From: Escherichia phage vB_Eco_ZCEC15 | Direction: 5' to 3' (one strand) | Sequence record: PQ871103.1 | DNA length: 64,000 bases | Shown: piece by piece, positions 1-64,000 of the stretch | Layout: every line of letters starts with the position of its first letter | Position numbering within the stretch: the first letter of the stretch is position 1 | Notes under the pieces: generated by a model | The model's database searches: none | The model's input: the letters and a program-made list of their open reading frames with translations, nothing else | What the model was told of the DNA's origin: nothing | Position numbers and translations under genes: made by a program

Positions 1-29
1 CAAGATTTCGGCTATTATTAAGAGGACTT

Positions 30-3000
30 ATGGCTACTTTAAAACAAATACAATTTAAAAGAAGCAAAACTGCAGGTCAACGTCCTGCTGCTTCAGTATT
101 AGCCGAAGGTGAATTGGCTATAAACTTAAAAGATAAAACAATTTTCACAAAAGATGACTCAGGTAGTGTTATAGAATTAGGTTTAAAATATGGAGGAACT
201 ATAAATGGGTCTTTAGAGGTTACAGAAAATATAACTGGAACTTTAATTGGAAATTCTAGCACAGCTACTAAATTGCAAACACCTAGGAAAATTAATGGTA
301 TATCTTTTGATGGGTCAAAGGACATTACCTTAACTCCATCTGACATAAATGTCAATAGCACAACATTTATAAAAAATAATGGCGAATTACCTACTGATGC
401 TAATTTAGATACGTATGGGCCCATTGAAGAATATCTTGGTGTTTGGTCGAAATCTACTTCAACAAATGCGCAACCAGCAAATAAATTCCCAGAAGAAAAT
501 GCCGTAGGTGTACTAGAAGTATTTGTGGCTGGTCAATTTGCTGGCACTCAGCGTTATACTGTTCGGTCTGGTAACGTTTATATTCGTTCCTTATCTGCTA
601 AATGGAATGGCGTAGATGGTCCGTGGGGTGTGTGGCGTAATGTTCAAGCGTCAACTCGTCCACTTTCACAAACGATTGACCTTGATAGCTTGGGAGAATT
701 AGAACATTGTGGCTTATGGCGAAACAGTTCAAGCGCAATCGCATCATTTGATCGCCATTATCCAGAAGAAGGAACAGCCGCACAAGGATTTTTAGAAATA
801 TTTGAAGGTGGTTTATACACGAGAACGCAGCGTTATACTACCCGCATGGGTATGGTTTATACTCGTTGTCTCGCTGCTGCATGGGATGCTAGTGCACCTA
901 AGTGGGAGGAATGGAAGCAGGTTGGTCATGGCACACCAGCGACTTTCTATGATGGAGATCTGAATGATTTTAAAACTCCCGGGTTATATAATATTTTAGG
1001 CACTGATGCCGTTATTAACTGTCCTACAGGTGAAGGTTTGCCGACTGTTATTGTTGGTTTGCTGGAAGTTAAACAGCGTGCTTCTGGCGGTGCTATTTTC
1101 CAACGTTTCACTACCGCAGGAACGGGTGCAACTACTCGCGATCGTATTTTTGAGCGTGCATATACTGGTGGTGCGTGGGGTGCATGGAACGAAGTATATA
1201 CATCTTATTCTCTGCCAATTACTTTGGGTATGGGTGGTATTAAAGCTCAATTAGCGGAGTTAGATTGGCAAACCTTTGATTTTGTCCCTGGTAGTATGTT
1301 TAGCGTTCCTTTGAATAAAATAAAGAACATGCCAGCAAATATGAATTGGGGGACGATTGATGGAAACCTGGTTATGTTTTCCGTTGGTCCTAGCGAACAC
1401 ACTAGCACAGGACGTACTGTTCAGGTTTGGCGTGGTACTGTATCCCAGACAAACTACCGTTATTTTGTCGTTCGTGTGTTCGGTAATTCTGGAAATAGAA
1501 CTTGCACAGTCCGCCGTGTTGTTCTTGAAGATGGTCGCCACACATGGACAGCTCAACAAGATTTTAGGGGCGCGGTTAATCTTTACGGTGCTACATATCT
1601 TCGTTCAAACAATAAATTGATATTAGATCCGGGTGCATATATTCAAGCCCCTGCTAGCGGTTCTGGTTCTAATACTTACGCAAATCAGAATACTACCATT
1701 GCGCCGTTATATCAGGCCATTGACGATTCAAATAAAAACCAGTTTGCGCCAATTGTTAAACAGAAAAACACTGTAACAAATATTACTATGGCTTCTGGTA
1801 TGGATATTGCTAGTTCAGAATATCGTATCGTTGCTCAGGGTGATTTATCCGCTACTGGAACTACAGCCACTGAATTAGCTACATGGCGTTTCTTGCCGTC
1901 TGGCCGATTCATGTCACAAAGCCGAGTTTACGCTGGAGCAGCATTCCTTAATACCGATGGTAATATTGCTGGTTCTATCTGGAAGAAATATAATAATGCA
2001 ACCAATTTAGACGCTGCTTTGAATACTCGCGTGGGTAAAGGCGGTGATATTATGACCGGACGCTTGACAATTCAAAGCCCAGGTGATTCTATTGTATTAT
2101 CAGCACCTGCTAGTAATTCTTTGCATATTCGTGGTGACGTAGACGGGACTGGTAACTGGTATATAGGCAAAGGCGGCGATAATGGTCTAGGTTTTTATAG
2201 TTACATTACACAAGGCGGTGTATACATAACAAATAACGGCGAAATATCGCTTTCTCCTCAAGGTCAAGGAACATTTAATTTTAATAGAGACCGCCTTCAT
2301 ATAAACGGTACACAATGGGTTGCGCATAAATCTGGCGCCTTTGGTGACCAATGGGGTTTAGAAGCTCCGATATTTGTAGATTTTGGATCCGTCAGCAATG
2401 ACTGCTATTATCCTATTATTAAAGGAAAATCTGGTATTACTAACGAAGGATATTTTTCCGGCGTAGATTTTGGTATGCGACGCACTACTAATAACTGGGC
2501 GCAAGGTATTATTCGTGTAGGTAACCAGGAAAATGGTTCTGACCCGCAAGCTGTATATGAATTCCACTATAATGGAACTCTGTTTGTTCCTAACATGGTT
2601 CAAACTGGAGCAAGATTATCAGCTGGCGGTGGTGACCCGGTGTGGACTGGGCCATGTCTTGTTATTGGTGATAATGATACTGGTTTAGTCCATGGCGGTG
2701 ATGGCCGAATCAATATGGTTGCCAATGGTGTTCATATTGCTTCATGGTCATCTGCTTCTCATCTCCATGAAGGTCTTTGGGATACTACTGGTGCTTTGTG
2801 GACTGAGCAAGGAAGAGCTATTATTTCTTTTGGTCATTTAATCCAACAGAGTGATGCATATTCAACGTTTGTCCGTGATGTTTATGTCCGTTCTGATATT
2901 CGCGTTAAAAAAGACCTCGTTAAATTTGAAAATGCTTCTCAGAAGCTTTCTAAAATTAACGGTTACACTTATATGCAGAAGCGAGGCCTGGATGAGGAAG

Positions 3001-3227
3001 GTAATCAGAAATGGGAACCTAACGCCGGTTTAATTGCTCAAGAAGTTCAAGCTATTTTACCAGAATTAGTTGAAGGTGACCCTGATGGTGAAGCTTTACT
3101 TCGTTTGAACTATAACGGTGTAATTGGTTTAAATACAGCTGCAATCAATGAGCATACCGCAGAAATTGCAGAACTTAAATCAGAAATCGAAGAACTTAAA
3201 GCATTAGTTAAATCATTGTTAAAATAA
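30..3227 (+). CDS. 37: long tail fiber distal subunit gp37 with C-terminal intramolecular-chaperone-like domain
   Basis: 1065-aa ORF, ATG at 30 after AAGAGGA; N-terminus [29 protein letters not shown] matches remembered T-even gp37; C-terminal [17 protein letters not shown] plus coiled coil resembles auto-cleaving tail-fiber chaperone modules. Confidence 0.9.
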
Positions 3228-3231
3228 TAAG

Positions 3232-3249
3232 AGGGGCTTCGGCCCCTTG
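3232..3249 (+). other. GC-rich UUCG-tetraloop RNA hairpin between genes 37 and 38
   Basis: GAGGGGC TTCG GCCCCTT directly after gp37 stop and before the gp38 SD; no U-run, so probably a stability or coupling element rather than a terminator. Confidence 0.4.
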
Positions 3250-3258
3250 GAGGTTTAT

Positions 3259-4035
3259 ATGGCAGTAACAGGACCGTGGGTAGGATCGTCTGCAGTAGTT
3301 AATACAGGACAAAATTGGATGGGTGGCGCGGCCCAACGATTAAGAATGGGTGCTCCATTTTGGATGAGTAATATGATAGGTCGATCTGTTGAAATAATTC
3401 ACACGCTTGGAGCAGACCATAACTTCAATGGTCAATGGTTCCGAGATAGATGTTTTGAGGCAGGTAGTGCACCTATAGTGTTTAATATCACTGGAGATTT
3501 AGTATCATATTCTAAAGATGTTCCTTTATTCTTCATGTACGGAGATACACCGAATGAATATGTTCAGTTGAACATACATGGTGTAACGATGTATGGCCGT
3601 GGCGGGAATGGCGGTAGCAATAGTCCTGGCTCAGCTGGGGGTCATTGTATTCAAAATGATATTGGTGGGAGACTAAGAATTAATAATGGCGGAGCTATTG
3701 CTGGCGGCGGCGGCGGTGGCGGCGGCGGGTATTATTCTCCTTTTTCACAAATGAGATTGACCTTTGGCGGTGGCGGCGGTCGTCCGTTTGGCGCACCGGG
3801 CGGATCTATTGATATGCAATCAGGAGCAACTGCTGGTACTATTTCTGCGCCAGGCGCAGGGTCTGTGAACGGTATCTACAACGGCGGGTCTGGTGGTGAA
3901 GTTGGCTCCGCAGGAGGTAGATGTAATATTCGTGGTCAAGGATATGAATACGATGGCGGAGCTGCTGGTTATGCCGTCATAGGGTCTACACCGACATGGC
4001 AAAACGTTGGAGCAATATATGGTCCAAGAGTATAA
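3259..4035 (+). CDS. 38: tail fiber adhesin gp38 (T2-type, glycine-rich motifs)
   Basis: ATG at 3259 with GGAGG 5 nt upstream (ORF-track start 3247 is TTG); N-terminal [13 protein letters not shown]; C-terminal poly-Gly blocks [11 protein letters not shown] and [14 protein letters not shown] separated by variable segments. Confidence 0.85.
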
Positions 4036-4041
4036 TTTTTG

Positions 4042-4049
4042 AATAAATA
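4042..4049 (+). promoter_or_regulatory. possible late promoter for holin t (AATAAATA, one mismatch to TATAAATA)
   Basis: AATAAATA about 19 nt upstream of the t start codon, followed by AAAAGGAGGG SD. Confidence 0.3.
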
Positions 4050-4067
4050 TCCTTAAAAGGAGGGTCT

Positions 4068-4724
4068 ATGGCAGCACCTAGAATATCATTTTCGCCCTCT
4101 GATATTCTGTTTGGTGTTCTAGATCGCTTGTTCAAAGATAATGCTACCGGGGAAGTTCTTGCTTCCAGGGTAGCTGTCGTAATTCTTTTGTTTATAATGG
4201 CGATTGTTTGGTATAGGGGAGATAGTTTCTTTGAGTACTATAAGCAATCAAAGTATGAAACATACAGTGAAATTATTGAAAAGGAAAGAAATGCACGCTT
4301 TGAATCTGTCGCCCTGGAACAACTCCAGATAGTTCATATATCATCTGAGGCAGACTTTAGTGCGGTGTATTCTTTCCGCCCTAAAAACTTAAACTATTTT
4401 GTTGATATTATAGCATACGAAGGAAAACTACCTTCAACAATAAGTGAAAAATCACTTGGAGGATATCCTGTTGATAAAACTATGGATGAATATGCAGTTC
4501 ATTTAAATGGACGTCATTATTATTCCAACTCAAAATTTGCTTTTTTACCAACTAAAAAGCCTACTCCCGAAATAAATTACATGTACAGTTGTCCATATTT
4601 TAATTTGGATAATATCTATGCTGGAACAATAACCATGTACTGGTATAGAAATGATCATATAAGTAATGACCGCCTTGAATCAATATGTGCTCAGGCGGCC
4701 AGAATATTAGGAAGGGCTAAATAA
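4068..4724 (+). CDS. t: holin (lysis timing, lysis inhibition)
   Basis: 218 aa; MAAPRISFSPSDILFGVLDRLFKDNATG..AQAARILGRAK is essentially the remembered T4 holin T; strong SD AAGGAGGG. Confidence 0.95.
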   Translation: MAAPRISFSPSDILFGVLDRLFKDNATGEVLASRVAVVILLFIMAIVWYRGDSFFEYYKQSKYETYSEIIEKERNARFESVALEQLQIVHISSEADFSAVYSFRPKNLNYFVDIIAYEGKLPSTISEKSLGGYPVDKTMDEYAVHLNGRHYYSNSKFAFLPTKKPTPEINYMYSCPYFNLDNIYAGTITMYWYRNDHISNDRLESICAQAARILGRAK

Positions 4725-4997
4725 TTATTTGTTCGTATACATCTCTAGATATCGATATACACCCTCAAAACCCTCGTTGAATTCGTCAATGAGGGTTTTC
4801 TTATCTTCTTGAGTTAATTCAGAAACAATTTTACGGAATGAATTCTGATTTAACTTTCTACCTTCATGCGTTACTCCAATCTCATTCAGAAATGCAATAA
4901 AATTAGCGCGATTCTCAACAATATCTTCTCTGGAAAATTTAATCAAAATAGACGCAACAGTAATAATTTCACGAACTGTATCAATATTTTTATTCAT
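4725..4997 (-). CDS. asiA: anti-sigma70 protein AsiA
   Basis: 90 aa MNKNIDTVREIITVASILIKFSREDIVENRANFIAFLNEIG.. matches remembered T4 AsiA; convergent with t, stop codons adjacent. Confidence 0.9.
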   Translation of the reverse strand: MNKNIDTVREIITVASILIKFSREDIVENRANFIAFLNEIGVTHEGRKLNQNSFRKIVSELTQEDKKTLIDEFNEGFEGVYRYLEMYTNK

Positions 4998-5158
4998 TAA
5001 CTATACCACTCAATTAGTTGACTTTGCTATAATATCATCAGACGTTTGATTTGTAAACTGGTCTGTGGTATTTTCTTCAAAAATTTTTTCTACGAATTCC
5101 TTGAACGACTTACGTTCCTGAGCTACATTATGCTCGATTACTTTTTCAAGATTATGAC

Positions 5159-5437
5159 TCATTCGAAATAATCTTCAATTTCATAATCAAGGACATAAAT
5201 CATTATAGTTTTTAATACATCATCAATACTTTTTCCTGGAGCTGGAATTACGTAAAAATATCCTGCTTTTGAGAGGTCTTTATAAGTTCCAACCAAGAAA
5301 TCATTATTCTCAAGATGCAGTTCTTCAACTAATTCATTAACAATTGAGTGGTATAAATTTGGTAGAAACTTATATAGCTTTTCTAGAATATCAATTTTGA
5401 TTGTGTATTGAACCACAGATTGAGAATCAATAATCAT
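5159..5437 (-). CDS. arn: anti-restriction nuclease Arn (McrBC inhibitor)
   Basis: 92 aa acidic protein at the T4 arn position between asiA and motA. Confidence 0.7.
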   Translation of the reverse strand: MIIDSQSVVQYTIKIDILEKLYKFLPNLYHSIVNELVEELHLENNDFLVGTYKDLSKAGYFYVIPAPGKSIDDVLKTIMIYVLDYEIEDYFE

Positions 5438-5514
5438 AGACCTTCCCCTTATGTTTCTGTTTGCGATTAGATTCTTTAAACGCTTTCTTCTTATCCTTAT
5501 GGACAGAAGCTTTA

Positions 5515-5739
5515 TTAAAATTGTGTTTTGCGACTAAATTGTTCATAGTGCTGAATTACCTCTCTCAAACACTTGCATGTGAATGAAAACTTTTTAGCTA
5601 CACCACATTCAAATATATGTTCTCTTAAATCACGTGTGTCAGTATATCCCATCTCAACAATAAAATGTCTTATTAGATTTTTATCTTTATCATTGAGAGA
5701 ATTAAAATAATCGGATTTTGAATTAATTTCCCTGGCCAA
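5515..5739 (-). CDS. hypothetical protein (arn.x-like), Cys-containing 74 aa
   Basis: ORF in minus-strand early operon; 4 nt-scale overlap with the next ORF suggests coupling; start not verified. Confidence 0.5.
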   Translation of the reverse strand: MAREINSKSDYFNSLNDKDKNLIRHFIVEMGYTDTRDLREHIFECGVAKKFSFTCKCLREVIQHYEQFSRKTQF

Positions 5740-6019
5740 ATTGAATCACCTTCAGTTGACGTTTTAGTTCTTTTATCATTTCTTCGTTCATCGCAATATA
5801 AAGATCGCGTAAAGCAGGTTTTAGCATTCCATTTACTGGAGAACTAAATGGACATACATAATCTTTTCCTACGAGCTTTTTGGTGAATTCCATATCACAG
5901 AACTGAAATGCCGGTTCATTGGCATAAATTCCCCAATTAGATGACATCATTTTATTGGCATATTCCAACGCCTGGATTTGATTCTTAATTCCATCAATTT
6001 GAAACTTTTTAATATTCAT
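5723..6019 (-). CDS. hypothetical protein 98 aa
   Basis: ORF in same operon, overlaps neighbours by a few nt. Confidence 0.5.
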   Translation of the reverse strand: MNIKKFQIDGIKNQIQALEYANKMMSSNWGIYANEPAFQFCDMEFTKKLVGKDYVCPFSSPVNGMLKPALRDLYIAMNEEMIKELKRQLKVIQFGQGN

Positions 6020-6480
6020 TAGTAAAGGTCCTCAGAGTAAAGTTCTTTTTCACTACCACCGCGTTCAATACGTACTTGTCCGGCGTAAGTTGCAATAATC
6101 ATTGCTTCTTCGCGTGTCCAGTAATTGCTATACTGATCAATAAACCCTTGGTCATCATCACAAACTTGCTGAGTAACTAATTGAGGTTTAACTACATCTA
6201 AAACTTCTGCCATATCTTTAGAATAATGACGAGCACCTGGAATAACAAGAGTTCGTCCATCTTTTAATTTAAAACGGTTGGCGGCACAAACAATTCGTCG
6301 TTGATACTTTTGGTTTTCATCCCAGTATGCGGTCTGCCAACAGATTTCAGGAACTTCTTTCAGAATATCTTCTTCTGTGCATTTATAACCATGCGCTTTA
6401 AATTTTTCAACAAGACTTTCTGGAGTTTCACGACATAAAGGAACATTCAGCATTTTTAAACGATTAATAAATGGGTTCAT
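6019..6480 (-). CDS. hypothetical protein 153 aa
   Basis: ORF with stop overlapping the downstream start; no recognisable motif. Confidence 0.5.
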
Positions 6481-6806
6481 TTAAACCATCCTTTAATACG
6501 CTGCCACAAAGTTTTCTGTTGAGCTTTGTTAACACCAATTGAGCGAATAACTGGTTGAGATTCCTGGAATTCTTTATAATCAGCAAGGTAAATTTCGTAA
6601 GCTGAATCCATAAAGGAACTTATAGCTGCCATGAAATTATTGCGAATACCTACTGGAGCATCTTTACTTTCACGAATAATCATGTATTTACCAGTCTTAA
6701 TCTTTACGATAGTTCCAAGATAAGCTCCATGGTACCAGATGTCCCAACCCTCTTGAGTAGGTTCTACACAACGACGAAGTTCATTGACAATTTCTAACTT
6801 GTTCAT
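6477..6806 (-). CDS. hypothetical protein 109 aa
   Basis: ORF immediately downstream of motA, ATGA-type overlap with the next ORF. Confidence 0.5.
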
Positions 6807-6816
6807 TATTTATTCC

Positions 6817-7452
6817 TCACAGTTCAGATGCTACAGTGATTACAGCTTCAATGTTTTCTGCCGAGCGTTTAATGTCAAGATACACATTACCGTTTTTAGC
6901 GATTTTACATGACATTCCGATATCAGTAAATTTCTGAATATGATGTTCCATCATTTTGTATCCAAAAATTCGCATATTTCCATTATTGTTAATTTCAAAA
7001 TTACGAATTCCGTGAGTGCGTTTTTCTAAAATGGCAAGATAATTACTACGATAAGTTTCAACCTTTTTAAGAACAAATCCATTTTCATCTAAAAGTTTTA
7101 ACATGAGGTCTTTATCTTCTTCCATATCAGAAGTAATCTCACGAGCTTTACGAGTTGCTCGTTTTTTCAGTAGTTCAGGAGCATTTTCCTGTGCATATAA
7201 AGTTGCTGCATTTGAAATAATATCCTGAGCTTCTCCTGTAATGATTAATCCATCACCAGATTTCTCCACCAGGCCTTTTTTAATCAATACCCCAATATTA
7301 CTATTAACTACTGCGTTACCTAAATCTGGATGCACCTCACGAACTTCTGCGGCTGTAATGAAATCTTTCTTAGCAATGGTAATTAAAATCGCAGCAGTTT
7401 TTTCATTCAGAACATCGTTAGAAGCTTTGATGATGTAAGTTACTTTAGACAT
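6817..7452 (-). CDS. motA: middle-promoter transcription activator MotA
   Basis: 211 aa, MSKVTYIIKASNDVLNEKTAAILITIAKKDFITAAEVREVHPDLGNAVVNS.. matches remembered T4 MotA. Confidence 0.9.
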   Translation of the reverse strand: MSKVTYIIKASNDVLNEKTAAILITIAKKDFITAAEVREVHPDLGNAVVNSNIGVLIKKGLVEKSGDGLIITGEAQDIISNAATLYAQENAPELLKKRATRKAREITSDMEEDKDLMLKLLDENGFVLKKVETYRSNYLAILEKRTHGIRNFEINNNGNMRIFGYKMMEHHIQKFTDIGMSCKIAKNGNVYLDIKRSAENIEAVITVASEL

Positions 7453-7489
7453 TTTAATCTCCGTTTCAGTTCATTTATTTGATAGGTCT

Positions 7490-7518
7490 ATAGTATCATG
7501 TTTAAAGCAGAAGTAAAC
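7490..7518 (-). promoter_or_regulatory. early promoter upstream of motA
   Basis: minus strand GTTTAC, 17-bp spacer, TACTAT; about 30 nt upstream of motA ATG. Confidence 0.6.
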
Positions 7519-7557
7519 ACTTTTTTGCACTCTTTTTCAAGAGCTCTAATAAAGTAC

Positions 7558-7785
7558 TTACTTAATGTTCAGATTACGAACTTCGATTTCGTCTTCATGG
7601 GCAAAATCAAACTGTTTGAATTCTGTGTCACCTTTAAATTTAAAAATCATTGTGAAGAAAGTCAGAACACCAGGTTTTTCTTCACGAACTCCACAGATGT
7701 CATATTCAATACCATCTACAACCAGTTTGTTAGCAGTCAGAGCATTTTTAGCTTTAACGATTTCGTTTTCGATTTTAAATTTCAT
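7558..7785 (-). CDS. hypothetical protein 75 aa (motA.1 position)
   Basis: ORF between motA and 52, preceded by a degenerate copy of the motA promoter-proximal block. Confidence 0.5.
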   Translation of the reverse strand: MKFKIENEIVKAKNALTANKLVVDGIEYDICGVREEKPGVLTFFTMIFKFKGDTEFKQFDFAHEDEIEVRNLNIK

Positions 7786-7880
7786 TTTTGTATCTCCGGG
7801 TTGTTTGTTTCAGTTCATTTATTTGATAGTTGTATAGTACCACAGTATGCTTTGGGGGAGAGCCTCGGCTCTCCCTAAAA

Positions 7881-8030
7881 TTACTGCATGACTGTGATAA
7901 CTGTCATGATAACACGTTGAATTCCGAACGCAAGAAGACCTCCTGCTACGGCAGGAACAACACCTAAACCCGCCAGTAAAATGCCACCAGATACTAATGC
8001 AGCGCTTGTAATACCTATGAATGGACTCAT
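7881..8030 (-). CDS. small hydrophobic membrane peptide (49 aa)
   Basis: own translation MSPFIGITSAALVSGGILLAGLGVVPAVAGG..; ATG overlaps gene 52 stop (ATGA); below the ORF-track size cutoff. Confidence 0.4.
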   Translation of the reverse strand: MSPFIGITSAALVSGGILLAGLGVVPAVAGGLLAFGIQRVIMTVITVMQ

Positions 8031-9355
8031 TTGATTTCCTCTAAATCTTTGGTGTATTCTGTAACTACATCAGTAGTTTTCCAATATTCGTTTTCTTCTT
8101 TTTTAGCTTTAGCTTCTTCAGCAAGTTTCTTTGCTTCGTCGGAAGTCATATGAAAAATATTCATTCCAACTAGTTTATCAACATAAGAAGAATACATATC
8201 AATTTTAGAAAGTTCTTCGGTCAGTTCTTTGCGAGTTTTACCTTGTACAACAATTTCACCTGAAATTACTTTCTTAATGAAATGCGCCTTGGCAAAGGCT
8301 AAACGAAATGCTGATTCAGTTTCTTTGATTTTGTTATCAATTCGTTTTTGGACATAAGTTTTACGAACTTCAACGAAGTCTTTGATTAAATCAACTACGT
8401 TATCGTAAACTTGTAGTTTTCCTTTCTCATTAATAACGGTAATATTCTGGGAACGACGCTCAATCAACCCGAAGTCTTTCATAATTTTTGCATGGCGTTC
8501 TTCTTCGTTATCGCTCAAGGAATATTCTTTACGGAATTTAACTTTGAAGCCAAAACCATGCTCACCACAAGCATCATCCCATGTAATGAAGCCTTTATCT
8601 TCAAGCGGGTCTAAGATTTTACTCACATAAGTTTCACGATCATACTTATACGGAATCTCAGTGATATGCATTTGAGTTCGTGAAGTAAACTTGTACGTTC
8701 CACGAATTTCATATTGACCGTCAATTTCAACGACTTCACCGCGAAATTCTGGAAATTCTACCTTCGGTTTAGTTACTTTCTTTCCTTGAAGAGCTTGCAA
8801 TACAGCTTTCTTGACAGAAGAAACACTATGAGGAAGAATATAAGTTGCATAACCAGTTGCAATACCGGAAACACCATTAAGAAGAACAGTAGGAATAATA
8901 GGCAAATAGAAAGCAGGCGGAATGTGTTCTTTATCTTGATGTACCGGAGCATATTCAGTATCTTTATATACGCTATAGAAATTTTTACTTACACGAGCAA
9001 AAATATAACGACTTGCCGCTGCTTTTTGAACGGTACGAGAACCAAAGTTTCCTTGACCATCTAACAGAGGAAAGTTATTATTCCAAGTATTAGCCATCAA
9101 AGCACCTGCGTCTTGTGCAGAGTTTTCACCATGATGATATCCAAAGTCTGCTACACCACCTGCAATAGAAGCGAGTTTGTGAAACTTATCTTTATTTCCT
9201 CGTGCCAAATCAAGAGCTCGAGCAATAACAAATCGTTGAACTGGCTTAAATCCATCAATCATATTTGGGATAGCACGATTTTCAACCGTGTACATAGCAT
9301 AAGCCAATGCTTCGTTATCAATGATACTTTTTAAATCGCGATTATTCAGTTGCAT
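8027..9355 (-). CDS. 52: DNA topoisomerase II medium subunit gp52
   Basis: 442 aa, MQLNNRDLKSIIDNEALAYAMYTVENRAIPNMIDGFKPVQRFV.. GyrA-like, matches remembered T4 gp52. Confidence 0.9.
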   Translation of the reverse strand: MQLNNRDLKSIIDNEALAYAMYTVENRAIPNMIDGFKPVQRFVIARALDLARGNKDKFHKLASIAGGVADFGYHHGENSAQDAGALMANTWNNNFPLLDGQGNFGSRTVQKAAASRYIFARVSKNFYSVYKDTEYAPVHQDKEHIPPAFYLPIIPTVLLNGVSGIATGYATYILPHSVSSVKKAVLQALQGKKVTKPKVEFPEFRGEVVEIDGQYEIRGTYKFTSRTQMHITEIPYKYDRETYVSKILDPLEDKGFITWDDACGEHGFGFKVKFRKEYSLSDNEEERHAKIMKDFGLIERRSQNITVINEKGKLQVYDNVVDLIKDFVEVRKTYVQKRIDNKIKETESAFRLAFAKAHFIKKVISGEIVVQGKTRKELTEELSKIDMYSSYVDKLVGMNIFHMTSDEAKKLAEEAKAKKEENEYWKTTDVVTEYTKDLEEIK

Positions 9356-9359
9356 AAAT

Positions 9360-9500
9360 TTACCATACTAGTGAATGTAGTGCCATAATAACATCAGAAA
9401 TGAAAAGCACGACTTGAATTAATCCGAACATTACTCCATAATATAGTGCTACCAATAAAGTAGCAAGGGCTAATGAATAGCCCAAGATTTTCTTAATCAT
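9360..9500 (-). CDS. small hydrophobic peptide (46 aa)
   Basis: own translation [31 protein letters not shown]..; at the T4 ac/52.1 position; speculative. Confidence 0.35.
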   Translation of the reverse strand: MIKKILGYSLALATLLVALYYGVMFGLIQVVLFISDVIMALHSLVW

Positions 9501-9651
9501 TAGTAGATAACAACACAAATGTTAAATATGCACACATACCCTGAGATAAAGCTTGTGAAAACACGCTGTTAGCATCGGTGCAGATAGTTAAAACACATGC
9601 TACTATCCAACAAATCATTGAAATAATTCCAATAATTTTCGTAATATTCAT
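9499..9651 (-). CDS. small hydrophobic peptide (50 aa)
   Basis: own translation [26 protein letters not shown]..; SD GAGGAGAATATT upstream; speculative. Confidence 0.35.
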
Positions 9652-9746
9652 AATATTCTCCTCGATTGTTTTTAAAACCTAAAACACCGAAATTTTTAAG
9701 ATTGTTACGATAGAACTGCATCACATGTTCGTTATGGAAATTACTC
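9567..9746 (-). CDS. stp: Stp-like peptide (suppressor of three-prime phosphatase), extended form
   Basis: own translation; first 18 aa [18 protein letters not shown] match remembered T4 Stp, but the frame continues to 59 codons and overlaps the next small ORF. Confidence 0.45.
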
Positions 9747-9747
9747 A

Positions 9748-10203
9748 TTAGTATACCTGCAAAACAAATTTAAAGTTATCAGCCAACATACGGTTCATTT
9801 CTTCAAGTGTTTGATACTCAGAATGATGATTACGAGTAAACGCTAAAGCTAACTGACCTTTTCCAAATCCAGTCGTTAGAGGTTTCATCTTAGAAGCAGG
9901 CAAATAAAATACTGTGTATGGAACATTATTATTTGCAATAGTACGCGCAAGCTGAGACCGACGTTGACGAATATGACTTAGAACTGCACTGAACCCTTGC
10001 TTAGAACGCTGATTACCTACATAAAATCGCGCAGATACACATGGACTATCAAATGGACCACCAAATTTGCTCACTAAAAAGTAAAATCCAGGTTTAGACA
10101 AAATGTCTTTATGTGGAGTTCCAAAAACCCATTCACCGCCCTTGATTGTACCAATAACAGTTGCGCCTGCATTATTCAGATCAGTAACAGTCATGTATTT
10201 CAT
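9748..10203 (-). CDS. ndd: nucleoid disruption protein Ndd
   Basis: 151 aa from [18 protein letters not shown] with GAGGAAA SD; ORF-track upstream extension to 10251 rejected. Confidence 0.8.
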
Positions 10204-10263
10204 ATTAATTTCCTCTAAATTATTTTCTACTCCAAGGCCGCATGAATACACACGGCCGATAAA

Positions 10264-10479
10264 TTAATCGTCGCAGTCGACGCTCAATTCCCAAAACTCT
10301 TCTACGGTATATGTTTCAGTATCATTTTCAATACAGAAACGTTTATTACTGTTGTTTTCTAAAGTAGCGTTAACTGTCATTTTCTCGCTAGTGCTCTTAA
10401 GAGGTGAAATACGAATTAACTGATCACCATTATCTAAACAAAAAATTTCACCAACTTTTACATCTTTAAAAATTTTCAT
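10264..10479 (-). CDS. hypothetical protein 71 aa
   Basis: ORF in ndd-denB interval. Confidence 0.45.
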   Translation of the reverse strand: MKIFKDVKVGEIFCLDNGDQLIRISPLKSTSEKMTVNATLENNSNKRFCIENDTETYTVEEFWELSVDCDD

Positions 10480-10594
10480 AATTCACCTCAAGGAGTATAA
10501 AATCCGAATGCAGTTGTTGACCATCCCATCCAATACGGAAAATTTGCACCAATGTAAAACATGAGAATATAAAACCAACCGCTCAGCAAATTCA

Positions 10595-10813
10595 TCATTT
10601 TACACCATTCCAAATTGTTTCAACTACAGATTTTAAGCCATTTTGGTGAATATCCATTCCGACAACTGCCATCAAATAAATTCCAACTACAACTGAACCT
10701 AAGGCGAAAATCAGCATGAAAATGAATAAAGCCGGAAAAATATTATCAAAAAACCATTCAACAAATGTAAAAGCACTGCGTTTACGCTTCATATTTTCCT
10801 CACATAAATCCAA
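10595..10813 (-). CDS. hypothetical membrane protein (up to 72 aa)
   Basis: hydrophobic segment IFPALFIFMLIFALGSVVVGIYLMAVVG; start not verified. Confidence 0.45.
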   Translation of the reverse strand: MDLCEENMKRKRSAFTFVEWFFDNIFPALFIFMLIFALGSVVVGIYLMAVVGMDIHQNGLKSVVETIWNGVK

Positions 10814-10913
10814 AGTAAGCGTTTAATACATCAATCATTAAAACGATTGGGAATATACTCAAAACTACTAGTATTATAACTACATTCCATATAGCTTTAA
10901 CAATCTTTTTCAT
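10800..10913 (-). CDS. small membrane peptide (37 aa)
   Basis: trimmed to MKKIVKAIWNVVIILVVLSIFPIV.. with GGAGGAACAG SD; the longer ORF-track form would start inside the upstream promoter. Confidence 0.4.
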   Translation of the reverse strand: MKKIVKAIWNVVIILVVLSIFPIVLMIDVLNAYFGFM

Positions 10914-10940
10914 TTTCTGTTCCTCCGTAGTTGATAGGGT

Positions 10941-10970
10941 AATAGTACCACAGAGGAACAGTCTTGTAAA
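10941..10970 (-). promoter_or_regulatory. early promoter
   Basis: minus strand GTTTAC, 18 bp, TACTAT, with A/T-rich UP element. Confidence 0.55.
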
Positions 10971-11156
10971 CAACTTTTTTAAAAATATTCGTAATAAATG
11001 TGAATACCAATTACTACCGCTGAAACTTGTGCAACCCACCACGCACAAGCAATAAGCACAGAATTCAAAATTTTCATAATAACCTCATTACAAAAGTAAA
11101 TGTTAAACAAATTAATGGAATACTAATTAACCAAACAAAACACCACCACAATGAAC

Positions 11157-11420
11157 TCATAGTTCAATCTCAGCGATTTTCATTTCATTACTATTAATAG
11201 CCGCTTTAAGACTATCTGAAAGAATTACACACCAGTGGTCATTCATATGACCATTAACTAAACGTGTAATTTCTTCGGGAGTTGAAAAATAAGGCGTATC
11301 AGACTCCCAATGCGATAATCCCAAGCGAGTATAAATCATACCTTCATCATCGCTAGAATATTCAACTGACACAAACTCATCAGTTATTTTATGTTTAGCG
11401 TAATAAAATTTAAATTTCAT
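11157..11420 (-). CDS. hypothetical protein (87 aa after trimming)
   Basis: start set at MKFKFYYAKHK with GGAGGAG SD, downstream of the promoter at 11446-11476. Confidence 0.45.
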   Translation of the reverse strand: MKFKFYYAKHKITDEFVSVEYSSDDEGMIYTRLGLSHWESDTPYFSTPEEITRLVNGHMNDHWCVILSDSLKAAINSNEMKIAEIEL

Positions 11421-11445
11421 TTTTACTCCTCCGTAGCTGATAGTT

Positions 11446-11476
11446 GTATAATACCACAGTCCTTGCGGTATGTAAA
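11446..11476 (-). promoter_or_regulatory. early promoter
   Basis: minus strand GTTTAC..TGGTATTAT; UP element AAAATTTTCACAAAATGG. Confidence 0.55.
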
Positions 11477-11494
11477 CCATTTTGTGAAAATTTT

Positions 11495-12052
11495 TTAAAT
11501 GGAAAGATACCATCCGTTGTAGTTGCTTTTTCTTACAACCTTACGAAGGTCTTCTCTATCACCGATGAACTTCGGAGTGTACTGGATGACACCTGGATGA
11601 ATTTCTTTAGTGTTGAATATAATTATACAGTCAGCGACCTGATGATTCAGAATGGGCCCTAGATTTATTCCAGAACCGTATGGATACTCTCCGCTGCATC
11701 CTGTTGTTACAGAAATCCAACGTGAGTCAGTTTGATGTGTCTTAACTTCTACACGAAGCCCGCAGTATCTTGGATGCGCCAATACATCCCATGCGTATGT
11801 ATACGGGTCATTAACATCCTCTTGGCCTTTGTTAACATACCCGCTTAGCCAATCTGCTACAAAAAACTCTGCGTACACCGCGATACGGCATCTTTCGATG
11901 ACTTCTGCTTTATCCTGATTAGGATTTTGTTTTAAAGAGTATCTTGCTGTATCAGCAATTTTGACCTTCATTTCACTAGTCAAGTCACTGTTCGATAGGA
12001 TAAATGTCGGAATCTGAAATAGTCTCTGTAAACCCGGATTCGTTTTCTGCAT
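11495..12052 (-). CDS. denB: endonuclease IV DenB (probable)
   Basis: 185 aa ORF at the T4 denB position upstream of rIIB; size matches; sequence not independently verified. Confidence 0.6.
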   Translation of the reverse strand: MQKTNPGLQRLFQIPTFILSNSDLTSEMKVKIADTARYSLKQNPNQDKAEVIERCRIAVYAEFFVADWLSGYVNKGQEDVNDPYTYAWDVLAHPRYCGLRVEVKTHQTDSRWISVTTGCSGEYPYGSGINLGPILNHQVADCIIIFNTKEIHPGVIQYTPKFIGDREDLRKVVRKSNYNGWYLSI

Positions 12053-12314
12053 TTAGACTTTCCTTTTTACCGCTGAGATAAGCGTTATATACTTTAAGAG
12101 TGCCGTAATAAATTCGGTCATTTTCATCTAAAGACTCACGGTCAAGTTCATCGAGTTCCTTTTTATCCATGATTATAACATCATTGCAGTAAAGAAACCC
12201 AAGTTTTTCGTGACCAAACTCAAATTTATTGCAGTACACAATATTAGCGTGATGATTTCCGTGTAGATTAATCTCTTTTATGTCGGAATCACCGATATTC
12301 ATACAATAAATCAT
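11985..12314 (-). CDS. hypothetical protein (109 aa after trimming)
   Basis: start set at MIYCMNIGDSD with AAGGGA SD; preceded by hairpin at 12331-12348. Confidence 0.45.
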   Translation of the reverse strand: MIYCMNIGDSDIKEINLHGNHHANIVYCNKFEFGHEKLGFLYCNDVIIMDKKELDELDRESLDENDRIYYGTLKVYNAYLSGKKESLNAENESGFTETISDSDIYPIEQ

Positions 12315-12330
12315 AATTTCCCTTAAAACA

Positions 12331-12348
12331 AAAGGGCCGAAGCCCTTA
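12331..12348 (-). terminator. UUCG-tetraloop hairpin, possible terminator
   Basis: AAGGGCCGAAGCCCTT; on the minus transcript followed by UUUUGUUUU. Confidence 0.45.
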
Positions 12349-12540
12349 TTTAAATTGTGCAATTCTTTTTTCTAAACAATCTGCATAAGATTTCATTGAG
12401 ATGAGCTGCGAAAGCATCAGTTCTTGCTCAACTTCATTAATCGTTAGAAACTTTGTGCTTTCTAAAAATTTGCTCAGTGCATTAATTTTGAGCATTAATT
12501 GATCGTATTCTTCTTTTACTCGTGCTTGATAACCTAACAT
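12346..12540 (-). CDS. hypothetical protein 64 aa, predicted helical
   Basis: AAGGAAAA SD; between rIIB and denB region. Confidence 0.5.
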   Translation of the reverse strand: MLGYQARVKEEYDQLMLKINALSKFLESTKFLTINEVEQELMLSQLISMKSYADCLEKRIAQFK

Positions 12541-12568
12541 AATTTTCCTTAGTTAAGGGCCGAAGCCC

Positions 12569-13507
12569 TTATTTAAATTGTTCAGTAACGTCTTCAACTA
12601 CTTCGTATTGGCAGGTACGCATTTTAGCATCGTTGTAATCAATCGGAATTGATACTACATCACGCGGATGCACTTTAACTTTTACAACTCGACTGGTTGA
12701 ACTGCCAAAGTGACGAATATAAGATTTAGAACACACATGCAGACCACGAGAGCAAGTTTGTGTATCATCGTCATTCACACGAGTACGTGGCATTTTAACT
12801 ACTTTACCGGGACTGTTATCAAAAGTATTTGAATGACAGTCAAAGTAATTGCTGCGAACTACTTTCCAAGCATAGAAGTAACCATCTTCTGTAATTTCAA
12901 TATCGTTTGCTACCAAGAAATCAAAGAGTCGAGATACCGCTTTTTGGCTTGGGTTTTCCAACAGATTTTCCAAGAACGGAAAATAAAATTCAAAGTTTTC
13001 GCCTTTTTCCATCGAGTCAAGAATACGATCAACCAAACCAGACCGCAATTCGATATTTTGATAGAACAAGCTTCCACCTTCAATTCGAACATCGCCGGAA
13101 ATATATTTTTCAACAGCACGACGAACATTAATTTTTTGTGCCGCTTCTTCCAATTTATCTGCAACAAGCAGATTAAGAATTTCCTGGAAGTTTGAATGAG
13201 TATTAGGAGTTGCGTTATAAGTTACACCGTCAACAGTAATTGAAATGAATTTTTTAGATGCATTCCAAATAATGTCAGATTTAGCAACTGGAGCAATAAC
13301 TGCATCGCTATTAACTTTAACTGTAATATCACCGCTAATAGTAACTTTGGAGCGCTCAGCTTCTTCAGCATTTTTCAAAACACGACGGATTGTGTCAACC
13401 GATACACCTTGCCAATCAGCCAATTCCTGTTGGGTATAATTACCACTTGAATACAGTTTGACAATTTCAGCTTGTTCGTTTTTGGTCAGGCATTTAATAT
13501 TGTACAT
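12569..13507 (-). CDS. rIIB: rIIB protein
   Basis: 312 aa MYNIKCLTKNEQAEIVKLYSSGNYTQQELADWQGVSVDTIRRVLK..; size and sequence match remembered T4 rIIB. Confidence 0.9.
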   Translation of the reverse strand: MYNIKCLTKNEQAEIVKLYSSGNYTQQELADWQGVSVDTIRRVLKNAEEAERSKVTISGDITVKVNSDAVIAPVAKSDIIWNASKKFISITVDGVTYNATPNTHSNFQEILNLLVADKLEEAAQKINVRRAVEKYISGDVRIEGGSLFYQNIELRSGLVDRILDSMEKGENFEFYFPFLENLLENPSQKAVSRLFDFLVANDIEITEDGYFYAWKVVRSNYFDCHSNTFDNSPGKVVKMPRTRVNDDDTQTCSRGLHVCSKSYIRHFGSSTSRVVKVKVHPRDVVSIPIDYNDAKMRTCQYEVVEDVTEQFK

Positions 13508-13518
13508 AATTTTCCTTA

Positions 13519-15696
13519 TTAGGCCGCAAGGGCCTTCATAGTTTTAGCGATTTGGGAAACTTCATCATCACTTAAAGAGTTGCGATAACCGATGAAGTCG
13601 GAAACAATACGGAATTTCTTGGTAAACTCAGCAACCATTTTATCACTGTTTTTTGAAGCATTATTTGATAATACATCAAAAAGATTAGTTACTGTCCAGA
13701 TGTCATGACCGATGGTATCTTTTCCACCGTTGAAATATATCCCCCGCAATGAACTAACCATATTACCGAGTCGTGTATATTCTTCGGAAACTTCATCTGT
13801 ACTAAAATACTTCATCATAAAATCTAGTTCAGGATATTTGATAATTTTATCAATATATCGTTGAGCTGAACTTGAATAACCTACATACTTATCATAATCT
13901 ACATCATCAAAAGCATCTACATATAAATCACGCAGAGTTTCAAAAATACATTGGCACTGACCAAGTTCTTTTACCTTTTTCTGCAAAAGCGGACGAATAA
14001 CATAAAATTCATTAATGCCAATAAGATTAGCCATACGAGTCAAAATACTCGTAGATGGATGACAAAGCGATGTAGTACCATCCATAGAGAAAATATCAGA
14101 ACGATGCATATATGCTACATAACCAGTAATTTCATCTGCTTCTGATGTGAGTGTAAACAGTTCCTCTTTTTCCCAGCGTCCGTCTTTAATTTCAAACTTA
14201 AACGCAGTAGCAGCTTTAGGACGAGGAGCTTTACTTTTAACTGCCTTCGGAATATAACTTTTAACTAAAGCTTCAATTTCTGACAAATAATGAATGTTAA
14301 CTTCATCACTTTCAAACATTGTCATAATATCAGGGAGTAAATCAATCTGCGATTCTACTTCCGGATTAATAAACAGAAGACGCTCATTATGATGAATATT
14401 CAAAGTGTTGTTAAATTCTTTATCATCTAACGCATGCGCTAATCCACGGACAATATTAACACGATTTTTAATATTATCAATAACAATATTAATTTTTGTT
14501 GTATTAATACCGAACAGACGATAACTTGATGCAACGGCTGAAGTTTCATGACTTTGCTTAATGCGTTTCAGTCGAGGGTCAAGATTTACTTCATACACAA
14601 CTCCTGCATCGCATAACTTACTGTCAGGTTCAAACATGCTTTGCATCTTCTTATATGACAGATTTTTAGTCGTAAATTTGACTGAATTACTAATCATATA
14701 ATCTCGAGCAGAATATCCCATCTTCATCAATTCACGGTATGTATGACGAGGAGATGTAGATTCTTTAAATCGTTTTACATCTTTATTGAATGCCTTCTCA
14801 CTAAGCTCTTTAACACGCTCAATAATATTTTTACGGGTACGATCATCTAGTGAAAGAGCTTCGCGTGATGGAGCAATATCAAGTGAACCCATTGGAAACT
14901 TAATGTAATTCACTTCATTGCGGATGCTTAACCAGTTACGGTCTCTAATAACACCATCGATAGGATAAACAATACCACCATAGATAGCATACAATCCACC
15001 ACGATCTGGCCAGTATCTTTCTGGATTTACGCCGTAATAGTCATCAAAATCCGGAAAATAATCAATTTCGCGGTCAAGACCATTAATGATAGCTAAATCT
15101 TTGAATGGTCGCATGATATAAGAAACTTCATAAGCAAAGTTTCTAAAGTCTTTTTCTTCAACTGGAACTACGATTTCAATACCAGTTTTATCATTTGGAC
15201 CCATTTCTTTTACAAATGTAGGTTTAATTTGCGGACCATCACCATCCATGTAAGCTACATAACCACGAATTTCACCTTTATGATACGAAGTAATACTAAA
15301 TGTATCAGTATAACTAAACGGAGATTTAGAACCTAAACCAAATCCACCAATGAAATCGTTAGATTCAGCCTTAGATGAACTAAAGTATGAATTATACAAC
15401 CCAGGAGAATTATCATCACCTTGAATATCAAAATCGCTCATACCCGGACCAAAATCTCGGCAAACAAATCGCGGATCTAATCGTCCTGGAACTTGAATGA
15501 TAAATTTTTCATGATTTCCATTGAGAGCATGGGCGTCAATCATGTTGGTAATCAATTCACGGACTACTGCGCGAATCTTGTTTGTATACAAATCAGATGA
15601 CAGAATTTTGAATACTTTAGGAGATGCTGTGATGCTAAATGCTTTTGATTTAGAACCATTACCAAGAATTGTTTCTTTTTCAGTGGTGATAATCAT
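13519..15696 (-). CDS. rIIA: rIIA protein
   Basis: 725 aa [56 protein letters not shown]..; matches remembered T4 rIIA. Confidence 0.9.
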
Positions 15697-15706
15697 AATT
15701 TCCTCA

Positions 15707-15910
15707 TTAATTCATATTGCGTTTAATAACTTCAGCAACTTCTAGTAGTTCATCTTTAGTTGCGGTGTCGGATTGAATTTTATCTCTAATATCCTTAAAG
15801 CGGTTTTTAAACTCTTCGGCTTCTCCCATATCGAAAAAGCGTTGAATGATTCTATATTCTCGATGAACTGCTTTATCAAAAAGTTCTAAATTTACTCTGT
15901 ATGATTTCAT
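15707..15910 (-). CDS. hypothetical protein rIIA.1-like 67 aa
   Basis: small ORF directly upstream of rIIA, downstream of early promoter. Confidence 0.55.
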
Positions 15911-15935
15911 TTCAATATCCTCATTTGCCCAATTA

Positions 15936-15965
15936 ATTATACCACATCCTTGTGGTAAAGTAAAC
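15936..15965 (-). promoter_or_regulatory. early promoter (rIIA.1/rIIA)
   Basis: minus strand GTTTAC TTTACCACAAGGATGTGG TATAAT; -35 overlaps gene 39 stop codon. Confidence 0.65.
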
Positions 15966-17782
15966 TATTGGCTCATCCATTCTTTACGAAGGTCAGCATT
16001 ATCTCCCATGAGCATTTCAAAAAGCTCTTTCCAGTTCTCAGGAAGTTTAACAACATCATATACTGGGTTTTGAATCATCTCACGATATTCAGATTTTTCC
16101 AAAGAGCCAAGTCCCTTAATATAACGGATGCTATGTTTAGGTAGAGCATCTTTGGCACTCTCATATTCAGCGACTGTATAAAACCATTCTTGTTTTTTAC
16201 CGACCTGAGCGATGATTACAGGAGTTTTGACGAAGCGAATTCTTCCTTGTTCAAACAGTTCTGGCCAATTACTAAAAAATCCGAGCAGAGAAGGATAAAT
16301 GCTTCCTAGACCATCATGGTCGGCATCGGTCATAATTGCAATATTATGATAATTCAAGTTTTCAGCCTTTTCACCAAGAACTAATCCAGTGATTGCGCAA
16401 ATATCAAACAGTTCTTTGTTTTTAAGCATATCAGCATATGACATACCCCAACTGTTGAGAACTTTACCACGCAATGGATAACCACCATGAAGTTCTTTAT
16501 CACGAACATCAATAAGATATCCGATAGCAGAATCACCCTCAGTCAAGAAAAGAGTAGTGTCAGCATCTTTACCGCAAAGATTCGCTTTAATGTGTTTATG
16601 AACCTTAGCTTTAGAAGCCTTTTTAGCTGCTTTAGTTTCTGCTGCCTTTTCTGCCGCCAATTTACGAGCCAAAGCAGCTTCAATAATTGGCATTAAAATT
16701 GCTTCATTGTTTAAAATAGCGCGTGAAATCTTTTTAGCATCAAGCTGAATATGACTACGAATTTCACCAAATGGAGAAGTCAAACGCTCTTTAGTTTGAG
16801 AATCAAATCGCATGTTTTTCATATCACGAACAAACATAACGATAGTCAAACATTCTTTAACACGTGCTTTAGTTACATCAATTTTGAACTTACGTTTGAT
16901 TTGTGGAATAAGGTCTTCACAAATATCATCCATAACACAGTCAATATGATGGCCACCATTCTTAGTATGAATGTTATTGACGTATGTTAATTGACGAAAA
17001 CCATCAGGTGAACGACCAACCGCAATAGAGCAATTTTCTTGTTCTTGAACGATAGCATGCTCATCATATTGACGTGCATATTTCTTAAAATTACCCTGAA
17101 CCTTTTTACCATTAAAGGTAAATTGAATATCAGGATAAACTACTGCAAGTGTCTGGAGACGATCTAGTGTAATGTCAAGATAAACTTGAGATAGCTCATT
17201 AGTTTCAAATGACATAAAATCAGGAATGAAAGTAACACGAGTTCCTTTCCATTTTCCAGGAATAGTTTCCCATGATTTATTTTCCATGCCATTTGAACAA
17301 CGAACTACAATATTATTTTGACCGTCGCCAGTTTCACCGACAAACATCACAGAAAAAATGTTTGTCAAACTAGAACCAACACCATTCATACCGCCGGTGA
17401 CGCGTTCTTTATCATCACCAAAGTTACCACCTGCTTTTGGAATAGTCCAGGCAGCAACAGGGCCAGGAATTTCTTCACCGGTAGGTGTTTTAACCATCGC
17501 TTGTGGAATACCGCGACCGTTATCTTCAACTGTTACTTGATTGTTTTTAATAGTAACATTAATTTTATTTGCGAATTTAAACTTAGTACGAATACCTTCA
17601 TCTACTGAGTTATCGATAATTTCATCAATAAGCTTAACAAGACCAGGTACATACTGAACACTTTCCCATTTACCAAACAGAAAGCGCTCATGCGTTTCAT
17701 TAGCTGAAGAGCCAATGTACATGCCACTACGCTTTTTGATATGTTCAATATCGCTCAGAATTTTAATTTCATTCTTAATCAT
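15965..17782 (-). CDS. 39: DNA topoisomerase II large subunit, uninterrupted 39+60 form
   Basis: 605 aa from ATG at 17782 (ORF-track GTG at 17785); MIKNEIKILSDIEHIKKRSGMYIGSS.. GyrB-like; single ORF with no gene-60 split. Confidence 0.9.
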   Translation of the reverse strand: MIKNEIKILSDIEHIKKRSGMYIGSSANETHERFLFGKWESVQYVPGLVKLIDEIIDNSVDEGIRTKFKFANKINVTIKNNQVTVEDNGRGIPQAMVKTPTGEEIPGPVAAWTIPKAGGNFGDDKERVTGGMNGVGSSLTNIFSVMFVGETGDGQNNIVVRCSNGMENKSWETIPGKWKGTRVTFIPDFMSFETNELSQVYLDITLDRLQTLAVVYPDIQFTFNGKKVQGNFKKYARQYDEHAIVQEQENCSIAVGRSPDGFRQLTYVNNIHTKNGGHHIDCVMDDICEDLIPQIKRKFKIDVTKARVKECLTIVMFVRDMKNMRFDSQTKERLTSPFGEIRSHIQLDAKKISRAILNNEAILMPIIEAALARKLAAEKAAETKAAKKASKAKVHKHIKANLCGKDADTTLFLTEGDSAIGYLIDVRDKELHGGYPLRGKVLNSWGMSYADMLKNKELFDICAITGLVLGEKAENLNYHNIAIMTDADHDGLGSIYPSLLGFFSNWPELFEQGRIRFVKTPVIIAQVGKKQEWFYTVAEYESAKDALPKHSIRYIKGLGSLEKSEYREMIQNPVYDVVKLPENWKELFEMLMGDNADLRKEWMSQ

Positions 17783-17809
17783 CACTTATCCTCGTTTGGT
17801 TTCGGGAAT

Positions 17810-17836
17810 ATTATACTCCGGTAATCATAAAGCTAA
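17810..17836 (-). promoter_or_regulatory. MotA-dependent middle promoter candidate for gene 39
   Basis: minus strand TTAGCTTTAT (MotA-box-like), 11 bp, TATAAT, about 28 nt upstream of gene 39 ATG. Confidence 0.5.
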
Positions 17837-17853
17837 AGGCCCGAAGGCCTTTT
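17836..17853 (-). other. UUCG-tetraloop hairpin
   Basis: AAAGGCCCGAAGGCCTTT between the lipoprotein ORF stop and the gene 39 middle promoter. Confidence 0.45.
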
Positions 17854-18112
17854 ATTTAAAACGGATAGTCGAATCCTTGAAGAATAGACCAGAACATACT
17901 GTTCCTTCTACTTTCTGCCCGGTAGGTCCAATAGCACGAAATCCAGTATGCTGGAAATCATTTTCAGAGCAACCGAACCAGTTATATCCAGTGATTTCAA
18001 TATTAGTAAAACCACTTGAAGACAAAACTTTAGTTGCATTATCAGCATCAGTACATCCTACTAAAGATACTGCTAATACTAATGCCGCGATAGAACGATT
18101 AACATATTTCAT
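17852..18112 (-). CDS. predicted lipoprotein (39.1 position)
   Basis: signal peptide with lipobox LVGC (MKYVNRSIAALVLAVSLVGCTD). Confidence 0.6.
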   Translation of the reverse strand: MKYVNRSIAALVLAVSLVGCTDADNATKVLSSSGFTNIEITGYNWFGCSENDFQHTGFRAIGPTGQKVEGTVCSGLFFKDSTIRFK

Positions 18113-18114
18113 AA

Positions 18115-18291
18115 TTACCCTTTAAGCAAGTCGTAAAAACCACCGTTCACATGCTTAGGAGCGGAAACTAACCGAATAGCAATCCGATGACAATCAGGAC
18201 ATACATCAGTATCCCTTTCAGAAATTTTCTTGATTTTTTCGTATTCTTTTGCACAGTCTTTGGATTGGCATTTATAATCATAAAGCGGCAT
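18115..18291 (-). CDS. zinc-ribbon protein 58 aa (39.2 position)
   Basis: own translation MPLYDYKCQSKDCAKEYEKI..CPDCHRIA.. with CxxxxC..CxxC ribbon; below ORF-track cutoff. Confidence 0.45.
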   Translation of the reverse strand: MPLYDYKCQSKDCAKEYEKIKKISERDTDVCPDCHRIAIRLVSAPKHVNGGFYDLLKG

Positions 18292-18293
18292 AA

Positions 18294-18701
18294 TTATTCC
18301 TTAAAGTGAGCTTTCAACATCTGATACAAGGACCATGCCTGTTCATTATTTTCAATAGTAACTTTCATGACCGGGAATTCTGCGAAATCTTCTATTTGTT
18401 CTTGCTCTTCCTGCTCTTCAGCTGCCTGGTATAAAGTTTCCACTTCATCAAAGAACTCTGCATCGTCCGCTAAAAGACAAATATAATTTTCATCGCAAGT
18501 ATCTCTATATAAAAATAGTGTTTCGTTAGATGTCATAATTTTAGTTGGAGTTTGAAGAGAATCAACATCCAAGATTTTAAAAGGTTGCATACCTAAACGT
18601 TTTGCATAAATTTTATTCTCAGCATGGTCTTCAATAAAAGCTTCTTGAGCTTGTTTATTTTTAAATTGATACCATTTATTAACTTCAAATTTAATAGCCA
18701 T
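18294..18701 (-). CDS. hypothetical acidic protein 135 aa (T4 goF/comC-alpha position)
   Basis: ORF with [12 protein letters not shown] acidic stretch; assignment by position only. Confidence 0.45.
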
Positions 18702-18916
18702 TAATAAATTTCCTTCCAGTAAGTTGTGCCATCTTCAGTGATTTCACGGAATACACCATAAATTGGTTGTTTATCACCGACTTTCTCATATACATAAACC
18801 GAAGTCAAGTGAGTAAACTTGATAGTGTGTTCCTTTTGAACTACTACCAAATCTGGATCGAATAATACATCTTCAAATTCATCATTAGTGCAATTCTGAA
18901 CAATTTTACGTTTCAT
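18701..18916 (-). CDS. hypothetical protein 71 aa (T4 cef position)
   Basis: size and position match T4 cef; sequence not verified. Confidence 0.45.
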
Positions 18917-19087
18917 TACAATTTCCTCATTAATTAAACATTGGAGCGATGCGTTTCAGAAGAGTATCAGCACCTTTGGCGAATTTCCATTTTATTCTCC
19001 AAGTTGTTTTCTGTATCAGTAGTTGATATTGATATAGTACCATAATCAACTACTGATGTATATAGTTTTATGAAAAAATTTTAAACT

Positions 19088-19579
19088 TTATGCATAGCGA
19101 GCTTTGCTGTAGTGTTTAATCCAACTTTCAGGAATGACTTTGTATGTTCCTAAAAATACCGCGTTGTATAACTTAACGCCATCTTCTACCCATTGATCAG
19201 TAATGTATGCACACATAGCGCGAGTACGGTCAACAACACCTTCCTCACCTTCAGTAAATTCAAACTCATAAGGAGCAACGAACTTAATAGCCTGACCGAG
19301 TTTCCACTTAAAGTCTACGCCTACATGCGAAGTATCAATCGTTTCAATTCCTTTAGCAGGAACAGCTTTCAAAAACGCAGACTCAAGAAATTTCGCACGA
19401 ACGTAGCCAAACTGAGGTTTAGACTTTCCATCTTTAGGAATGATACGCACTTTTACTTCAGAATCTTCATCTTTAACACCGTGTTTAAGCTGAATGCTTA
19501 CAACTTCGACCAATTTTCCTGCTGCTTTAGAGCGGGATTTATCAGATACACGAGCTAATTCACCAATATTAATAATCAT
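19088..19579 (-). CDS. MotB-like protein 163 aa
   Basis: size and position match T4 motB; C-terminal domain ITDQWVEDGVKLYNAVFLGTYKVIP shared with the next ORF. Confidence 0.5.
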   Translation of the reverse strand: MIINIGELARVSDKSRSKAAGKLVEVVSIQLKHGVKDEDSEVKVRIIPKDGKSKPQFGYVRAKFLESAFLKAVPAKGIETIDTSHVGVDFKWKLGQAIKFVAPYEFEFTEGEEGVVDRTRAMCAYITDQWVEDGVKLYNAVFLGTYKVIPESWIKHYSKARYA

Positions 19580-19623
19580 AGTTATCTCTCACTTGTTAAA
19601 AAGATTTTATACTCCACAGGACC

Positions 19624-19653
19624 ATTATACTCTGGTCCCAAGAGTTTGTAAAC
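19624..19653 (-). promoter_or_regulatory. early promoter
   Basis: minus strand GTTTAC AAACTCTTGGGACCAGAG TATAAT; -35 overlaps upstream ORF stop. Confidence 0.6.
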
Positions 19654-20201
19654 TAGCTTACACGAACATTAATCACTGCGCTACGAGGAACTACAGAGTA
19701 TTCTCCAGCATGAACTACGTTCAGAAGTTCAACGCCATCTTCAATCCACTGGTCTGTTACCCAACCACAGATAGGATTATCAAAAGGACGACGGATAGAC
19801 ACAGCAGCACACAACAGGTCTGTAGGGTCTTGTTCTTCAACTTCTTGGAACAGGATGAACTCATCTTCATAAACCAGGTTTTTCTTTATTTTGTTATTAT
19901 CTAACCGGCGACCGTGGATGACGTAAGATTTGTCAAACCACTCACTTTTGGCAAATTCTTCAACAATAAATTCGCCTTCGCCAAAAACATCAGTCAGAGT
20001 TTTATGACCAGAAATCAAGGCATTAGTTTTAATTTTAGGTTCAACCAGTTTGTAGGTTTTGCCGATTTCAATAGCGGTAGTCATAGTAGGTTCCTTAATT
20101 TCCAGTGGTTTAACAGGGCATACATAAGTACTTACAACATCAAAATCAATCAGTTTAGCTACCGGATTTGGTATGTATTCAGGATTATAATTAAATTTCA
20201 T
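19653..20201 (-). CDS. MotB-paralog protein 182 aa
   Basis: C-terminal VTDQWIEDGVELLNVVHAGEYSVVP paralogous to the 19088-19579 product. Confidence 0.5.
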   Translation of the reverse strand: MKFNYNPEYIPNPVAKLIDFDVVSTYVCPVKPLEIKEPTMTTAIEIGKTYKLVEPKIKTNALISGHKTLTDVFGEGEFIVEEFAKSEWFDKSYVIHGRRLDNNKIKKNLVYEDEFILFQEVEEQDPTDLLCAAVSIRRPFDNPICGWVTDQWIEDGVELLNVVHAGEYSVVPRSAVINVRVS

Positions 20202-20203
20202 AA

Positions 20204-20704
20204 TTATCTCATTTCAATAAAATCTACGAGTTCAGCATGCGATTTGCGGAACATTACTTGGTGCCCACCAATGATAACTTCATCTTCAGGAACTTCGTAT
20301 ACAGCGAGATAAAATCCTTTAGAAGATAATTCTTCCCGCTCTTCTCGTGTGAACCATCTCATCATATCATATTCACTAGCGAAAGCAAAATGATAAAGAC
20401 CTATAAACCATCCGGGAATATGATATTCTACTCCAACATAATCTTTCTTGAACTTAGTATTAATTACTATATTAGCGTTTTTAACTAATAGTTTATCTTC
20501 GTGTGGTAAAGGAATTCTTTTATTATTATCGCTATGATGCATAAAATTAGGTCTGTCATAACCTACGTGTAATAGCCACTCTTCGCTCCATGAATCTATT
20601 ATACTCCTGTATGGCGTTATTTGAACACAAAGATTTCGACGTATTGTTATAGCATCTTCACAATTAAGAATACTAAACGATGATTCAACACGATAAATTT
20701 TCAT
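20204..20704 (-). CDS. hypothetical protein 166 aa
   Basis: ORF with GAGGATAATAAA SD; preceded by a 22-bp tandem duplication of its RBS region. Confidence 0.5.
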   Translation of the reverse strand: MKIYRVESSFSILNCEDAITIRRNLCVQITPYRSIIDSWSEEWLLHVGYDRPNFMHHSDNNKRIPLPHEDKLLVKNANIVINTKFKKDYVGVEYHIPGWFIGLYHFAFASEYDMMRWFTREEREELSSKGFYLAVYEVPEDEVIIGGHQVMFRKSHAELVDFIEMR

Positions 20705-20748
20705 TTTATTATCCTCAGTAGCTATGTTTATTATCCTCAGTAGCTATG
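20705..20748 (-). repeat. perfect 22-bp tandem direct repeat (2 copies) covering the SD of the downstream gene
   Basis: TTTATTATCCTCAGTAGCTATG at 20705-20726 and again at 20727-20748. Confidence 0.8.
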
Positions 20749-20752
20749 GTGG

Positions 20753-20783
20753 TATAATACCACAACTAACCGAGGAAGTAAAC
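20753..20783 (-). promoter_or_regulatory. early promoter
   Basis: minus strand GTTTAC, 18 bp, TATTAT preceded by TGG. Confidence 0.55.
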
Positions 20784-20789
20784 AACTTT

Positions 20790-21473
20790 TTATCGTTTTG
20801 TTGGAAGAGACAGAGGATCGCACTCTTCCTCTGACGGAGCATCTTCAAGACCCATAGCGTATCGCAAAGCATACTTCATCATCAGGATGTCTTTCGCACA
20901 GTCATGAATAGAATTATGCGCAACAAATCCATCTAAAGTTCCTTTTGGAAGGGGGCATGTGGTCATATCACGAACAAGCAGAAGTGCTTCAATTCTGGTA
21001 CGAATATCACGCTGATTCCAGAATTTACATGGTTCTAACTTAAATGTGTCAAGCTCATTCTCAGATACACCATTAAGGCGTTGAATATCACGAATGAGAT
21101 CGACTAAAATTGGAAAATCAAACGACATTCCACGGCACCAACCTTGAGATTTCCAAGGATCGATATTATGTGCATTGATGTAATCATTAAATTTTGCAAT
21201 ACCATCGATAGTGCTTACATCTTCATCTGATGGTGCAATATTTTTTCGAGCTTCAGGAGATTGGTTCTTCCACCATTCAATAGTGCTTTTAGTAAAAAGA
21301 CGATGTCCTTTTTGGCTTTTTAAATCAAATTTGATTTTAATGCCGCGTGAAACTAATTCATCAAATGTTTCAACTACTTCTGGATTAGGGTCAAAGGCAA
21401 TAACAGCCAAATCAATAACAGCTGCCTTTTCACCGCTTCCCATTGTTTCAAAATCTATAATAAAATCAAACAT
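20790..21473 (-). CDS. dexA: exonuclease A (DexA), DEDDh-type
   Basis: 227 aa MFDFIIDFETMGSGEKAAVIDLAVIAF.. with exonuclease motifs; size and position match T4 dexA. Confidence 0.85.
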   Translation of the reverse strand: MFDFIIDFETMGSGEKAAVIDLAVIAFDPNPEVVETFDELVSRGIKIKFDLKSQKGHRLFTKSTIEWWKNQSPEARKNIAPSDEDVSTIDGIAKFNDYINAHNIDPWKSQGWCRGMSFDFPILVDLIRDIQRLNGVSENELDTFKLEPCKFWNQRDIRTRIEALLLVRDMTTCPLPKGTLDGFVAHNSIHDCAKDILMMKYALRYAMGLEDAPSEEECDPLSLPTKR

Positions 21474-21748
21474 TAAATTTTCCTCGCTAAATCGCGAATT
21501 TGACCTACAGTATAATCTTGGATATAAACTTTATTAATGGGCTCATCAATAAATTTTGCCATAGATTCAATATCTTTTTGTATTTCTTCAAGACTGTATA
21601 CTATCTTTAAAGCTTTTTCACGAATAGTAACATTATCAGGTCCTGGATTTTCTTGAATGACAGCTTTAACATTTGCCATAAGAGATTTAAACTGATGCAA
21701 ACTCAATTCAATCATTAATAACCGCCTTATAAAGATGGCTAATTTCAC
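21473..21748 (-). CDS. hypothetical protein 91 aa
   Basis: ORF between dexA and dda; start may be the internal Met. Confidence 0.45.
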   Translation of the reverse strand: MKLAIFIRRLLMIELSLHQFKSLMANVKAVIQENPGPDNVTIREKALKIVYSLEEIQKDIESMAKFIDEPINKVYIQDYTVGQIRDLARKI

Positions 21749-21968
21749 CTAAAATATAATCACTGATTGTAACAGTTTTCACTTCACCGCAAAAGAATTC
21801 TAACGCAATCAAATCTCGTTCAATTTCTTCCAATTGAATCATTAACTTGCCTGATTCAATTTTTACATTTGTACGATTTTTACTATAAGCTATTTCATAA
21901 ATTTCGCTCACTTTATCTTGAAGCAGATAAAACTGGTCTTTAGTTATTTCCACGAATAGCTTCCTCAA
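21708..21968 (-). CDS. hypothetical protein 86 aa
   Basis: ORF between dexA and dda. Confidence 0.45.
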   Translation of the reverse strand: MRKLFVEITKDQFYLLQDKVSEIYEIAYSKNRTNVKIESGKLMIQLEEIERDLIALEFFCGEVKTVTISDYILGEISHLYKAVIND

Positions 21969-22200
21969 ATTTAATCAACAGCTTACAGACACTTTCATCT
22001 AGCGTAATTACCGTATCTGTATTACTGTGATATGATTGTTTTTCAATTCGTTTAATTGCTAGTATAGTATCACTTATAAGATTAAGCTTATAAAGGAGCT
22101 CAGCTCCTGTTACCATAACACTGAGGTTATCTTGCTTATCAGTATGCTTCTTTATACCATCTATTAGACGATTTAAATATTTTGAATTGATGTTAATCAT
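21940..22200 (-). CDS. hypothetical protein 86 aa
   Basis: ORF directly downstream of dda. Confidence 0.45.
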   Translation of the reverse strand: MININSKYLNRLIDGIKKHTDKQDNLSVMVTGAELLYKLNLISDTILAIKRIEKQSYHSNTDTVITLDESVCKLLIKFEEAIRGNN

Positions 22201-22206
22201 ATATCC

Positions 22207-23526
22207 TCACACATAAAACACATCATAACGACCACGAGTAACACCAACATAAAGAAGCTGCTGAGCTAGTTCAGCGTCTGCATAATGAATACAAGGCGTA
22301 TAAATGAAAGCACGGTCTACAGACATGCCCTGAGCTTTATGGAATGTTGATGCAGGAAGTGCTTTCACTTTACTAAACTGTGATTTAGCATCCCAAAAAT
22401 CACTCCACGGAGCTTTTCCACCTTTATTCCAATTTTTATACGTTTCTGCCGTTTTACCTAAAAATAGGTTAAACTTATACAGCTCTTCATCAGATGAAAT
22501 TATTTTAATCTTTTCACGATAATATTCATCATCGCTGTAAGTTTCTACTGTTAAATCCCAATGACGAATTAGATATTCTCCAGAAACACCACGAGCTTTA
22601 ACAAATGTTGATGTATACTCTGCTTCTATAATACGAACTAATTGTCCGTTATTAAAAATAATTTCTGACACAGGCTTTCCATCAATTTTATATGTTTTAA
22701 TTAATGGTTCCTGCATTACAATAATTTCACCGACGATAAAATCTTTATCAGTTTCAAAAATCTTTTTGCGAATAATACTATTTAACTTGTCGACAGATTT
22801 ATTCGTAAATGCCATTACGCGATTTTCAAACAAATCATCTAGTGATTTTACGATTGAAAAATAATTTACCATAAAATCGCGTAAAGCGGTATCACCAGTA
22901 AATCCACGTACTCCATGGCCGTCAACAACTTTATCATAAATCCACTTACCGTTGCGAACATCAGTAGCTACATCAATAATAGGAGCATTACTGCGTTTAA
23001 CTTCAGTGAGTTCACACTGATAAAAATCTTTATGTGTAAAGAACGGACTGATATAAGCGGTGTTTTCTCCTGGGTCAACAGGTCTAATTTGCTTATTATC
23101 GCCTATTCCAATTATAGTACACCACGGCGGGATAGTTGAAAGCAAAATTTTAAATAACTTTCTATCATACATTGACACTTCGTCGCAGATTAATACTCTG
23201 CATTTAGCTAAATCCGGTACTTCTTTTTGTTCAAAAAGAACGTTTTCTTCATATGTTACCGGGTTGATTTTGAGAATACTGTGAATAGTACTCGCTTCTT
23301 TCCCTGACAGTTTTGAAAGAATCTTTTTAGCTGCATGAGTAGGAGCTGCTAAAATAATACCAGTTTCGCCTGTAGATATTAAGGCTTCAATGATGAACTT
23401 AGTAAGAGTAGTCTTACCAGTACCAGCAGGTCCATTAATAGTTACATGATGTTTCTTTTCTTTAATAGCCCTCATAACGATGTTAAAGGCATTTTTCTGG
23501 CCTTCTGTCAAATCATCAAATGTCAT
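22207..23526 (-). CDS. dda: DNA helicase Dda (SF1B)
   Basis: 439 aa with Walker A GPAGTGKTT; sequence matches remembered T4 Dda. Confidence 0.9.
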   Translation of the reverse strand: MTFDDLTEGQKNAFNIVMRAIKEKKHHVTINGPAGTGKTTLTKFIIEALISTGETGIILAAPTHAAKKILSKLSGKEASTIHSILKINPVTYEENVLFEQKEVPDLAKCRVLICDEVSMYDRKLFKILLSTIPPWCTIIGIGDNKQIRPVDPGENTAYISPFFTHKDFYQCELTEVKRSNAPIIDVATDVRNGKWIYDKVVDGHGVRGFTGDTALRDFMVNYFSIVKSLDDLFENRVMAFTNKSVDKLNSIIRKKIFETDKDFIVGEIIVMQEPLIKTYKIDGKPVSEIIFNNGQLVRIIEAEYTSTFVKARGVSGEYLIRHWDLTVETYSDDEYYREKIKIISSDEELYKFNLFLGKTAETYKNWNKGGKAPWSDFWDAKSQFSKVKALPASTFHKAQGMSVDRAFIYTPCIHYADAELAQQLLYVGVTRGRYDVFYV

Positions 23527-23834
23527 CGTAAATTCCCTGCAATTGGTATACTAACAATACGCCCAGTATCTAAAATTCGCCGATATAATCTTTGTGTGTC
23601 TACATCAGGCTTAACACGTTTAACTTCTATTTTATTAAACCAAAACTTACGTGGAGTCTCAACTAATCTCGGAATTCCCATACCTAAAGCTAGTCGATAC
23701 TGCTCTTTAAGAGTAGTAAATACTTTATCAGCAATCTCCCTTTCAAAAAATACAGCAGGGCGATGTTCATCAAGCGGAACTGGCGCCGTAAATCCATCTT
23801 TATCTCTATAAACTATCGCATATACATAAAACAT
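23523..23834 (-). CDS. hypothetical protein 103 aa (dda.1 position)
   Basis: ORF with ATGA overlap onto dda. Confidence 0.55.
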   Translation of the reverse strand: MFYVYAIVYRDKDGFTAPVPLDEHRPAVFFEREIADKVFTTLKEQYRLALGMGIPRLVETPRKFWFNKIEVKRVKPDVDTQRLYRRILDTGRIVSIPIAGNLR

Positions 23835-23835
23835 A

Positions 23836-24571
23836 TTATCCTCGGATAAGTTTAAAAATTGAACAATTTAGCGGGTATCCTCTTTTCAGTTTAAGTTTAT
23901 CAATAAAAGACAAATTTTGATACCGCTCTACACCTTGAATAATTTTATCACACATATCATATTGCATTTCTGCTTCTGACAACCTTTTCACAGTTTTCCA
24001 ATCCGAGCCTTTAAGAAGAACGTTCAATTTAACAACTTCAGCGCCTTCTGCTATACGAGAACCATCAATACGAGCTTTGAGTGCTACAATCGTTAGCTTA
24101 ATGTCTGAGGTTTGTTTTGATTTAGAAAGCTGAGAAATGTGTTCAATTCGGTTTTCACGTTTTTTCTGTATAGCTTTAATTTGATTATAAGTCTTTTTGA
24201 TTTTAGCCCATTTCTTTTCATCTAAATTTAGTTTATGAACTTTTTTCGCAGATGAACGACCAATTCGCAAAGCAAATAAATCACGCTTTTCAATCAACTC
24301 TTCTAAAGTATAATCAGAACGAAATGTATTGTACTTTTTCTTTACTGCAATAACATTCCCTTTAATGTATCCAACGTTATTATCAAAACGTTCTAATGAT
24401 AATTTCTCTCCTTCAATACGATTATCAAAAGTAAGCGCAAACTTTCTGATCTAAAATGTTCTTAATGTAATTGAAGTCTAAGTTAAAATCTTTAGAACGT
24501 CTTTTAGCAGATGCCTGAGTGTGCTCAAGACGACGTTTAATTTTACGAATTTGATTATTAGACAGTTTCAT
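23836..24571 (-). pseudogene. srd: srd-like gene interrupted by an apparent frameshift (sequencing error not excluded)
   Basis: ATG-initiated 48-codon fragment (24425-24571, MKLSNNQIRKIKRRLEH..) ends at TGA; downstream frame (23836-24450, 204 codons) has no ATG at its 5 prime end; frames differ by one nt near an A4 run at 24427-24430. Confidence 0.45.
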
Positions 24572-24600
24572 ATTTTTCTCACGGACGGTTAACTACTTAT

Positions 24601-24631
24601 ACTATAACATTTTTACTTCAGCTTGTAAACA
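24601..24631 (-). promoter_or_regulatory. early promoter upstream of srd
   Basis: minus strand GTTTAC, 18-19 bp, TATAGT; UP element AACTTTATGAAAAA. Confidence 0.5.
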
Positions 24632-24686
24632 ACTTTATGAAAAATGCTTTAAAACTTTCATGGTATAATGAATCTAAGTCCTTCCA

Positions 24687-25289
24687 TTATAGATTAAATC
24701 CTTCAAAATCAAGAGTATAGATAGTGTATGTTGAATACTTTTTATACTCGTATCTATCCGCAATTCTAAATACACTTCCAGCTGGTATCATTACTTCTTG
24801 TTCATCTGAAACTAATTCCATATTACGATAACGATGGCTATCCGGAAATTTAAAACTCGGGCTATATTCTTTACAACGTAAAGCTTTTATAGCATACTCC
24901 TGGAAATTAAACACCATAGGAGCTTTGAATTCAAAAATAACTTGTGTGTTGTATTCTAATCCAGAAGCAAAATGTAGAGCTATATTTTTATCATATGAAG
25001 CTGATACTACTTTATCAAATGTAATAATATCAATTCCTTGATTTAACACCTGCTTAGTCTCAACTGGAACACCTCTCCAAAGAGGTTTATCGTTTGGAAC
25101 CAAACGAGATTTGATTATTTCATTTAACCAAGAATGATCGTCTGGTTTATTAGTAATACAATGAATTAAAAGTTCAATTTCAGATAAATTAAATCCTTCG
25201 GAAAGTAATTCTTCACGAATAGAAGCACGCACGGATGCATCCATTGATTTGATTTTAAAATCTTTTAATTGCATTGCTGAATATTTCAT
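24687..25289 (-). CDS. modA: ADP-ribosyltransferase ModA
   Basis: 200 aa, size and position match T4 ModA; ATGA overlap with modB. Confidence 0.8.
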   Translation of the reverse strand: MKYSAMQLKDFKIKSMDASVRASIREELLSEGFNLSEIELLIHCITNKPDDHSWLNEIIKSRLVPNDKPLWRGVPVETKQVLNQGIDIITFDKVVSASYDKNIALHFASGLEYNTQVIFEFKAPMVFNFQEYAIKALRCKEYSPSFKFPDSHRYRNMELVSDEQEVMIPAGSVFRIADRYEYKKYSTYTIYTLDFEGFNL

Positions 25290-25909
25290 TCAACTACCTC
25301 AATATCATACACTTTAAATGTTCCAAATGAATCATGTAATTTTTCTTTTGAAATAGAAGTTATTTTATACTTTCCAATTGGAATCATCCATTCTTGTTCA
25401 CGCACAATCATCATTAAGTTATCAGTACGTTCTGAATCTAATCCATCAGTATCTTCATATGTATACTTAAACTCAGTATTAGGAGAAGAAAGTATAATAT
25501 CACTGATATGGTCAGAATAATTAAAAGCTTTATCAGTTTTTAAGCGAAATATTATTTCAGTGAAATACTCAACATAAGAAAAACCACATGCTGTGTGCAA
25601 ACTAGTAGTAAATGAATCTACTCTGTTCGTTGAAAACACTTCTCCGATTTGTAAATCTTTAATGAGTTCTTTTGTCGATTTTGATATACCACGATATAGC
25701 TGATAAGGCGATTTAGTTAAATGCTTTTTAACGATTTTATTCAACTGCTGATGAAGAGCTTCATTCTTTTTGGCTTCCATACATTGCCAAAGAATTGACT
25801 GTTCAAAGTCAGTAAATTTTTCACAGACCTTTTTATACATATCATATTGAAAATCGACACTTTCAGCTTTTATAGATAACTGTTCAACATCTGTGAGATT
25901 AATAATCAT
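25286..25909 (-). CDS. modB: ADP-ribosyltransferase ModB
   Basis: 207 aa from ATG at 25909 with GGAGG SD (ORF-track start 25921 lacks SD); paralogous to ModA. Confidence 0.75.
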   Translation of the reverse strand: MIINLTDVEQLSIKAESVDFQYDMYKKVCEKFTDFEQSILWQCMEAKKNEALHQQLNKIVKKHLTKSPYQLYRGISKSTKELIKDLQIGEVFSTNRVDSFTTSLHTACGFSYVEYFTEIIFRLKTDKAFNYSDHISDIILSSPNTEFKYTYEDTDGLDSERTDNLMMIVREQEWMIPIGKYKITSISKEKLHDSFGTFKVYDIEVVE

Positions 25910-25976
25910 GATAGCCTCCATATACTTCAGAAGCTATCATATCATTGTTAGGAAGGAAAGTAAACAACTTTTTGAA

Positions 25977-26159
25977 TTATTTTGCCCAGGGAGCCCAGGG
26001 CGGAGGGTCAAGATGGTATGAAGCTAGTTCTTCTAGAAGAGCATCTGGGGCTTCAATTCCATAATTCTGTAATACTATACGGTACTCTTTCTTATAATCA
26101 CTAGAATCATTCTGGATATTCGTAGAATGATTATCTTCTAACATCTCAAATAAATCCAT
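25977..26159 (-). CDS. hypothetical protein 60 aa
   Basis: ORF downstream of promoter-like region at 25936-25965. Confidence 0.45.
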   Translation of the reverse strand: MDLFEMLEDNHSTNIQNDSSDYKKEYRIVLQNYGIEAPDALLEELASYHLDPPPWAPWAK

Positions 26160-26167
26160 ATTAATTC

Positions 26168-26638
26168 CTAGCGATAAAAACCAAAATAACGATTAGCTTC
26201 AATAATCTTTCTTTCTTCTTCAGATATTCTCCAGCGTAGTCCAACATCAAAATGAGCCCAGACCATCTTAACAAATGCATTTATATCTTTAATATCTTCA
26301 ATAATGAATGATTTACTTTTAGAAGGTTGACTCGCTAATTTAACTTTATCGTCTTCAAACAGGTCAAAAAGACCATATTCATGGGCTCTTTTATAGCCTT
26401 TAATAGTTAAAGCTTCAGAAGAAGAAAACGGTGAATCAGTATTCTGTAAAATATCTTCAGTATGCTTTATAATTAGAATAACATTTTCTGGATATTTTCT
26501 TTCTTTTATATCTTTAATTAAAAGATCCGGATTTTCTGCTAAAGGAATAATTAATGAGCATTTTTTATCAAGTGCATTTACTGATTTACCTTCTTTAGAC
26601 ATAAATTCTATTGAATAATGTTTTGCTACTTCAATCAT
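26168..26638 (-). CDS. hypothetical protein 156 aa (mrh region)
   Basis: ORF in modB-soc interval. Confidence 0.5.
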
Positions 26639-26791
26639 GTGATTTCCTTTTGCCTACTAATGGACCGTCAGGAATTTTGTTTTCCTGGATATATTTCTCA
26701 TTTTCTTCCATCATTTTACTGCCAATTTTAAGAAGCAAATCCATTGCTTCATTTGCTTTAGCTTTAGCCTCTTCTAGCGTCATATCTCTGT

Positions 26792-26995
26792 TCATGATTT
26801 ATCCCCATAGATGTCTCTCATTAATTTAAGCGCTGAGCGTTCTAATTTCTTTTCTTTCTCAGCACTAATCATTGATTTCATCCATTCTTCCGATTCGTTC
26901 TGCATTTCTTTATTTGCTTGTTCAACCCAACCATCATCAATATACATCGAGTTTGGTCTATTGAACCATTCAAGCATCTTCTTCAGAGCTTTCAT
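26792..26995 (-). CDS. hypothetical protein 67 aa
   Basis: ORF in modB-soc interval. Confidence 0.45.
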
Positions 26996-27467
26996 TTGTT
27001 TTACCTAAAACAATAGTAGGAGCATCGTCAAATTTATGAATTTTTAGCAAATTTGGATTTAAACTATTCCATAAAGAGGTAATAAAATATGACAGCGCAT
27101 TTTCTTCCGTAATTATAAATTTATTTCCCTTATCTATTTTCCAGTCGTATATTGAATCATATGAATATAACGGCAATGGTTTATTGTTATAATATGATTC
27201 AGCAGCATCAATATAGTTAGATTTAGTAAATGCTTGAATTGACATAAATGGAGAATTTCGTACAGTTTCAATAATTCCGATCTTTTTAAGTTTTATTTCA
27301 ACATCTTCTGGAACTGGCATTGAAATAAAATCTTCTACTAGATACATGCTATTATCATATCTTTTATCAATCATTACTGCTACTGTAATTGGAATATCTT
27401 TAGCAAACGCCATGCTATCACTGCTAATATACATTTCAAACAAAATCGCTTCCATAATTTTCCTCAA
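26970..27467 (-). CDS. hypothetical protein 165 aa
   Basis: ORF in modB-soc interval. Confidence 0.5.
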
Positions 27468-27805
27468 TCACAAGATGTAGATGAACAACTAGAATCACAA
27501 GAACTTCCACATGAATCGCCCGTCCATACATGAACAGGAACATTAGTATCATATGAATCAGAACTAGACTGTGTATTCTGCGTATTAGATGATGTAGTAG
27601 GTGTTGACCAACGCCAAGGATTTTTATAATATTCCTGGGCTTCTTCATAAGTCATAGTAACTGCTTCTACTGTTCCATCTCCCATATAAACATATTCAAC
27701 TACAGTTAAAGGAAGGTAGTCATTTGAAATAGGAACTACACCTTCTCCGGGAGTCGTAGAGAAAAAATCCGTAAAGAAACTTTTAAACCAATTAAAGATA
27801 AACAT
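27464..27805 (-). CDS. hypothetical protein 113 aa with Ser/Cys-rich C-terminal tail
   Basis: hydrophobic N-terminus; C-terminal [19 protein letters not shown]. Confidence 0.5.
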
Positions 27806-28017
27806 TACAAAAAGCCTCTTTGAAATTCGACTCTTTGAAATCCACCCCAGTCAGTGTATCGCATTTCAGCATTGAACTCGACTGAACCATCTGCATGCAT
27901 CATGAATGAATGCGTGACGATATCACAATCCCAGCTTTTCATACCCCATTTATCAGAGATAGCTTTATCAAGAACCTTCTGGAGGTCTTCATTTGGTTTA
28001 ATCCAACGATTTAACAT
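27805..28017 (-). CDS. hypothetical protein 70 aa
   Basis: ORF downstream of early promoter 28044-28073. Confidence 0.5.
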   Translation of the reverse strand: MLNRWIKPNEDLQKVLDKAISDKWGMKSWDCDIVTHSFMMHADGSVEFNAEMRYTDWGGFQRVEFQRGFL

Positions 28018-28043
28018 AGTGCTCTCCTCTATAAGATAATTTT

Positions 28044-28073
28044 ATTATACCATACTCATTGTGGAAAGTAAAC
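28044..28073 (-). promoter_or_regulatory. early promoter
   Basis: minus strand GTTTAC TTTCCACAATGAGTATGG TATAAT. Confidence 0.65.
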
Positions 28074-28088
28074 TGGTAAAATGAAAAA

Positions 28089-28108
28089 AGGACTCCCGAA
28101 GGAGTCCT
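28089..28108 (-). terminator. rho-independent terminator downstream of soc
   Basis: AGGACTCC CGAA GGAGTCCT stem-loop followed on the minus transcript by UUUUUCAUUUU. Confidence 0.6.
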
Positions 28109-28115
28109 TGAATTA

Positions 28116-28361
28116 TTAACCACCAGTTACTTTCCACAAATCTTCGTTTGCAGTAATCCATGCATCACGTTGATTTTCTTCATATACTGTAGAATATGCT
28201 GCTTTTTCTGAAGGGAATATCTGATAATGAGCGCCAGAAATTTTGTGAACGTCAGAATAAAGAGGGAAAGCTACAGAAATTTCCTTTCCTTCAATTTTCT
28301 TATTTCCATCTAATTTTTGCTCAAATGTTTTAATATTAACATAACCGCGAGTACTAGCCAT
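28116..28361 (-). CDS. soc: small outer capsid protein Soc
   Basis: 81 aa MASTRGYVNIKTFEQKLDGNKKIEGKEISVAFPLYSDVHKISGAHYQ.. matches remembered T4 Soc; AAGGAGA SD. Confidence 0.85.
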   Translation of the reverse strand: MASTRGYVNIKTFEQKLDGNKKIEGKEISVAFPLYSDVHKISGAHYQIFPSEKAAYSTVYEENQRDAWITANEDLWKVTGG

Positions 28362-28377
28362 GTAATTCTCCTTTTAT

Positions 28378-28587
28378 TTAAATTACATGACTATTTATAA
28401 TAAATTCTTGCGGAACGTTAAAATACCCAATTTTAGTTAATATAACAACATCACCGTTAATAATTACCGGAGAATAATCGGCTGGAGCATTAAACTTCCA
28501 ATGGGCTCTAATATTATATCCATCAGAACCAAATGCTCGACTAGCCGGTCGCCCGGCTTTTTGCCATGCATAAAAATCAAATTTCAT
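28378..28587 (-). CDS. hypothetical protein 69 aa
   Basis: ORF between 56 and soc where T4 carries segF; no endonuclease motif. Confidence 0.5.
   Translation of the reverse strand: MKFDFYAWQKAGRPASRAFGSDGYNIRAHWKFNAPADYSPVIINGDVVILTKIGYFNVPQEFIINSHVI
28393..28400 (-). promoter_or_regulatory. late promoter for soc
   Basis: exact TATAAATA on the minus strand about 32 nt upstream of soc ATG. Confidence 0.65.
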
Positions 28588-28787
28588 TTTGAATGCTCTA
28601 CAATTAATTTTAAGGCTTCTTCATGTACCCACTTACCTAATGGTATATGTCCAGTTTTAATTGTGTAAGCTTTGTGGAGCTGATTAGATAAGAGCTCGTA
28701 TGTGAGCTCCTTGTCATAATTTTTAAATAGCTGGTCAATACGTTTCTTGTGGGCTTTCTTAAGCTGGCGTTTATTTAAACGAGCCAT
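28584..28787 (-). CDS. hypothetical basic protein 67 aa
   Basis: ORF with ATGA overlaps on both sides. Confidence 0.5.
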   Translation of the reverse strand: MARLNKRQLKKAHKKRIDQLFKNYDKELTYELLSNQLHKAYTIKTGHIPLGKWVHEEALKLIVEHSK

Positions 28788-29305
28788 TAATAACCTCGGT
28801 CTTGACGAGCGAAGTTTTCAGCATTTTTCAGATAATAAAGTTTAAAGATTTCTTCAGCCGTAAGACCGAGGCCTTGGAACATGTTCAGAACGAAATGAAG
28901 AATATCAATCATTTCGAATTTAATTTCCAACTGGTCTTGTGGAGACAAATCAGTAATCAGAGTTTCACGTCGTTCACCATGTTGAGCTTTCCAAGGCTTC
29001 CATACAGCAGATGCATCTTTTTCACCATTGCTCATACCACCAAGAGAAGTCAGAAGTTCGCGGAATTCATCATCAATATAATCTTTCTGATTACGCAGCC
29101 AATCAACAACTTCACCTGCAGTAGCCAAATCATCAGGATGACGGTTATATTCAGGTTTATCTTTAGCTAAACGAATCTGCAGAGATTTCTGCATATCAAG
29201 CATAACCTGCAGCGGGTCTTTTTCATCACCGAGAATATCCCAGTATTCATTTTGAGCTTTATCAGCGCCTTCAATCAGTTGTGAACATTCATTAAAGTAT
29301 GCCAT
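28787..29305 (-). CDS. 56: dCTPase/dUTPase gp56
   Basis: 172 aa from ATG at 29305 with AAAGGAAAAATA SD (ORF-track TTG at 29320); MazG-like; size matches T4 gp56. Confidence 0.8.
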   Translation of the reverse strand: MAYFNECSQLIEGADKAQNEYWDILGDEKDPLQVMLDMQKSLQIRLAKDKPEYNRHPDDLATAGEVVDWLRNQKDYIDDEFRELLTSLGGMSNGEKDASAVWKPWKAQHGERRETLITDLSPQDQLEIKFEMIDILHFVLNMFQGLGLTAEEIFKLYYLKNAENFARQDRGY

Positions 29306-29365
29306 TATTTTTCCTTTCAATTCATTAATAAGTTAAATAATTATATCATTTGAGTATGTAAGCAA

Positions 29366-30705
<1,340 letters not shown>

Positions 30706-30730
30706 TATATCATCCTCAGCAATTTATTTT

Positions 30731-30760
30731 ATAATACCATAACAAGCTGAGAAAGTAAAC
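30731..30760 (-). promoter_or_regulatory. early promoter for the 186-aa ORF/dam/56 unit
   Basis: minus strand GTTTAC TTTCTCAGCTTGTTATGG TATTAT with UP element. Confidence 0.55.
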
Positions 30761-30804
30761 AAATTTATGAAATTTGTGATAAATATTAATTTAAAGGAGG
30801 ACAT

Positions 30805-31005
30805 ATGGCACAAAAATTAATGGCACTTGTTAATGCCATAAAAGGTAATAAAAAACGTATAGCTTTTACTATTTCTGCTATGGTAGGAATTTTACTCTGG
30901 AACTTTATTTTATCACCAATTGCAATTGCGCATGGTGTTAATATTCCAGTAGTTACTCTTGATACATTCGTAGATCTAGCATTTGCTTTAGTTGGGTTAA
31001 TTTAA
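30805..31005 (+). CDS. small membrane protein 66 aa on the opposite strand
   Basis: two predicted TM helices; AAAGGAGG SD 4 nt before ATG; GATAAATA late-promoter-like motif at 30779-30786; 3 prime end overlaps gene 61 stop. Confidence 0.45.
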   Translation: MAQKLMALVNAIKGNKKRIAFTISAMVGILLWNFILSPIAIAHGVNIPVVTLDTFVDLAFALVGLI

Positions 31006-32030
31006 ATCTTGGAATATTTAGATAACCGCATTTTAGCCATCAACCCCTGGGCAATATTATTTTTCATATATTCCATAATTTGTTTAGGGGTTGCACCTTC
31101 CTTTCTAATCATATCATTAACATCTTTTGATTTCCAGGGAGATTTGTCCCAAAACATAACCCTTTCTCCTGCATCAACTAATTTAGTCATTCGTTTAATA
31201 GTGTCAGGATGACGAGGTTCATTATCTAAAACCCATACACGTCTATCTTTAAATGGAACAATTTCTAGGTCTAATTGACCACCCGTAATAGCTATACCAT
31301 TTTCAATAAAAAGTGAATCTATAGGTCCTTCTAGAACATATACATCACCATCTTTGACTCGTTCGACTCCATAGATTTTTGTTGCCTCAGGATAAGCTTT
31401 GATGGTGATATATTTTTGAGGAGCATCTTTCTTTAATGCACGTCCTTGAAAAGACTCGGCTTTTCCGTTAGCATTATAAATTGGAATAACAAGACGAGGC
31501 TCAGGTATTTCCTTTTTATATGTTCCTGGCGCTATGCTATTAACTAATTTAGGCCATTCGGTTGTAAACCAAAGATATTTCCATTTATCCTTTGGAATAC
31601 AACGAGCTTTTACATATTTTATAATTGGATGGTCTTCCGCCAGTTTATCTAATCTAATGCATGACGGAAGAGATTTAATTATTTTCTTCTCAGGTTGTTT
31701 AGGAAGTTCTTTAGGTTTTTCTACTGGACGACTTTTACCTTTTTCTTTTCTTATTTCAAAGATATACTCACGATATAAATCAGGTTCAAACTCCTTTAAA
31801 TATATTCCGATTGGTGCATGATAGTTGCAGTTATAACAATGAATATTTCCTTCATTATTATCACCATAATACCATCCACGGGCTTTATTTTGGTCGGTTT
31901 TTGAATCTCCACAAACAGGGCATCTAAACCGTAATTTAAAAGTTGAACTATTATTTACTTGTGTGAATTTAGGTAAATGAGCTAATGCACGGTATGCAAA
32001 CTCATTATCAATCCAAGGTATTGATGACAT
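31002..32030 (-). CDS. 61: DNA primase gp61
   Basis: 342 aa MSSIPWIDNEFAYRALAHLPKFTQV.. with zinc-binding CPVCGDS..CYNC; matches remembered T4 gp61. Confidence 0.9.
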   Translation of the reverse strand: MSSIPWIDNEFAYRALAHLPKFTQVNNSSTFKLRFRCPVCGDSKTDQNKARGWYYGDNNEGNIHCYNCNYHAPIGIYLKEFEPDLYREYIFEIRKEKGKSRPVEKPKELPKQPEKKIIKSLPSCIRLDKLAEDHPIIKYVKARCIPKDKWKYLWFTTEWPKLVNSIAPGTYKKEIPEPRLVIPIYNANGKAESFQGRALKKDAPQKYITIKAYPEATKIYGVERVKDGDVYVLEGPIDSLFIENGIAITGGQLDLEIVPFKDRRVWVLDNEPRHPDTIKRMTKLVDAGERVMFWDKSPWKSKDVNDMIRKEGATPKQIMEYMKNNIAQGLMAKMRLSKYSKI

Positions 32031-32032
32031 TT

Positions 32033-32197
32033 TTACTCTTCTTTTTCTTTAGATTCCTCTTTTTTCTTTTTAGGAATCTGTTCAGGACCTTTATTTACTA
32101 CAGCGCCTGATGTTGTTCCAGTGGAGATATTTTCAGGATTACCACCTGAATCTCCAGCTACCATATCTTCTTTAATAAATTCTTTATATGTTTTCAT
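32033..32197 (-). CDS. hypothetical protein 61.1 (54 aa)
   Basis: own translation MKTYKEFIKEDMVAGDSGGNPENIST..; AGAGGTTAAT SD; size matches T4 61.1. Confidence 0.5.
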   Translation of the reverse strand: MKTYKEFIKEDMVAGDSGGNPENISTGTTSGAVVNKGPEQIPKKKKEESKEKEE

Positions 32198-32198
32198 A

Positions 32199-32555
32199 TT
32201 AACCTCTATTCATAAAAGCATTAAAAATTTGGTCATCAATCGATGGAACAGCAACCTTTTCGGCATCATTTAGCAAATCATTAATTTCATCAGATAGCAT
32301 AACGCATGTACCTTTATTTCCTGTAATTGTTACTGCACAATTACGAACGTTTTCTTTATCAAATTTTAGGTTAATATTTTCGTAGTGAAAATCCTTTAAT
32401 GCCGAATATATTTTTAAAATGAAATTGTCTTTTACTGCAATAAACCCAACTTCACTATTAAAACGTGGTTCATGGAAACTGTAATAAACCTTTTCATCTA
32501 TAAAATCGTATGAAATTTTTTCCATTTTTAAATATGAAAATTCAGAACTGTACAT
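32199..32555 (-). CDS. hypothetical protein 118 aa (61.2 position)
   Basis: ORF with AGAGGTTAGT SD. Confidence 0.5.
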   Translation of the reverse strand: MYSSEFSYLKMEKISYDFIDEKVYYSFHEPRFNSEVGFIAVKDNFILKIYSALKDFHYENINLKFDKENVRNCAVTITGNKGTCVMLSDEINDLLNDAEKVAVPSIDDQIFNAFMNRG

Positions 32556-32567
32556 ACTAACCTCTAA

Positions 32568-32861
32568 TTACTCACCTACCACTTCAGCGATGATATTTTT
32601 ATTATTAAAGTTTTTATCGCAATACAGAACATAATTATACTGCATTACACCGCCAGACTTAAGCTGTTTTTGCACTTCAGCTTTCATTTCAGGACGATCA
32701 CGCTCAACGATATTCATAATATCTGCTTCAATTTGAGTTTCAACCTCAGTCTGATCTGCAGTCATAGACCATTCACACAAATCTTTGTCATAACCCGCCA
32801 TAGCAGGCTGAGCAGCACAAGAAGATAAAGCAAAAATTGCAGCAAAGATAAATTTTTTCAT
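32568..32861 (-). CDS. sp: spackle-like periplasmic protein (superinfection exclusion)
   Basis: 97 aa with signal peptide MKKFIFAAIFALSSCAAQPAMA; size and position match T4 sp (61.3). Confidence 0.6.
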   Translation of the reverse strand: MKKFIFAAIFALSSCAAQPAMAGYDKDLCEWSMTADQTEVETQIEADIMNIVERDRPEMKAEVQKQLKSGGVMQYNYVLYCDKNFNNKNIIAEVVGE

Positions 32862-32887
32862 GATAATCTCCTCAGTAGTTTATGTTT

Positions 32888-32917
32888 ATAGTATCTCAAT
32901 TTCCAATAAAAGTAAAC
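32888..32917 (-). promoter_or_regulatory. early promoter
   Basis: minus strand GTTTAC TTTTATTGGAAATTGAGA TACTAT. Confidence 0.55.
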
Positions 32918-32919
32918 AA

Positions 32920-33216
32920 TTATTTTAAAACTTCTGCATAATCACATGTTACAAACTGTTTCTCTAACTTGACGATTTTACGAAAGTATCTTTTGCATTG
33001 GCGAATCTGCCGCTTTGTAGGGCGCACAGCAAACTTAATAAATTCCACTCGACCAAATGGAGGACTTTCTTCTGCTGGAATATCTAACACCAATTCCCAC
33101 GTATCTGCAATAAGTGCTTTGAATTGAGTATTTTTCCTGACATTATACGGAGTAGGTTTAAATAAAACGATATGCATATTATCCTCGGCAATCCACTTCA
33201 CATACTTTCTTGTCAT
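32920..33216 (-). CDS. hypothetical protein 98 aa (61.4 position)
   Basis: ATG at 33216 (ORF-track TTG at 33219). Confidence 0.5.
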   Translation of the reverse strand: MTRKYVKWIAEDNMHIVLFKPTPYNVRKNTQFKALIADTWELVLDIPAEESPPFGRVEFIKFAVRPTKRQIRQCKRYFRKIVKLEKQFVTCDYAEVLK

Positions 33217-33361
33217 CAATGAAAGCTTTAACTAATGCTTTATTAACTTCAGCGTATTGATTAGTAGCCCATTGAACGTCATCTTTCATCATTGTGATTT
33301 CTTTAGTAAACATGCTTTCGTTCTTAAACCACCCCATAAAAACTACCTTTACCAATTCCAT
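33179..33361 (-). CDS. dmd: Dmd-like protein (antitoxin against RnlA/LsoA), 60 aa
   Basis: 60-aa ORF immediately downstream of gene 41 as in T4 (61.5); assignment by size and position. Confidence 0.5.
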   Translation of the reverse strand: MELVKVVFMGWFKNESMFTKEITMMKDDVQWATNQYAEVNKALVKAFIDDKKVCEVDCRG

Positions 33362-33390
33362 AACAATCTCCTCATTTAACCAACAAGACT

Positions 33391-33420
33391 ACTATACCAT
33401 AGTCTTGTTGGCTTGTAAAC
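33391..33420 (-). promoter_or_regulatory. early promoter flanked by inverted repeat
   Basis: minus strand GTTTAC AAGCCAACAAGACTATGG TATAGT; 11-bp arms CAACAAGACTA / TAGTCTTGTTG bracket the -10. Confidence 0.6.
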
Positions 33421-34847
33421 TAAAATTTTAATTCATTCGCTAAAGCATCTAACTGAGCTCGAGCGGATTCGTTTCTTTGATAGCGATTCTGTTCAGCCTG
33501 AATCTGCTGTGAACCTGCTACTTCGTTCACTTCAGTTGGAGTAGAATCTTGTTCAATTTCTACCCATTTCTGATTTCCTTTTTGAACACCCATCAAAAAC
33601 TTATTCCATTTATTCTTATCACCGTATCGTGATTTGATTTGCTTAATGAGTTGTTGTTCAGCAGCTGCTAGCTCCTCGGTTTCAATGACCGCAAGCATAA
33701 AATCGGCTGTTGCTGGAAGGCCGGCAGATTCTGCAATATCGCTCATGTTAACATCAGAAGAGTCCCAAGCTTGTTTACCAACCTGTGCTGCGGTCCAAAG
33801 AACAGTTTCGGTTTCAACAGCCAGAGCACGCAATTCCTCTGCGATAGCTTTAACAGTTGTGTAACTATTTTCTGAATAAACTCTAATGCGACAAGATTTA
33901 CAAATACCCAGATAGTCAACAATAATGATTGTTGGAACAAAATTCTTCTTGAGCTTCAATTCATTCAAGAGAGACCTGAATGTATTAGCGTCTGCTCCAC
34001 CAGTAGGATACTGTTTAACGATTAAACGGCCGAGAGTAGATTTCTCACGCCATTTTTCCATTTTTCCTTTATACTCAGCGTAAGAAATATGCCCATCATC
34101 AATGTCATCAAGAGAAACATCAAGCATATTAGCGTCAATACGCTTAGCACAGACTTCTTCTGCCATTTCCATGGAAATGTAAAGAACATTATGTCCGAGC
34201 TGCAAATAATCTGCTGCCAATGAACACAGACCTAATGACTTACCGACGTTAACACCAGCCATTAAAACGTTCAGTGTTCCAGTTTCAGCTCCGCCTTTAG
34301 TAATTTTATTTAGAATTTTGAGTCTAAATGGAACCTTACGAGCTTTATTCATATAAGATAGCCAACGTGCTTCGTAGTCATCCATCCAATCATGACCAAC
34401 GTAACTATCAAATGAAATTGATAATGCTTGGCGCATGATGTCAGGAATAGCACCAACATCTGGCATTTTCTTATTTCGTTTTTCCGGAGGAAGCTCAGCA
34501 TTAGTTTGAATTTCAATTATTTTAGACGTAGCATTAAACATCGCCCTTTGCTGAACATATTTTTCTGTTTCTTTTACTAACCAGCTGTGGTCTTCTGGCG
34601 AATCGGCCAGTTTTGAAATAAGTGTTTTTACACCAGAATATTCTGTTTCAGTAAATGAACTATTTTCTAATGCAACATTTAACGCATTAATAGATGGAAC
34701 GCTATGGTATTCATTAACATGAGATTTAATTAATTTGAATGTATTTTTAGCTGGACCACTTTCAAAATATTCTGAATCCATATATGGCCAAACTTTTGAA
34801 AAATAAGCTTGATCAAATATGAGATGAGAAAGAATAATTTCTACCAC
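33420..34847 (-). CDS. 41: replicative DNA helicase gp41 (DnaB-like)
   Basis: 475 aa MVEIILSHLIFDQAYFSKVWPYMDSEYF.. with Walker A GVNVGKS; GTG start preceded by AAGGAG. Confidence 0.9.
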   Translation of the reverse strand: MVEIILSHLIFDQAYFSKVWPYMDSEYFESGPAKNTFKLIKSHVNEYHSVPSINALNVALENSSFTETEYSGVKTLISKLADSPEDHSWLVKETEKYVQQRAMFNATSKIIEIQTNAELPPEKRNKKMPDVGAIPDIMRQALSISFDSYVGHDWMDDYEARWLSYMNKARKVPFRLKILNKITKGGAETGTLNVLMAGVNVGKSLGLCSLAADYLQLGHNVLYISMEMAEEVCAKRIDANMLDVSLDDIDDGHISYAEYKGKMEKWREKSTLGRLIVKQYPTGGADANTFRSLLNELKLKKNFVPTIIIVDYLGICKSCRIRVYSENSYTTVKAIAEELRALAVETETVLWTAAQVGKQAWDSSDVNMSDIAESAGLPATADFMLAVIETEELAAAEQQLIKQIKSRYGDKNKWNKFLMGVQKGNQKWVEIEQDSTPTEVNEVAGSQQIQAEQNRYQRNESARAQLDALANELKF

Positions 34848-34856
34848 ACTTACTCC

Positions 34857-35219
34857 TTAAAAGAATTTAAATTTTTTCTTTGACCTTTTATTAAATGCAT
34901 CTTGTAGTTGCATTGTAATACATTTTTCTACATGAGGAGCTAACTCAGCTTTTCTTTCTTGGTCAAGAACAGCAAAGTCCATTACGACTTTTCCATCAAC
35001 CCAATCTAATTTTGTCACATACACAATGTGTGTAGAACCATCTTCTAGTTTAATGACAATCTCCTGGATAACATTTTCCATGGCAGATTTAATTATCTTA
35101 AGAGATTCATTAAAAAGACGTTCTTTTCTTTCTTCTTCCCCCTCCGAAGAGGGGGATTCATCGATAATTTCTAGATCTAAATCTAAATCATCTTTATTCA
35201 TTAAATTCTTCCATATCAC
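34857..35219 (-). CDS. 40: gp40 head assembly protein (probable)
   Basis: 120 aa ORF between 41 and uvsX as in T4; start is GTG at 35219 or ATG at 35201, not resolved. Confidence 0.6.
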   Translation of the reverse strand: MIWKNLMNKDDLDLDLEIIDESPSSEGEEERKERLFNESLKIIKSAMENVIQEIVIKLEDGSTHIVYVTKLDWVDGKVVMDFAVLDQERKAELAPHVEKCITMQLQDAFNKRSKKKFKFF

Positions 35220-36375
35220 TTAACTGATCTAGGTCAGTTTCTAAATCAGCTGCTGATTTACTTTTACTTTCTGGAGATTTAAATTTTTCAACCTTTGAGT
35301 TAATCAACTCATCAACTTCAGCTTCAACAATTTCATTACTATCAATAGCACCTAACTGATAAGCACGTTTAATAGCATCTCGGAATGGCTGATGCTTAAA
35401 TAAAGGACCCCAGAATGTAGTGCAGTTGGTATCTTTTGCACGCCAAGATTTTTCTTCTCGAATCATCTCGCCAGTTTCTTCGTCAAGAAATTCACGAGCA
35501 TACCAACCATTTTTAGGTTTTACCACAAATCCTAATTCAAGAGCCATATCTAACAATCCAGAATAAGGATCGATACCACCGTCAAATTTAACATCAATAA
35601 AGAATTTACTTTTTTCTTTAACGGTACGAGATTTTTCTACATTTAGAACAAATTGATACCCCTGAAGATCAGAACCATCTTTAATCTGGCGCTTACCGAT
35701 AATGAATACAGTATCAGCCGAATACATTACGCCTGTACCACCTGTCATCACGGTTTTACTGAACATTTCAATTGTTTCAATTGTATGGTTAACCGCAACG
35801 CATGGAATGTTTTTAATACTAAAATAAGGAGTAACAATACGGAATAATGACTTCAGTGATTTAGCACGAGTCATATCTGCCACAGATTTTTCATTCAAGG
35901 CATCTTCCGTTTCTTTCTTAGAAGCCATATTACCGATTGAGTCGATGAATACAATAACTTTTTCACCACGCTCAATAGCTTCAAGCTGATTCACCATATC
36001 AATTTTCAGCTGTTCAACTGACTGAATTGGTGTATGAATTACTCGTTCCGGGTCAACTCCCATGGATCGCAAATAAGCTGGAGTAATGCCAAATTCGCTA
36101 TCATAAAATAGACATACCGCGTCAGGATATTTGTTCAAATACGCCGCAACCATAGTCAAAGACATATTTGATTTAAAGTGTTTAGAAGGACCTGCAAAAA
36201 TGGTTAAACCAGACTGCATACCACCATCAATCGCACCAGAAATAGCAATATTAAGCATTGGGATTTTTGTACGGATTACATCCTTTTCATTAAAGAATTT
36301 AGATGTAGTCAGTTCAGCAGTCATTTTAGAAGTGGAAGCTTTAATCAAACGGGATTTTAAATCTGCAATAGACAT
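35194..36375 (-). CDS. uvsX: recombinase UvsX (RecA-like)
   Basis: 393 aa MSIADLKSRLIKASTSKMTAELTTSKFFNEKDVIRTKIPMLNIAISGAIDGG.. matches remembered T4 UvsX. Confidence 0.9.
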   Translation of the reverse strand: MSIADLKSRLIKASTSKMTAELTTSKFFNEKDVIRTKIPMLNIAISGAIDGGMQSGLTIFAGPSKHFKSNMSLTMVAAYLNKYPDAVCLFYDSEFGITPAYLRSMGVDPERVIHTPIQSVEQLKIDMVNQLEAIERGEKVIVFIDSIGNMASKKETEDALNEKSVADMTRAKSLKSLFRIVTPYFSIKNIPCVAVNHTIETIEMFSKTVMTGGTGVMYSADTVFIIGKRQIKDGSDLQGYQFVLNVEKSRTVKEKSKFFIDVKFDGGIDPYSGLLDMALELGFVVKPKNGWYAREFLDEETGEMIREEKSWRAKDTNCTTFWGPLFKHQPFRDAIKRAYQLGAIDSNEIVEAEVDELINSKVEKFKSPESKSKSAADLETDLDQLSDMEEFNE

Positions 36376-36452
36376 TCATTTTTTCCATAGGCATCATTAT
36401 ATTTTCCTCACTGGTTAAAGATAAAGTAATTATAACACAATAAATTTAGGCA

Positions 36453-37295
36453 TTAATCAACTGCTATTGGATGAATAGCATTAAACTTATGAAATGCTTC
36501 TGATTTTTCTTTGCGCGAAACACACATGCGAAGAACCTTTAATGGCTCGTCTTCTTCACCCAACGATTTTCTCTTTTCAATATTCGATGTTTTCCAACGA
36601 GCTTGCTCTGGAAACTCTCTATTGATTTGCTCAAGAGCTCTATTATGTTTTGAATTACTACGAATTGAACTGCACCCGCCCGGAGCCTGTGCTTTTCCAG
36701 ATACAACCAGATATTTGAACAGGGCCAAATGCGGATAACCTTGATTAATTAAATTGAGAAATGCATACATATCTTCGCATAAATCAATTTTTCCATACCC
36801 AATTTGTTCTGTTGTAAGTTTTCCGAGGTCATACCATGTATTCGTGAATCCATATGAATTTTCACGATAATTACCCCAAGATGAAGTAATTTTAAAAATT
36901 GGTAAACGAGCATGACCATGATAATACCCGCAATCCATGGCATCTTCAACGTATTGAATCAATTCATAGAACTGTTCACGAGTTAACTGATTAATTTTAT
37001 CTACGCAGCGACGATCATCTTTCTTTCGCATTGAACTCATACGAATAGTAGTATCATCATCAATCATCCAAATTCGTTGACCTGCATACATATCAGTAAT
37101 TGCTTTACGAGTACCGGCAATTCCGTTTACATCATCAGGAATAGTTATAATTTTAGCTCTAGACCCATAGGCATCATAATAAGCTTTTTCTTCATGTTCA
37201 CGCACTACAATATGGGGTTCATAATCAGTCGGAAACATATCAAGGGCAGAAACTGCCCCGACACGCTGATAACTTGGAATTACGAATTGAATCAT
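36453..37295 (-). CDS. GT-A fold glycosyltransferase, probable beta-glucosyl-HMC-alpha-glucosyltransferase (T2/T6-type)
   Basis: 280 aa with IPSYQR N-terminus and DxD-type MIDDDTT motif; occupies the T4 beta-gt locus but is unrelated to T4 beta-gt. Confidence 0.5.
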   Translation of the reverse strand: MIQFVIPSYQRVGAVSALDMFPTDYEPHIVVREHEEKAYYDAYGSRAKIITIPDDVNGIAGTRKAITDMYAGQRIWMIDDDTTIRMSSMRKKDDRRCVDKINQLTREQFYELIQYVEDAMDCGYYHGHARLPIFKITSSWGNYRENSYGFTNTWYDLGKLTTEQIGYGKIDLCEDMYAFLNLINQGYPHLALFKYLVVSGKAQAPGGCSSIRSNSKHNRALEQINREFPEQARWKTSNIEKRKSLGEEDEPLKVLRMCVSRKEKSEAFHKFNAIHPIAVD

Positions 37296-37933
37296 TTAAG
37301 TGCCTTACATTTGTCAAAATGGTATCTTGTCATATTTGGCCCACGTCCTTTTAGTCCGCAATGCGGACATATTTTTTCTATCAAATTATGAGGTTTTCCT
37401 TTACGATTTTTAGACATCGTTTCTTTAATTATTTTAGCTTTTTCTGCGCCAAAAATTTCTTCATAAGTTTTACCAGAATTTTCCTTTGCTCGATTTATAA
37501 TTCCATATGCCTGCTCATTTTTACCATACATTGGATTACCTTCGCCTTTCATTCTTTTAGAATGATCAGGACGCTTGATTCCACGAAAGGCATTTCCGCA
37601 CTTATATCTTTCTTCTGGAGATAGTTTTTTACCGTACATTCCATTTAATTTGCCTGGAAAACTTCCTCCCCATGCTTCATTCTTTAAATTATATGAATCC
37701 GGACAATTAGCAGCATCTAAACAAGTTAAAATAATTTCTTCAACCTGTCTAAACATTGGTCCTTCATATAATATTTCTTTATTAAAGGATTTTATTCCAT
37801 ATTTCTTTTTAGCATGTTGCCAAACTACACCCGAACCATCATAATTTGGGTTGTGACCATCATGACTTCCTATATACCACTTTTTAGTTTTAGGATGTTT
37901 ATACTTATAAACATGTGGCACATTTACTTCCAT
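37292..37933 (-). CDS. GIY-YIG homing endonuclease (Seg-like) with C-terminal zinc module
   Basis: 213 aa; VYKYKHPKTKKWYIGS GIY-YIG motif; NUMOD-like GNPMYGK repeats; C-terminal CPHCGLKGRGPNMTRYHFDKC; overlaps gene 42 stop and the glucosyltransferase start. Confidence 0.7.
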   Translation of the reverse strand: MEVNVPHVYKYKHPKTKKWYIGSHDGHNPNYDGSGVVWQHAKKKYGIKSFNKEILYEGPMFRQVEEIILTCLDAANCPDSYNLKNEAWGGSFPGKLNGMYGKKLSPEERYKCGNAFRGIKRPDHSKRMKGEGNPMYGKNEQAYGIINRAKENSGKTYEEIFGAEKAKIIKETMSKNRKGKPHNLIEKICPHCGLKGRGPNMTRYHFDKCKALK

Positions 37934-38664
37934 TTTCCAGTATAATCCTTTTTAGCAATATGAGTTTCACCAGTGTTCCACCAATGGTCAACTAAATAAA
38001 ACTGATTTTCGTACACATGAAGACTTCCAACGTTCCATATAATAGAACCTGCTTTATATTGCCGCGATGGGTCGCCTGCATTCAAATCAGATACTAATTT
38101 ATCTAGTACGTATTTTTGCCATGCATAATCATTACGATAGCCTGCCCAGCAGTCATTGCTTCTCATATTAACAACTGCATTGACTTTCTTGTCACGAATC
38201 AGATACTGTACGGTATTCGTACACATGAAATCTGACATACCATCTTTATTGTAGTCAAACTGCATAGATGGACGAGTATAAATCATGATACCACGTCGAG
38301 AATCAGGATTTTGACCAAGTTCAGCTAAACACATATCATACTGGGCATAGTTATCTTCTGACCAGATGGCCCAACCATAATTCGAGTTAATTTCGCCTTT
38401 AGAAGATGCTACCTGCTGCCAAATCTTCGGTGTTTCACCCGGAATATCTTTAACAAACAAACTTTTAGATTTATACCATTCAAGTTCACGTTGAATGTAT
38501 TCATCATTAAGAGCGCCAAAAATAAACGGTTCATCTGCTACAAATGATGCGCCAATAATTTCAATAGTTTTAACGCCAGTTTTATCAACTACGAAATCTT
38601 TTTCCTTTAATGCAAGCCCCAAATGAAGACGGATTTCTTCAACTGTCATAGAGTCACTAATCAT
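37924..38664 (-). CDS. 42: dCMP hydroxymethylase gp42
   Basis: 246 aa MISDSMTVEEIRLHLGLALKEKDFVVDKTG.. matches remembered T4 gp42. Confidence 0.9.
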   Translation of the reverse strand: MISDSMTVEEIRLHLGLALKEKDFVVDKTGVKTIEIIGASFVADEPFIFGALNDEYIQRELEWYKSKSLFVKDIPGETPKIWQQVASSKGEINSNYGWAIWSEDNYAQYDMCLAELGQNPDSRRGIMIYTRPSMQFDYNKDGMSDFMCTNTVQYLIRDKKVNAVVNMRSNDCWAGYRNDYAWQKYVLDKLVSDLNAGDPSRQYKAGSIIWNVGSLHVYENQFYLVDHWWNTGETHIAKKDYTGKWK

Positions 38665-38817
38665 TTAAACCTCAATTGATACATTCATATTTAACTTGTA
38701 ACAGTAATAAACCCCAACCTATAATAAGTGTCGGAATCATACAAGGAACCGTTACGCTATAGTATATACTTATTATAATCATCAAGATTAAAAGCAATAC
38801 TGCTAAAATTTTGCTTT

Positions 38818-39069
38818 TCATTCCTTCTCTCTGATGATAATTACTTGATTTGGTTGTGCGGATTTTTTAGTTTCACCCGCAATTGACCAAATAAATGTAA
38901 TAAACCAACCAATAATTGACCAATTAAACAGTAAAGATGTGAAAAAGATTCCTACTGTCGATTTTGACCCGCGCATCAAGGCGATGAACCATGGAAGCAT
39001 GTATATAATAATAGCCAACACGCCTGAAACTAAAACCATAAAAATTGAACCTGCTACTAAAGTTTCCAT
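38818..39069 (-). CDS. imm: superinfection immunity protein Imm
   Basis: 83 aa membrane protein METLVAGSIFMVLVSGVLAIIIYMLPWF..; size and position match T4 Imm. Confidence 0.8.
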   Translation of the reverse strand: METLVAGSIFMVLVSGVLAIIIYMLPWFIALMRGSKSTVGIFFTSLLFNWSIIGWFITFIWSIAGETKKSAQPNQVIIIREKE

Positions 39070-39076
39070 ATTTTCC

Positions 39077-39457
39077 TCACTTAGTCAAATTTTTTACACA
39101 TGAATTATAAGAATTCACTACATACTCCATCGGAGCATTTTTACCTGTACGCCACTGGTAATTATTAGCCCAATTTGCCCAAAGTTCAGCGCAGTAGTTT
39201 TCAATTTTTTCTTCGCGTGTAATTACATCTGAATTACGATATGCTTGAGCAGATTCATCTGGACGAATAGCTTCGTCAAAATTCGCCTGCATTTGTTCTA
39301 CTGTTTGCTTTGGAGCTTCTTTATAACACTTGACATTAGGATTATAAAATTTGCTTGAACAGTTTACAATTTTTCCTGCATCAGACTGATTTACTACCGG
39401 TCCTTGAGCTACACAACCAGTAAGACCTAATGCAATAACCAAAATAGCGATTTTCAT
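39077..39457 (-). CDS. predicted lipoprotein 126 aa
   Basis: signal peptide with lipobox LTGC (MKIAILVIALGLTGCVAQ). Confidence 0.55.
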   Translation of the reverse strand: MKIAILVIALGLTGCVAQGPVVNQSDAGKIVNCSSKFYNPNVKCYKEAPKQTVEQMQANFDEAIRPDESAQAYRNSDVITREEKIENYCAELWANWANNYQWRTGKNAPMEYVVNSYNSCVKNLTK

Positions 39458-39467
39458 AATAATTTCC

Positions 39468-39716
39468 TCAAATGCAAGTAGTAATTACTCCAGTAGTGCT
39501 TATGCAGGTATTACCCATTTGCACACCTAAAGATCCATTTGTATTCACATGAAGATTATCATCAATTTTAACTGATATTTTACCATTAGTGTGAATAACG
39601 GTGCTAGATTCAATCACAGGTTGAGTATCATTTTCAACACTAACAAATGGAACTGCTGCTAATGCAACTAAACAAACTGCTAAGCATCCCATAACAATTT
39701 TCATTTCATTCTCCAA
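39468..39716 (-). CDS. secreted/membrane small protein 82 aa
   Basis: N-terminal signal-like MKIVMGCLAVCLVALAAVPF. Confidence 0.5.
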   Translation of the reverse strand: MENEMKIVMGCLAVCLVALAAVPFVSVENDTQPVIESSTVIHTNGKISVKIDDNLHVNTNGSLGVQMGNTCISTTGVITTCI

Positions 39717-39741
39717 ATCCGTATCAGTAGTTGATAGTTGT

Positions 39742-39771
39742 ATAGTACCATAGAAGAACAGGGATGTAAAC
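39742..39771 (-). promoter_or_regulatory. early promoter
   Basis: minus strand GTTTAC ATCCCTGTTCTTCTATGG TACTAT with UP element. Confidence 0.6.
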
Positions 39772-39858
39772 AGTTTTGTGAAAAAATTTTTAGGGAATCC
39801 AAAGGGTCCAGAATCATCTCTTTTTCATAAGTATAGATTTATATTACTTGTATGAAAA

Positions 39859-39878
39859 AGGGACCTGGAGGTCCCTAG
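39859..39878 (-). terminator. hairpin downstream of gene 43, possible terminator
   Basis: AGGGACC TGGA GGTCCCT followed on the minus transcript by UUUUCAUAC. Confidence 0.45.
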
Positions 39879-39888
39879 ATTTATTCTA

Positions 39889-42585
39889 TCAGCCAAACAG
39901 GAAGTCTAACGAAGCTTTTTCTTCATAGTCCATGCCAGCCGATTCACACATACCCGCAAGCGGTTTAACAAACGATTTTTGGAACAAAGTTGAGTGGTCA
40001 ATCCAAGATAGCACATCAGAACGAATTTCTTTTGGAAGTTCTGTACCCGATGGCCAAGCAATGCACTTGTCACCAAATGGATTTCCTTCACGTAATGGAA
40101 GAACCATTACTTTATTTCCATCCAAAATTGGAGCTACACCCAGACCACTAACAGCTCGACGATAAGTTAGCACACCGCGAATATGGAACGGGCATTTAAA
40201 TCCTGGCCAACCTTTATCATCATATTTCGCTATATCGTTCGCAGTTTTTACTTCAGCAATAACTTTATAGTCAAGTTGACGATATTCTTTCTCGAAGTTC
40301 TTGTAGTATTCTTGGACAGACTCTTCACCTTCTTGAAGAATACGACGAATACTTTCTTCGAGAGCTTCTTGCACTGCTTTTGGTGTTGAACTCTGCTGAG
40401 TTTCCATACCCATGATTTTTAGATGCGGTTCAGCAAATCGTTTATCTTCCATATCATAAACGTTCAGAGCATAACGCTTTTTCGCTTTCCAAAATCCACC
40501 AACACCCTTTGAACCAAGTGGAGGGCAAGAAATAGCTTCACGGTCCATATGCATCAGATGCTCGCGGTTATTCATATAATCACATAACTCACGATATGCA
40601 ACATCAATCATAGGTTCCATCTTTTTCTTACCGAACTGATTCATGAATTCAACTAAATCGTTCTGCTCTTTGAATCGGTCAAGACCAACTTTTTCAATAA
40701 CTTTATCTACACAAACATATACCGAATCAGTATCACCTGCTGCGATGAAATCTTCACCATTAGTTCCGCATACTTTATTCAGATATTCATTAATTTTACG
40801 AGCAATCCACTGAATACCAACTTGGCCGAAAATTGTGATAGCAGTAGCATTTCGCAAATCATAGTAACGAAAATGAATATTACCAAGAGCACCGTAAAGA
40901 CTGTTAATAAGAATTTTACGGTTCAGCTGATTTGTGTTAGCAAGTGTAGCTGCTTTTTCACATTCTTCAATCAAACTATTGAGAACAGATTCAGTGTAAT
41001 TCGATAGTTCATTTAAGAAATCATCACTGAACTTAACATATCGTTCAACTTCAGGTTTAGTTGAACAAGACCCTGCGCCTTTCATAATAATCTTTTTAAT
41101 AGCTTCGGCATTCATTTCTTCAGCGAACATTTTCTTTTTCCAATCTTTACGCTGGAAAAATACTTTAGCGATTTCCTTTGGAATGATACCTTCTTGATGC
41201 TTATCATACATCCATCCATTCGGAGAACAAGAATATTCATCACTCGGTTTAGGAGCTGTTCCTGCGATATATTCATGAATTGGATGAACTTTAAACTGAC
41301 CACGAATAGTCTCAGGACTAATGTTAACCTGACGAATAATGCTCGGATACAGAGACGTCAAGTCAAAACTCATAATATATCGACGAGCAATTGGTTTAGG
41401 TTCAAATACAAATGCACCCGGAAAACTTTGTTTAACGTGCGAACCTTGTTGAGGAATAACCTTATGTTCACCTTTCAGTGAGTTAAAAATAATAGCGTCC
41501 CAAGTTTTAATAGGACTCATTACACCAGAAAAAGGCATTTTAGCGTAATAAGACATACTTAAAACTAGATCGATAAACCCACGAATTTTATCAATTGCTT
41601 GAACTGATTCTACGTCAATGATGTTATAACTAATGTATCGTTGATGATTAGTCTCACGAAGTTTATTAATAGGACCATCGTACGGCAATTTACCTTTTTT
41701 GGTTTCATGTTGAGCAACTGATTCCAACGAGAACGATGGCAAATTAGTAAATGCGAACTTCTTGTATAAATCTAAATAATCAAGAATAGATACGCCATCA
41801 ATAGAATAAATTTCTTTGCTACCGTACATATTTTGAATTAGTTTAGATTTTACTCGACCGATTGGAGAGAAGCGTTTCATACTACGTTCACCGAGAACCA
41901 TTTTAACGCGATTCATGATATACGGAACGTCAAATCCCTCAATATTCCAACCAGTAAAAATAGCAGGTCGTTTCTGTTCCCAGAGATTGATATATTCCAT
42001 GAGCATATCACGCTCATTATCGAATGGCATATAAATTACTCGGTCAAGAATTTCTTGAGGAACTTCATCACCACCTTCACAGTCAAGCTTAGCAGCTAAC
42101 TTTGCATCCCATTTTGATACTGAACCGTACATTGAATTCAACAAATCAAAGACGTAAAAACGGTCGTCAATTGAATCGTAATGAGTGATAGCATCAATTT
42201 CATATTCTGCTTTCATTGGGTCAGGAAATTTATCACCAGTAACCTCAATGTCGCAGTTAGCTACACGAACAAATTTTCGGTCATAAACAATTTCTGAACC
42301 ATATGTATCACTGATATAAGCGAGTTTAAAATCGTTCATACCGAGAGCTTCGAGACCGATGTCTTCCATTCGCTTCATCCAGTCTCGTGCATCTTTCATT
42401 GATGGAAATTTTTGAGGAGCGCAATTTTTACCATAAATGTCTTTGTATTTTGACTCTTCCTTACAATGCCTAAACATAGTCGGAAGATATTCTACTTCAC
42501 GAGTACGTTCCTTTCCGTTTTCATCAATATAACGTTCAACAATATTATTTCCGACTGTTTCGATAGAGATATAAAATTCTTTCAT
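39889..42585 (-). CDS. 43: DNA polymerase gp43 (family B)
   Basis: 898 aa MKEFYISIETVGNNIVERYIDENGKERTREVEYLPTMF..; matches remembered T4 gp43. Confidence 0.95.
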   Translation of the reverse strand: MKEFYISIETVGNNIVERYIDENGKERTREVEYLPTMFRHCKEESKYKDIYGKNCAPQKFPSMKDARDWMKRMEDIGLEALGMNDFKLAYISDTYGSEIVYDRKFVRVANCDIEVTGDKFPDPMKAEYEIDAITHYDSIDDRFYVFDLLNSMYGSVSKWDAKLAAKLDCEGGDEVPQEILDRVIYMPFDNERDMLMEYINLWEQKRPAIFTGWNIEGFDVPYIMNRVKMVLGERSMKRFSPIGRVKSKLIQNMYGSKEIYSIDGVSILDYLDLYKKFAFTNLPSFSLESVAQHETKKGKLPYDGPINKLRETNHQRYISYNIIDVESVQAIDKIRGFIDLVLSMSYYAKMPFSGVMSPIKTWDAIIFNSLKGEHKVIPQQGSHVKQSFPGAFVFEPKPIARRYIMSFDLTSLYPSIIRQVNISPETIRGQFKVHPIHEYIAGTAPKPSDEYSCSPNGWMYDKHQEGIIPKEIAKVFFQRKDWKKKMFAEEMNAEAIKKIIMKGAGSCSTKPEVERYVKFSDDFLNELSNYTESVLNSLIEECEKAATLANTNQLNRKILINSLYGALGNIHFRYYDLRNATAITIFGQVGIQWIARKINEYLNKVCGTNGEDFIAAGDTDSVYVCVDKVIEKVGLDRFKEQNDLVEFMNQFGKKKMEPMIDVAYRELCDYMNNREHLMHMDREAISCPPLGSKGVGGFWKAKKRYALNVYDMEDKRFAEPHLKIMGMETQQSSTPKAVQEALEESIRRILQEGEESVQEYYKNFEKEYRQLDYKVIAEVKTANDIAKYDDKGWPGFKCPFHIRGVLTYRRAVSGLGVAPILDGNKVMVLPLREGNPFGDKCIAWPSGTELPKEIRSDVLSWIDHSTLFQKSFVKPLAGMCESAGMDYEEKASLDFLFG

Positions 42586-42644
42586 AGATATTCCTTAGTT
42601 TATAGCCCGAGTTATTAGGCTCTTGATATATTATACTCCAAATA

Positions 42645-42662
42645 AGGGGCCGAAGCCCCTTG
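42645..42662 (-). terminator. UUCG-tetraloop hairpin downstream of regA
   Basis: AAGGGGCCGAAGCCCCTT followed on the minus transcript by UUAUUUGGAG, then a TATAAT element before gene 43. Confidence 0.4.
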
Positions 42663-42663
42663 C

Positions 42664-43032
42664 TTAATTACCAATCGTATATTTAGGAACGAGTTTCCAT
42701 TCATGTTTTTGTTTAAAAGAAATAACTCGGAAATTATTAGTTAAATCTTTCATAAAAGTTCTTTGACCAGGAACGATTTCAATCAGTCCCCAATCTTCTA
42801 ACAGCCATGCAATCGAATCACGACGAACTTCATCTTCTTCTGTCATTTCAACTTGGCGACCATCCATACGAAGCATTTCTTTAAAATGAACGATATAGTA
42901 TAGTCCTTTTTTCTGAAGAATATGACAGGACTGATACAGAACTTTATCTTTATTATTAGCAATTCCCATACGAGTCAAAGTTTCTTTTACTTTCAGAAAA
43001 TCTTCAGGTTTTTTAAGAGTAATTTCAATCAT
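42664..43032 (-). CDS. regA: translational repressor RegA
   Basis: 122 aa MIEITLKKPEDFLKVKETLTRMGIANNKDKVLYQSCHILQKKGLYYIVHFKEM..; matches remembered T4 RegA. Confidence 0.9.
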   Translation of the reverse strand: MIEITLKKPEDFLKVKETLTRMGIANNKDKVLYQSCHILQKKGLYYIVHFKEMLRMDGRQVEMTEEDEVRRDSIAWLLEDWGLIEIVPGQRTFMKDLTNNFRVISFKQKHEWKLVPKYTIGN

Positions 43033-43033
43033 T

Positions 43034-43597
43034 TTACCATTCCAATGCTAGTTTTTTGAGTTGTTTCTGTTCTTTTACGTTCTTAGTCACTTCTTTTAAA
43101 AAATCATCCGTGACTAAACCTTTTAGTTCTTTTAATACTAAAGGAAGTTTTCCATTTTTAGCAAGAATTGATTTATAGTTAATTGCATCATTTGTATTAA
43201 CTTGATACCGCTTAGCAAGTAACTTAATAATCAATACTTCAGTAGAATCTTCGACCAGTTTTGCCCATTTACCATATCTTTTACCCCGAGGAACAGCAGC
43301 CATCAGATAATTAAAATGGGCTTCATCGCTTAAACCTGATCCAATTAAATTCATAGCATATACAGCTGGCATGCACTCAGGAAATTGTGATAATGCATTC
43401 TCAACCATGTATTTTGAATAATCTTTTTGAGCAATAGAGCATTTAGTTTTATTATTAATAGCTCCAATTATTTCAAAAAATTCATTTTCAGCTTTTTCCT
43501 TAAAAGAATCAGCAGCAGATTGGACAGCTGTCCAATCTTTTGAATACCAAGCAACTTGATGCTCGTTTAATTGAATATCATCTTCAAATAAGCTCAT
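43034..43597 (-). CDS. 62: clamp loader small subunit gp62
   Basis: 187 aa at the T4 gene 62 position, ATGA-coupled to gene 44. Confidence 0.85.
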
Positions 43598-43598
43598 A

Positions 43599-44558
43599 TC
43601 ACTTCCACTGCATTTCGCATGCTAATTGAATGAAAAGATATGCTAAATGTAATTCCGTATTAGCCGCAATTCCATGATACTGGTTATTTTCACCAACAAT
43701 TTCATACATACGAATAATACTTTGCGGAGTTACACGTGTATAGATTTCTTCGGCAAGTTTACCTACGAACCACGAATAATCAGCTGCATATTTTGGCGCT
43801 AAAGCTCTGAGCTGTTTAACATCTTTATTTTTGAGAGACTCAAGAACATCATCAATAGCACCACGATCGTTAGTAACCAGTGATAAAATACCAGCATCCA
43901 AAACACCTTTAGATGAATAACTATCGAGCTCACCAATAGTTTTACGAAAATCAGGAAAATTCTTTTTAACCAAAGCTGCTACAACTTTCATATCAGCTAT
44001 AGCAATTCCTTCATGCTTGCAGATTTCAGTCAATCGACGAATCATCTGCTTCATCATTTCAATTTTATCTTCATCAGTCGGTTGACCGAACGTAATAACT
44101 CGGCAGCGTGACTGAAGCGGTTTAATAATACCATCAATATTGTTAGCAGTAATAATAATACTACAGTTTGAACTATAAGCTTCCATAAAAGAACGAAGAT
44201 GTCGCTGAGACTCTGCTAACCCTGAGCGGTCAAATTCGTCAATAACGATTACTTTTTGACGACCATCAAATGAAGCTGCACTAGCAAAATTAGTCAAAGG
44301 ACCACGAACGAAATCAATTTTACAATCTGATCCATTCACAAACATCATATCAGCATTTACATCATGACACAATGCTTTTGCTACAGTTGTTTTACCTGTT
44401 CCTGGAGAAGGAGAATGAAGAATAATATGTGGAATCTTACCTTTACTTGTAATAGATTTAAAGGTTTCTTTATCAAAGGCGGGAAGAATACATTCATCGA
44501 TAGTAGATGGACGATATTTTTGTTCAAGAATGTGTTCTTTTTCATTTACAGTAATCAT
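43599..44558 (-). CDS. 44: clamp loader ATPase gp44
   Basis: 319 aa from ATG at 44558 with GAGGAAA SD (ORF-track TTG at 44573); Walker [11 protein letters not shown]. Confidence 0.9.
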
Positions 44559-44589
44559 AATTTCCTCATTCAAGTTTTAGTGTAAATTT

Positions 44590-44605
44590 AAGGGCCGAAG
44601 CCCTT
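44590..44605 (-). other. UUCG-tetraloop hairpin between genes 45 and 44
   Basis: AAGGGCCGAAGCCCTT; no U-run, likely RNA stability or processing element. Confidence 0.4.
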
Positions 44606-44607
44606 TA

Positions 44608-45294
44608 TTAAAAGTCGTGGGTAGAATCAGCTTCAAGAGCTACTACATAATTCGCGTGTTCACCTTCAAATTTAGCAGCACCTTGTTTACCTTTTGCCCA
44701 GAGCAGAAGTTTATAATTTCCTGGTTGCATTTTCATATTTGCCATATTGATAATGAAATTAAATGTATTTTCACCATCATAATCACCAAGAGTCAAAGAA
44801 TATTTAACACGGGTCAAAGCAGAATCTTCTACTTTATTAAAACCGTTAATTACGATTTTACCTTCTTTTACTGTGATAGCAATTGTATCAATCTGCAGAC
44901 CACGAGATACACGCAACAGTTGTTGAAGGTCTTCAGCTTTAATTTCAGTAACAACAGATGCTACCGGGAATGGAATTGGTTTATTAGGAGCCACTACTGT
45001 GCTCGGATCAGCTGCTGGCCAAAAAATTGTTGAACGAGCATCAGCAATTTTAATATTTCCATCTTCTGACTGGGAAATTTCTGCATCGTCATTAACTAGG
45101 GACAGAATACCGAGAAAACCGTTCAAATCGTAAATTGCTACATCAAAATCAATAGTGTCAGAAATATTTGCTTCCGCATAAGTTGTACCATTAACTGCGC
45201 GAGTCATAATAAATTGACCAGATTTAAGCATAATACCAGAGTTAATAGTAGCGAAATTTTTAAGCAGAGCAGTAGTATCTTTAGACAGTTTCAT
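44608..45294 (-). CDS. 45: sliding clamp gp45
   Basis: 228 aa MKLSKDTTALLKNFATINSGIMLKSGQFIMTRAVNGTTYAEANISDTIDFD..; matches remembered T4 gp45. Confidence 0.9.
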   Translation of the reverse strand: MKLSKDTTALLKNFATINSGIMLKSGQFIMTRAVNGTTYAEANISDTIDFDVAIYDLNGFLGILSLVNDDAEISQSEDGNIKIADARSTIFWPAADPSTVVAPNKPIPFPVASVVTEIKAEDLQQLLRVSRGLQIDTIAITVKEGKIVINGFNKVEDSALTRVKYSLTLGDYDGENTFNFIINMANMKMQPGNYKLLLWAKGKQGAAKFEGEHANYVVALEADSTHDF

Positions 45295-45349
45295 GTAATT
45301 TCCTTCAATTCAAATGAGATTTAATTTTATAACTAATTTAATAAAGCAA

Positions 45350-45739
45350 TTAACGATTAAAATCAGCAGCAATTGTTTCAGCAACAATTTGAGCAGCAAC
45401 AATTAGACGTTCATCTGCATTACCGCAATAATCGTCTTCAAGGCGTTCACCGCATGAAGTCATAATAAATTTAGCACCAGCATTTAAAGATTCTGTCGTA
45501 TGTTTGCGCATTAGTTCAATCCATTTATTACTTACTTCACGATCGATAGCTTCATAATACGCATGACGAGCAGGTGCAGATTTAATTTTGTTCTGAATAA
45601 CTTCCATTGCGTTATCAGAAAGAGACAAAACCCATGCTCGACGAATTTTATTTTGGTTTTGCGGATTTGATTCAGAACGCACGTGTTTTGGCTGAATATC
45701 TTTTACATCAACAGTATAATTCACAGTAATTTTAGTCAT
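45350..45739 (-). CDS. rpbA: RNA polymerase-binding protein RpbA
   Basis: 129 aa ORF at the T4 rpbA position. Confidence 0.7.
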
Positions 45740-45748
45740 AATACACCT

Positions 45749-45940
45749 TTAGTCATAATAATCAGTAACAGTCCAAGCTTCATTCCTGTTGGACATTATT
45801 TTCGTATATTCTGATTTAAATGCATTCTTAAGCATAGATTCAGTAACTATATGCTCTTCATTAGAAAAATTATTTCTCAGAATATATCGTTTTATTTCAG
45901 GAATAGTTAATAGATGCTGTCCAGTTGAATATTCTGCCAC
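45749..45940 (-). CDS. hypothetical protein 63 aa (45.1 position)
   Basis: GTG start preceded by GGAGGAA. Confidence 0.45.
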   Translation of the reverse strand: MAEYSTGQHLLTIPEIKRYILRNNFSNEEHIVTESMLKNAFKSEYTKIMSNRNEAWTVTDYYD

Positions 45941-45950
45941 AGTTCCTCCG

Positions 45951-45958
45951 TATAAATA
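45951..45958 (+). promoter_or_regulatory. late promoter driving the HNH endonuclease gene
   Basis: exact TATAAATA on the plus strand about 33 nt upstream of the HNH ATG, followed by AAAAGGA SD. Confidence 0.6.
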
Positions 45959-45991
45959 TGTTTATCACTCGCTGTATCAAAAGGATATGTT

Positions 45992-46708
45992 ATGAATTAT
46001 AAACTAATTTATGAAAAGTTAATCTCTAATGCTAAATCTCGAAAACTTGATTGCTATACTGAATCTCATCACATTATACCACGCTGTTTAAATGGTAGCG
46101 ATGATGCTTCAAACTTAGTAGATTTAACACCAGAAGAGCACTATGTAGCTCATCAACTTTTAGTAAAAATTTATCCTTCTGAACCAAAATTAGTCTATGC
46201 TGCTAACATGATGACAGTTTCTACGAAATACGCTAAACGTAACAATAAAACTTTCGGCTGGATTCGTCGTAAACTCTGGGAAATAGAAAAGAATAAAGAG
46301 TTCTCCCAAGAGACACGAAAGAAAATGTCCGACGCAGTAGCTAATAAAGCAAGACTAACTTGTCCACATTGCGGTAAGTCTGGATTAAGCGGGAATATGA
46401 ATCGATGGCATTTTGATAACTGCCCAAATCATCCCAATCCTAAAGTTAGACCGCCAATGTCTAAAGAACACAGAAATAATATCTCAAACGGACTTAAAGC
46501 AATCGTTCTTGAAGAAACATCCTGCGAATTCTGCGGAATGATAGGCAAGAAATGCGTTATCGCAGCGCATAGAAATTTCTGCAAGAAAAATCCAAATGGA
46601 CGCAAGAAAACTGAAAAGACTGGTACTTGCGTCCATTGTGGTAAAGTTACCACTTTCGGAAATTTATCAAGATGGCATAATGATAATTGTAAATATAAAC
46701 CTAGCTAA
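45992..46708 (+). CDS. HNH homing endonuclease (Mob-like) with three Cys4 zinc modules
   Basis: 238 aa; HHIIPRCLNGSDDASNLVDLTPEEHYVAHQ HNH core; CPHCGKSGLSGNMNRWHFDNC, CEFCG..C, CVHCGKVTTFGNLSRWHNDNC; opposite strand to neighbours; 3 prime end overlaps gene 46 by 8 nt. Confidence 0.7.
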   Translation: MNYKLIYEKLISNAKSRKLDCYTESHHIIPRCLNGSDDASNLVDLTPEEHYVAHQLLVKIYPSEPKLVYAANMMTVSTKYAKRNNKTFGWIRRKLWEIEKNKEFSQETRKKMSDAVANKARLTCPHCGKSGLSGNMNRWHFDNCPNHPNPKVRPPMSKEHRNNISNGLKAIVLEETSCEFCGMIGKKCVIAAHRNFCKKNPNGRKKTEKTGTCVHCGKVTTFGNLSRWHNDNCKYKPS

Positions 46709-48389
46709 TCTTAGCTAAACTAAATCTACCAACTTTTTCCATTTGAATGTGCTGACCATATTCCTGTGGGTCATGGTCTTTATGCGAAATTATGAAGAAG
46801 TTGGTATCCTTCAAACCATCTAAAATTTTAGCCACATTTTTAATACCTTCAGCATCAAATGCACCGTCATACACTTCATCAAGAAATAAACAACTTATTT
46901 TAACACCTGAAACTTTTTCAGCAATATCACGCCAAGTAAATAGAAGAGCAATATCAATTCGTGCTTTTTCGCCTTGACTGAATGAAGCATAACTAAAATC
47001 TTCGCGACCACGGGATTTAATTGTCTCATTAAATTCTTCATCTAATGTAAACACATAATCCGCTTCCATTATTTTAAGATAATGGTTAATCTGCTTATTA
47101 AATAATGGAATGTACTTTTTAATAATAGCACCTTTAATACCAGAATCTTTGAGCATATCAGTCAAAATTCCTCTGTGGTATTTTTCCATTACCAAATTAG
47201 TTTTTGTCTTAACAATTTTATCAAGTTCTTCTTGAAGCAGTGCTATTTCATCAGCATGGTCAATAAACTCAGAAGATGCTTTTTCTATAGCCGCTTTAAC
47301 CTTTTTAGCTTTATCTACCGTCGTGATTAAAGATTGCTTTTTATTGCGAATATCATTCGCCAACGTCTGCTGGGTTTTAATATTATCTCGGTATTCATCA
47401 ACGAGAACTTTTAAATTATCACGATGCGTTGAAAGCTGTTCAAACGAATGCGTACATTCAGAAACTTTATCTTTAATTTTAGAAACAACTTTATCACCGG
47501 AACTTAACTGTGACAAGCAGGTTGGACATAATCCACCTTCGTGATACATATTAATGACTTTATTATACGAGTCAATTTTTGATTTAATTAAAACTGCTTC
47601 TTGACCGATTTTATTAAATGCATCAGTCGGGTCTTCATCTAAAACAATATTAACTAATCTTTCATTAGCTTTTTCTATTTCCGATTTTAGCGTTCTAGCT
47701 TCTTTTGCCAAATCATCATACATATTTTGCAGACGAGTAAGATTGTCACCCGTTAATTTTTTCTGGCGTTCAACGTTATCATTATATATTTTAATTTGTT
47801 GGATAATACTATCTTTTTTAACGTCAAGCACTTGGTTTTGTGAATTTAATTCACGTATTAGTGCTTTATTAAGCTTATCCATTTCAGCTAATGTTCCTAC
47901 CTCAAGCAGGTCTTCCACAAGCTTTCTTCGCGCAGGGGTCGACAAACCCATGAAAGGGGTATACCCTGCTGTACCAAGGACAACAATCTGCTTGAAACTG
48001 GCATATGACATTCCGATAAGCTGTTCAAATTCTGCTTGGAAATCTTTACTGCTGGCAGATTCATTAAGACGTGTACCGTTAACGGTGATTTCAAAAACGT
48101 TCGGTTTTTGTCCTCTTTTGATATAGTACTTTTTCTCATCATATTCCATCCACAGTTCAACTAAAAGTTCTTTCTTATTTGTGCTGTTTATTAATTGGCC
48201 TTTCTTTACATCACGAAATGGCTTGCCAAAAAGCCCAAATGTGATGGCTTCTAACATAGTAGACTTACCACCGCCATTTCGTCCAGTAATAAGAGTTTTT
48301 TGAACCTTATCTAATTGAATGTCAATAGGATTTCCACCTACTGACATTATATTTTGATACCTAACTCGGTTTAGTTTAAAATTCTTCAC
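46701..48389 (-). CDS. 46: recombination endonuclease subunit gp46 (Rad50/SbcC-like)
   Basis: 562 aa MKNFKLNRVRYQNIMSVGGNPIDIQLDKVQKTLITGRNGGGKST..; GTG start after AAAGGAA. Confidence 0.9.
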   Translation of the reverse strand: MKNFKLNRVRYQNIMSVGGNPIDIQLDKVQKTLITGRNGGGKSTMLEAITFGLFGKPFRDVKKGQLINSTNKKELLVELWMEYDEKKYYIKRGQKPNVFEITVNGTRLNESASSKDFQAEFEQLIGMSYASFKQIVVLGTAGYTPFMGLSTPARRKLVEDLLEVGTLAEMDKLNKALIRELNSQNQVLDVKKDSIIQQIKIYNDNVERQKKLTGDNLTRLQNMYDDLAKEARTLKSEIEKANERLVNIVLDEDPTDAFNKIGQEAVLIKSKIDSYNKVINMYHEGGLCPTCLSQLSSGDKVVSKIKDKVSECTHSFEQLSTHRDNLKVLVDEYRDNIKTQQTLANDIRNKKQSLITTVDKAKKVKAAIEKASSEFIDHADEIALLQEELDKIVKTKTNLVMEKYHRGILTDMLKDSGIKGAIIKKYIPLFNKQINHYLKIMEADYVFTLDEEFNETIKSRGREDFSYASFSQGEKARIDIALLFTWRDIAEKVSGVKISCLFLDEVYDGAFDAEGIKNVAKILDGLKDTNFFIISHKDHDPQEYGQHIQMEKVGRFSLAKIS

Positions 48390-48649
48390 AAAAGATTCCT
48401 TTTAATGTATCTTTTAGACCATTCTATCATATCATCATAATCTAAAAAGTATTCATCAAATTCAGCCATGCAAACAACGCCTTGTGCTGTTTTTGATGTA
48501 ATATAAATTATTCCAACATATCTAGAATCTTCTTCGGTGTAATCAATATTTGCTATGAATTCATCGTTAATGTCAAATGTCGAAAACTTCACAGTATGCA
48601 TCCTTAATACAAGATACAGCCATATCTTGTAATGATTTAGGTGTGTCAT
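48386..48649 (-). CDS. hypothetical protein 87 aa (46.1 position)
   Basis: ORF overlapping gene 46 start. Confidence 0.5.
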   Translation of the reverse strand: MTHLNHYKIWLYLVLRMHTVKFSTFDINDEFIANIDYTEEDSRYVGIIYITSKTAQGVVCMAEFDEYFLDYDDMIEWSKRYIKRNLL

Positions 48650-48836
48650 TATCTAAAATGTTGAAGTTAAAAGATACAGCCCAATCTGTACAGACCGTAA
48701 CCTTTTTAATACAATTATCTTCAACCTCTAACGGTTCAAACCAGTATTCAATAGTTTCTTTATGCCCAATATCATCTTTTACTTCGCATTCAAAATGCTG
48801 ACTCATCATAACATTTTTAAATTCATCAAAAGTCAT
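48573..48836 (-). CDS. hypothetical protein 87 aa (46.2 position)
   Basis: ORF overlapping gene 47 stop; start may be an internal Met. Confidence 0.45.
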   Translation of the reverse strand: MTFDEFKNVMMSQHFECEVKDDIGHKETIEYWFEPLEVEDNCIKKVTVCTDWAVSFNFNILDNDTPKSLQDMAVSCIKDAYCEVFDI

Positions 48837-49852
48837 TGTGTTGCCTCTACATATAACTGATTTGCATATTGAATAAGTGCTTCACGGTCAGAATCAGTGA
48901 TGTCTGGAATTGCATTAATGTATTCTTCCATCAATGTCTGAAGCGATTGAACTTCAACTTCTTCACTGTCATCTGACTCGACAGAGTTATCAATCTTTGA
49001 CACAACTCGTAATGAATGCACAACTTTTTCTAGTTCAGATTCGAACTTCGTTAGATTTTTGTCTACTTCAGTTACTATAACACGTACTGATAGATTTGTA
49101 AAATCTTTATAGTCAATTTTTCCTTTAAATGGATAATGAATTCTACGATGCCAGGTAGTGTTGTTTGGAATAAATTCCATTCGTTCTGTTTCTGTATCAA
49201 ACATCCAGAACCCGCGAGGGTCATTCTCGTCACCTGCAGTTAGTGTCCATGGTGTCCCAATATATCTGACGTTAGCAGCCTCAGAGATAGTATGGAAGTG
49301 ACCAGACCACACCTCTTTATAAGTCTTAAGGAAATCAGGTTCAAGACCGTGAGATTTCATTCCTTTATAAAAATAAAATCCATTCAGTTCCCAGTGACCA
49401 ACACAAAAAGAAGCAGATGAAGTTTTGATGTGTTCAAGAATTTCACCAGTATTTTCTTCGCACATCCAAGGAATTAAATCAATCAAACATCCGTCAAAAT
49501 CTACTGTAGTAGGCTTATCATATACTTCAACATTAGGATATTTAGCCAAAAGCTCAGTAGAAGCATTTGGATGCATTACATTTTTGTAGTGGAGATCGTG
49601 ATTTCCTACAATAGTATGTAATGTGATTCCAGCGTCATCAAGCATTTGAACTATTTCACGGGCAAACTCCATTGTTTTATGCGTGATCGCTTTTCGCACA
49701 TCAAAAATATCACCATATTGAATCCATACAGTAATTCCATTTTTCTTAGAATATTCTATCGCTTGCTTAATTCCATCAATTTGAATACCGCGAATCCACT
49801 CATCATCAGCTTTAACGCCTAAATGCCAATCACCCAAGTTTAGTATTTTCAT
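48833..49852 (-). CDS. 47: recombination nuclease subunit gp47 (Mre11/SbcD-like)
   Basis: 339 aa MKILNLGDWHLG.. calcineurin-like phosphoesterase motifs (GDWHLG, GNHD). Confidence 0.9.
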   Translation of the reverse strand: MKILNLGDWHLGVKADDEWIRGIQIDGIKQAIEYSKKNGITVWIQYGDIFDVRKAITHKTMEFAREIVQMLDDAGITLHTIVGNHDLHYKNVMHPNASTELLAKYPNVEVYDKPTTVDFDGCLIDLIPWMCEENTGEILEHIKTSSASFCVGHWELNGFYFYKGMKSHGLEPDFLKTYKEVWSGHFHTISEAANVRYIGTPWTLTAGDENDPRGFWMFDTETERMEFIPNNTTWHRRIHYPFKGKIDYKDFTNLSVRVIVTEVDKNLTKFESELEKVVHSLRVVSKIDNSVESDDSEEVEVQSLQTLMEEYINAIPDITDSDREALIQYANQLYVEATQ

Positions 49853-49962
49853 GGTGTCTTTTCCATCCTAATTTAGCTGCTTTTGAAACCAGTTCTTTAA
49901 TTTTTCCTTTTGTCCATTCAGGACCAGGAGGTTCATGACATAACATTTGCTTAACTCCGTTA

Positions 49963-50454
49963 TTATACCATTTTTTTACCTTTATTATGTGATGAAGCTT
50001 TAAATTTATTTGACCTTCCTTTTACATAACCTTTTGGAATATAAGGCAAAAAGGCAGATTTTCCTGTTAATGGATCATGTGAATGTATATTTCCTTTACA
50101 ATTATGAGAACCATATAATGGATGATTTTGTCCTTTATTATCTCTTCCAAATGAACCTTTTGGAGCAGCATATGACATATTAAAGAATAATGGATTTTTA
50201 ACTGCATCATGCAATCGTTGATAATATAACTCGCATTTAATAGCTTCTTCACGCGTATCAAATTCAGCTAAAATGCATGAATCAAATAAGTGAGGATTAT
50301 CTGAAAGCTCTTTATTATAAATTTTCTTATACTTTTTAGATAAAACTGAACCATGATATCCAGCTAAATGCCTATCTAAAGACGTAGATCCAATATAAAA
50401 AGGAGGAAGTTTATCTCCACTATATATTGTTAAATAAGTTATATATTTTTTCAT
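49963..50454 (-). CDS. short GIY-YIG domain protein (Seg-like, possibly truncated)
   Basis: 163 aa; YITYLTIYSGDKLPPFYIGSTS GIY-YIG motif; NUMOD-like GQNHPLYGSH; lacks C-terminal zinc module. Confidence 0.55.
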   Translation of the reverse strand: MKKYITYLTIYSGDKLPPFYIGSTSLDRHLAGYHGSVLSKKYKKIYNKELSDNPHLFDSCILAEFDTREEAIKCELYYQRLHDAVKNPLFFNMSYAAPKGSFGRDNKGQNHPLYGSHNCKGNIHSHDPLTGKSAFLPYIPKGYVKGRSNKFKASSHNKGKKMV

Positions 50455-50589
50455 ATATCAAGAACCGTCATTGAAATGCAAAATAAAATTATTGAAATAA
50501 ATCCATCTGGAGTGCTAAAAAACCCAACCCAACATGCTCTAGTGAATAGATAAAATGCGAGAAAAAGTATCACATATCCAAGAAATATC

Positions 50590-50616
50590 ATTATATCAAA
50601 CTCCGTATAAAGCTAA
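50590..50616 (-). promoter_or_regulatory. MotA-box middle promoter candidate downstream of alpha-gt
   Basis: minus strand TTAGCTTTAT, 11 bp, TATAAT; same architecture and flanking hairpin as at 17810-17853. Confidence 0.45.
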
Positions 50617-50634
50617 AGGGCCGAAGCCCTTTAT
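50617..50634 (-). other. UUCG-tetraloop hairpin at alpha-gt 3 prime end
   Basis: AAAGGGCCGAAGCCCTTT immediately after the alpha-gt stop. Confidence 0.45.
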
Positions 50635-51833
50635 TTTGTAATAATGTCAAACTGTTCTTTAAAGCAGAAGCTTGAATCTTGATGCTGATACAAAAATTCA
50701 TAAGCTTTTTCGCGTTCACGGTCATAAAGATTTCGGTCAGATGACAGTTCTTTAATACGCTCAAATGTTGATTCCATGTCATTTTCATCAAACCAAACGA
50801 TACCGCTATCATGAGAAATTAACGGAGTATTATCAACACGGAATTTTAAATTTTCGCCAGTAGATTTCCAAAATACTGGAATTGTTCCACACGCACCAAG
50901 CTCGAGATGAGTATATTCTAAAGAACGTTGTAGATATTTTTTATCCAACTTACTCAACTGATAACCAAAACCGGATTTACTCATGCGTTCAAGCATTTCG
51001 CTATTTACATAACGATCAAGAATTTGCGTTGGCAAATTAGGAGCAATTTTAATTTGGTCTACTTGATGAAGACGATAATACTCGTATGGAATTCCTTTTT
51101 CTTTAATAGGAATGAACGCTGGAGAACGTTCCAGACCTTCCATAATAGTACTTAGTCCTGCAGGTTTAAGATGTTTTTCGTGAAAATCAAACATCTGATA
51201 AAAACCTTTCCATGTAGTCGTACGACCAATCCAACGGTTAACATTCATGTTAATTTCAGAAACATCTTTCCAGTAGGTTGACCGAACCTTCGCAATATCC
51301 ATAGGAGGCTGAAAGTTATATACTGTCGGTGCTTCTTCAATATCATCAAACAGAGAAACAGTTTCTGGATACCATTCTTTCATCAGAACTTTATTAAAAT
51401 CACCATTATCAGAATGACTAAAAATAACATCAGCTCGACGAACAGTTTCTTCTAATCCCAAATTTCGACGCAAAGAAAGAGAAGAATGGTCATGTTGATA
51501 AACTACAACACGAACAGAAGGTTTAATGTTATCAATAATTTTTTTATAGTTATTAATAGTGTCTTCTTCAACCGAAGTAGCAGGAACTGAATTGATAATT
51601 AGAATATCACAATCATTTACCAGCTTAAGTGTTTTATCATATTCTTTTGCCAATAAAACCGGAATTGAAAATGATTTATAATCATGCGCGCAATTACGAG
51701 TAAATGATTTATCTTTAGCATAAACCAAAGTTACTTCATGACCATTCTTAATAAACCAATCACGTTGCTCAAGAGAAAATTTAGTTACACCACAACCTTC
51801 AAGACCTCGAGCCATAAAAATACATACTTTCAT
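50631..51833 (-). CDS. a-gt: DNA alpha-glucosyltransferase
   Basis: 400 aa MKVCIFMARGLEGCGVTKFSLEQRDWFIKNGHEVTLVYAKDKSF..; matches remembered T4 alpha-gt. Confidence 0.9.
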   Translation of the reverse strand: MKVCIFMARGLEGCGVTKFSLEQRDWFIKNGHEVTLVYAKDKSFTRNCAHDYKSFSIPVLLAKEYDKTLKLVNDCDILIINSVPATSVEEDTINNYKKIIDNIKPSVRVVVYQHDHSSLSLRRNLGLEETVRRADVIFSHSDNGDFNKVLMKEWYPETVSLFDDIEEAPTVYNFQPPMDIAKVRSTYWKDVSEINMNVNRWIGRTTTWKGFYQMFDFHEKHLKPAGLSTIMEGLERSPAFIPIKEKGIPYEYYRLHQVDQIKIAPNLPTQILDRYVNSEMLERMSKSGFGYQLSKLDKKYLQRSLEYTHLELGACGTIPVFWKSTGENLKFRVDNTPLISHDSGIVWFDENDMESTFERIKELSSDRNLYDREREKAYEFLYQHQDSSFCFKEQFDIITK

Positions 51834-51883
51834 TTAATATCCTCTTTGTTTTGGTTTATTTTACCAAAAATTTATAAAGCAAT

Positions 51884-51903
51884 ATAGGAGCCGAAGCTCC
51901 TAT
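51884..51903 (-). other. hairpin upstream of alpha-gt
   Basis: ATAGGAGC CGAA GCTCCTAT, variant of the recurrent UUCG hairpin. Confidence 0.4.
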
Positions 51904-52076
51904 CCACATAATACGCCATACAGAGGCTCGTTAGAACTTTTAAATTTTATGCGCTTATATTTTATAGTTCCTTCTGCTTTAGCTTTATCATGAGACGCTT
52001 TAAAGAGTCTCATCATTTCCTCTTTAGAGGAACGAATTTTATTATAATCTATTTCAGAAGTCTGGGTGTTCATCTT

Positions 52077-52283
52077 TCATAACTGCCACCATTTTTTGAC
52101 TTGATAAGAATCAACCCACACTTTCATATTAGGGTCTGCTCTTACAATAGGAGGATTAACTTCTTTAATTGAACTATCATGGTATTCTTTTTCAGAAATT
52201 TTCACACAAAGATGACCATTCAAAGATTCAGTAAATCCTGCATTAATTTTAAGACGCTTGAATTTTACGTGTGTAAGCATCAA
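52077..52283 (-). CDS. hypothetical protein 68 aa
   Basis: ORF in 55-alpha-gt interval. Confidence 0.45.
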   Translation of the reverse strand: MMLTHVKFKRLKINAGFTESLNGHLCVKISEKEYHDSSIKEVNPPIVRADPNMKVWVDSYQVKKWWQL

Positions 52284-52566
52284 TCATATCCTCAATTTGC
52301 GATCTAGTAGTCTTCCAAAGAATACTGATGAGTTCATCGTTATATGGCTGTTTTAGAATATCCCGACTTTTCTTGATAGCATATTCGTATTGAGCAAAAT
52401 TATTGTTTTCAGCTGCAATCTGAGCGTGCTTATAAAGACGGTTCAGTTCGCGTTTGTTTTTAGACAATAACTTATTTGCTTTTCTTTCTGCTTCAAGACG
52501 GTTCTTTTCTTCAATAGAAGAAATAAGCTTTTCCACTTCATCATTAATTTCGGGTTTATCAGTCAT
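52249..52566 (-). CDS. hypothetical protein 105 aa
   Basis: ORF in 55-alpha-gt interval. Confidence 0.5.
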   Translation of the reverse strand: MTDKPEINDEVEKLISSIEEKNRLEAERKANKLLSKNKRELNRLYKHAQIAAENNNFAQYEYAIKKSRDILKQPYNDELISILWKTTRSQIEDMIDAYTRKIQAS

Positions 52567-52567
52567 A

Positions 52568-52786
52568 TTATTTCTCTAATATAAAATAAAAATCATCATC
52601 TGTTAAATGATACCGATAGTTTAATTCTACGCCATTAGATTTAAAAGCGGTATCATACGGATTTTCTGGATCAATATCAATGTCAAGAGCTAAAACTTCC
52701 CTGAGATACATTTTAAGTAAATAGGGAATAGCTTCAACTTCAGGTATTTCTTCCAAGAATCCGGAGAGGTTAATCGTTAGCCTCAT
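52568..52786 (-). CDS. hypothetical protein 72 aa
   Basis: ORF directly downstream of gene 55. Confidence 0.5.
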
Positions 52787-53327
52787 ATAAAAAATCCAAA
52801 CTAGGAGAATCGTCTACAACACTTTTCTTTTCAGCCCCCGGTGTTCTATAGGTTGATTCTTCGTAATGCGTCATTTTATCGTAGATGTCTTGAATAAAAG
52901 TTTCATCTACTAACGCAACCATATCGTCGTCACGACTGTCATAGACATTGTGAACGAAGTAACTGTATTTCTTTGCAACTTCCTTACGTTCTTTTTTAAT
53001 ACGTTGGACGAATGCATTAAAACAAGCTTGAGTTATATATGCATGCGGGTTTTTATATTTCGTTTCATCAAAATTATGAAGCCCCTTAATAGAAGCTTCT
53101 ATACCATCTGCAATCATTTCTTGTTTCCAGGATTGGGTGTATCCTGAAAAGTTGAAACGTTTAGATAAGCCTTCTGCAATAAGCATAATGGCTAATCCGA
53201 TAGTATCATTCTGACGAACTACTTTATTTGGGTCTTTATTATTTGCTAATTCTGTTTTCCAATCAATAATAGCTTGTAAAAGCTCTTTATTGTTTACGTA
53301 ATTATATTTAGGCTTAGTTTCTGACAT
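52770..53327 (-). CDS. 55: late sigma factor gp55
   Basis: 185 aa from ATG at 53327 with AAGAGGTGAAA SD (ORF-track GTG at 53333); matches remembered T4 gp55. Confidence 0.9.
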
Positions 53328-53405
53328 TTTCACCTCTTAGCTCAATTCATAGATCTATTATATCATAATATTTGAAGATCTATCTTAAAGCATAGAGGAT
53401 ATCAG

Positions 53406-53675
53406 TTATCTAAGTAAGCAGTATGCCTGGAACACTTTCTCCATCATCTTTTTAAATTCATGAATATCTATATAATGACTAGTTAAATCAGCATGATATA
53501 AAAAGTCTAAAAACTTTTCATGTGTGCTAGCATATTCACTTTCATTTAATTCAGAAACATGGCTTTCCCAATATCCAACACCAGTCTTATTTGGGAAAAA
53601 TGAAATTTTCATGTATTGATCAACATAGAAAATGCCATAATTTTCAATAGTAATAGAAATATTAATAAATTTCAT
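53406..53675 (-). CDS. hypothetical protein 89 aa
   Basis: ORF in 55.x cluster. Confidence 0.45.
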   Translation of the reverse strand: MKFINISITIENYGIFYVDQYMKISFFPNKTGVGYWESHVSELNESEYASTHEKFLDFLYHADLTSHYIDIHEFKKMMEKVFQAYCLLR

Positions 53676-53893
53676 GCATTCATCAACTTAGCCGCTTCAA
53701 GAGCTGCATCTAGTGAATCAAACTGGTCAACGTATTCAATCAATTCGCCATAATTAGCGTATAACCACCATTGGCTAAATTCATACTCAAGGATGAATCC
53801 ATTTCCTTCAATTTGAGTTAAACCAATGCCGTTTGTATTTACTTCATATCCGGCAAGACGCAAATCGTTAATAAGAGCTTCGTTCATATTCAT
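53672..53893 (-). CDS. hypothetical protein 73 aa
   Basis: ORF in 55.x cluster, ATGA-coupled. Confidence 0.45.
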   Translation of the reverse strand: MNMNEALINDLRLAGYEVNTNGIGLTQIEGNGFILEYEFSQWWLYANYGELIEYVDQFDSLDAALEAAKLMNA

Positions 53894-53911
53894 ACCTTAG
53901 CAATTTTCAGG

Positions 53912-54217
53912 TCAGCAAATTTTTTTCTTGCGTTGATTTTTCATACGACGAATAGTTTTATCGGAAATTTCATGCTTTTGATAAGCTTTAGATTCTACAC
54001 CAAAAGCTTTAACATCAAATTCTGACAAGATATATTGAACCAACAATTCGCGGACAGTATTGCGTCCAATCTTCTGATCGTTTTGTTTCATCGTCTGATG
54101 AAGCTCTTTTTCCCATTTATCCAAAATTTGAGGAGTTACAATATCGCCTTTTTCTAGCAAAGAAACCACTTTATCATATGCGTAAGAATTGATGGCGTTT
54201 TTAATTTGAATAGTCAT
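53912..54217 (-). CDS. hypothetical protein 101 aa
   Basis: ORF with basic C-terminus RRMKNQRKKKIC. Confidence 0.45.
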   Translation of the reverse strand: MTIQIKNAINSYAYDKVVSLLEKGDIVTPQILDKWEKELHQTMKQNDQKIGRNTVRELLVQYILSEFDVKAFGVESKAYQKHEISDKTIRRMKNQRKKKIC

Positions 54218-54269
54218 ACATTATCCTCAATTGCGTTAAAATTTTATTATCCAAAAAGGGCCGAAGCCC

Positions 54270-54470
54270 TTAGCTAAACTGTTTGGCGCCCTTCCAGCCT
54301 TCGTACATCATTGCGGCTGATATTAATATTGCTCCTGAGCAACTTGAATATTTGTGATTCCAAAACCAGTTTAGAAAAACTTCGTCATCAATACCTTGAG
54401 CTATCATATTTTCAAAGAACTGACGACGAGCTTCAGCAATTCGTTGCGATAATTTAGATTCAGGATTCAT
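54270..54470 (-). CDS. hypothetical protein 66 aa
   Basis: ORF followed by hairpin AAGGGCCGAAGCCCTT at 54255-54270. Confidence 0.45.
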   Translation of the reverse strand: MNPESKLSQRIAEARRQFFENMIAQGIDDEVFLNWFWNHKYSSCSGAILISAAMMYEGWKGAKQFS

Positions 54471-54602
54471 TTAAATTTTCCAGTTACCATTTTCATCAAT
54501 AAATTTAATCCAGTCATTTACTGACCACTTGGTCGTATCGCCTTTTGGAGCAACATTTAAAGTGTATAATCCTTGTTTAAAAAGCATGCGTTTGATATTC
54601 AT
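54471..54602 (-). CDS. hypothetical protein (43 aa after trimming)
   Basis: start set at ATG 54602 with GAGGAAAA SD. Confidence 0.35.
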   Translation of the reverse strand: MNIKRMLFKQGLYTLNVAPKGDTTKWSVNDWIKFIDENGNWKI

Positions 54603-54609
54603 ATTTTCC

Positions 54610-54903
54610 TCAGCTGTAACGATAGCACTCGTTTGATTTACGCTTAGCAACTCGTTGAGAAGTATTGTAATCAAAATCATCGTCAATGTAAACTGATTTT
54701 TTCAACTTTCTTACTTCACCACGTAATTGGCGATTTAACTCATCTTTAACTTCTGAATCAATGCCTTTCATTCTACGCCATTTATCAGAGCGAAAAATGT
54801 TTTCGACCATATCTTTATGACTTACACCATCAGGAGCTTTACGCTTTCCAAAATAGTCATAATCACGCACTTTTAAATCTTTACGACGATACGTTTTACC
54901 CAT
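54610..54903 (-). CDS. hypothetical basic protein (97 aa after trimming)
   Basis: start set at MGKTYRRKDLK with AAGGAAA SD (ORF-track GTG at 54948). Confidence 0.4.
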   Translation of the reverse strand: MGKTYRRKDLKVRDYDYFGKRKAPDGVSHKDMVENIFRSDKWRRMKGIDSEVKDELNRQLRGEVRKLKKSVYIDDDFDYNTSQRVAKRKSNECYRYS

Positions 54904-55078
54904 GGAGTTTAATTTCCTTAGCAACTGAACTAAATACAGCACGATCACAAATCATCTGTTTATGTAACTTGAGTATAAGATAATAAACTTCAAAGCCGTT
55001 TACATAAGTAACACGAACAACATTACCATTAATAAAATAATACTGTCCCTTTTTAATTTCTTTATCAACCACAACCAT
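54896..55078 (-). CDS. hypothetical protein 60 aa
   Basis: ORF downstream of early promoter 55108-55138. Confidence 0.45.
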   Translation of the reverse strand: MVVVDKEIKKGQYYFINGNVVRVTYVNGFEVYYLILKLHKQMICDRAVFSSVAKEIKLHG

Positions 55079-55107
55079 ATCAATTCCTCAAAGGCAATTC
55101 ATGTGTT

Positions 55108-55138
55108 AATAATACCACAGTTTGAACTTCTTGTAAAC
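55108..55138 (-). promoter_or_regulatory. early promoter
   Basis: minus strand GTTTAC AAGAAGTTCAAACTGTGG TATTAT with UP element. Confidence 0.6.
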
Positions 55139-55217
55139 AACTTTGTGAAAATTATTTTAGGGAATGATAAGAAGGGAACGATAGTTAGAATGGTAATATA
55201 CAGAATGTGAGAAAGAA

Positions 55218-55232
55218 AGGCCCAGAGGGCCC
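55218..55232 (-). terminator. hairpin downstream of the glutaredoxin-like gene
   Basis: GGCCC AGA GGGCC followed on the minus transcript by UUUCUUUCUC. Confidence 0.4.
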
Positions 55233-55235
55233 ATC

Positions 55236-55544
55236 TTAGTCTTCTATGATATCTCTATCATATCCAAGTGAAATGAGAGTTTCTTTGAAGTGTTTAATGT
55301 TCTTTTGTCTAGAATCATTGATGAAAATGACTGGATAACGAATGTTAAGAGATGTGAATCCAGCGCGTTTAGCAAGAGATACAATCAGTGGACGATCATA
55401 CTCAATCTTACCATTATTTGTAAGAACTTTATAGAAAGTAAAAGGAGCATTGAGCTCCTTTAGAAGTTTTGTAACTGATTGACATCCAGGACAACGACCT
55501 ACTTCATCTGGAATTCCATAGACTTCAATCTTGTTTTGTTTCAC
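55236..55544 (-). CDS. nrdH: glutaredoxin/NrdH-like redoxin
   Basis: 102 aa with CPGC redox motif near the N-terminus; GTG start after AAGGAA. Confidence 0.55.
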   Translation of the reverse strand: MKQNKIEVYGIPDEVGRCPGCQSVTKLLKELNAPFTFYKVLTNNGKIEYDRPLIVSLAKRAGFTSLNIRYPVIFINDSRQKNIKHFKETLISLGYDRDIIED

Positions 55545-55546
55545 AA

Positions 55547-55759
55547 CTATTCCTTACTAAGAGCAGCATTCAGCTTATTAGTAATTTTATCCAGACGCTC
55601 ATTGAACTCGCTAGAAGATAGTCCTTTTTCTGGAGAAATTAAGCTAATCACGAAAAATATAGCAATAAAAGGAATAAGAAAAATAGCACCAACTGCCATA
55701 AACAAAAAGAACGTTACAGTTGTAAGAAAATCAGCTAAACCTTTACGAAATTTATACAT
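55547..55759 (-). CDS. hypothetical membrane protein 70 aa
   Basis: hydrophobic FFLFMAVGAIFLIPFIAIFFVISLI segment. Confidence 0.5.
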   Translation of the reverse strand: MYKFRKGLADFLTTVTFFLFMAVGAIFLIPFIAIFFVISLISPEKGLSSSEFNERLDKITNKLNAALSKE

Positions 55760-55874
55760 ATTTTACCCTTAATTGATTAACCAAGCATTGATAAGCACTA
55801 AACTATATTGTGAATAAAATTCTGGACCAAAATGAAAAATCATATCATTTATAGTGTCCATAATATAATTCAAT

Positions 55875-56345
55875 TTAATCATGTTTCCACACCCCATCGG
55901 TATTTGACCAAAGTCGCTGATTATCTGATCCTCGCCACAGCTTTTTGGTCGGAAGATTTTTCTCATACTTCCCATCAATAATAACATCAACATATTTAAG
56001 CATTTCTAGTTGTTTAATATCCTCAAACTTATATCCTGTCCACAACCAAATGCTTTTATTTGGATAAAGATTTTTTACTGTTTGAACAATGCAATGAATA
56101 ACATCTCGGTTATCAGGATAGAGAGGGTCTCCTCCAGTTATAGTCAATCCTTCTATATAATCATTATTCAAACATTCAATTAATTGTTCCAGTGTTTCAC
56201 CAGTGAATGGAACGCCATTTCTAGCATTCCATGTTGATTTATTATAACACCCTTCGCATTTATGCAAACAACCTGTAACGAAAAGAACGACCCTGCATCC
56301 AGGGCCATTCACAAAATCACAAGGATAAAATCTATCATAATTCAT
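55875..56345 (-). CDS. nrdG: anaerobic ribonucleotide reductase activating protein NrdG (radical SAM)
   Basis: 156 aa with radical SAM cysteine cluster in GCLHKCEGCYNK; ATGA-coupled to nrdD. Confidence 0.85.
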   Translation of the reverse strand: MNYDRFYPCDFVNGPGCRVVLFVTGCLHKCEGCYNKSTWNARNGVPFTGETLEQLIECLNNDYIEGLTITGGDPLYPDNRDVIHCIVQTVKNLYPNKSIWLWTGYKFEDIKQLEMLKYVDVIIDGKYEKNLPTKKLWRGSDNQRLWSNTDGVWKHD

Positions 56346-58159
56346 TGGTGTTTAACCCTATGCATGATTTCTTTATTTTTTCCAAGATTAAATCCGCGTT
56401 CATTCGGATTTCCCAAATAGCCACAAGTTCTTCTTATTGTGTTCATCTTTTTAGGATCAGTTTCTCCACAAATAGAACAAACAAACCCGTTTTCAGTAGG
56501 AGTCATTTCATGGGTACTTCCGCATGTAAAACATTTATCTACTGGCATATTAACACCAAAATAATCTAAATGTTGTGCAGCATAATCCCATACAGCCTCA
56601 AGACCTTTTAGGTTATTTTTCATATCAGGAAGTTCAACATAAGAAATGTGACCACCTGTCGCAATGAAATGATATGGGGCTTCGCGAGAAATCTTTTCAA
56701 ACGGAGTAATATTTTCTTCTACTGAAACATGGAAACTATTAGTGTACCAGCCTTTATCAGTAACATCCTTTACACTTCCATATTTCTCAGTATCAAGTTT
56801 ACAGAAGCGATAGCACAGGTTTTCAGCAGGAGTAGAATACAAGCTAAAAGCAAAACCGGTTCTTTCAGTCCACTGCTTAAGACGAGCATTCATTTTAGTT
56901 AAAATTTCCTGTCCAATATCACGACCGACAAGAATATTCAATTCGTGAATACCAATGTATCCTAAGGACACTGAACTTCTACCGTTTTTAAATAACTCAA
57001 TTATGTCGTCATCAGGTTTAAGACGAACCCCAAATGCACCTTCTTGGTAAAGAATAGGAGCAACAGTCGCTTTAACTCCTTTTAAGGAACTAATTCTACA
57101 CATCAAAGCTTCAAAACACAAATCCATTCGTTCATTGAACAATTCAGCAAATTTCTGTTCATTGAACTGTGTTCCAATATAAGAATCTAACGCAATGCGA
57201 GGAAGATTCAGTGTTACAACGCCAAGATTATTACGTCCATCAAGAATTTCATTACCAGTCGAATCTTTCCATACGCTCAAGAAACTACGGCAACCCATTG
57301 GAGAAACAGGAATAGATGAGCCGGTGATAACTTTATTGTTCTTAGCTGAAATAATATCAGGATACATTCTTTTGCTTGCACACTCTAAAGCAAGCTGCTT
57401 AATATCATAGTTCGGATCGTCCTTATAAAGATTAACACCTTCTTCAACGAACATAACAAGTTTAGGGAAAATAGGAGTTATCCCATCACGGCCAAGGCCT
57501 TTAATACGATTTTTCAGAATTGCTTTCTGAATCATTCGTTCAGTCCAGTCAGTTCCCGTACCAAATGTAATTGTTACAAAAGGCGTTTGTCCGTTTGAAC
57601 TAAAGAGAGTATTTACTTCATATTCATAAGCTTGGAATGCATCGTATACGTCTTTTTCTGTTTTAGATTGGGCATAATTCAATGCATCGGCGATTTGCCA
57701 TTTTTCTGCATCCTCAATATGTTTTGCATAGGTGCGTTTAACATATGGAGAAAGTACTTTATCTACATTCGCAAAAGTCGTTCCGCCATATTGATGAGAA
57801 GCAACCTGTGCAGTAATTTGTGCCATAATTGCAGTAGCAACGCCGATTGATTTAGGAGTTTCAATCTGCGCATTACCGAGCTTAAATCCGTTCTCAAGCA
57901 TTCCTTTTAAATCTACTAAACAGCAATTAGTAAATGGAAGAGCAGGGGAATAATCAATATCGTGGAAATGGATAATTCCGCTTTCATGCGCTTTCATAAT
58001 AAAAGACGGGACCATATTTTTGGCAATGTGTTTAGACACAATACCAGCCATAAGGTCCCGTTGAGTTGGAAAAACACGAGAATCTTTATTAGCATTCTCG
58101 TTCAAAAGGTCTTTATTAGTTTTATGAATCAATCCTTCAATTTCTTTTTCAATCGTCAT
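56342..58159 (-). CDS. nrdD: anaerobic ribonucleoside-triphosphate reductase NrdD
   Basis: 605 aa with C-terminal glycyl-radical motif RRTCGYLG and zinc ribbon CFTCG..CSICG. Confidence 0.9.
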   Translation of the reverse strand: MTIEKEIEGLIHKTNKDLLNENANKDSRVFPTQRDLMAGIVSKHIAKNMVPSFIMKAHESGIIHFHDIDYSPALPFTNCCLVDLKGMLENGFKLGNAQIETPKSIGVATAIMAQITAQVASHQYGGTTFANVDKVLSPYVKRTYAKHIEDAEKWQIADALNYAQSKTEKDVYDAFQAYEYEVNTLFSSNGQTPFVTITFGTGTDWTERMIQKAILKNRIKGLGRDGITPIFPKLVMFVEEGVNLYKDDPNYDIKQLALECASKRMYPDIISAKNNKVITGSSIPVSPMGCRSFLSVWKDSTGNEILDGRNNLGVVTLNLPRIALDSYIGTQFNEQKFAELFNERMDLCFEALMCRISSLKGVKATVAPILYQEGAFGVRLKPDDDIIELFKNGRSSVSLGYIGIHELNILVGRDIGQEILTKMNARLKQWTERTGFAFSLYSTPAENLCYRFCKLDTEKYGSVKDVTDKGWYTNSFHVSVEENITPFEKISREAPYHFIATGGHISYVELPDMKNNLKGLEAVWDYAAQHLDYFGVNMPVDKCFTCGSTHEMTPTENGFVCSICGETDPKKMNTIRRTCGYLGNPNERGFNLGKNKEIMHRVKHQ

Positions 58160-58629
58160 TTTAAACTCTTTCTAAGCTGCTTCTTAAATGAAGCTATTAA
58201 TTGTGTTTTAGTGTCAGATTCATTATATTCAAATCCTCTTTGAAGCATCTCAGCCATCATTTCCTCTTTTCCTAAACGAGAAAATTCCTTTGATTTATCT
58301 CCAACGAAGTTAGGGTGAATATTATTTTGGGTGTAATCGGATTTTAAATAAGTAAGTAAATTTTCTAACCATTCAAGATAATCAACGCCTTGCCCCTTTA
58401 AGCCAGAACGATTAAATTTGTGTTTCATTTGACCTTCCGCTGCATTGCAGAGATTACAGAGCAATCCACGTACCTTTCCTGCTTTTGGTCCATTTAATTC
58501 ATGGTCATGGTCAAGGTGATTAGCTTGAACATCAGGATTTAGTTCTCGTTGGCAAATTAAGCATTTACCGTTTTGTGCGTTATAAAATTTCTGTTTTTCT
58601 TCTTTGTATAATTTGCCAGTCAATAACAT
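58156..58629 (-). CDS. 49: endonuclease VII gp49 (Holliday junction resolvase)
   Basis: 157 aa MLLTGKLYKEEKQKFYNAQNGKCLICQRELNPDVQANHLDHDHELNG.. matches remembered T4 endo VII. Confidence 0.9.
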   Translation of the reverse strand: MLLTGKLYKEEKQKFYNAQNGKCLICQRELNPDVQANHLDHDHELNGPKAGKVRGLLCNLCNAAEGQMKHKFNRSGLKGQGVDYLEWLENLLTYLKSDYTQNNIHPNFVGDKSKEFSRLGKEEMMAEMLQRGFEYNESDTKTQLIASFKKQLRKSLK

Positions 58630-58847
58630 AATAAAATCCTTACCTTGAATAGATAAGGATATTTATTATTTTCAAGTATTGTAAAACATTCGATGCAATC
58701 GCTTATATTGTCGAATCATCTTTTTAGTAGGACGAGAATAAGTTCCTACACAAGTGGTCATATTAGGGTCAGTAGGACTTCCTTTAATAAAAAGTTTCCA
58801 GACTTTACCACCATTTAGCTTTTCAGTATAAATCAATTCAGTTTTCA

Positions 58848-59312
58848 TTAGAATGGCCTATCAGAAAAAGAAATTTGAGTTTCAAGCCATTCAATGTATT
58901 CTGCCGCAGCTTGCATCAAATTTCCTTCATAACCATCGTTATTTTCTTGTGCAGCTAATTTAGCTAATGCGTATGAAATGCGTTCACCTTGAAAAGCGGC
59001 TTTAGGTTTATGAATAACTTGATCAACTCGTTCTACAACTTCTTCAATTTCGCCATTTTCCGCTGATTCAGTATTCCACAAGCACCAATACGTAATTGGC
59101 TTATCATAGATGTTAATAATCTTTCCATTAGAAAGTTCAATTTCAATAATTCCAGTATCAGGTTCTATATCATCTTCGCATTCTTTTGCAAGTTCACGAA
59201 CTTTAAAGACAGTACCTGCACTAAGTTCCGGCCAGTAATTACACAGCCCTTTATCAGCACGATTAATTCTAAACCACTTATCTACTGCAATCATGTCCCA
59301 TCTCCATATCAA
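58848..59312 (-). CDS. hypothetical protein 154 aa (T4 pin region)
   Basis: ORF at the position where T4 carries pin; not verified. Confidence 0.45.
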   Translation of the reverse strand: MIWRWDMIAVDKWFRINRADKGLCNYWPELSAGTVFKVRELAKECEDDIEPDTGIIEIELSNGKIINIYDKPITYWCLWNTESAENGEIEEVVERVDQVIHKPKAAFQGERISYALAKLAAQENNDGYEGNLMQAAAEYIEWLETQISFSDRPF

Positions 59313-59417
59313 TTAAGTCGTTTATCGTCGGTTCATTATATACTGTTTCTTCATCAGTGTAAACCGGTTCTTCCGGCTCTGGCTCTACTGTTTCCCATCT
59401 AGCCGCCCACCAAGGTT

Positions 59418-59738
59418 TTATAGCGTAATCCATTCTCGTACTGTCTGAGTTACTACACGTTCACGGGGCTCGACTAGTTCAACAGTCGGAACTGCATAAT
59501 ACCAGTCAGAATGATAAGAACCTGAGCGAGATTCATTTACGGAAACATGTACATTGTGTTTTGGACTAAAATAAACACACTGACGATATTGGCATTTACC
59601 ATCTTGCACCCAGTCTTCTATTTCGATAGGTTTAAGATAATCCGAAAAATCGAAATCATAATTTTCTGAAAATGCATCATGGTCTTCGATGATTTCACTC
59701 AGAACTGCATCAACATCTAATTTATTTTCAATATTCAT
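59418..59738 (-). CDS. hypothetical protein 106 aa
   Basis: ORF in 49-nrdC interval. Confidence 0.45.
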   Translation of the reverse strand: MNIENKLDVDAVLSEIIEDHDAFSENYDFDFSDYLKPIEIEDWVQDGKCQYRQCVYFSPKHNVHVSVNESRSGSYHSDWYYAVPTVELVEPRERVVTQTVREWITL

Positions 59739-59748
59739 TTTTCACCAA

Positions 59749-60138
59749 TTAATTTCGCAATTTATTAAGTTCTTCATAATCAATCCAGGATTCTAGTCCT
59801 GATGGCAAATCAGATTCAATTTCCCAAAGAAGTTCTTCAATTTTCTGAAGACGATCTAATTCTTCAGCAGGAATAGTAACCATTGACGGAGTTCTTGATA
59901 CGCTAATATCGTAAATCATATTTACCCCCAGTTTGACCATACAATCGCCATATTTCCATTTAGAAATAGACTTTTCACCATTAGAATAATAAACTTCAAG
60001 TTTAGCACGATTATTTTTAATTTGAATAACCTTTGCTGTCATCAAAGTTCCATACCCATAATAAACTGTAACCTCATCACCTACATATACCGCGCTTCCG
60101 CGGTAGTCATGGATATAATCAGTTCCTTCGAGCATCAT
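59749..60138 (-). CDS. hypothetical protein 129 aa
   Basis: ORF ATGA-coupled to nrdC. Confidence 0.5.
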   Translation of the reverse strand: MMLEGTDYIHDYRGSAVYVGDEVTVYYGYGTLMTAKVIQIKNNRAKLEVYYSNGEKSISKWKYGDCMVKLGVNMIYDISVSRTPSMVTIPAEELDRLQKIEELLWEIESDLPSGLESWIDYEELNKLRN

Positions 60139-60398
60139 TTAAAGTATTCCCGCAATTGGTCAAATCCACCAATATGACTTCCATCAGGAGCAAATACTTG
60201 CGGCATTGTCAAACCAATTTGAGTATCACGACCTAGTTTCGTCAGAAGCTCAGCGATTTTCTCATCATCAAAAACACCTTTTTCCGGCATAATGTTGATA
60301 AATTCAAACGGCTGTTTCTTCACAGTCAAAAGACGTTTTGCATTATCACAATACACGCATTTATGGATACTGCTATCATAACCATATACTTTAAACAT
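60135..60398 (-). CDS. nrdC: thioredoxin/glutaredoxin NrdC
   Basis: 87 aa MFKVYGYDSSIHKCVYCDNAKRLL.. with CVYC redox motif; size matches T4 NrdC. Confidence 0.85.
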   Translation of the reverse strand: MFKVYGYDSSIHKCVYCDNAKRLLTVKKQPFEFINIMPEKGVFDDEKIAELLTKLGRDTQIGLTMPQVFAPDGSHIGGFDQLREYFK

Positions 60399-60399
60399 A

Positions 60400-60657
60400 T
60401 TATTCCTTAATTCCTAGTACTTGTTTAAAAGTCTCGTCGTAATCAAGACTTTGGCCAGTTTGTTCTTTATGTTTGTATATAATATCACTTACTTCTGATA
60501 GCATATTTTTATATGAACGAGTTAAAGCAGATTTAAGCACGCTGTATCTATCAGGAAATTTACCATGTTCATAATAATAAGCTATTGCTAATTCGCGGAC
60601 TGCCATTTCAGCAGTCTTCATATATTCTTTACGCTTGGACATTTTCTTCTCTCTCAA
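60400..60657 (-). CDS. hypothetical protein 85 aa
   Basis: ORF directly downstream of nrdC-upstream genes. Confidence 0.45.
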
Positions 60658-60946
60658 ATCGGTGTTTACAATGACGACATTTATAACGAAGATTACTAGT
60701 CTGCCAATGAACTAATTGTACCTGTTCAGTACCGCATTCAGGACAATTAGGAACGCTTTTAGAAGCCCTTTCGCGACGTTCAACCATAGCCATAATGGCA
60801 TCCCAAGCTGGAGGTTTAAAATCTAAATCATCGCAACCATGAATCTTTCCACGCATTTCCAGATCGTCTTCTTCACCAGCCATAATAATTTTAATTAGAC
60901 TGGAATTACTTGAAGCTGCAATATCTTCTAATAAGCGCTTTTTCAT
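60629..60946 (-). CDS. zinc-ribbon protein 105 aa
   Basis: [13 protein letters not shown] Cys4 ribbon. Confidence 0.5.
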
Positions 60947-61872
60947 TTCAATACCTCAATAGCATTACGTAAACCATTTGCTTTTGCATTAAGAGCTTTT
61001 AACAATTTGGTGTGTTCGGCAATCTGGGCTTCAACTTCAATTAAACGAGCATTGAGATATTCACGTTCTTCGCTCAGGTTATCAACCTTTTCTACTTTAG
61101 GTTCTTTTACAGCTGTCTTATATGTATTAGGGTTCTTCAGTTTAATTAGAATGCGTGAACTGTATAACATTGAACCATTATCTTCGGTTTCGTCATACAT
61201 TTCTACTACGTCCATGATTTTTAACATCATGCGGAGTTTATAAGACAACGAACGAATAGTTTTGTTGTGCTTATTAATTTCTCTAGAGTTCATGGTGCCG
61301 AGATTACGTGAGTAATAATAAGGAACCTGGATATTAATTAGCACTGATGAACCACCTGGCTTATGTGTTACTTCATCAGCAATAACCCAGTCCTTAACAT
61401 GAACTGTATTTGTACGGTCATCACCAGCAGTAAATAGTTTGCGAGCATGCTTAAAAAGCATATTCACTTGGGTATTGAATTGACAAGCAAATTGACAAGC
61501 AAATTTAGTTTCAGGAATGGTAGATAACCAATCAGCCAAATGGGTCTTTTTAACATCGTTAACAATAGTAAATTTAACCAAATCGGTTATAGATGTCGTA
61601 GATTTAATGAAGCTCGGCTTCATAAAGTTTTTAATGTTATCGCGAGCTACAGTAGAAGATAACATACGAGAACGTTTAAACCATTCAAGCAAATTGCCTA
61701 ACGAATGAGAATAAGCGTTTTGAGTATCTTTACAGATATGATTTTCCTGGCCAACATATTGAAGGAAATCACGAAGAATATTATTGATTACTGCTCTGTG
61801 TCCGATATTATAATTACGGTGTTTAGTAATAAGGCTGTCAAAATAATCAATATAATGTTTACGAGTTTTCAT
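60943..61872 (-). CDS. hypothetical protein 309 aa, paralog A with C-terminal coiled coil
   Basis: ATG start; C-terminal [37 protein letters not shown]; contains in-frame 12-bp tandem duplication (FACQFACQ). Confidence 0.55.
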   Translation of the reverse strand: MKTRKHYIDYFDSLITKHRNYNIGHRAVINNILRDFLQYVGQENHICKDTQNAYSHSLGNLLEWFKRSRMLSSTVARDNIKNFMKPSFIKSTTSITDLVKFTIVNDVKKTHLADWLSTIPETKFACQFACQFNTQVNMLFKHARKLFTAGDDRTNTVHVKDWVIADEVTHKPGGSSVLINIQVPYYYSRNLGTMNSREINKHNKTIRSLSYKLRMMLKIMDVVEMYDETEDNGSMLYSSRILIKLKNPNTYKTAVKEPKVEKVDNLSEEREYLNARLIEVEAQIAEHTKLLKALNAKANGLRNAIEVLK

Positions 61873-61924
61873 GTTCTTCTCACTTGGTTAATGATTTATA
61901 CTCCGAGCCATCCTTGGCTTTAAA

Positions 61925-62926
61925 TTACTTAATTAACTGTAAAGCTTGTTCAAGACGATCCAGGCGATTAACAGATTCTTCCCAAATCCTTTTAGCTTGC
62001 TCATATTCTTTCTGCGCTTTATTAGAAATTTCTAGAACTTCTTTATAAGCTTTTTCTAATGCAATAACTTCTGGACGAATTTCTACCGGTTCAGGTGAAT
62101 CGTCAAGACATTCCATTAGTTCCTCAAGGGTAGTTTCTTCTTTAGGAGTATTCACAATTTCTTCACATTTTTGTTGATAAATTTCTTTATCAGTCGGTGA
62201 GTACGCACACTTTACTTCACGGAGACTAACTACAATTTTATATCCTTCCCAACCGCATATATTCTTAAAAGGATAAGTATGAATATTTTCTACTGTTTCC
62301 ATACAAAGTAATGCGGTCTCTAACTGACGAGTTATATCGCTAGCAATTGAGAAAAATTTATTAATGTTCTTTTGATTAGCTTCTGGTGTAAAAAATTCAT
62401 AATTCACAAAAATAGCTGCTTTATTTTTATCAAGTTCATATTCTTTTATGATAATCATATCAGAAGCCCAAGGATGAATTTGACGATAATCGCCATAGCA
62501 TAATTTAGAAGCTGATTTTAGAATTTGCTTTTTGAAAAGTCTGAAATTACTAATCCAACGACGAGTAAAAATATTCTTAGTGTCTTCTTTATTATTAAGA
62601 TGATATGAATTAACATCACCGAACCAATTATATCCTACTACATCTTTAGTTCGTTTAATTTCTTTCCCAAATTTACCGAGAATATCTTGGTTAACTAAAT
62701 ATGAAAGAAGACGAGAACCTTTGAAGGTTTCCTTAATATCATCTTTATATTCGCGACTAGAAATTTTATGAACTTCATGAATAAATTTGTTGGAAGAGAC
62801 AATACTTGCATCAGTATTATTGAGCCATTGATTGATAATGGAAATAACACTATTCTGACTAGACACAGGTTTAACTTTATCATCAATAACGCTATTGAAT
62901 GATTTGATATATTCGTTACGAGTCAT
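61925..62926 (-). CDS. hypothetical protein 333 aa, paralog B with C-terminal coiled coil
   Basis: start set at ATG 62926 with GAGGAGATTAAT SD (ORF-track start lies inside the upstream promoter). Confidence 0.55.
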   Translation of the reverse strand: MTRNEYIKSFNSVIDDKVKPVSSQNSVISIINQWLNNTDASIVSSNKFIHEVHKISSREYKDDIKETFKGSRLLSYLVNQDILGKFGKEIKRTKDVVGYNWFGDVNSYHLNNKEDTKNIFTRRWISNFRLFKKQILKSASKLCYGDYRQIHPWASDMIIIKEYELDKNKAAIFVNYEFFTPEANQKNINKFFSIASDITRQLETALLCMETVENIHTYPFKNICGWEGYKIVVSLREVKCAYSPTDKEIYQQKCEEIVNTPKEETTLEELMECLDDSPEPVEIRPEVIALEKAYKEVLEISNKAQKEYEQAKRIWEESVNRLDRLEQALQLIK

Positions 62927-62954
62927 ATTAATCTCCTCAGTAGAAAGTAAGAAC

Positions 62955-62984
62955 ATTATACCACATCCTTGTGGCAAAGTAAAC
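62955..62984 (-). promoter_or_regulatory. early promoter
   Basis: minus strand GTTTAC TTTGCCACAAGGATGTGG TATAAT; near-identical to the promoter at 15936-15965. Confidence 0.65.
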
Positions 62985-63979
62985 TAGTTTAGTGCATTTA
63001 GTGCATTGTTCAGTTTAGAACGTTGCTTCGTAAGATTTTTGACTTTTTCTTGAGCTTTTTCTAGCATCTTTTCAGCTTCTAACACTTCATTAGTTGCTTT
63101 AACGAGTTCATCATCTACTGCCTTGATAGACTTCTCAATCGCATCCGCATGCCATTTTTCAACAGGTTTAAGACTCGGATTTTCAACAGGAAGAAAATTC
63201 ACTTTATTGAATTTCCATGCATCTTTATTACTTGAACTATACATCCAAAATTTAGGATCGTTTGATGAGTAATTGGATAAATTTAAGTTATCTTGCACTT
63301 CCTGCTTTTTCTCTTGTGGGACTTCGTCCTTTCTCAAAAAACCGTATTTAAATGAAACGATCATATCAAGTTCATACGTTGTTGTATGTTCCCAATTTCG
63401 CTCAAAATGAGGTAAAATCTTAGACTGAACAGCGGCAACAACATCCATATACTTAAATGCTTCTGTCAACTGTGATTTAAGGCATTCGCAAATTGAAAGA
63501 GAATTTTTTGTATTAGGTTTAAAGCTAATTCGCGCAGTTCTGTTATTTTCTTTTAATGGTCTTACTTCCATCTGAAGAGTATAACCATCAAATTTCAGGT
63601 TCTTTAAGTTAATGTCAGAACCTTTTAATCGACTAGCCGTCGACAAAATTTGCTTTAATTGTTTACGGAATAGAGCAATAAATCTCCATTCAAGACGGTA
63701 ATGATTTGGATTGAAAAATCCAGATGATAAATCGACCTTACTTTGGCCAACACCTTGAACAAATAGAGGATTTTTATAATCAATAGTTTTACAGAAATCA
63801 GTGAGCTGCTCACGAGCCGTCATTTGTGTAATATATCCTGCTTGGTTAAAATTGCGCACCCATTCACTGCTGTTCAGATGTTTAAAGGCATGAATGGAAC
63901 AATTAACTTTACCAAGGTCTAAATTATTTTCACACAAAAACGTCATAGCATCACGAGTATAGCTGGCATTACGAACCAT
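62984..63979 (-). CDS. hypothetical protein 331 aa, paralog C with C-terminal coiled coil
   Basis: ATG start at 63979; C-terminal ELVKATNEVLEAEKMLEKAQEKVKNLTKQRSKLNNALNALN. Confidence 0.55.
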   Translation of the reverse strand: MVRNASYTRDAMTFLCENNLDLGKVNCSIHAFKHLNSSEWVRNFNQAGYITQMTAREQLTDFCKTIDYKNPLFVQGVGQSKVDLSSGFFNPNHYRLEWRFIALFRKQLKQILSTASRLKGSDINLKNLKFDGYTLQMEVRPLKENNRTARISFKPNTKNSLSICECLKSQLTEAFKYMDVVAAVQSKILPHFERNWEHTTTYELDMIVSFKYGFLRKDEVPQEKKQEVQDNLNLSNYSSNDPKFWMYSSSNKDAWKFNKVNFLPVENPSLKPVEKWHADAIEKSIKAVDDELVKATNEVLEAEKMLEKAQEKVKNLTKQRSKLNNALNALN

Positions 63980-64000
63980 ATCTTCAATTTGAGAACGAGT

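Follow-up and report, generated by a model that had tools for sequence, protein, structure and literature searches.

An 11-nt deletion in the early gene srd of Escherichia phage vB_Eco_ZCEC15 that is probably a recent null allele

Two reading frames at the place of one gene

The 64,000-nt stretch of DNA from Escherichia phage vB_Eco_ZCEC15 analyzed here (PQ871103.1; hereafter the window, its first letter being position 1) raises the question of how its phage reads the gene srd, since the place that srd occupies in T4 holds two overlapping reading frames that are offset from each other. The initial annotation attributed this to a one-nucleotide frameshift and named three readings: a true pseudogene, a programmed frameshift, or a homopolymer sequencing error at an A4 run. 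We find the first of these to be the best supported. The gene is an already known one, and its probable knockout would be an ordinary event that carries no recoding signal.

The features of the locus, in window positions, are as follows.

24425-24571, minus strand: 5′ fragment of srd, ATG at 24571, 48 codons, TGA at 24427-24425; matches phrog_1400
23836-24424, minus strand: 3′ remainder of srd in the +1 frame, corresponding to Srd residues 52-248 plus stop
23836-24297, minus strand: longest startable ORF of the 3′ frame, TTG start, 153 aa
24429-24432, no strand assigned: deletion junction, where 11 nt (CTCRGGAGAAC) of relatives are missing
24425-24430, minus strand: UUU UGA, a potential "shifty stop" by sequence, with no stimulatory elements
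24601-24629, minus strand: early-promoter-like site, hexamers TTTACA and TATAGT separated by 17 nt, the -10 hexamer preceded by TG
23523-23834, minus strand: dda.1, intact ORF downstream of srd, its ATG 1 nt past the srd stop
24687-25289, minus strand: modA, intact ORF upstream of srd, named from the annotations of relatives
22207-23526, minus strand: dda, ORF

The coordinates and translations first given for the two frames are reproduced by our analysis. Translation from the ATG at 24571 (MKLSNNQ...KVCAYF, in full MKLSNNQIRKIKRRLEHTQASAKRRSKDFNLDFNYIKNILDQKVCAYF) yields Srd over codons 1-47, and codon 48 (Phe) and the stop belong to the shifted frame. Offset from it by one base, the second frame stays open between 24450 and the TAA at 23838-23836 (204 codons). 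It lacks an ATG at its 5′ end, as had been reported: the earliest ATG is Met 190 of the 204-codon translation, near the C terminus, and the first start of translation table 11 is the TTG at 24297. This TTG is directly abutted by a purine-rich stretch (agaagagTTG), with no spacing and no usable ribosome-binding site, and the 153-aa ORF that it opens is probably not expressed. Joined, the two frames give 244 aa, in line with the roughly 245 aa expected of a fusion; that figure had also been offered as the size of Srd, which is in fact 248 aa in T4 and relatives.

Both frames match the same protein family, phrog_1400 ("Srd anti-sigma factor"), the 5′ frame at profile positions 2-45 (E 7e-20) and the 3′ frame at positions 49-249 of 251 (E 8e-79), so that the pair of ORFs is not due to chance. 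The first 47 codons encode residues that are all identical (47 of 47, tblastn) to those of Srd of phage CHD16UKE1, and the second frame shares 193 of 198 residues (97%) with T4 Srd 51-248. Judged by these matches, the two frames are pieces of one Srd gene and the initial identification of the locus as srd is upheld. Together they match phrog_1400 over its whole length, as members of the Srd family do. Two further properties of the family are absent here: a single uninterrupted ORF of about 236-252 aa, which the stop after 48 codons precludes, and the invariant motif Q-x-x-C-A-Y-S-G-E-x-F, from which codons are deleted.

The position of the locus agrees with this identity and with the placement between dda.1 and modA first proposed from T4, as a comparison of the window ORFs with the T4 annotation shows. 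On the minus strand, the early-gene strand, the order is modB, modA, the srd locus, dda.1, and dda, as in T4 (modB-modA-srd-dda.1-dda), and the location of srd between modA and dda.1/dda was compared with the annotated T4, ime09, YUEEL01, and UGKSEcP2. The early-promoter-like site upstream of srd scores 10 of 12 matches and its sequence is unchanged in the aligned relatives. ORFs on the plus strand of the region are short and antisense to conserved genes, and an Rfam search of 23000-25500 on both strands gave no match near threshold.

Annotation of this gene is inconsistent across relatives, in which it appears as "Srd anti-sigma factor," "anti-termination," "general stress protein," "HNH endonuclease," or "hypothetical protein." Many genes neighboring srd in MZ234030 are clearly misnamed ("molybdenum ABC transporter" for small early ORFs, for example), and in the same record "thioredoxin" is given to a run of ten genes.

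The lesion and its distribution among relatives

Alignment of the locus to relatives, including the T4 srd comparison that had been recommended as a check, reveals an 11-nt gap where a one-nucleotide frameshift had been proposed. The counterpart in relatives of a 1051-nt query that covers the locus is 1062-1063 nt long, and the gap is seen against LF73P3, UGKSEcP2, YUEEL01, ime09, T4, and CHD16UKE1. Relatives read GCGCTTA[CTCAGGAGAAC]CTTTTGAT at the junction, the bracketed block being absent here; T4 and LF73P3 have the variant CTCGGGAGAAC, and the window reads GCGCTTACTTTTGAT, that is, GCGCTTA joined to CTTTTGAT. The missing block, CTCRGGAGAAC, is mixed sequence flanked by a 2-nt CT repeat (microhomology), and the breakpoint is ambiguous over this repeat and may lie anywhere within 24429-24432. 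The codons lost are S48-G49-E50-P51. Since a loss of 11 nt produces the same net frame change as a shift of one base, the two frames look "offset by one." The frame break itself thus stands, with its stop after 48 codons and its offset second frame, and the one-nucleotide cause assigned to it does not.

A homopolymer-length sequencing error was rejected on the same alignment: relatives have a TTTT run (plus-strand A4, 24427-24430) of equal length, and what is missing is a mixed block of 11 nt. A net +1 frame break beside a short T run can therefore stem from a longer deletion, and homopolymer error should not be assumed for such breaks without an alignment.

We found the 11 nt in every relative in which the junction could be compared. 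A 70-nt junction probe matched 490 records of the phage collection, 441 of which align end to end; all 441 of these alignments span 81 nt at 86.4% identity, which means that all 441 records carry the 11 nt, and the deletion junction of the window appears in none of the approximately 490 phage records that have this stretch. The exact 28-mer of the junction is absent from IMG/VR, JGI metagenome contigs, and GTDB genome contigs, while the wild-type junction, searched as a control, is present in five IMG/VR contigs. Complete E. coli genomes yielded no similar sequence by megablast. A total of 21 loci were checked for the deletion. Thirteen were compared base by base, and all 13 have a 747-nt srd that includes the 11 nt; ten of them were chosen because their contigs encode an identical Dda.1 (10 of the 24 listed), and all ten have a 248-aa srd upstream. 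The eight further loci, T4 included, have an intact 248-aa Srd with CAYSGEPF.

The single-ORF architecture extends well beyond close relatives. Among the 27 clusters of the Srd family in a large protein collection, 25 have a length of 236-252 aa, and the two exceptions are a fragment cut by a contig end and a divergent 195-aa protein. Relatives down to 31% identity have a single srd ORF of 236-252 aa, so homologous phages do not carry two separate genes at the srd site; two separate conserved genes there had been named as the finding that would overturn the idea of a split srd.

Interrupted srd genes do occur elsewhere. Among 1180 phage records that encode an Srd relative, we sampled 60 at even spacing, and in one of the 60, Mosigvirus AV115 (OR352945.1), srd falls into two tblastn pieces. 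Its srd is annotated as two CDS, at 398-667 and 838-1143 of the locus ("putative anti-sigma factor" and "anti-termination"), and the length of the locus, 740 nt compared with 741 nt in close relatives, suggests a 1-nt indel. The split in AV115 indicates that viable or deposited phages with a broken srd exist. Broken srd alleles are thus occasional in deposited genomes, as expected of an accessory gene.

A probable null allele and its rivals

We consider it probable that vB_Eco_ZCEC15 carries a null allele of the Tequatrovirus early gene srd, made by a very recent 11-bp deletion. Loss of the 11 nt shifts the frame so that translation from the normal ATG ends at the UGA after 48 codons, and the other 197 codons of Srd lie beyond it in the +1 frame, untranslated. 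The deletion would have arisen by replication slippage or short-homology end joining in the immediate lineage of the isolate. We see replication slippage or alternative end joining, on the one hand, and the minihomology joining known from T4, on the other, as equally possible origins.

What the truncation removes includes part of the most conserved motif of the protein. The residues Q42-x-x-C45-A46-Y47-S48-G49-E50-x-F52 are invariant in an alignment of 17 Srd homologs that reaches down to 31% identity, and the deleted S48, G49, and E50 are invariant in all 17. AlphaFold2 modeling of an Srd with 98% identity (mean pLDDT, 88.7) placed a short beta hairpin and a helix in an N-terminal domain of about 110 residues, which long helices follow, and the deleted residues sit in a confidently modeled region. 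PHROG profiles of HNH endonuclease, endonuclease VII, and related endonuclease families match residues ~10-98 (E 1e-18 to 9e-8). A Foldseek search of the model gave nothing significant; its sole fold-like match in the PDB is the HNH enzyme PacI (probability 0.99, target-normalized TM-score 0.50, E 0.29). Pfam has no family above threshold for Srd, and a search of the PDB by sequence returned no match for it. The profile matches and the model suggest that a degenerate HNH-like domain may underlie Srd, something that the label "anti-sigma factor" does not convey. With the premature stop, everything past residue 47 is lost, this domain core and the long helices included. Lacking both the whole of the small, conserved beta-beta-alpha (HNH-like) core and the helices of the C-terminal half, the basic 48-residue N-terminal peptide is predicted to be inactive as Srd.

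The main rival to a null allele is an assembly or sequencing artifact: srd would be intact in the phage itself, encoding 248 aa, and assembly, consensus polishing, or a low-coverage spot would have cost the sequence its 11 nt. We regard this as unlikely, though it is the strongest of the alternatives. The deletion is known from a single assembly, we found no independent assembly of the genome, and the allele is unique among the ~490 records and the three contig collections. Apart from the gap, the srd of the window has no private substitution: the 140 nt upstream of the junction are identical to UGKSEcP2, and the 596 nt downstream show zero differences from LF73P3. A frame long untranslated would gather changes, and since none are seen the deletion should be either very recent or absent from the phage; the full downstream identity to a relative is equally expected from an artifact. 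The 2-nt microhomology also counts against a real deletion, being shorter than the minihomology range of T4.

Against an artifact, the missing bases are mixed rather than homopolymeric, and the T4 run beside them has not changed. Consensus sequences from short reads and long reads alike do not commonly lose a clean block of 11 nt. We also called ORFs in 75 kb of MZ234030, the closest annotated relative (~96% identical), and compared them with the window by tblastn. Of the 160 reference ORFs that have a match in the 64-kb window, 147 are full-length in one frame, and srd is the only one split between two frames; the other ORFs flagged are antisense ORFs or have divergent termini or start-codon differences. 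With srd as the sole split gene among ~160, the consensus does not appear to be frameshift-ridden, or the assembly error-prone, in general.

Several further observations concern the relationship of the window to other phages. Over 20 kb, the best matches in the phage collection are vB_EcoM-CHD16UKE1 and relatives, at ~96% identity. The srd of the window looks mosaic, in that the 140 nt before the junction differ from LF73P3 at three sites and the 596 nt after it differ from UGKSEcP2 at six. Divergence within the window seems to be greatest in the receptor-binding module: gp37, the distal subunit of the long tail fiber (30-3227, plus strand, 1065 aa), is ~70% identical over 871 residues to that of the closest annotated relative and has no exact match on record, and a gp38-like ORF with glycine-rich runs follows it (3247-4035, plus strand).

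A compensatory +1 frameshift (a "savior indel") would leave the phage with some Srd. With the UGA still awaiting RF2, peptidyl-tRNA-Phe would slip from its UUU onto the one that overlaps it, and a low level of a 244-aa Srd that lacks S48-P51 and keeps partial function would result. The junction reads UAC UUU UGA U (24433-24425 plus the U), so that the P-site codon can re-pair perfectly in +1 within the T4 run while a stop occupies the A site. This is a shifty-stop arrangement, a UUU_U site is used at prfB in a minority of species (PMC5009743), and the downstream frame is open for 197 Srd codons (reading D-N-R-I-E...). The stimulatory elements, however, are missing. No SD-like match of at least 4 nt to AGGAGG lies within 25 nt upstream, and the UGA is followed by U instead of the conserved C. 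At prfB, CUU_U is by far the better site and UUU_U much weaker, the C after UGA is important, and high-level shifting needs the upstream SD (PMC5009743).

Comparison with homologous genes also argues against frameshifting. The configuration is found in none of the relatives (441 junction matches among the ~490 records, and 21 loci), all of which have a continuous ORF, which makes it a by-product of the deletion instead of a signal shaped by evolution. The shifted product would in addition lack the three invariant residues of CAYSGE, the most conserved motif (block pLDDT, 94). A trace of slippage at the junction is conceivable, but functional recoding there is unlikely, the programmed frameshift of the initial annotation finds no backing in conservation, signal, or product, and we hold the compensatory version to be highly improbable. 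Equally far-fetched is a more elaborate scenario in which loss of srd is advantageous on the isolation host (for example, where a host system senses Srd or a hyperactive RNase E) and the shifty stop supplies a trace of the 244-aa Srd.

That the locus works as a split gene, its 48-aa peptide and a re-initiated C-terminal protein (TTG 24297, 153 aa) both being made and keeping activity together or separately, is very improbable as well: both frames are intact and AV115 is annotated with two srd-derived CDS, but no ATG or GTG start precedes the TTG at 24297, that TTG lacks a spaced SD, no relative is split here, and the break of AV115 lies elsewhere. Re-initiation behind the strong AAGGAG at ~24407-24412 was considered and rejected, as no in-frame ATG, GTG, TTG, or ATT stands at usable spacing. 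The protein collection contains neither the exact 48-aa product nor the 153-aa TTG ORF.

Consequences and comparison with known systems

If the deletion is real, the isolate is a natural srd-null Tequatrovirus. T4 Srd is described as binding the catalytic N-terminal half of RNase E and as stimulating host mRNA degradation (Qi et al. 2015, as cited in PMC13232886 and PMC4980113). For a null allele we would accordingly expect RNase E-dependent decay of host mRNA to be slower early in infection. The ~590 nt of untranslated mRNA may also lower the expression of dda.1 and dda through polarity. The phage would be expected to survive the loss, because srd is reportedly an accessory (dispensable) gene. 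The literature that we searched contains no mention of srd escape mutants or of links between srd and a defense system.

The allele matters little beyond annotation. The locus should be labeled a disrupted srd (pseudogene, 11-bp deletion); labels such as two hypothetical proteins or a recoding site would be wrong. Were the deletion real, comparison of the isolate with the srd-positive LF73P3 or UGKSEcP2 could test, in a phage other than T4, what Srd contributes to the decay of host mRNA driven by RNase E.

Small deletions of a similar kind are known in T4, in which UvsX-dependent "minihomology" joining makes deletions between very short repeats of 3-13 nt, from 17 bp upwards (Wu et al. 2021, PMC8262927). 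The srd deletion resembles these in being small, in affecting a dispensable early gene, and in lying at a short direct repeat that survives as a single copy. It differs in its repeat (2 nt compared with 3-13 nt) and in its size (11 bp compared with a minimum of 17 bp), and there is no sign here of a double-strand break or of CRISPR pressure. We gave no weight to the possibility of a Cas9 escape deletion. In its leftmost placement the deletion begins exactly 3 nt upstream of an RGG in relatives, as it would in an escape mutant, but a coincidence of this kind is expected in about a third of cases (a rough hand estimate, with three equivalent breakpoints at each end and two strands).

The junction can likewise be set beside the CUU_UGA_C site of prfB (RF2), with which it shares a slippery codon, a UGA that directly follows, and the rest of the protein in the +1 frame. 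The differences are UUU in place of CUU, U and not C after the stop, and the lack of an SD three bases upstream. In addition, the srd site is unconserved and was made by a deletion that also removes conserved codons.

Another parallel is the srd of Mosigvirus AV115, a second public T4-like genome in which the gene is interrupted. It belongs to another genus, its Srd has ~68% protein identity, and its break lies at a different place in the gene.

The gene can also be compared with srd of T4 itself (T4p019, NP_049634; "Srd anti-sigma factor"), whose product has been postulated to be an RpoD/RpoS decoy. The window gene shares with it the position in the order modB-modA-srd-dda.1-dda, the phrog_1400 matches in both of its parts, and the early-promoter-like site upstream. 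T4 and all relatives examined at the srd site have one 248-aa ORF; in the window, by contrast, 11 nt are missing, the ORF ends at codon 48, and S48-G49-E50 are gone.

Follow-up and report, generated by a model that had tools for sequence, protein, structure and literature searches.

The stretch of DNA that we analysed, hereafter the window, comprises 64,000 nucleotides of the Escherichia phage vB_Eco_ZCEC15 (PQ871103.1) and contains on its minus strand an intact ORF with an ATG start codon, tightly inserted between gene 42 and a gene for a glucosyltransferase (Table 1). The sequence confirms the boundaries, the length of 213 residues and the two overlaps that a preliminary description had given for this ORF: it shares 10 nt with the 3' end of gene 42, and its stop codon overlaps the ATG of the glucosyltransferase gene in the tetranucleotide ATGA. 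The gene 42 product matches the Pfam Thymidylat_synt model (7.3e-15) and is 94-95% identical in amino-acid sequence to gp42 of T2 and T4. The downstream product had rightly been called a glucosyltransferase, but its identity had been misjudged: by its PHROG 842 and Pfam TAGT matches it is the T2/T6-type beta-glucosyl-HMC-alpha-glucosyltransferase and not the beta-gt product of T4. Between this gene and uvsX the window has a gap of 77 nt that holds no ORF. More generally, the genes around the inserted ORF are DNA-modification and counter-defence genes.

The ORF itself is far beyond what chance would produce, because it matches PHROG 314 'homing endonuclease' with E = 1.8e-31, has 69 homologues in the protein database and recurs as 77 near-identical copies in phages. 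It is under purifying selection, with dN/dS values of 0.08-0.54 against its homologues. Most GenBank records annotate it as 'hypothetical', a few as a putative homing endonuclease and one (LR746311) as SegD, and a note in the record of phage G28 cites the conserved domain GIY-YIG_SegABCDEFG. Our literature search found no paper that names, tests or characterises this gene; that the presence or absence of a putative homing endonuclease gene varies in this region of the genome has been noted in general terms (PMC8056088).

Table 1. Features of the gene 42-glucosyltransferase region, in coordinates of the window.
Feature	Coordinates	Strand	Basis or remark
Gene 42, dCMP hydroxymethylase, 246 aa	37924..38664	minus	upstream host gene; putative target gene
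Patch A, codons for MRSNDCWAGYR	38134..38166	minus	candidate cleavage or immunity region
Endonuclease-linked tract, gene 42 3' end	37933..38071	minus	holds all 23 fixed carrier/non-carrier differences
Predicted Seg-type GIY-YIG homing endonuclease gene, free-standing, 213 aa	37292..37933	minus	ORF list, sequence; stop codon included
Segment of 632 nt missing from empty-site genomes (T2, T6, RB33, others)	37298..37929	minus	carrier/non-carrier alignment
Predicted GIY-YIG catalytic domain, residues ~6-92	37658..37918	minus	motifs VYKY, WYIG, YDGSG, E65, N82
Linker / DNA-binding region with NUMOD3-type repeats, residues ~93-184	37382..37657	minus	Pfam NUMOD3, alignment motifs
C-terminal CCHC (CxxC...H...C) zinc-finger-like module, residues 185-213	37295..37381	minus	invariant residues, model
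Beta-glucosyl-HMC-alpha-glucosyltransferase, 280 aa, downstream gene	36453..37295	minus	PHROG 842 5.6e-89; Pfam TAGT

The view of the preliminary description that the ORF has no promoter of its own agrees with our scans, which detected none: sigma-70-like matches near the ORF are no more frequent than expected from shuffled sequence, the nearest occurrences of TATAAATA lie at 28392 and 45951 with none closer, and a regular-expression scan of 37800-38800 returned no MotA-box middle-promoter pattern. A near-match noticed by eye, TATTGCTAAA...TATACT, was rejected, its spacer being only 6 bp. RNA hairpins that hide the ribosome-binding site have been described for some T4 endonuclease genes; the predicted RNA fold of 37880-37990, at the start of the ORF, is not significant (z = -0.43), and on this value a concealing hairpin was rejected here. 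As the homologues start with M-G-Y-V-Y, we also considered initiation at the GTG at 37921, just past the gene 42 stop. The ATG is preferred because it is kept in the phages KPN6 (Klebsiella, Jiaodavirus) and MHG19 (Yersinia) as xxA-TGG, overlapping the Trp codon of gp42, and is created by substitutions specific to carriers of the gene (at 37936, 37935 and 37933). The endonuclease gene probably shares a transcript with gene 42 and the glucosyltransferase gene, and its translation would probably proceed by coupled initiation at this ATG, which shares letters with the conserved Trp codon at the 3' end of gene 42.

Scans of the single protein sequence gave only sub-threshold indications of its fold: Pfam returned no GIY-YIG model at E <= 0.1, and the NCBIfam model TIGR01453 scored 25.1 bits against a cutoff of 56.05. 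A family alignment, a profile search and structure prediction were needed, and it is the family profile and the predicted fold on which we base the assignment to GIY-YIG. Within the family of 42 members PF19835 (SegE_GIY-YIG) is matched by 15 and PF01541 by seven. The N-terminal motif claimed in the preliminary description is present as VYKY (residues 8-11) and WYIG (residues 19-22), such that the two signature tripeptides, VYK(Y) at 8-10 and YIG at 20-22, stand at the N-terminus with the spacing of about 10-11 residues seen in GIY-YIG domains. Y9, Y20 and G22 are invariant or nearly so in the 42 homologues and align with the equivalent positions of T4 SegA-E and I-TevI; together with E65, N82 and the C-terminal CCHC residues they are conserved among the homologues. 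The family profile recovers the I-TevI catalytic domain 1LN0 over residues 6-85 (E = 1.3e-3) and also matches 1MK0. An AlphaFold (AF2) model with a pLDDT of 87.8 predicts strands at 7-12, 19-24 and 51-57 and helices at 36-45 and 61-72, i.e. the three-stranded sheet with flanking helices of the GIY-YIG fold, and its top Foldseek match in the PDB is again I-TevI (1MK0; E = 1.5e-3, probability 1.00, target TM-score 0.68, rmsd 2.8). Hence the profile search and the model both match the catalytic domain of I-TevI, and the fold is GIY-YIG, as the preliminary description had anticipated.

Among the catalytic residues, the glutamate and the asparagine have counterparts: E65 is nearly invariant in the family, and the YN motif of the family (N82) falls opposite that of I-TevI (N90). 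In the profile alignment to 1LN0 the conserved Glu-rich stretch of the family lies opposite the ERE(N) segment of I-TevI, which we take to be the site of E75. The catalytic arginine has no counterpart in this alignment, where the segment containing I-TevI R27 is a gap. The same segment is gapped in T4 SegA-E, which makes the absence of the arginine characteristic of the Seg subfamily rather than of this one protein. A review of T4 mobile elements describes SegA-E as active except for SegD, whose activity was not then determined.

The NUMOD-like repeats of the preliminary description are likewise present as NGMYGKK... and NPMYGK..., of which the NGMxGK and NPMxGK motifs are conserved in the alignment of homologues. 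The Pfam NUMOD3 match at residues 125-138 of the present protein reaches 18.1 bits, below the 20.4-bit cutoff, and the model is matched by 30 of the 42 family members (best E 4.5e-10). The C-terminal module, by contrast to the Cys4 arrangement proposed earlier, is a CCHC module because its ligands comprise three cysteines and one histidine (C189, C192, H205 and C209, all invariant in the 42 homologues). It is modelled by AF2 as a beta-beta-alpha unit; a Pfam search with the C-terminal 44 residues gave no meaningful family, the sole match being a sub-threshold one to YnfU (E = 0.024). In sum, sequence comparison and the model support the classification of the protein as a Seg-type GIY-YIG nuclease, bearing out the earlier designation as Seg-like.

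The gene is present at 95% identity or more in 77 of 502 matching phage records, corresponding to about one in six T2/T6-like phages. Thus, the possibility that it is universal at this position among T-even-type phages does not hold, its occurrence being sporadic. The matching region spans 2212 nt in the records of carriers and 1580 nt in those of non-carriers, and every carrier has the same exact 632-nt insertion, which is also seen in an alignment of eight carrier and seven non-carrier genomes. In about 400 genomes, including T2 and T6, gene 42 overlaps the glucosyltransferase gene directly and is joined to it via ATGA. The precise presence/absence polymorphism, with T2, T6 and RB33 having empty sites, is that expected of a free-standing homing endonuclease gene. 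The insertion site is also empty in T4, where the gene order is 42, beta-gt, segA, uvsX; the preliminary description was thus correct that no seg gene adjoins gene 42 in T4, as segA follows beta-gt there. The phage PD112 has a segA-like gene at the segA site, without the endonuclease gene adjoining gene 42. Full-length copies account for 75 of the 77, and two appear to be frameshifted, namely those of OZ035785.1 (641 nt) and REP3 (split in two). The copies are about 99% alike: diversity among carriers is 0.6-1.2% within the gene, whereas the flanks outside the tract described below mostly show 2-8%. Such low diversity fits a recent spread, as would be expected of an element that is still spreading.

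The same alignment revealed a strongly one-sided footprint in the flanking genes. All 23 fixed substitutions that distinguish carriers from non-carriers are confined to the final 140 nt of gene 42 (38071-37933), being densest at the junction (37954-37933), and no fixed difference occurs on the glucosyltransferase side in these 15 genomes. Divergence between carriers and non-carriers is 17-21% across the final ~235 nt of gene 42 and 3-6% elsewhere. The linked tract is 77% identical to gene 42 of the endonuclease-carrying phage KPN6, whereas the T2 tract is 67% identical to it, and its CWAGY and YENQF variants are common to KPN6 and MHG19. Further upstream lies a short patch, patch A, which reads MRSNDCWAGYR in place of the MRSNDVVFGFR of non-carrier T-even phages and recodes the non-carrier Arg and Ser codons from CGC TCA to AGA AGC. 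Patch A is found in 134 records (at 90% identity or more), the 147-nt tract in 86 (at 95% or more) and the endonuclease gene in 77, such that about 57 records have patch A, and about nine the 147-nt tract, without the gene. In PD112 patch A is present and the tract continues to within about 25 nt of the junction; the junction itself is of the non-carrier type, and the endonuclease gene is absent. Conversion tracts of variable length, initiated by a break upstream of the junction, would leave such nested haplotypes. The population data thus give indirect evidence of the co-conversion of flanking markers that accompanies homing, in the form of the 23 fixed differences, the ~235-nt tract and the nesting 134 > 86 > 77. 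Local conversion by the endonuclease, if active, would explain why an otherwise 95-97% identical gene 42 has a ~20% divergent 3' patch. Because there are also records with patch A or the 147-nt tract but no endonuclease gene, both sequences could have existed as alleles beforehand instead of arising by conversion. For patch A, a role as an immunity site strictly linked to the endonuclease was rejected on its counts (134 records against 77 with the gene), and it is retained as a candidate only. Nor is it established as the target, since the genes adjoining some distant homologues retain CGC TCA, which also speaks against that strict linkage. In the td gene of T4 the homologous motif QRSVD contains CAACGC, which is presumably the I-TevI cleavage motif.

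Homologues occupy the equivalent position in other genera, as in Jiaodavirus KPN6 and Yersinia phage MHG19. Those at 44-71% identity always directly follow a gene of the thymidylate synthase family, whatever comes next: a same-strand PF00303 gene immediately precedes the homologue in KPN6, in MHG19, in all six IMG/VR loci with at least 57% identity and in all eight contigs looked up. The gene on the 3' side varies from locus to locus while the upstream gene is kept. No PF00303 neighbor was present at any of some 62 loci whose matches are only distant or restricted to the C-terminus. The endonuclease gene has 71.5% nucleotide identity to the KPN6 copy, which is not above the conservation of gene 42 itself.

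With this architecture and fold, sporadic exact insertion, one-sided foreign tract, low diversity, purifying selection and strict synteny of the subfamily observed, we consider it likely that this is an active, free-standing homing endonuclease gene whose product cleaves the 3' part of gene 42 in genomes lacking the endonuclease, and that repair then copies the gene in along with a stretch of gene 42. In a co-infection with a relative lacking the gene the enzyme would make a double-strand break in the DNA of the rival, most likely within the terminal ~250 nt of gene 42 and some 140-235 nt upstream of where the gene inserts. Repair by recombination, with the carrier genome as template, would give the rival both the endonuclease gene and the 3' segment of gene 42 between it and the break, and the carrier allele of gene 42, which differs at many positions in this segment, is presumed to be resistant. 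The outcome would be intronless homing, which in genetic terms appears as localized marker exclusion; marker exclusion in co-infection had been suggested in the preliminary description. Marker exclusion is consistent with the population data, i.e. the precise presence/absence polymorphism, the foreign tract linked to the endonuclease at the gene 42 3' end and the very low diversity of the endonuclease gene. That the protein is an active nuclease, where it cuts, that the carrier allele resists it and that homing takes place are all inferred from comparison of sequences.

A rather unlikely variant is that the cut falls at the insertion junction, where the intact gene 42/glucosyltransferase site would be recognised, much as an intron-less site is by I-TevI, and cleaved within a few tens of nucleotides, with the insertion conferring immunity by splitting the site. 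GIY-YIG enzymes like I-TevI bind where their element inserts and cleave at a distance of 23-25 nt. The peak of fixed differences at 37954-37933, the nucleotide-exact insertion in all carriers and a conserved GC-rich hairpin 38-54 nt downstream of the insertion point also favor this variant. However, a break there should cause two-sided co-conversion, yet no linked difference is seen on the glucosyltransferase side; the carrier-type tract of PD112 next to a non-carrier-type junction is hard to derive from it; and among homologues the thymidylate-synthase-family gene upstream is constant but different genes follow, which alters the sequence of the junction. The same synteny in KPN6 and MHG19 might be read as an old arrangement, with the gene ancestral to T2/T6-like phages and its patchiness due to repeated deletion rather than invasion. 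We regard this as very improbable: independent deletions are not each expected to restore an identical ATGA junction, the copies are about 99% identical against differences of 2-8% in the flanks of those genomes, a ~20% divergent foreign tract travels with the gene, and the 71.5% identity to KPN6 makes the gene no more conserved than gene 42.

As to whether the gene is still functional, the overlaps on both sides and the failure to detect a promoter could mark a decaying or catalytically dead remnant, kept as the overlaps and translational coupling make a clean deletion costly, and the missing Arg27 counterpart, the sub-threshold scores against curated GIY-YIG models and the frameshifted-looking copies of OZ035785.1 and REP3 could be taken in the same sense. 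Such a remnant appears quite improbable in view of the 75 full-length copies among 77, the retention of motif residues at 44-71% identity with dN/dS of 0.08-0.54, the much lower diversity of the gene relative to its flanks, the viability of a clean empty junction in about 400 genomes and the sharing of the Arg-less motif with T4 SegA-E. It is also improbable, if slightly less so, that the nuclease persists chiefly because it benefits the phage, either by destroying hydroxymethylcytosine-containing rivals via gene 42 or by stimulating recombination or amplification at the DNA-modification locus. The putative target is essential and belongs to the modification pathway, genes for DNA modification and counter-defence adjoin it, and a 2026 paper reports amplification of anti-defence loci promoted by SegB (PMC13096335). 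Against this, most relatives thrive without the gene, a presence/absence polymorphism in which the flanks are co-converted is the signature classically left by selfish elements, and the sequence offers nothing that would separate a benefit from ordinary homing.

Going beyond homing with a cut in the 3' part of gene 42, we entertain the tentative and somewhat doubtful possibility of a distinct lineage of free-standing GIY-YIG endonucleases whose specialty is the 3' half of genes for dCMP hydroxymethylase and related enzymes of the thymidylate synthase family, which crosses genera and drags pieces of its host genes along, with the cut possibly at the (Q/M)RSxD codons; it may have spread even into non-T4-like phages encoding a family A DNA polymerase. 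Were this true, the element would rank among the main causes of mosaicism in the enzyme on which hydroxymethylcytosine DNA modification is founded, and a cut at these active-site codons, as by I-TevI in td, would make it the free-standing counterpart of the target choice of an intron endonuclease, in a paralogous gene. More immediately, the annotations 'hypothetical' and SegD can be corrected. If active, the enzyme would lead to localized exclusion of markers at gene 42 when common T2/T6-like coliphages are crossed, and such elements can shift sequence among therapeutic T-even phages in cocktails. The strict linkage between endonuclease and target family across very different phages also makes the system convenient for studies of target choice and retention, beside I-TevI/td.

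The gene belongs to the well-known class of selfish homing nucleases and is not a new kind of system, being carried by about one in six T2/T6-like phages with relatives always placed after a thymidylate-synthase-family gene. It shares with T4 SegA-E the N-terminal signature Y.Y...YIG.H...Y.GSG...KYG..F.KEIL...YN..GG, as well as the free-standing location between conserved genes, the length of ~200-220 residues and the sporadic presence in close relatives. BLASTP identity to these proteins is 31-44%, confined to the N-terminal domain, and the closest is SegC (35% over 147 residues, E = 1e-13). The present protein differs from them in a YIG-YxGSG loop that is two residues shorter and in another C-terminal half, with NUMOD3 repeats and the CCHC module, and its insertion site is distinct from, and not listed among, those of the T4 elements. 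Orthology to SegD, the label in LR746311, was rejected, as the identity of 31% over 144 residues is weaker than that to SegC; moreover, T4 segD lies between genes 23 and 24, unlike the present gene between gene 42 and the glucosyltransferase gene. Orthology to SegA was also rejected, the 44% identity covering only 71 residues (24% overall) and no ORF being present between the glucosyltransferase gene and uvsX here.

T4 SegF and SegG exemplify the mechanism proposed here, as they cut a neighboring gene, co-convert the interval together with the endonuclease gene and cause localized marker exclusion; this likeness applies with the cut site in the present case placed from haplotype structure only. 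Their cuts lie a few hundred nucleotides from the endonuclease gene. In sequence SegG aligns poorly with the present protein (19% identity). The C-terminal CxxC...NM.R(Y/W)HFDxC module is common to T4 MobE (59% identity over 22 residues), whose nuclease domain is HNH and not GIY-YIG and whose insertion sites are unrelated. The window's own MobE-like ORF contains this module three times. With I-TevI the protein shares the catalytic fold, as indicated by profile and Foldseek matches, despite an overall identity of 18%, the lack of the Arg27-containing insert and a DNA-binding half of different composition; I-TevI is intron-encoded, whereas the present gene is free-standing. Both I-TevI and I-BmoI reside in thymidylate synthase genes, and gene 42 belongs to the same family (Thymidylat_synt, PF00303). 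The td homing site of I-TevI falls in the QRSVD codons, which are homologous to those for MRSND in gp42, the very region that is heavily recoded in the carrier allele.

The minus-strand ORF for the putative Seg-type homing endonuclease has the extent given in the preliminary description, along with both overlaps claimed there: gene 42 ends in TAA at 37926-37924, which gives a 10-nt overlap with the endonuclease ORF, and the endonuclease TGA shares ATGA with the ATG of the next gene. We ruled out the T4 beta-gt as the identity of this downstream gene, as the T4 enzyme is an unrelated 351-aa protein and the gene matches PHROG 842 and TAGT instead. Only 77 nt (36376-36452) separate the glucosyltransferase gene from uvsX in the window and no segA lies between them, whereas a segA-type gene occupies this site in T4 and in phage vB_vPM_PD112 (hereafter PD112); hence, the two adjoining endonuclease sites are occupied independently. 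At 37243-37259 on the minus strand, 35 nt into the 5' end of the glucosyltransferase coding region, there is a GC-rich hairpin, GGGGCAGTTTCTGCCCT, with a T-rich stretch after it. It is kept in T2 and, with a changed loop, in Klebsiella phage KPN6, and a 'terminator' feature under the matched region in the record of Yersinia phage fPS-65 possibly corresponds to it.

Features of the endonuclease locus in the window, and genomic settings of its homologues
Feature	Position	Strand	Description
Endonuclease ORF	37292..37933	-	ATG start, 213 aa
Gene 42	37924..38664	-	246 aa; Pfam Thymidylat_synt, 7.3e-15
beta-glucosyl-HMC-alpha-glucosyltransferase, T2/T6-type	36453..37295	-	280 aa; PHROG 842 at 5.6e-89, Pfam TAGT
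Patch A (in gene 42)	38134-38166		carrier MRSNDCWAGYR versus MRSNDVVFGFR; Arg and Ser codons CGC TCA to AGA AGC
Homologue in Klebsiella phage KPN6, 70% identity			between gp42 and a glycosyltransferase
Homologue in Yersinia phage MHG19			between gp42 and T4-type beta-gt
Homologues in IMG/VR loci L006-L010			directly after PF00303 gene, same strand
Homologues in seven further metagenome contexts			directly after PF00303 gene, same strand

Scans with the single endonuclease sequence were weak, with Pfam recovering NUMOD3 alone below cutoff and TIGR01453 ('group I intron endonuclease') scoring 25 bits against a cutoff of 56; the match to PHROG 314 ('homing endonuclease') is strong (1.8e-31). A search of a large protein database gave 69 homologues, 58 of them 42-71% identical, and in a family alignment of 42 sequences (the query and 41 homologues) NUMOD3 is matched by 30, PF19835 (SegE_GIY-YIG) by 15 and PF01541 (GIY-YIG) by seven. 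The profile of this alignment finds the catalytic domain of I-TevI (1LN0, E = 1.3e-3) over residues 6-85, and in an AlphaFold model made from the alignment (pLDDT 87.8) strands and helices are arranged beta-beta-alpha-beta-alpha, as in the GIY-YIG fold; the top PDB match of this model in Foldseek is I-TevI (1MK0, probability 1.00, target TM-score 0.68), so that profile and model agree on the GIY-YIG assignment made earlier. The C-terminal module, previously read as Cys4, is actually CCHC, with C189, C192, H205 and C209 invariant in the 42 homologues, and no Pfam family matched it. Across lineages the dN/dS of the gene is 0.08-0.54, values that are rough because synonymous sites are near saturation.

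Megablast searches of 50,697 phage records with the ORF and with the 2.2-kb block from gene 42 to the glucosyltransferase gene recovered the ORF in 77, all Tequatrovirus-like and with full-length matches, at 99% identity or more in 71. The block matches 502 records and is spanned whole only by these 77; most others give a two-piece match of 1580 rather than 2212 nt, i.e. an empty site, as in T2 and T6, where gene 42 and the glucosyltransferase gene are joined by ATGA, and in a T4-type group gene 42 alone is matched. The gene is therefore sporadic rather than universal in T-even phages, and T4, with the order 42, beta-gt, segA, uvsX, indeed lacks a seg gene at this site, as the preliminary description had suggested. 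Most records annotate it as 'hypothetical protein', a few as 'putative homing endonuclease' or 'site-specific intron-like DNA endonuclease' and one as 'SegD', and for phage G28 the record's note refers to the domain GIY-YIG_SegABCDEFG. Among the 77 copies, two look interrupted, that of OZ035785.1 spanning 641 instead of 642 nt and that of REP3 (OQ174502.1), annotated as two genes, falling into two tblastn pieces; these are either sequencing errors or early gene decay. No phage record exceeds 98.0% identity to the window over the block (36453-38664), yet the endonuclease gene itself has 100% matches, and hence the window's gene 42 and glucosyltransferase alleles together form a mosaic absent from the collection.

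A PF00303 (thymidylate synthase, TS) family gene lies directly upstream on the same strand in every readable homologue context, while the downstream genes in the seven metagenome contexts comprise a helicase, a dCMP deaminase followed by a family A DNA polymerase, an NTP transferase, an IMPDH-like gene and unknowns. In an HMM control over 80 IMG/VR loci, a TS-family gene was upstream in all six with a homologue of at least 57% identity and in four (L023-L026) encoding a different, Arg-containing GIY-YIG domain with a related NUMOD3/CCHC half, versus none of the ~62 with distant or C-terminal-only matches. Thus, the subfamily tracks the TS-family gene and not the downstream gene, as would be expected of an endonuclease that recognizes a site within the TS-family gene. 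The four proteins look like domain shuffling between endonucleases of one site: in L024, for instance, the C-terminal half is 33% identical to residues 95-210 of the window protein. This 202-aa protein (L024, 2210-2818) directly follows the gp42 homologue, and its GIY-YIG domain is canonical (YVYWVY...GYVGVT...RRFKTH).

Aligning the flanks of eight carriers of the gene (the window, seven phage records and metagenome contigs) with seven empty-site genomes delimited an inserted segment of 632 nt (37298-37929). All 23 fixed differences between the groups fall within the final 140 nt of gene 42 (38071-37933), and none in the glucosyltransferase gene. In 100-nt windows, between-group divergence is 17-21% over the final ~235 nt of gene 42; outside this tract it is 2-9%, for the most part 3-6%, and equals within-group diversity. 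Carriers differ among themselves by 0.5-1.8% in this linked tract and by 0.6-1.2% in the endonuclease gene, and beyond these mostly by 2-8%. The tract is 79-82% identical to T2, against 97% for the first 250 nt of gene 42, and gives gp42 DPSRQ for DSTRQ, YENQF for YSRHF and TGKWK for NGEWK; its identity to KPN6 gene 42 is 77%, versus 67% for the T2 tract, and it has CWAGY and (E/Q)NQF in common with the carrier phages KPN6 and MHG19. In our reading, the tract is of foreign origin and came in together with the endonuclease gene. The endonuclease ATG results from three substitutions, at 37936, 37935 and 37933, by which GAG-TGG became AAA-TGG; KPN6 (GAA-TGG) and MHG19 (AAA-TGG) share this arrangement, which favors the annotated start and translational coupling. 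The T4 late-promoter consensus TATAAATA occurs in a 30-60-nt spacer before the start of distant homologues (L008, L009, L024, L106, L108) but not in the window, KPN6 and MHG19 versions, which overlap gene 42, suggesting a switch from late-promoter to coupled expression between the distant and enterobacterial versions.

Across the whole collection, the patch A allele is found in 134 records at 90% identity or more and the 147-nt tract in 86 at 95% or more. Phage pSe_SNUABM_01 has patch A only and lacks the endonuclease gene; in PD112 (L111, 1617-3866), patch A is accompanied by the tract, which runs to ~25 nt before a junction of the non-carrier type. PD112 likewise lacks the gene, and has a segA-like gene after its glucosyltransferase gene. 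The two genomes may have undergone partial co-conversion or carry resistant alleles. Such nested haplotypes would be generated if a break lying well upstream, within gene 42, set off conversion tracts that extend for variable lengths toward the endonuclease gene; the same could come from alleles that predate the insertion or from ordinary recombination following it, but a break in gene 42, upstream of the endonuclease gene, is favored because linkage is wholly absent on the downstream side. As to its position, exon 1 of T4 td ends ...CAA CGC TCA GTA GAT GTT TTC TTG GGT with the intron directly next, and I-TevI cuts 23-25 nt upstream of the intron site, inside CAACGC, a position among the codons for the active-site motif QRSxD. 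The counterpart of this motif in gp42, the homologous MRSND, is patch A, with ATG CGC TCA in non-carrier T-evens recoded as ATG AGA AGC in the window, which makes it an attractive candidate cut or immunity site by analogy, offered purely as a hypothesis; against it, the patch is present in ~57 genomes without the endonuclease gene, and CGC TCA is kept in two distant endonuclease-associated genes.

A second free-standing endonuclease gene in the window, a 238-aa MobE-like HNH ORF (45992-46708, plus strand), runs opposite to the first, between rpbA and gene 46, whose start its end overlaps. It is 35% identical to T4 MobE, follows a T4-type late-promoter sequence (TATAAATA, 45951-45958) by 34 nt and has three copies of the CxxC...H...C module of the gene-42 endonuclease C-terminus; of 503 matching phage records, only 59 contain it.

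Compared with T4 proteins (from record MT984581), the N-domain of the gene-42 endonuclease has the Seg signature, with BLASTP identities of 31-44%; SegC is the best match (35% over 147 aa), and, like SegA-E, it is without the segment that holds Arg27 of I-TevI. Its CCHC module is common to T4 MobE (59% over 22 aa). By its motifs and modeled fold the endonuclease is thus placed in the Seg group of free-standing GIY-YIG homing endonucleases and is predicted to work alike. It is not orthologous to any named T4 Seg protein, its insertion site is not among the listed T4 element sites, and our literature search turned up no paper in which it is named or tested. It is a new, uncharacterized example of a well-known kind; what the present analysis chiefly adds is the one-sided signature of co-conversion and the strict link of its subfamily to thymidylate-synthase-family genes.

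Follow-up and report, generated by a model that had tools for sequence, protein, structure and literature searches.

The spacer between genes 45.2 and 46 of Escherichia phage vB_Eco_ZCEC15 (PQ871103.1) very probably harbours a gene for a free-standing, mob-like HNH homing endonuclease that is oriented against its neighbours and homes by way of the tail of gene 46. We analysed a stretch of 64,000 nucleotides from this phage, referred to as the window, and all positions are those of the window unless a locus is named. Elements of this class are well known; this one is ordinary among them, and public genomes already include annotations of it. New are the purifying selection on its protein, the scatter of its carriers, which do not form a clade, the linkage of the insert to a tract at the end of gene 46 in 59 records, its recurrence in other genera and the presence of its promoter in four of five lineages.

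The endonuclease ORF occupies positions 45992–46708 on the plus strand, starts with ATG and encodes 238 amino acids followed by a stop codon. It converges on gene 46 (46701–48389, minus strand), and the stop regions of the two genes share 8 nt (46701–46708), which confirms the earlier note in its description of an opposite-strand gene that overlaps gene 46 convergently. The note had placed the gene between rpbA/45.1 and gene 46. The gene 46 side of this placement stands; the left neighbour is actually gene 45.2 (45749–45940, minus strand; Pfam Gp45_2, 4.9e-35), and rpbA, named 45.1 in some records, lies one gene beyond it. The junction alters the start of 45.2, which reads M-A-E-Y from a GTG codon here versus M-E-Y from an ATG codon in T4.

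The protein matches PHROG 655, labelled “homing endonuclease”, at 8.6e-69. In tblastn searches of GenBank phages it is 35% identical to T4 MobE over the full length of 238 aa (2e-25) and 53% identical to T4 MobD over the first 70 aa, and it is 44% identical to T4 MobB over the N-terminal 110 aa (4e-26). A large protein database contains 2299 homologues, many of them with NUMOD3 or HNH Pfam domains. The Pfam HNH model PF01844 is found in some homologues, and the endonuclease itself scores below the gathering cut-off (16.9 bits versus 21.4, E 0.0072). Short, divergent HNH cores are often missed by this model. The basis of the family assignment is the PHROGs match together with the homology to Mob proteins, and the similarity to PHROG 655, MobE, MobB and MobD supports the initial description of a free-standing mob-type HNH homing endonuclease. 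The HNH homology expected from profile searches is present in the PHROG 655 match, though not at the Pfam threshold. It is also seen with a family profile, which aligns the HNH motif with McrA at E 0.001 and, at E about 0.02, with IscB, Cas8-HNH and a group II maturase. No meaningful hit came from comparing the protein sequence with PDB chains.

Invariant residues, the strands and helix of the structure model and the profile match delimit an N-terminal nuclease domain of the HNH type (with a putative beta-beta-alpha-metal fold) at aa 1–100 (45992–46291, plus strand), with the catalytic core at aa 24–54 (46061–46153, plus strand; E24, H26, H27, N41, H50 and H54). In 35 aligned homologues E24, H26, H27, P30, G35, N41, H50 and H54 are invariant, which constitutes the HNH signature and upholds the core (E24-H26-H27...N41...H50...H54) that had been proposed from the letters of the sequence. 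The AlphaFold2 model has a mean pLDDT of 90.2, and its strands at residues 24–27 and 42–45 and helix at residues 47–60 form a beta-beta-alpha arrangement. In the C-terminal part of the model, two NUMOD3-like helices alternate with three small hairpin-plus-helix modules. The first helix (FSQETRKKMSDAV; 46298–46342, plus strand) comprises residues 106–117 in the model and the second (46457–46498, plus strand) residues 158–169. Pfam NUMOD3 (PF07460) matches weakly at aa 103–115 (E 0.14, 12.6 bits versus a cut-off of 20.4), and many homologues have PF07460 repeats at the positions aligned with these helices; two such repeats are replaced here by CCHC modules.

Three cysteine-rich modules had been predicted as Cys4 modules. 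The number is correct, but each has the pattern C-x2-C-x11/12-H-x3-C and is thus a CCHC zinc module, built in the AlphaFold model from a beta-hairpin and a helix. Module 1 (46361–46423, plus strand) reads C124-x2-C127-x12-H140-x3-C144, module 2 (46523–46582, plus strand) reads C178-x2-C181-x11-H193-x3-C197 with an extra cysteine at C188, and module 3 (46628–46690, plus strand) reads C213-x2-C216-x12-H229-x3-C233. All four of these module 3 residues are invariant across the 35-sequence alignment. Foldseek gives weak matches to zinc-finger arrays, and whole-chain fold searches are uninformative because the model is elongated.

Upstream of the ORF, an exact match to the T4-type late promoter core, TATAAATA, lies at 45951–45958 on the plus strand, 34 nt ahead of the start codon. 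It is followed by a 5' leader (GTTTATCA..TCGCTGTATCAAA; 45959–45991, plus strand) that is conserved in the alignment of same-site homologues, with a Shine–Dalgarno sequence, AGGA, at 45982–45985, 6 nt before the ATG. The promoter and Shine–Dalgarno sequence are those reported in the earlier note, and the promoter is conserved across genera. The 64-kb window has just two copies of TATAAATA (28392–28399, minus strand, and 45951–45958, plus strand), compared to 9.7 expected from dinucleotide-preserving shuffles, of which the minimum was 2. This depletion suggests that stray late promoters are selected against in the early-gene block, and the avoidance of TATAAATA there makes its position before the start codon unlikely to be accidental. 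Of the five lineages with a same-site homologue, four, among them Roth67, 348Ecol098PP and the locus L018, retain promoter and leader, and the fifth, phT4A, has TTAAATA. The sequence 5' of the promoter is unrelated between lineages, and TATAAATA thus marks the left edge of the cassette.

We found no stable RNA hairpin that masks the ribosome-binding site in the endonuclease leader (z = –0.40) and no intrinsic terminator after the ORF within 600 bp or anywhere in 45300–47300. The predicted endonuclease transcript would run antisense into gene 46. A comparison of the promoter and leader with the endonuclease-free 3' region of gene 46 for an operator of the I-TevI kind gave a best score of 13, which is not significant, since shuffled sequences average 10.2 and reach 14.

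The insert also affects the surroundings of 45.2. The spacer between genes 46 and 45.2 was scanned in two non-carrier loci, T4 (L048 4639–4693) and OMNI12 (L046 4639–4693), and in both it contains TGCTTTA-N12-TATAAT, a MotA box with a –10 element, just upstream of 45.2. This combination is typical of T4 middle promoters. The corresponding region of the window is 45941–46100 on the minus strand, and no equivalent motif is present on the minus strand of 45700–47000. The motif has been replaced by the insert, so local regulation is probably changed, and transcription of 45.2 in the carrier probably depends on read-through or on another promoter.

The endonuclease gene is a presence/absence polymorphism. 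It is found in 59 of 526 Tequatrovirus records among the GenBank phage records that match the region, i.e. ~11% or about one in nine. We used the GenBank phage collection, as close relatives were scarce in IMG/VR, with 36 loci of which one has a homologue, and fetched eight carrier and ten non-carrier loci for alignment with the window. T4 and the nine other fetched non-carriers have nothing but a 55-bp spacer between 45.2 and 46, where the window has ~760 bp. The absence of the gene from this site in T4, which the earlier note had suggested, is thereby borne out. The junctions are the same in all eight carrier loci, and the comparison of the 45–46 junction that the note had proposed yields 59 carriers, with constant borders in the eight that were aligned.

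Most carrier genomes already have a CDS annotation for the gene, dozens of them in GenBank and many labelled “homing endonuclease”, so the gene is known as an annotation. In RB32 it is ORF054w, described in 2006 as “putative site-specific intron-like DNA endonuclease” and “similar to mobB”. RB32, RB51, RB68, slur07, teqhad, PhiZZ30 and others have the same gene at the same site with 97–100% identity. There is no substantive difference between these genes and that of the window, which is another carrier genome. In Petrov et al. 2010 (PMC2993671), RB32 is credited with two mob-like HNH endonuclease genes, whose positions are not given. Our literature search turned up no publication that deals with an endonuclease gene located at the 45.2/46 junction.

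The two flanks of the insert behave differently. On the left, carriers are indistinguishable from non-carriers right up to the start codon of 45.2. On the right, the last ~70 codons of gene 46 (46709–46925, minus strand) are 17–28% divergent between the eight carrier and ten non-carrier loci, with 20 fixed differences, and divergence returns to the 1–2% background of gene 46 from about position 46930. Across the whole phage collection this ~217-bp tract is at least 95% identical to the window in exactly 59 records and at most 81% identical in all others, with no record between 81% and 96%; it accompanies the insert in 59 of 59 cases. Among the fetched loci, non-carriers have two haplotypes of the tract and carriers a third. 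The tract encodes the Walker B sequence LFLDEV, the D-loop and the H-loop ISHKDH, and it includes a conserved block, GGGTCATGGTCTTTATGCGAAAT, that encodes ISHKDHDP. Several residues of the gp46 tail are changed, the carrier protein reading LFLDEVYDGAFD...GRFSLAKIS before the stop codon versus LILDEVFDGSFD...GRFTVMV in T4.

We infer from this comparison that 46709–46925 is a co-conversion tract as well as the immunity and target region. The tract could instead be DNA that was brought in with the cassette by one old recombination event and not the mark of a cleavage site. No donor was found among 57 fetched loci, in which the best match outside Tequatrovirus has 75% DNA identity. The carrier tail shares the amino-acid motif CLFLDEVYDGAFDAEGIKNV with Klebsiella phage Roth67, at a DNA identity of 72–75%, which hints at import of the tract from a Klebsiella-phage-like donor. 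The sharply bounded, replicated tract is what the present analysis adds to the existing annotations, and it predicts where the target is located.

At the same place, 348Ecol098PP (a Mosigvirus), Klebsiella phage Roth67, phT4A (a Slopekvirus) and one IMG/VR contig have homologues with 42–64% identity, which are likewise inverted and overlap the end of gene 46. Divergence limited to the tail of gene 46 also recurs around these homologues in Mosigvirus and the Klebsiella phages. We compared the last ~900 nt of gene 46, and scored pairs of non-carriers over the last ~200 columns. In Mosigvirus (L057 versus L009 and L010) identity is 60–86% in the last ~200 columns and 88–100% in the rest of the compared segment, with 88–100% between non-carriers; in the Klebsiella phages (L056 versus L016 and L017) the corresponding values are 63–78%, 76–100% and 92–98%. 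Gene 46 is an essential recombination gene that encodes the Rad50-like subunit of the nuclease resecting the breaks that homing needs. We tentatively suggest, at somewhat less than even odds, that the element belongs to a lineage specialised on the Walker-B/H-loop 3' end of gene 46, which has kept its site, its inverted orientation, the overlap with the gene 46 stop and a late promoter of its own in at least four Straboviridae genera, moves between genera together with ~210 bp of the gene and so repeatedly rewrites the catalytic tail of gp46; its late transcript may also serve as an antisense RNA against gene 46.

The pattern of variation within Tequatrovirus indicates that the unit is, or recently was, mobile and functional. 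Among nine carrier copies pN/pS is 0.03 with a pS of 0.087, which implies purifying selection on the protein. All nine copies are full length, and 52 of the 59 proteins are at least 99% identical. In neither the left nor the right flank do the carriers cluster, and their nearest relatives are often non-carriers; in the 205-bp tract, by comparison, carriers are each other's nearest neighbours. Since carriers are not a clade in the flanks, a unit of ~1 kb has moved between backgrounds. The gene is intact, and its product is probably active.

By analogy with MobE (PMC2790892), the most likely course is the following homing cycle, in which we infer the time of expression, cleavage, the position of the target and immunity. 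Late in infection, gp55-directed RNA polymerase would start just downstream of TATAAATA, and the protein would be made. Its C-terminal array of NUMOD3-like helices and three CCHC modules would recognise endonuclease-free co-infecting phages by binding a conserved stretch at their gene 46 3' end, and the N-terminal HNH domain would nick or cut nearby. The nick or break is expected close to the GGGTCATGGTCTTTATGCGAAAT block. Recombinational repair from the carrier would then transfer the endonuclease gene along with ~210 bp of neighbouring gene 46 sequence, and the carrier's own gene 46 tail, which differs at about 20–25% of positions, would protect it from cutting.

An alternative that we consider unlikely is that the DNA-binding protein is intact but has lost homing and been domesticated, for instance as a late regulator, or that the late transcript matters mainly as an antisense RNA against gene 46 and the protein is kept for a benefit to the phage. 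Strong purifying selection would go with any function of use. A conserved late promoter and leader belong to the gene itself, while seven free-standing endonuclease genes of T4 are described as promoter-less (PMC2988022). Its transcript would run antisense into gene 46 with no terminator found within 600 bp, and the loss of the MotA-box/–10 motif upstream of 45.2 has probably changed local regulation. However, all catalytic HNH residues are invariant, which would be unneeded in a pure DNA binder. A gene found in ~11% of records, whose carriers form no clade, is distributed as a selfish element would be, unlike a gene useful to its host. Homing also predicts the exact linkage with a divergent tract on the target side, which is seen in three genera.

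Quite unlikely, in our estimate, is an inactive or nearly inactive remnant that was acquired once with a foreign piece of gene 46 and has since been passed on by ordinary recombination. Decay apparently occurs in this group: the Roth67 homologue (L056 2501–3235), which is 64% identical, is split into two annotated ORFs (2501–2770 and 2834–3235), so at least some copies decay, and T4 itself has defunct endonuclease genes such as I-TevIII (PMC2790892). The sharing of CLFLDEVYDGAFDAEGIKNV between the carrier tail and Roth67 is also compatible with a single import. A remnant would not, however, be expected to have a pN/pS as low as that found here at a pS of 0.087, which speaks of long-continued selection on the protein, nor full-length ORFs in every copy compared and near-identity of most of the 59 proteins. 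The scatter of carriers among non-carriers argues for repeated transfer of the ~1-kb unit with sharp, constant borders. A chance antisense open frame in an AT-rich spacer, for which nothing but the unusual orientation speaks, has next to no probability and is ruled out by the PHROG 655 match and the thousands of homologues, the purifying selection, the confident model and the CDS annotations in other genomes.

Several other features of the window and the related loci were recorded alongside the homing endonuclease gene. Four phages, SYGD1, RB68, OMNI12 and 101112UKE3-1, have a further gene of 627–855 nt between genes 46 and 46.1 (L038 7106–7960, L044 7334–7960, L046 6392–7246 and L054 6392–7246), which the SYGD1 and RB68 annotations call a homing endonuclease and which is absent from the window; both ends of gene 46 are thus insertion sites for such genes. 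Shigella phage SHBML-50-1 has an extra ORF of 888 nt between gene 45 and rpbA (L055 3111–3998), which is absent from the window and from T4. Between gene 47 and a-gt, the window contains a second mobile-endonuclease-like ORF at 49963–50454 (minus strand). Its N-terminus, MKKYITYLTIYSG..FYIGST, resembles a seg-type GIY-YIG motif, and its best PHROG, 10820, is labelled “HNH endonuclease”; with 163 aa versus 207 aa in phage teqhad (L041 8531–9154) it is truncated at the C-terminus. A 126-aa ORF at 7498–7878 (plus strand) lies in a gap among minus-strand genes, has no PHROG match and may be the second plus-strand gene that the earlier note mentioned. The large subunit of topoisomerase II is a single ORF of 606 aa (15965–17785, minus strand), which corresponds to T4 genes 39 and 60 joined; the phage of the window thus does not have the T4 split of that gene.

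For readers outside the field the result is of little import, as an annotated, uncharacterised gene is confirmed to be real and intact. Within it, the linkage of the 217-bp gene 46 tract, which three genera show independently, narrows the region where the cleavage site can be sought. The element is also a naturally occurring case of a mob-type gene on the antisense strand that has a predicted late promoter to itself, and of a selfish element reshaping the ATPase tail of a phage Rad50 homologue.

A close relative is T4 MobE, a free-standing HNH nicking homing endonuclease encoded between nrdA and nrdB, for which there is genetic and in vivo evidence (Wilson & Edgell 2009, PMC2790892). Both proteins belong to the same family, combine an N-terminal HNH domain with a modular C-terminal DNA-binding region and are encoded by free-standing genes between conserved genes. 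With MobE, too, the adjacent conserved gene is polymorphic around the nick site between carriers and non-carriers, and the gene 46 tract looks analogous. They differ in that mobE runs in the same direction as the genes beside it, lacks its own promoter and has an internal terminator that limits it (PMC2790892). The insertion site differs, as does the target, presumed here to be the 3' end of gene 46 and not the 5' end of nrdB, and the window gene lies on the opposite strand with its own late promoter and encodes three CCHC zinc modules. The predicted HNH homing endonucleases MobB and MobD share the N-terminal HNH domain with the window protein (44% identity for MobB and 53% over 70 aa for MobD), but the similarity is confined to the nuclease domain, and both the genomic sites and the C-terminal regions differ. 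To our knowledge, neither MobB nor MobD has been biochemically characterised.

Antisense orientation to the neighbouring genes is also seen in segD (PMC2988022), which differs in encoding a GIY-YIG enzyme and in having no promoter of its own. The genes for I-TevI, I-TevII as well as I-TevIII resemble that of the window in having late (or middle) promoters directly upstream (PMC2988022). Unlike it, they are intron-encoded, and early transcripts form hairpins that mask their ribosome-binding sites. Such a hairpin is unneeded for the window endonuclease, because early transcripts read the other strand.
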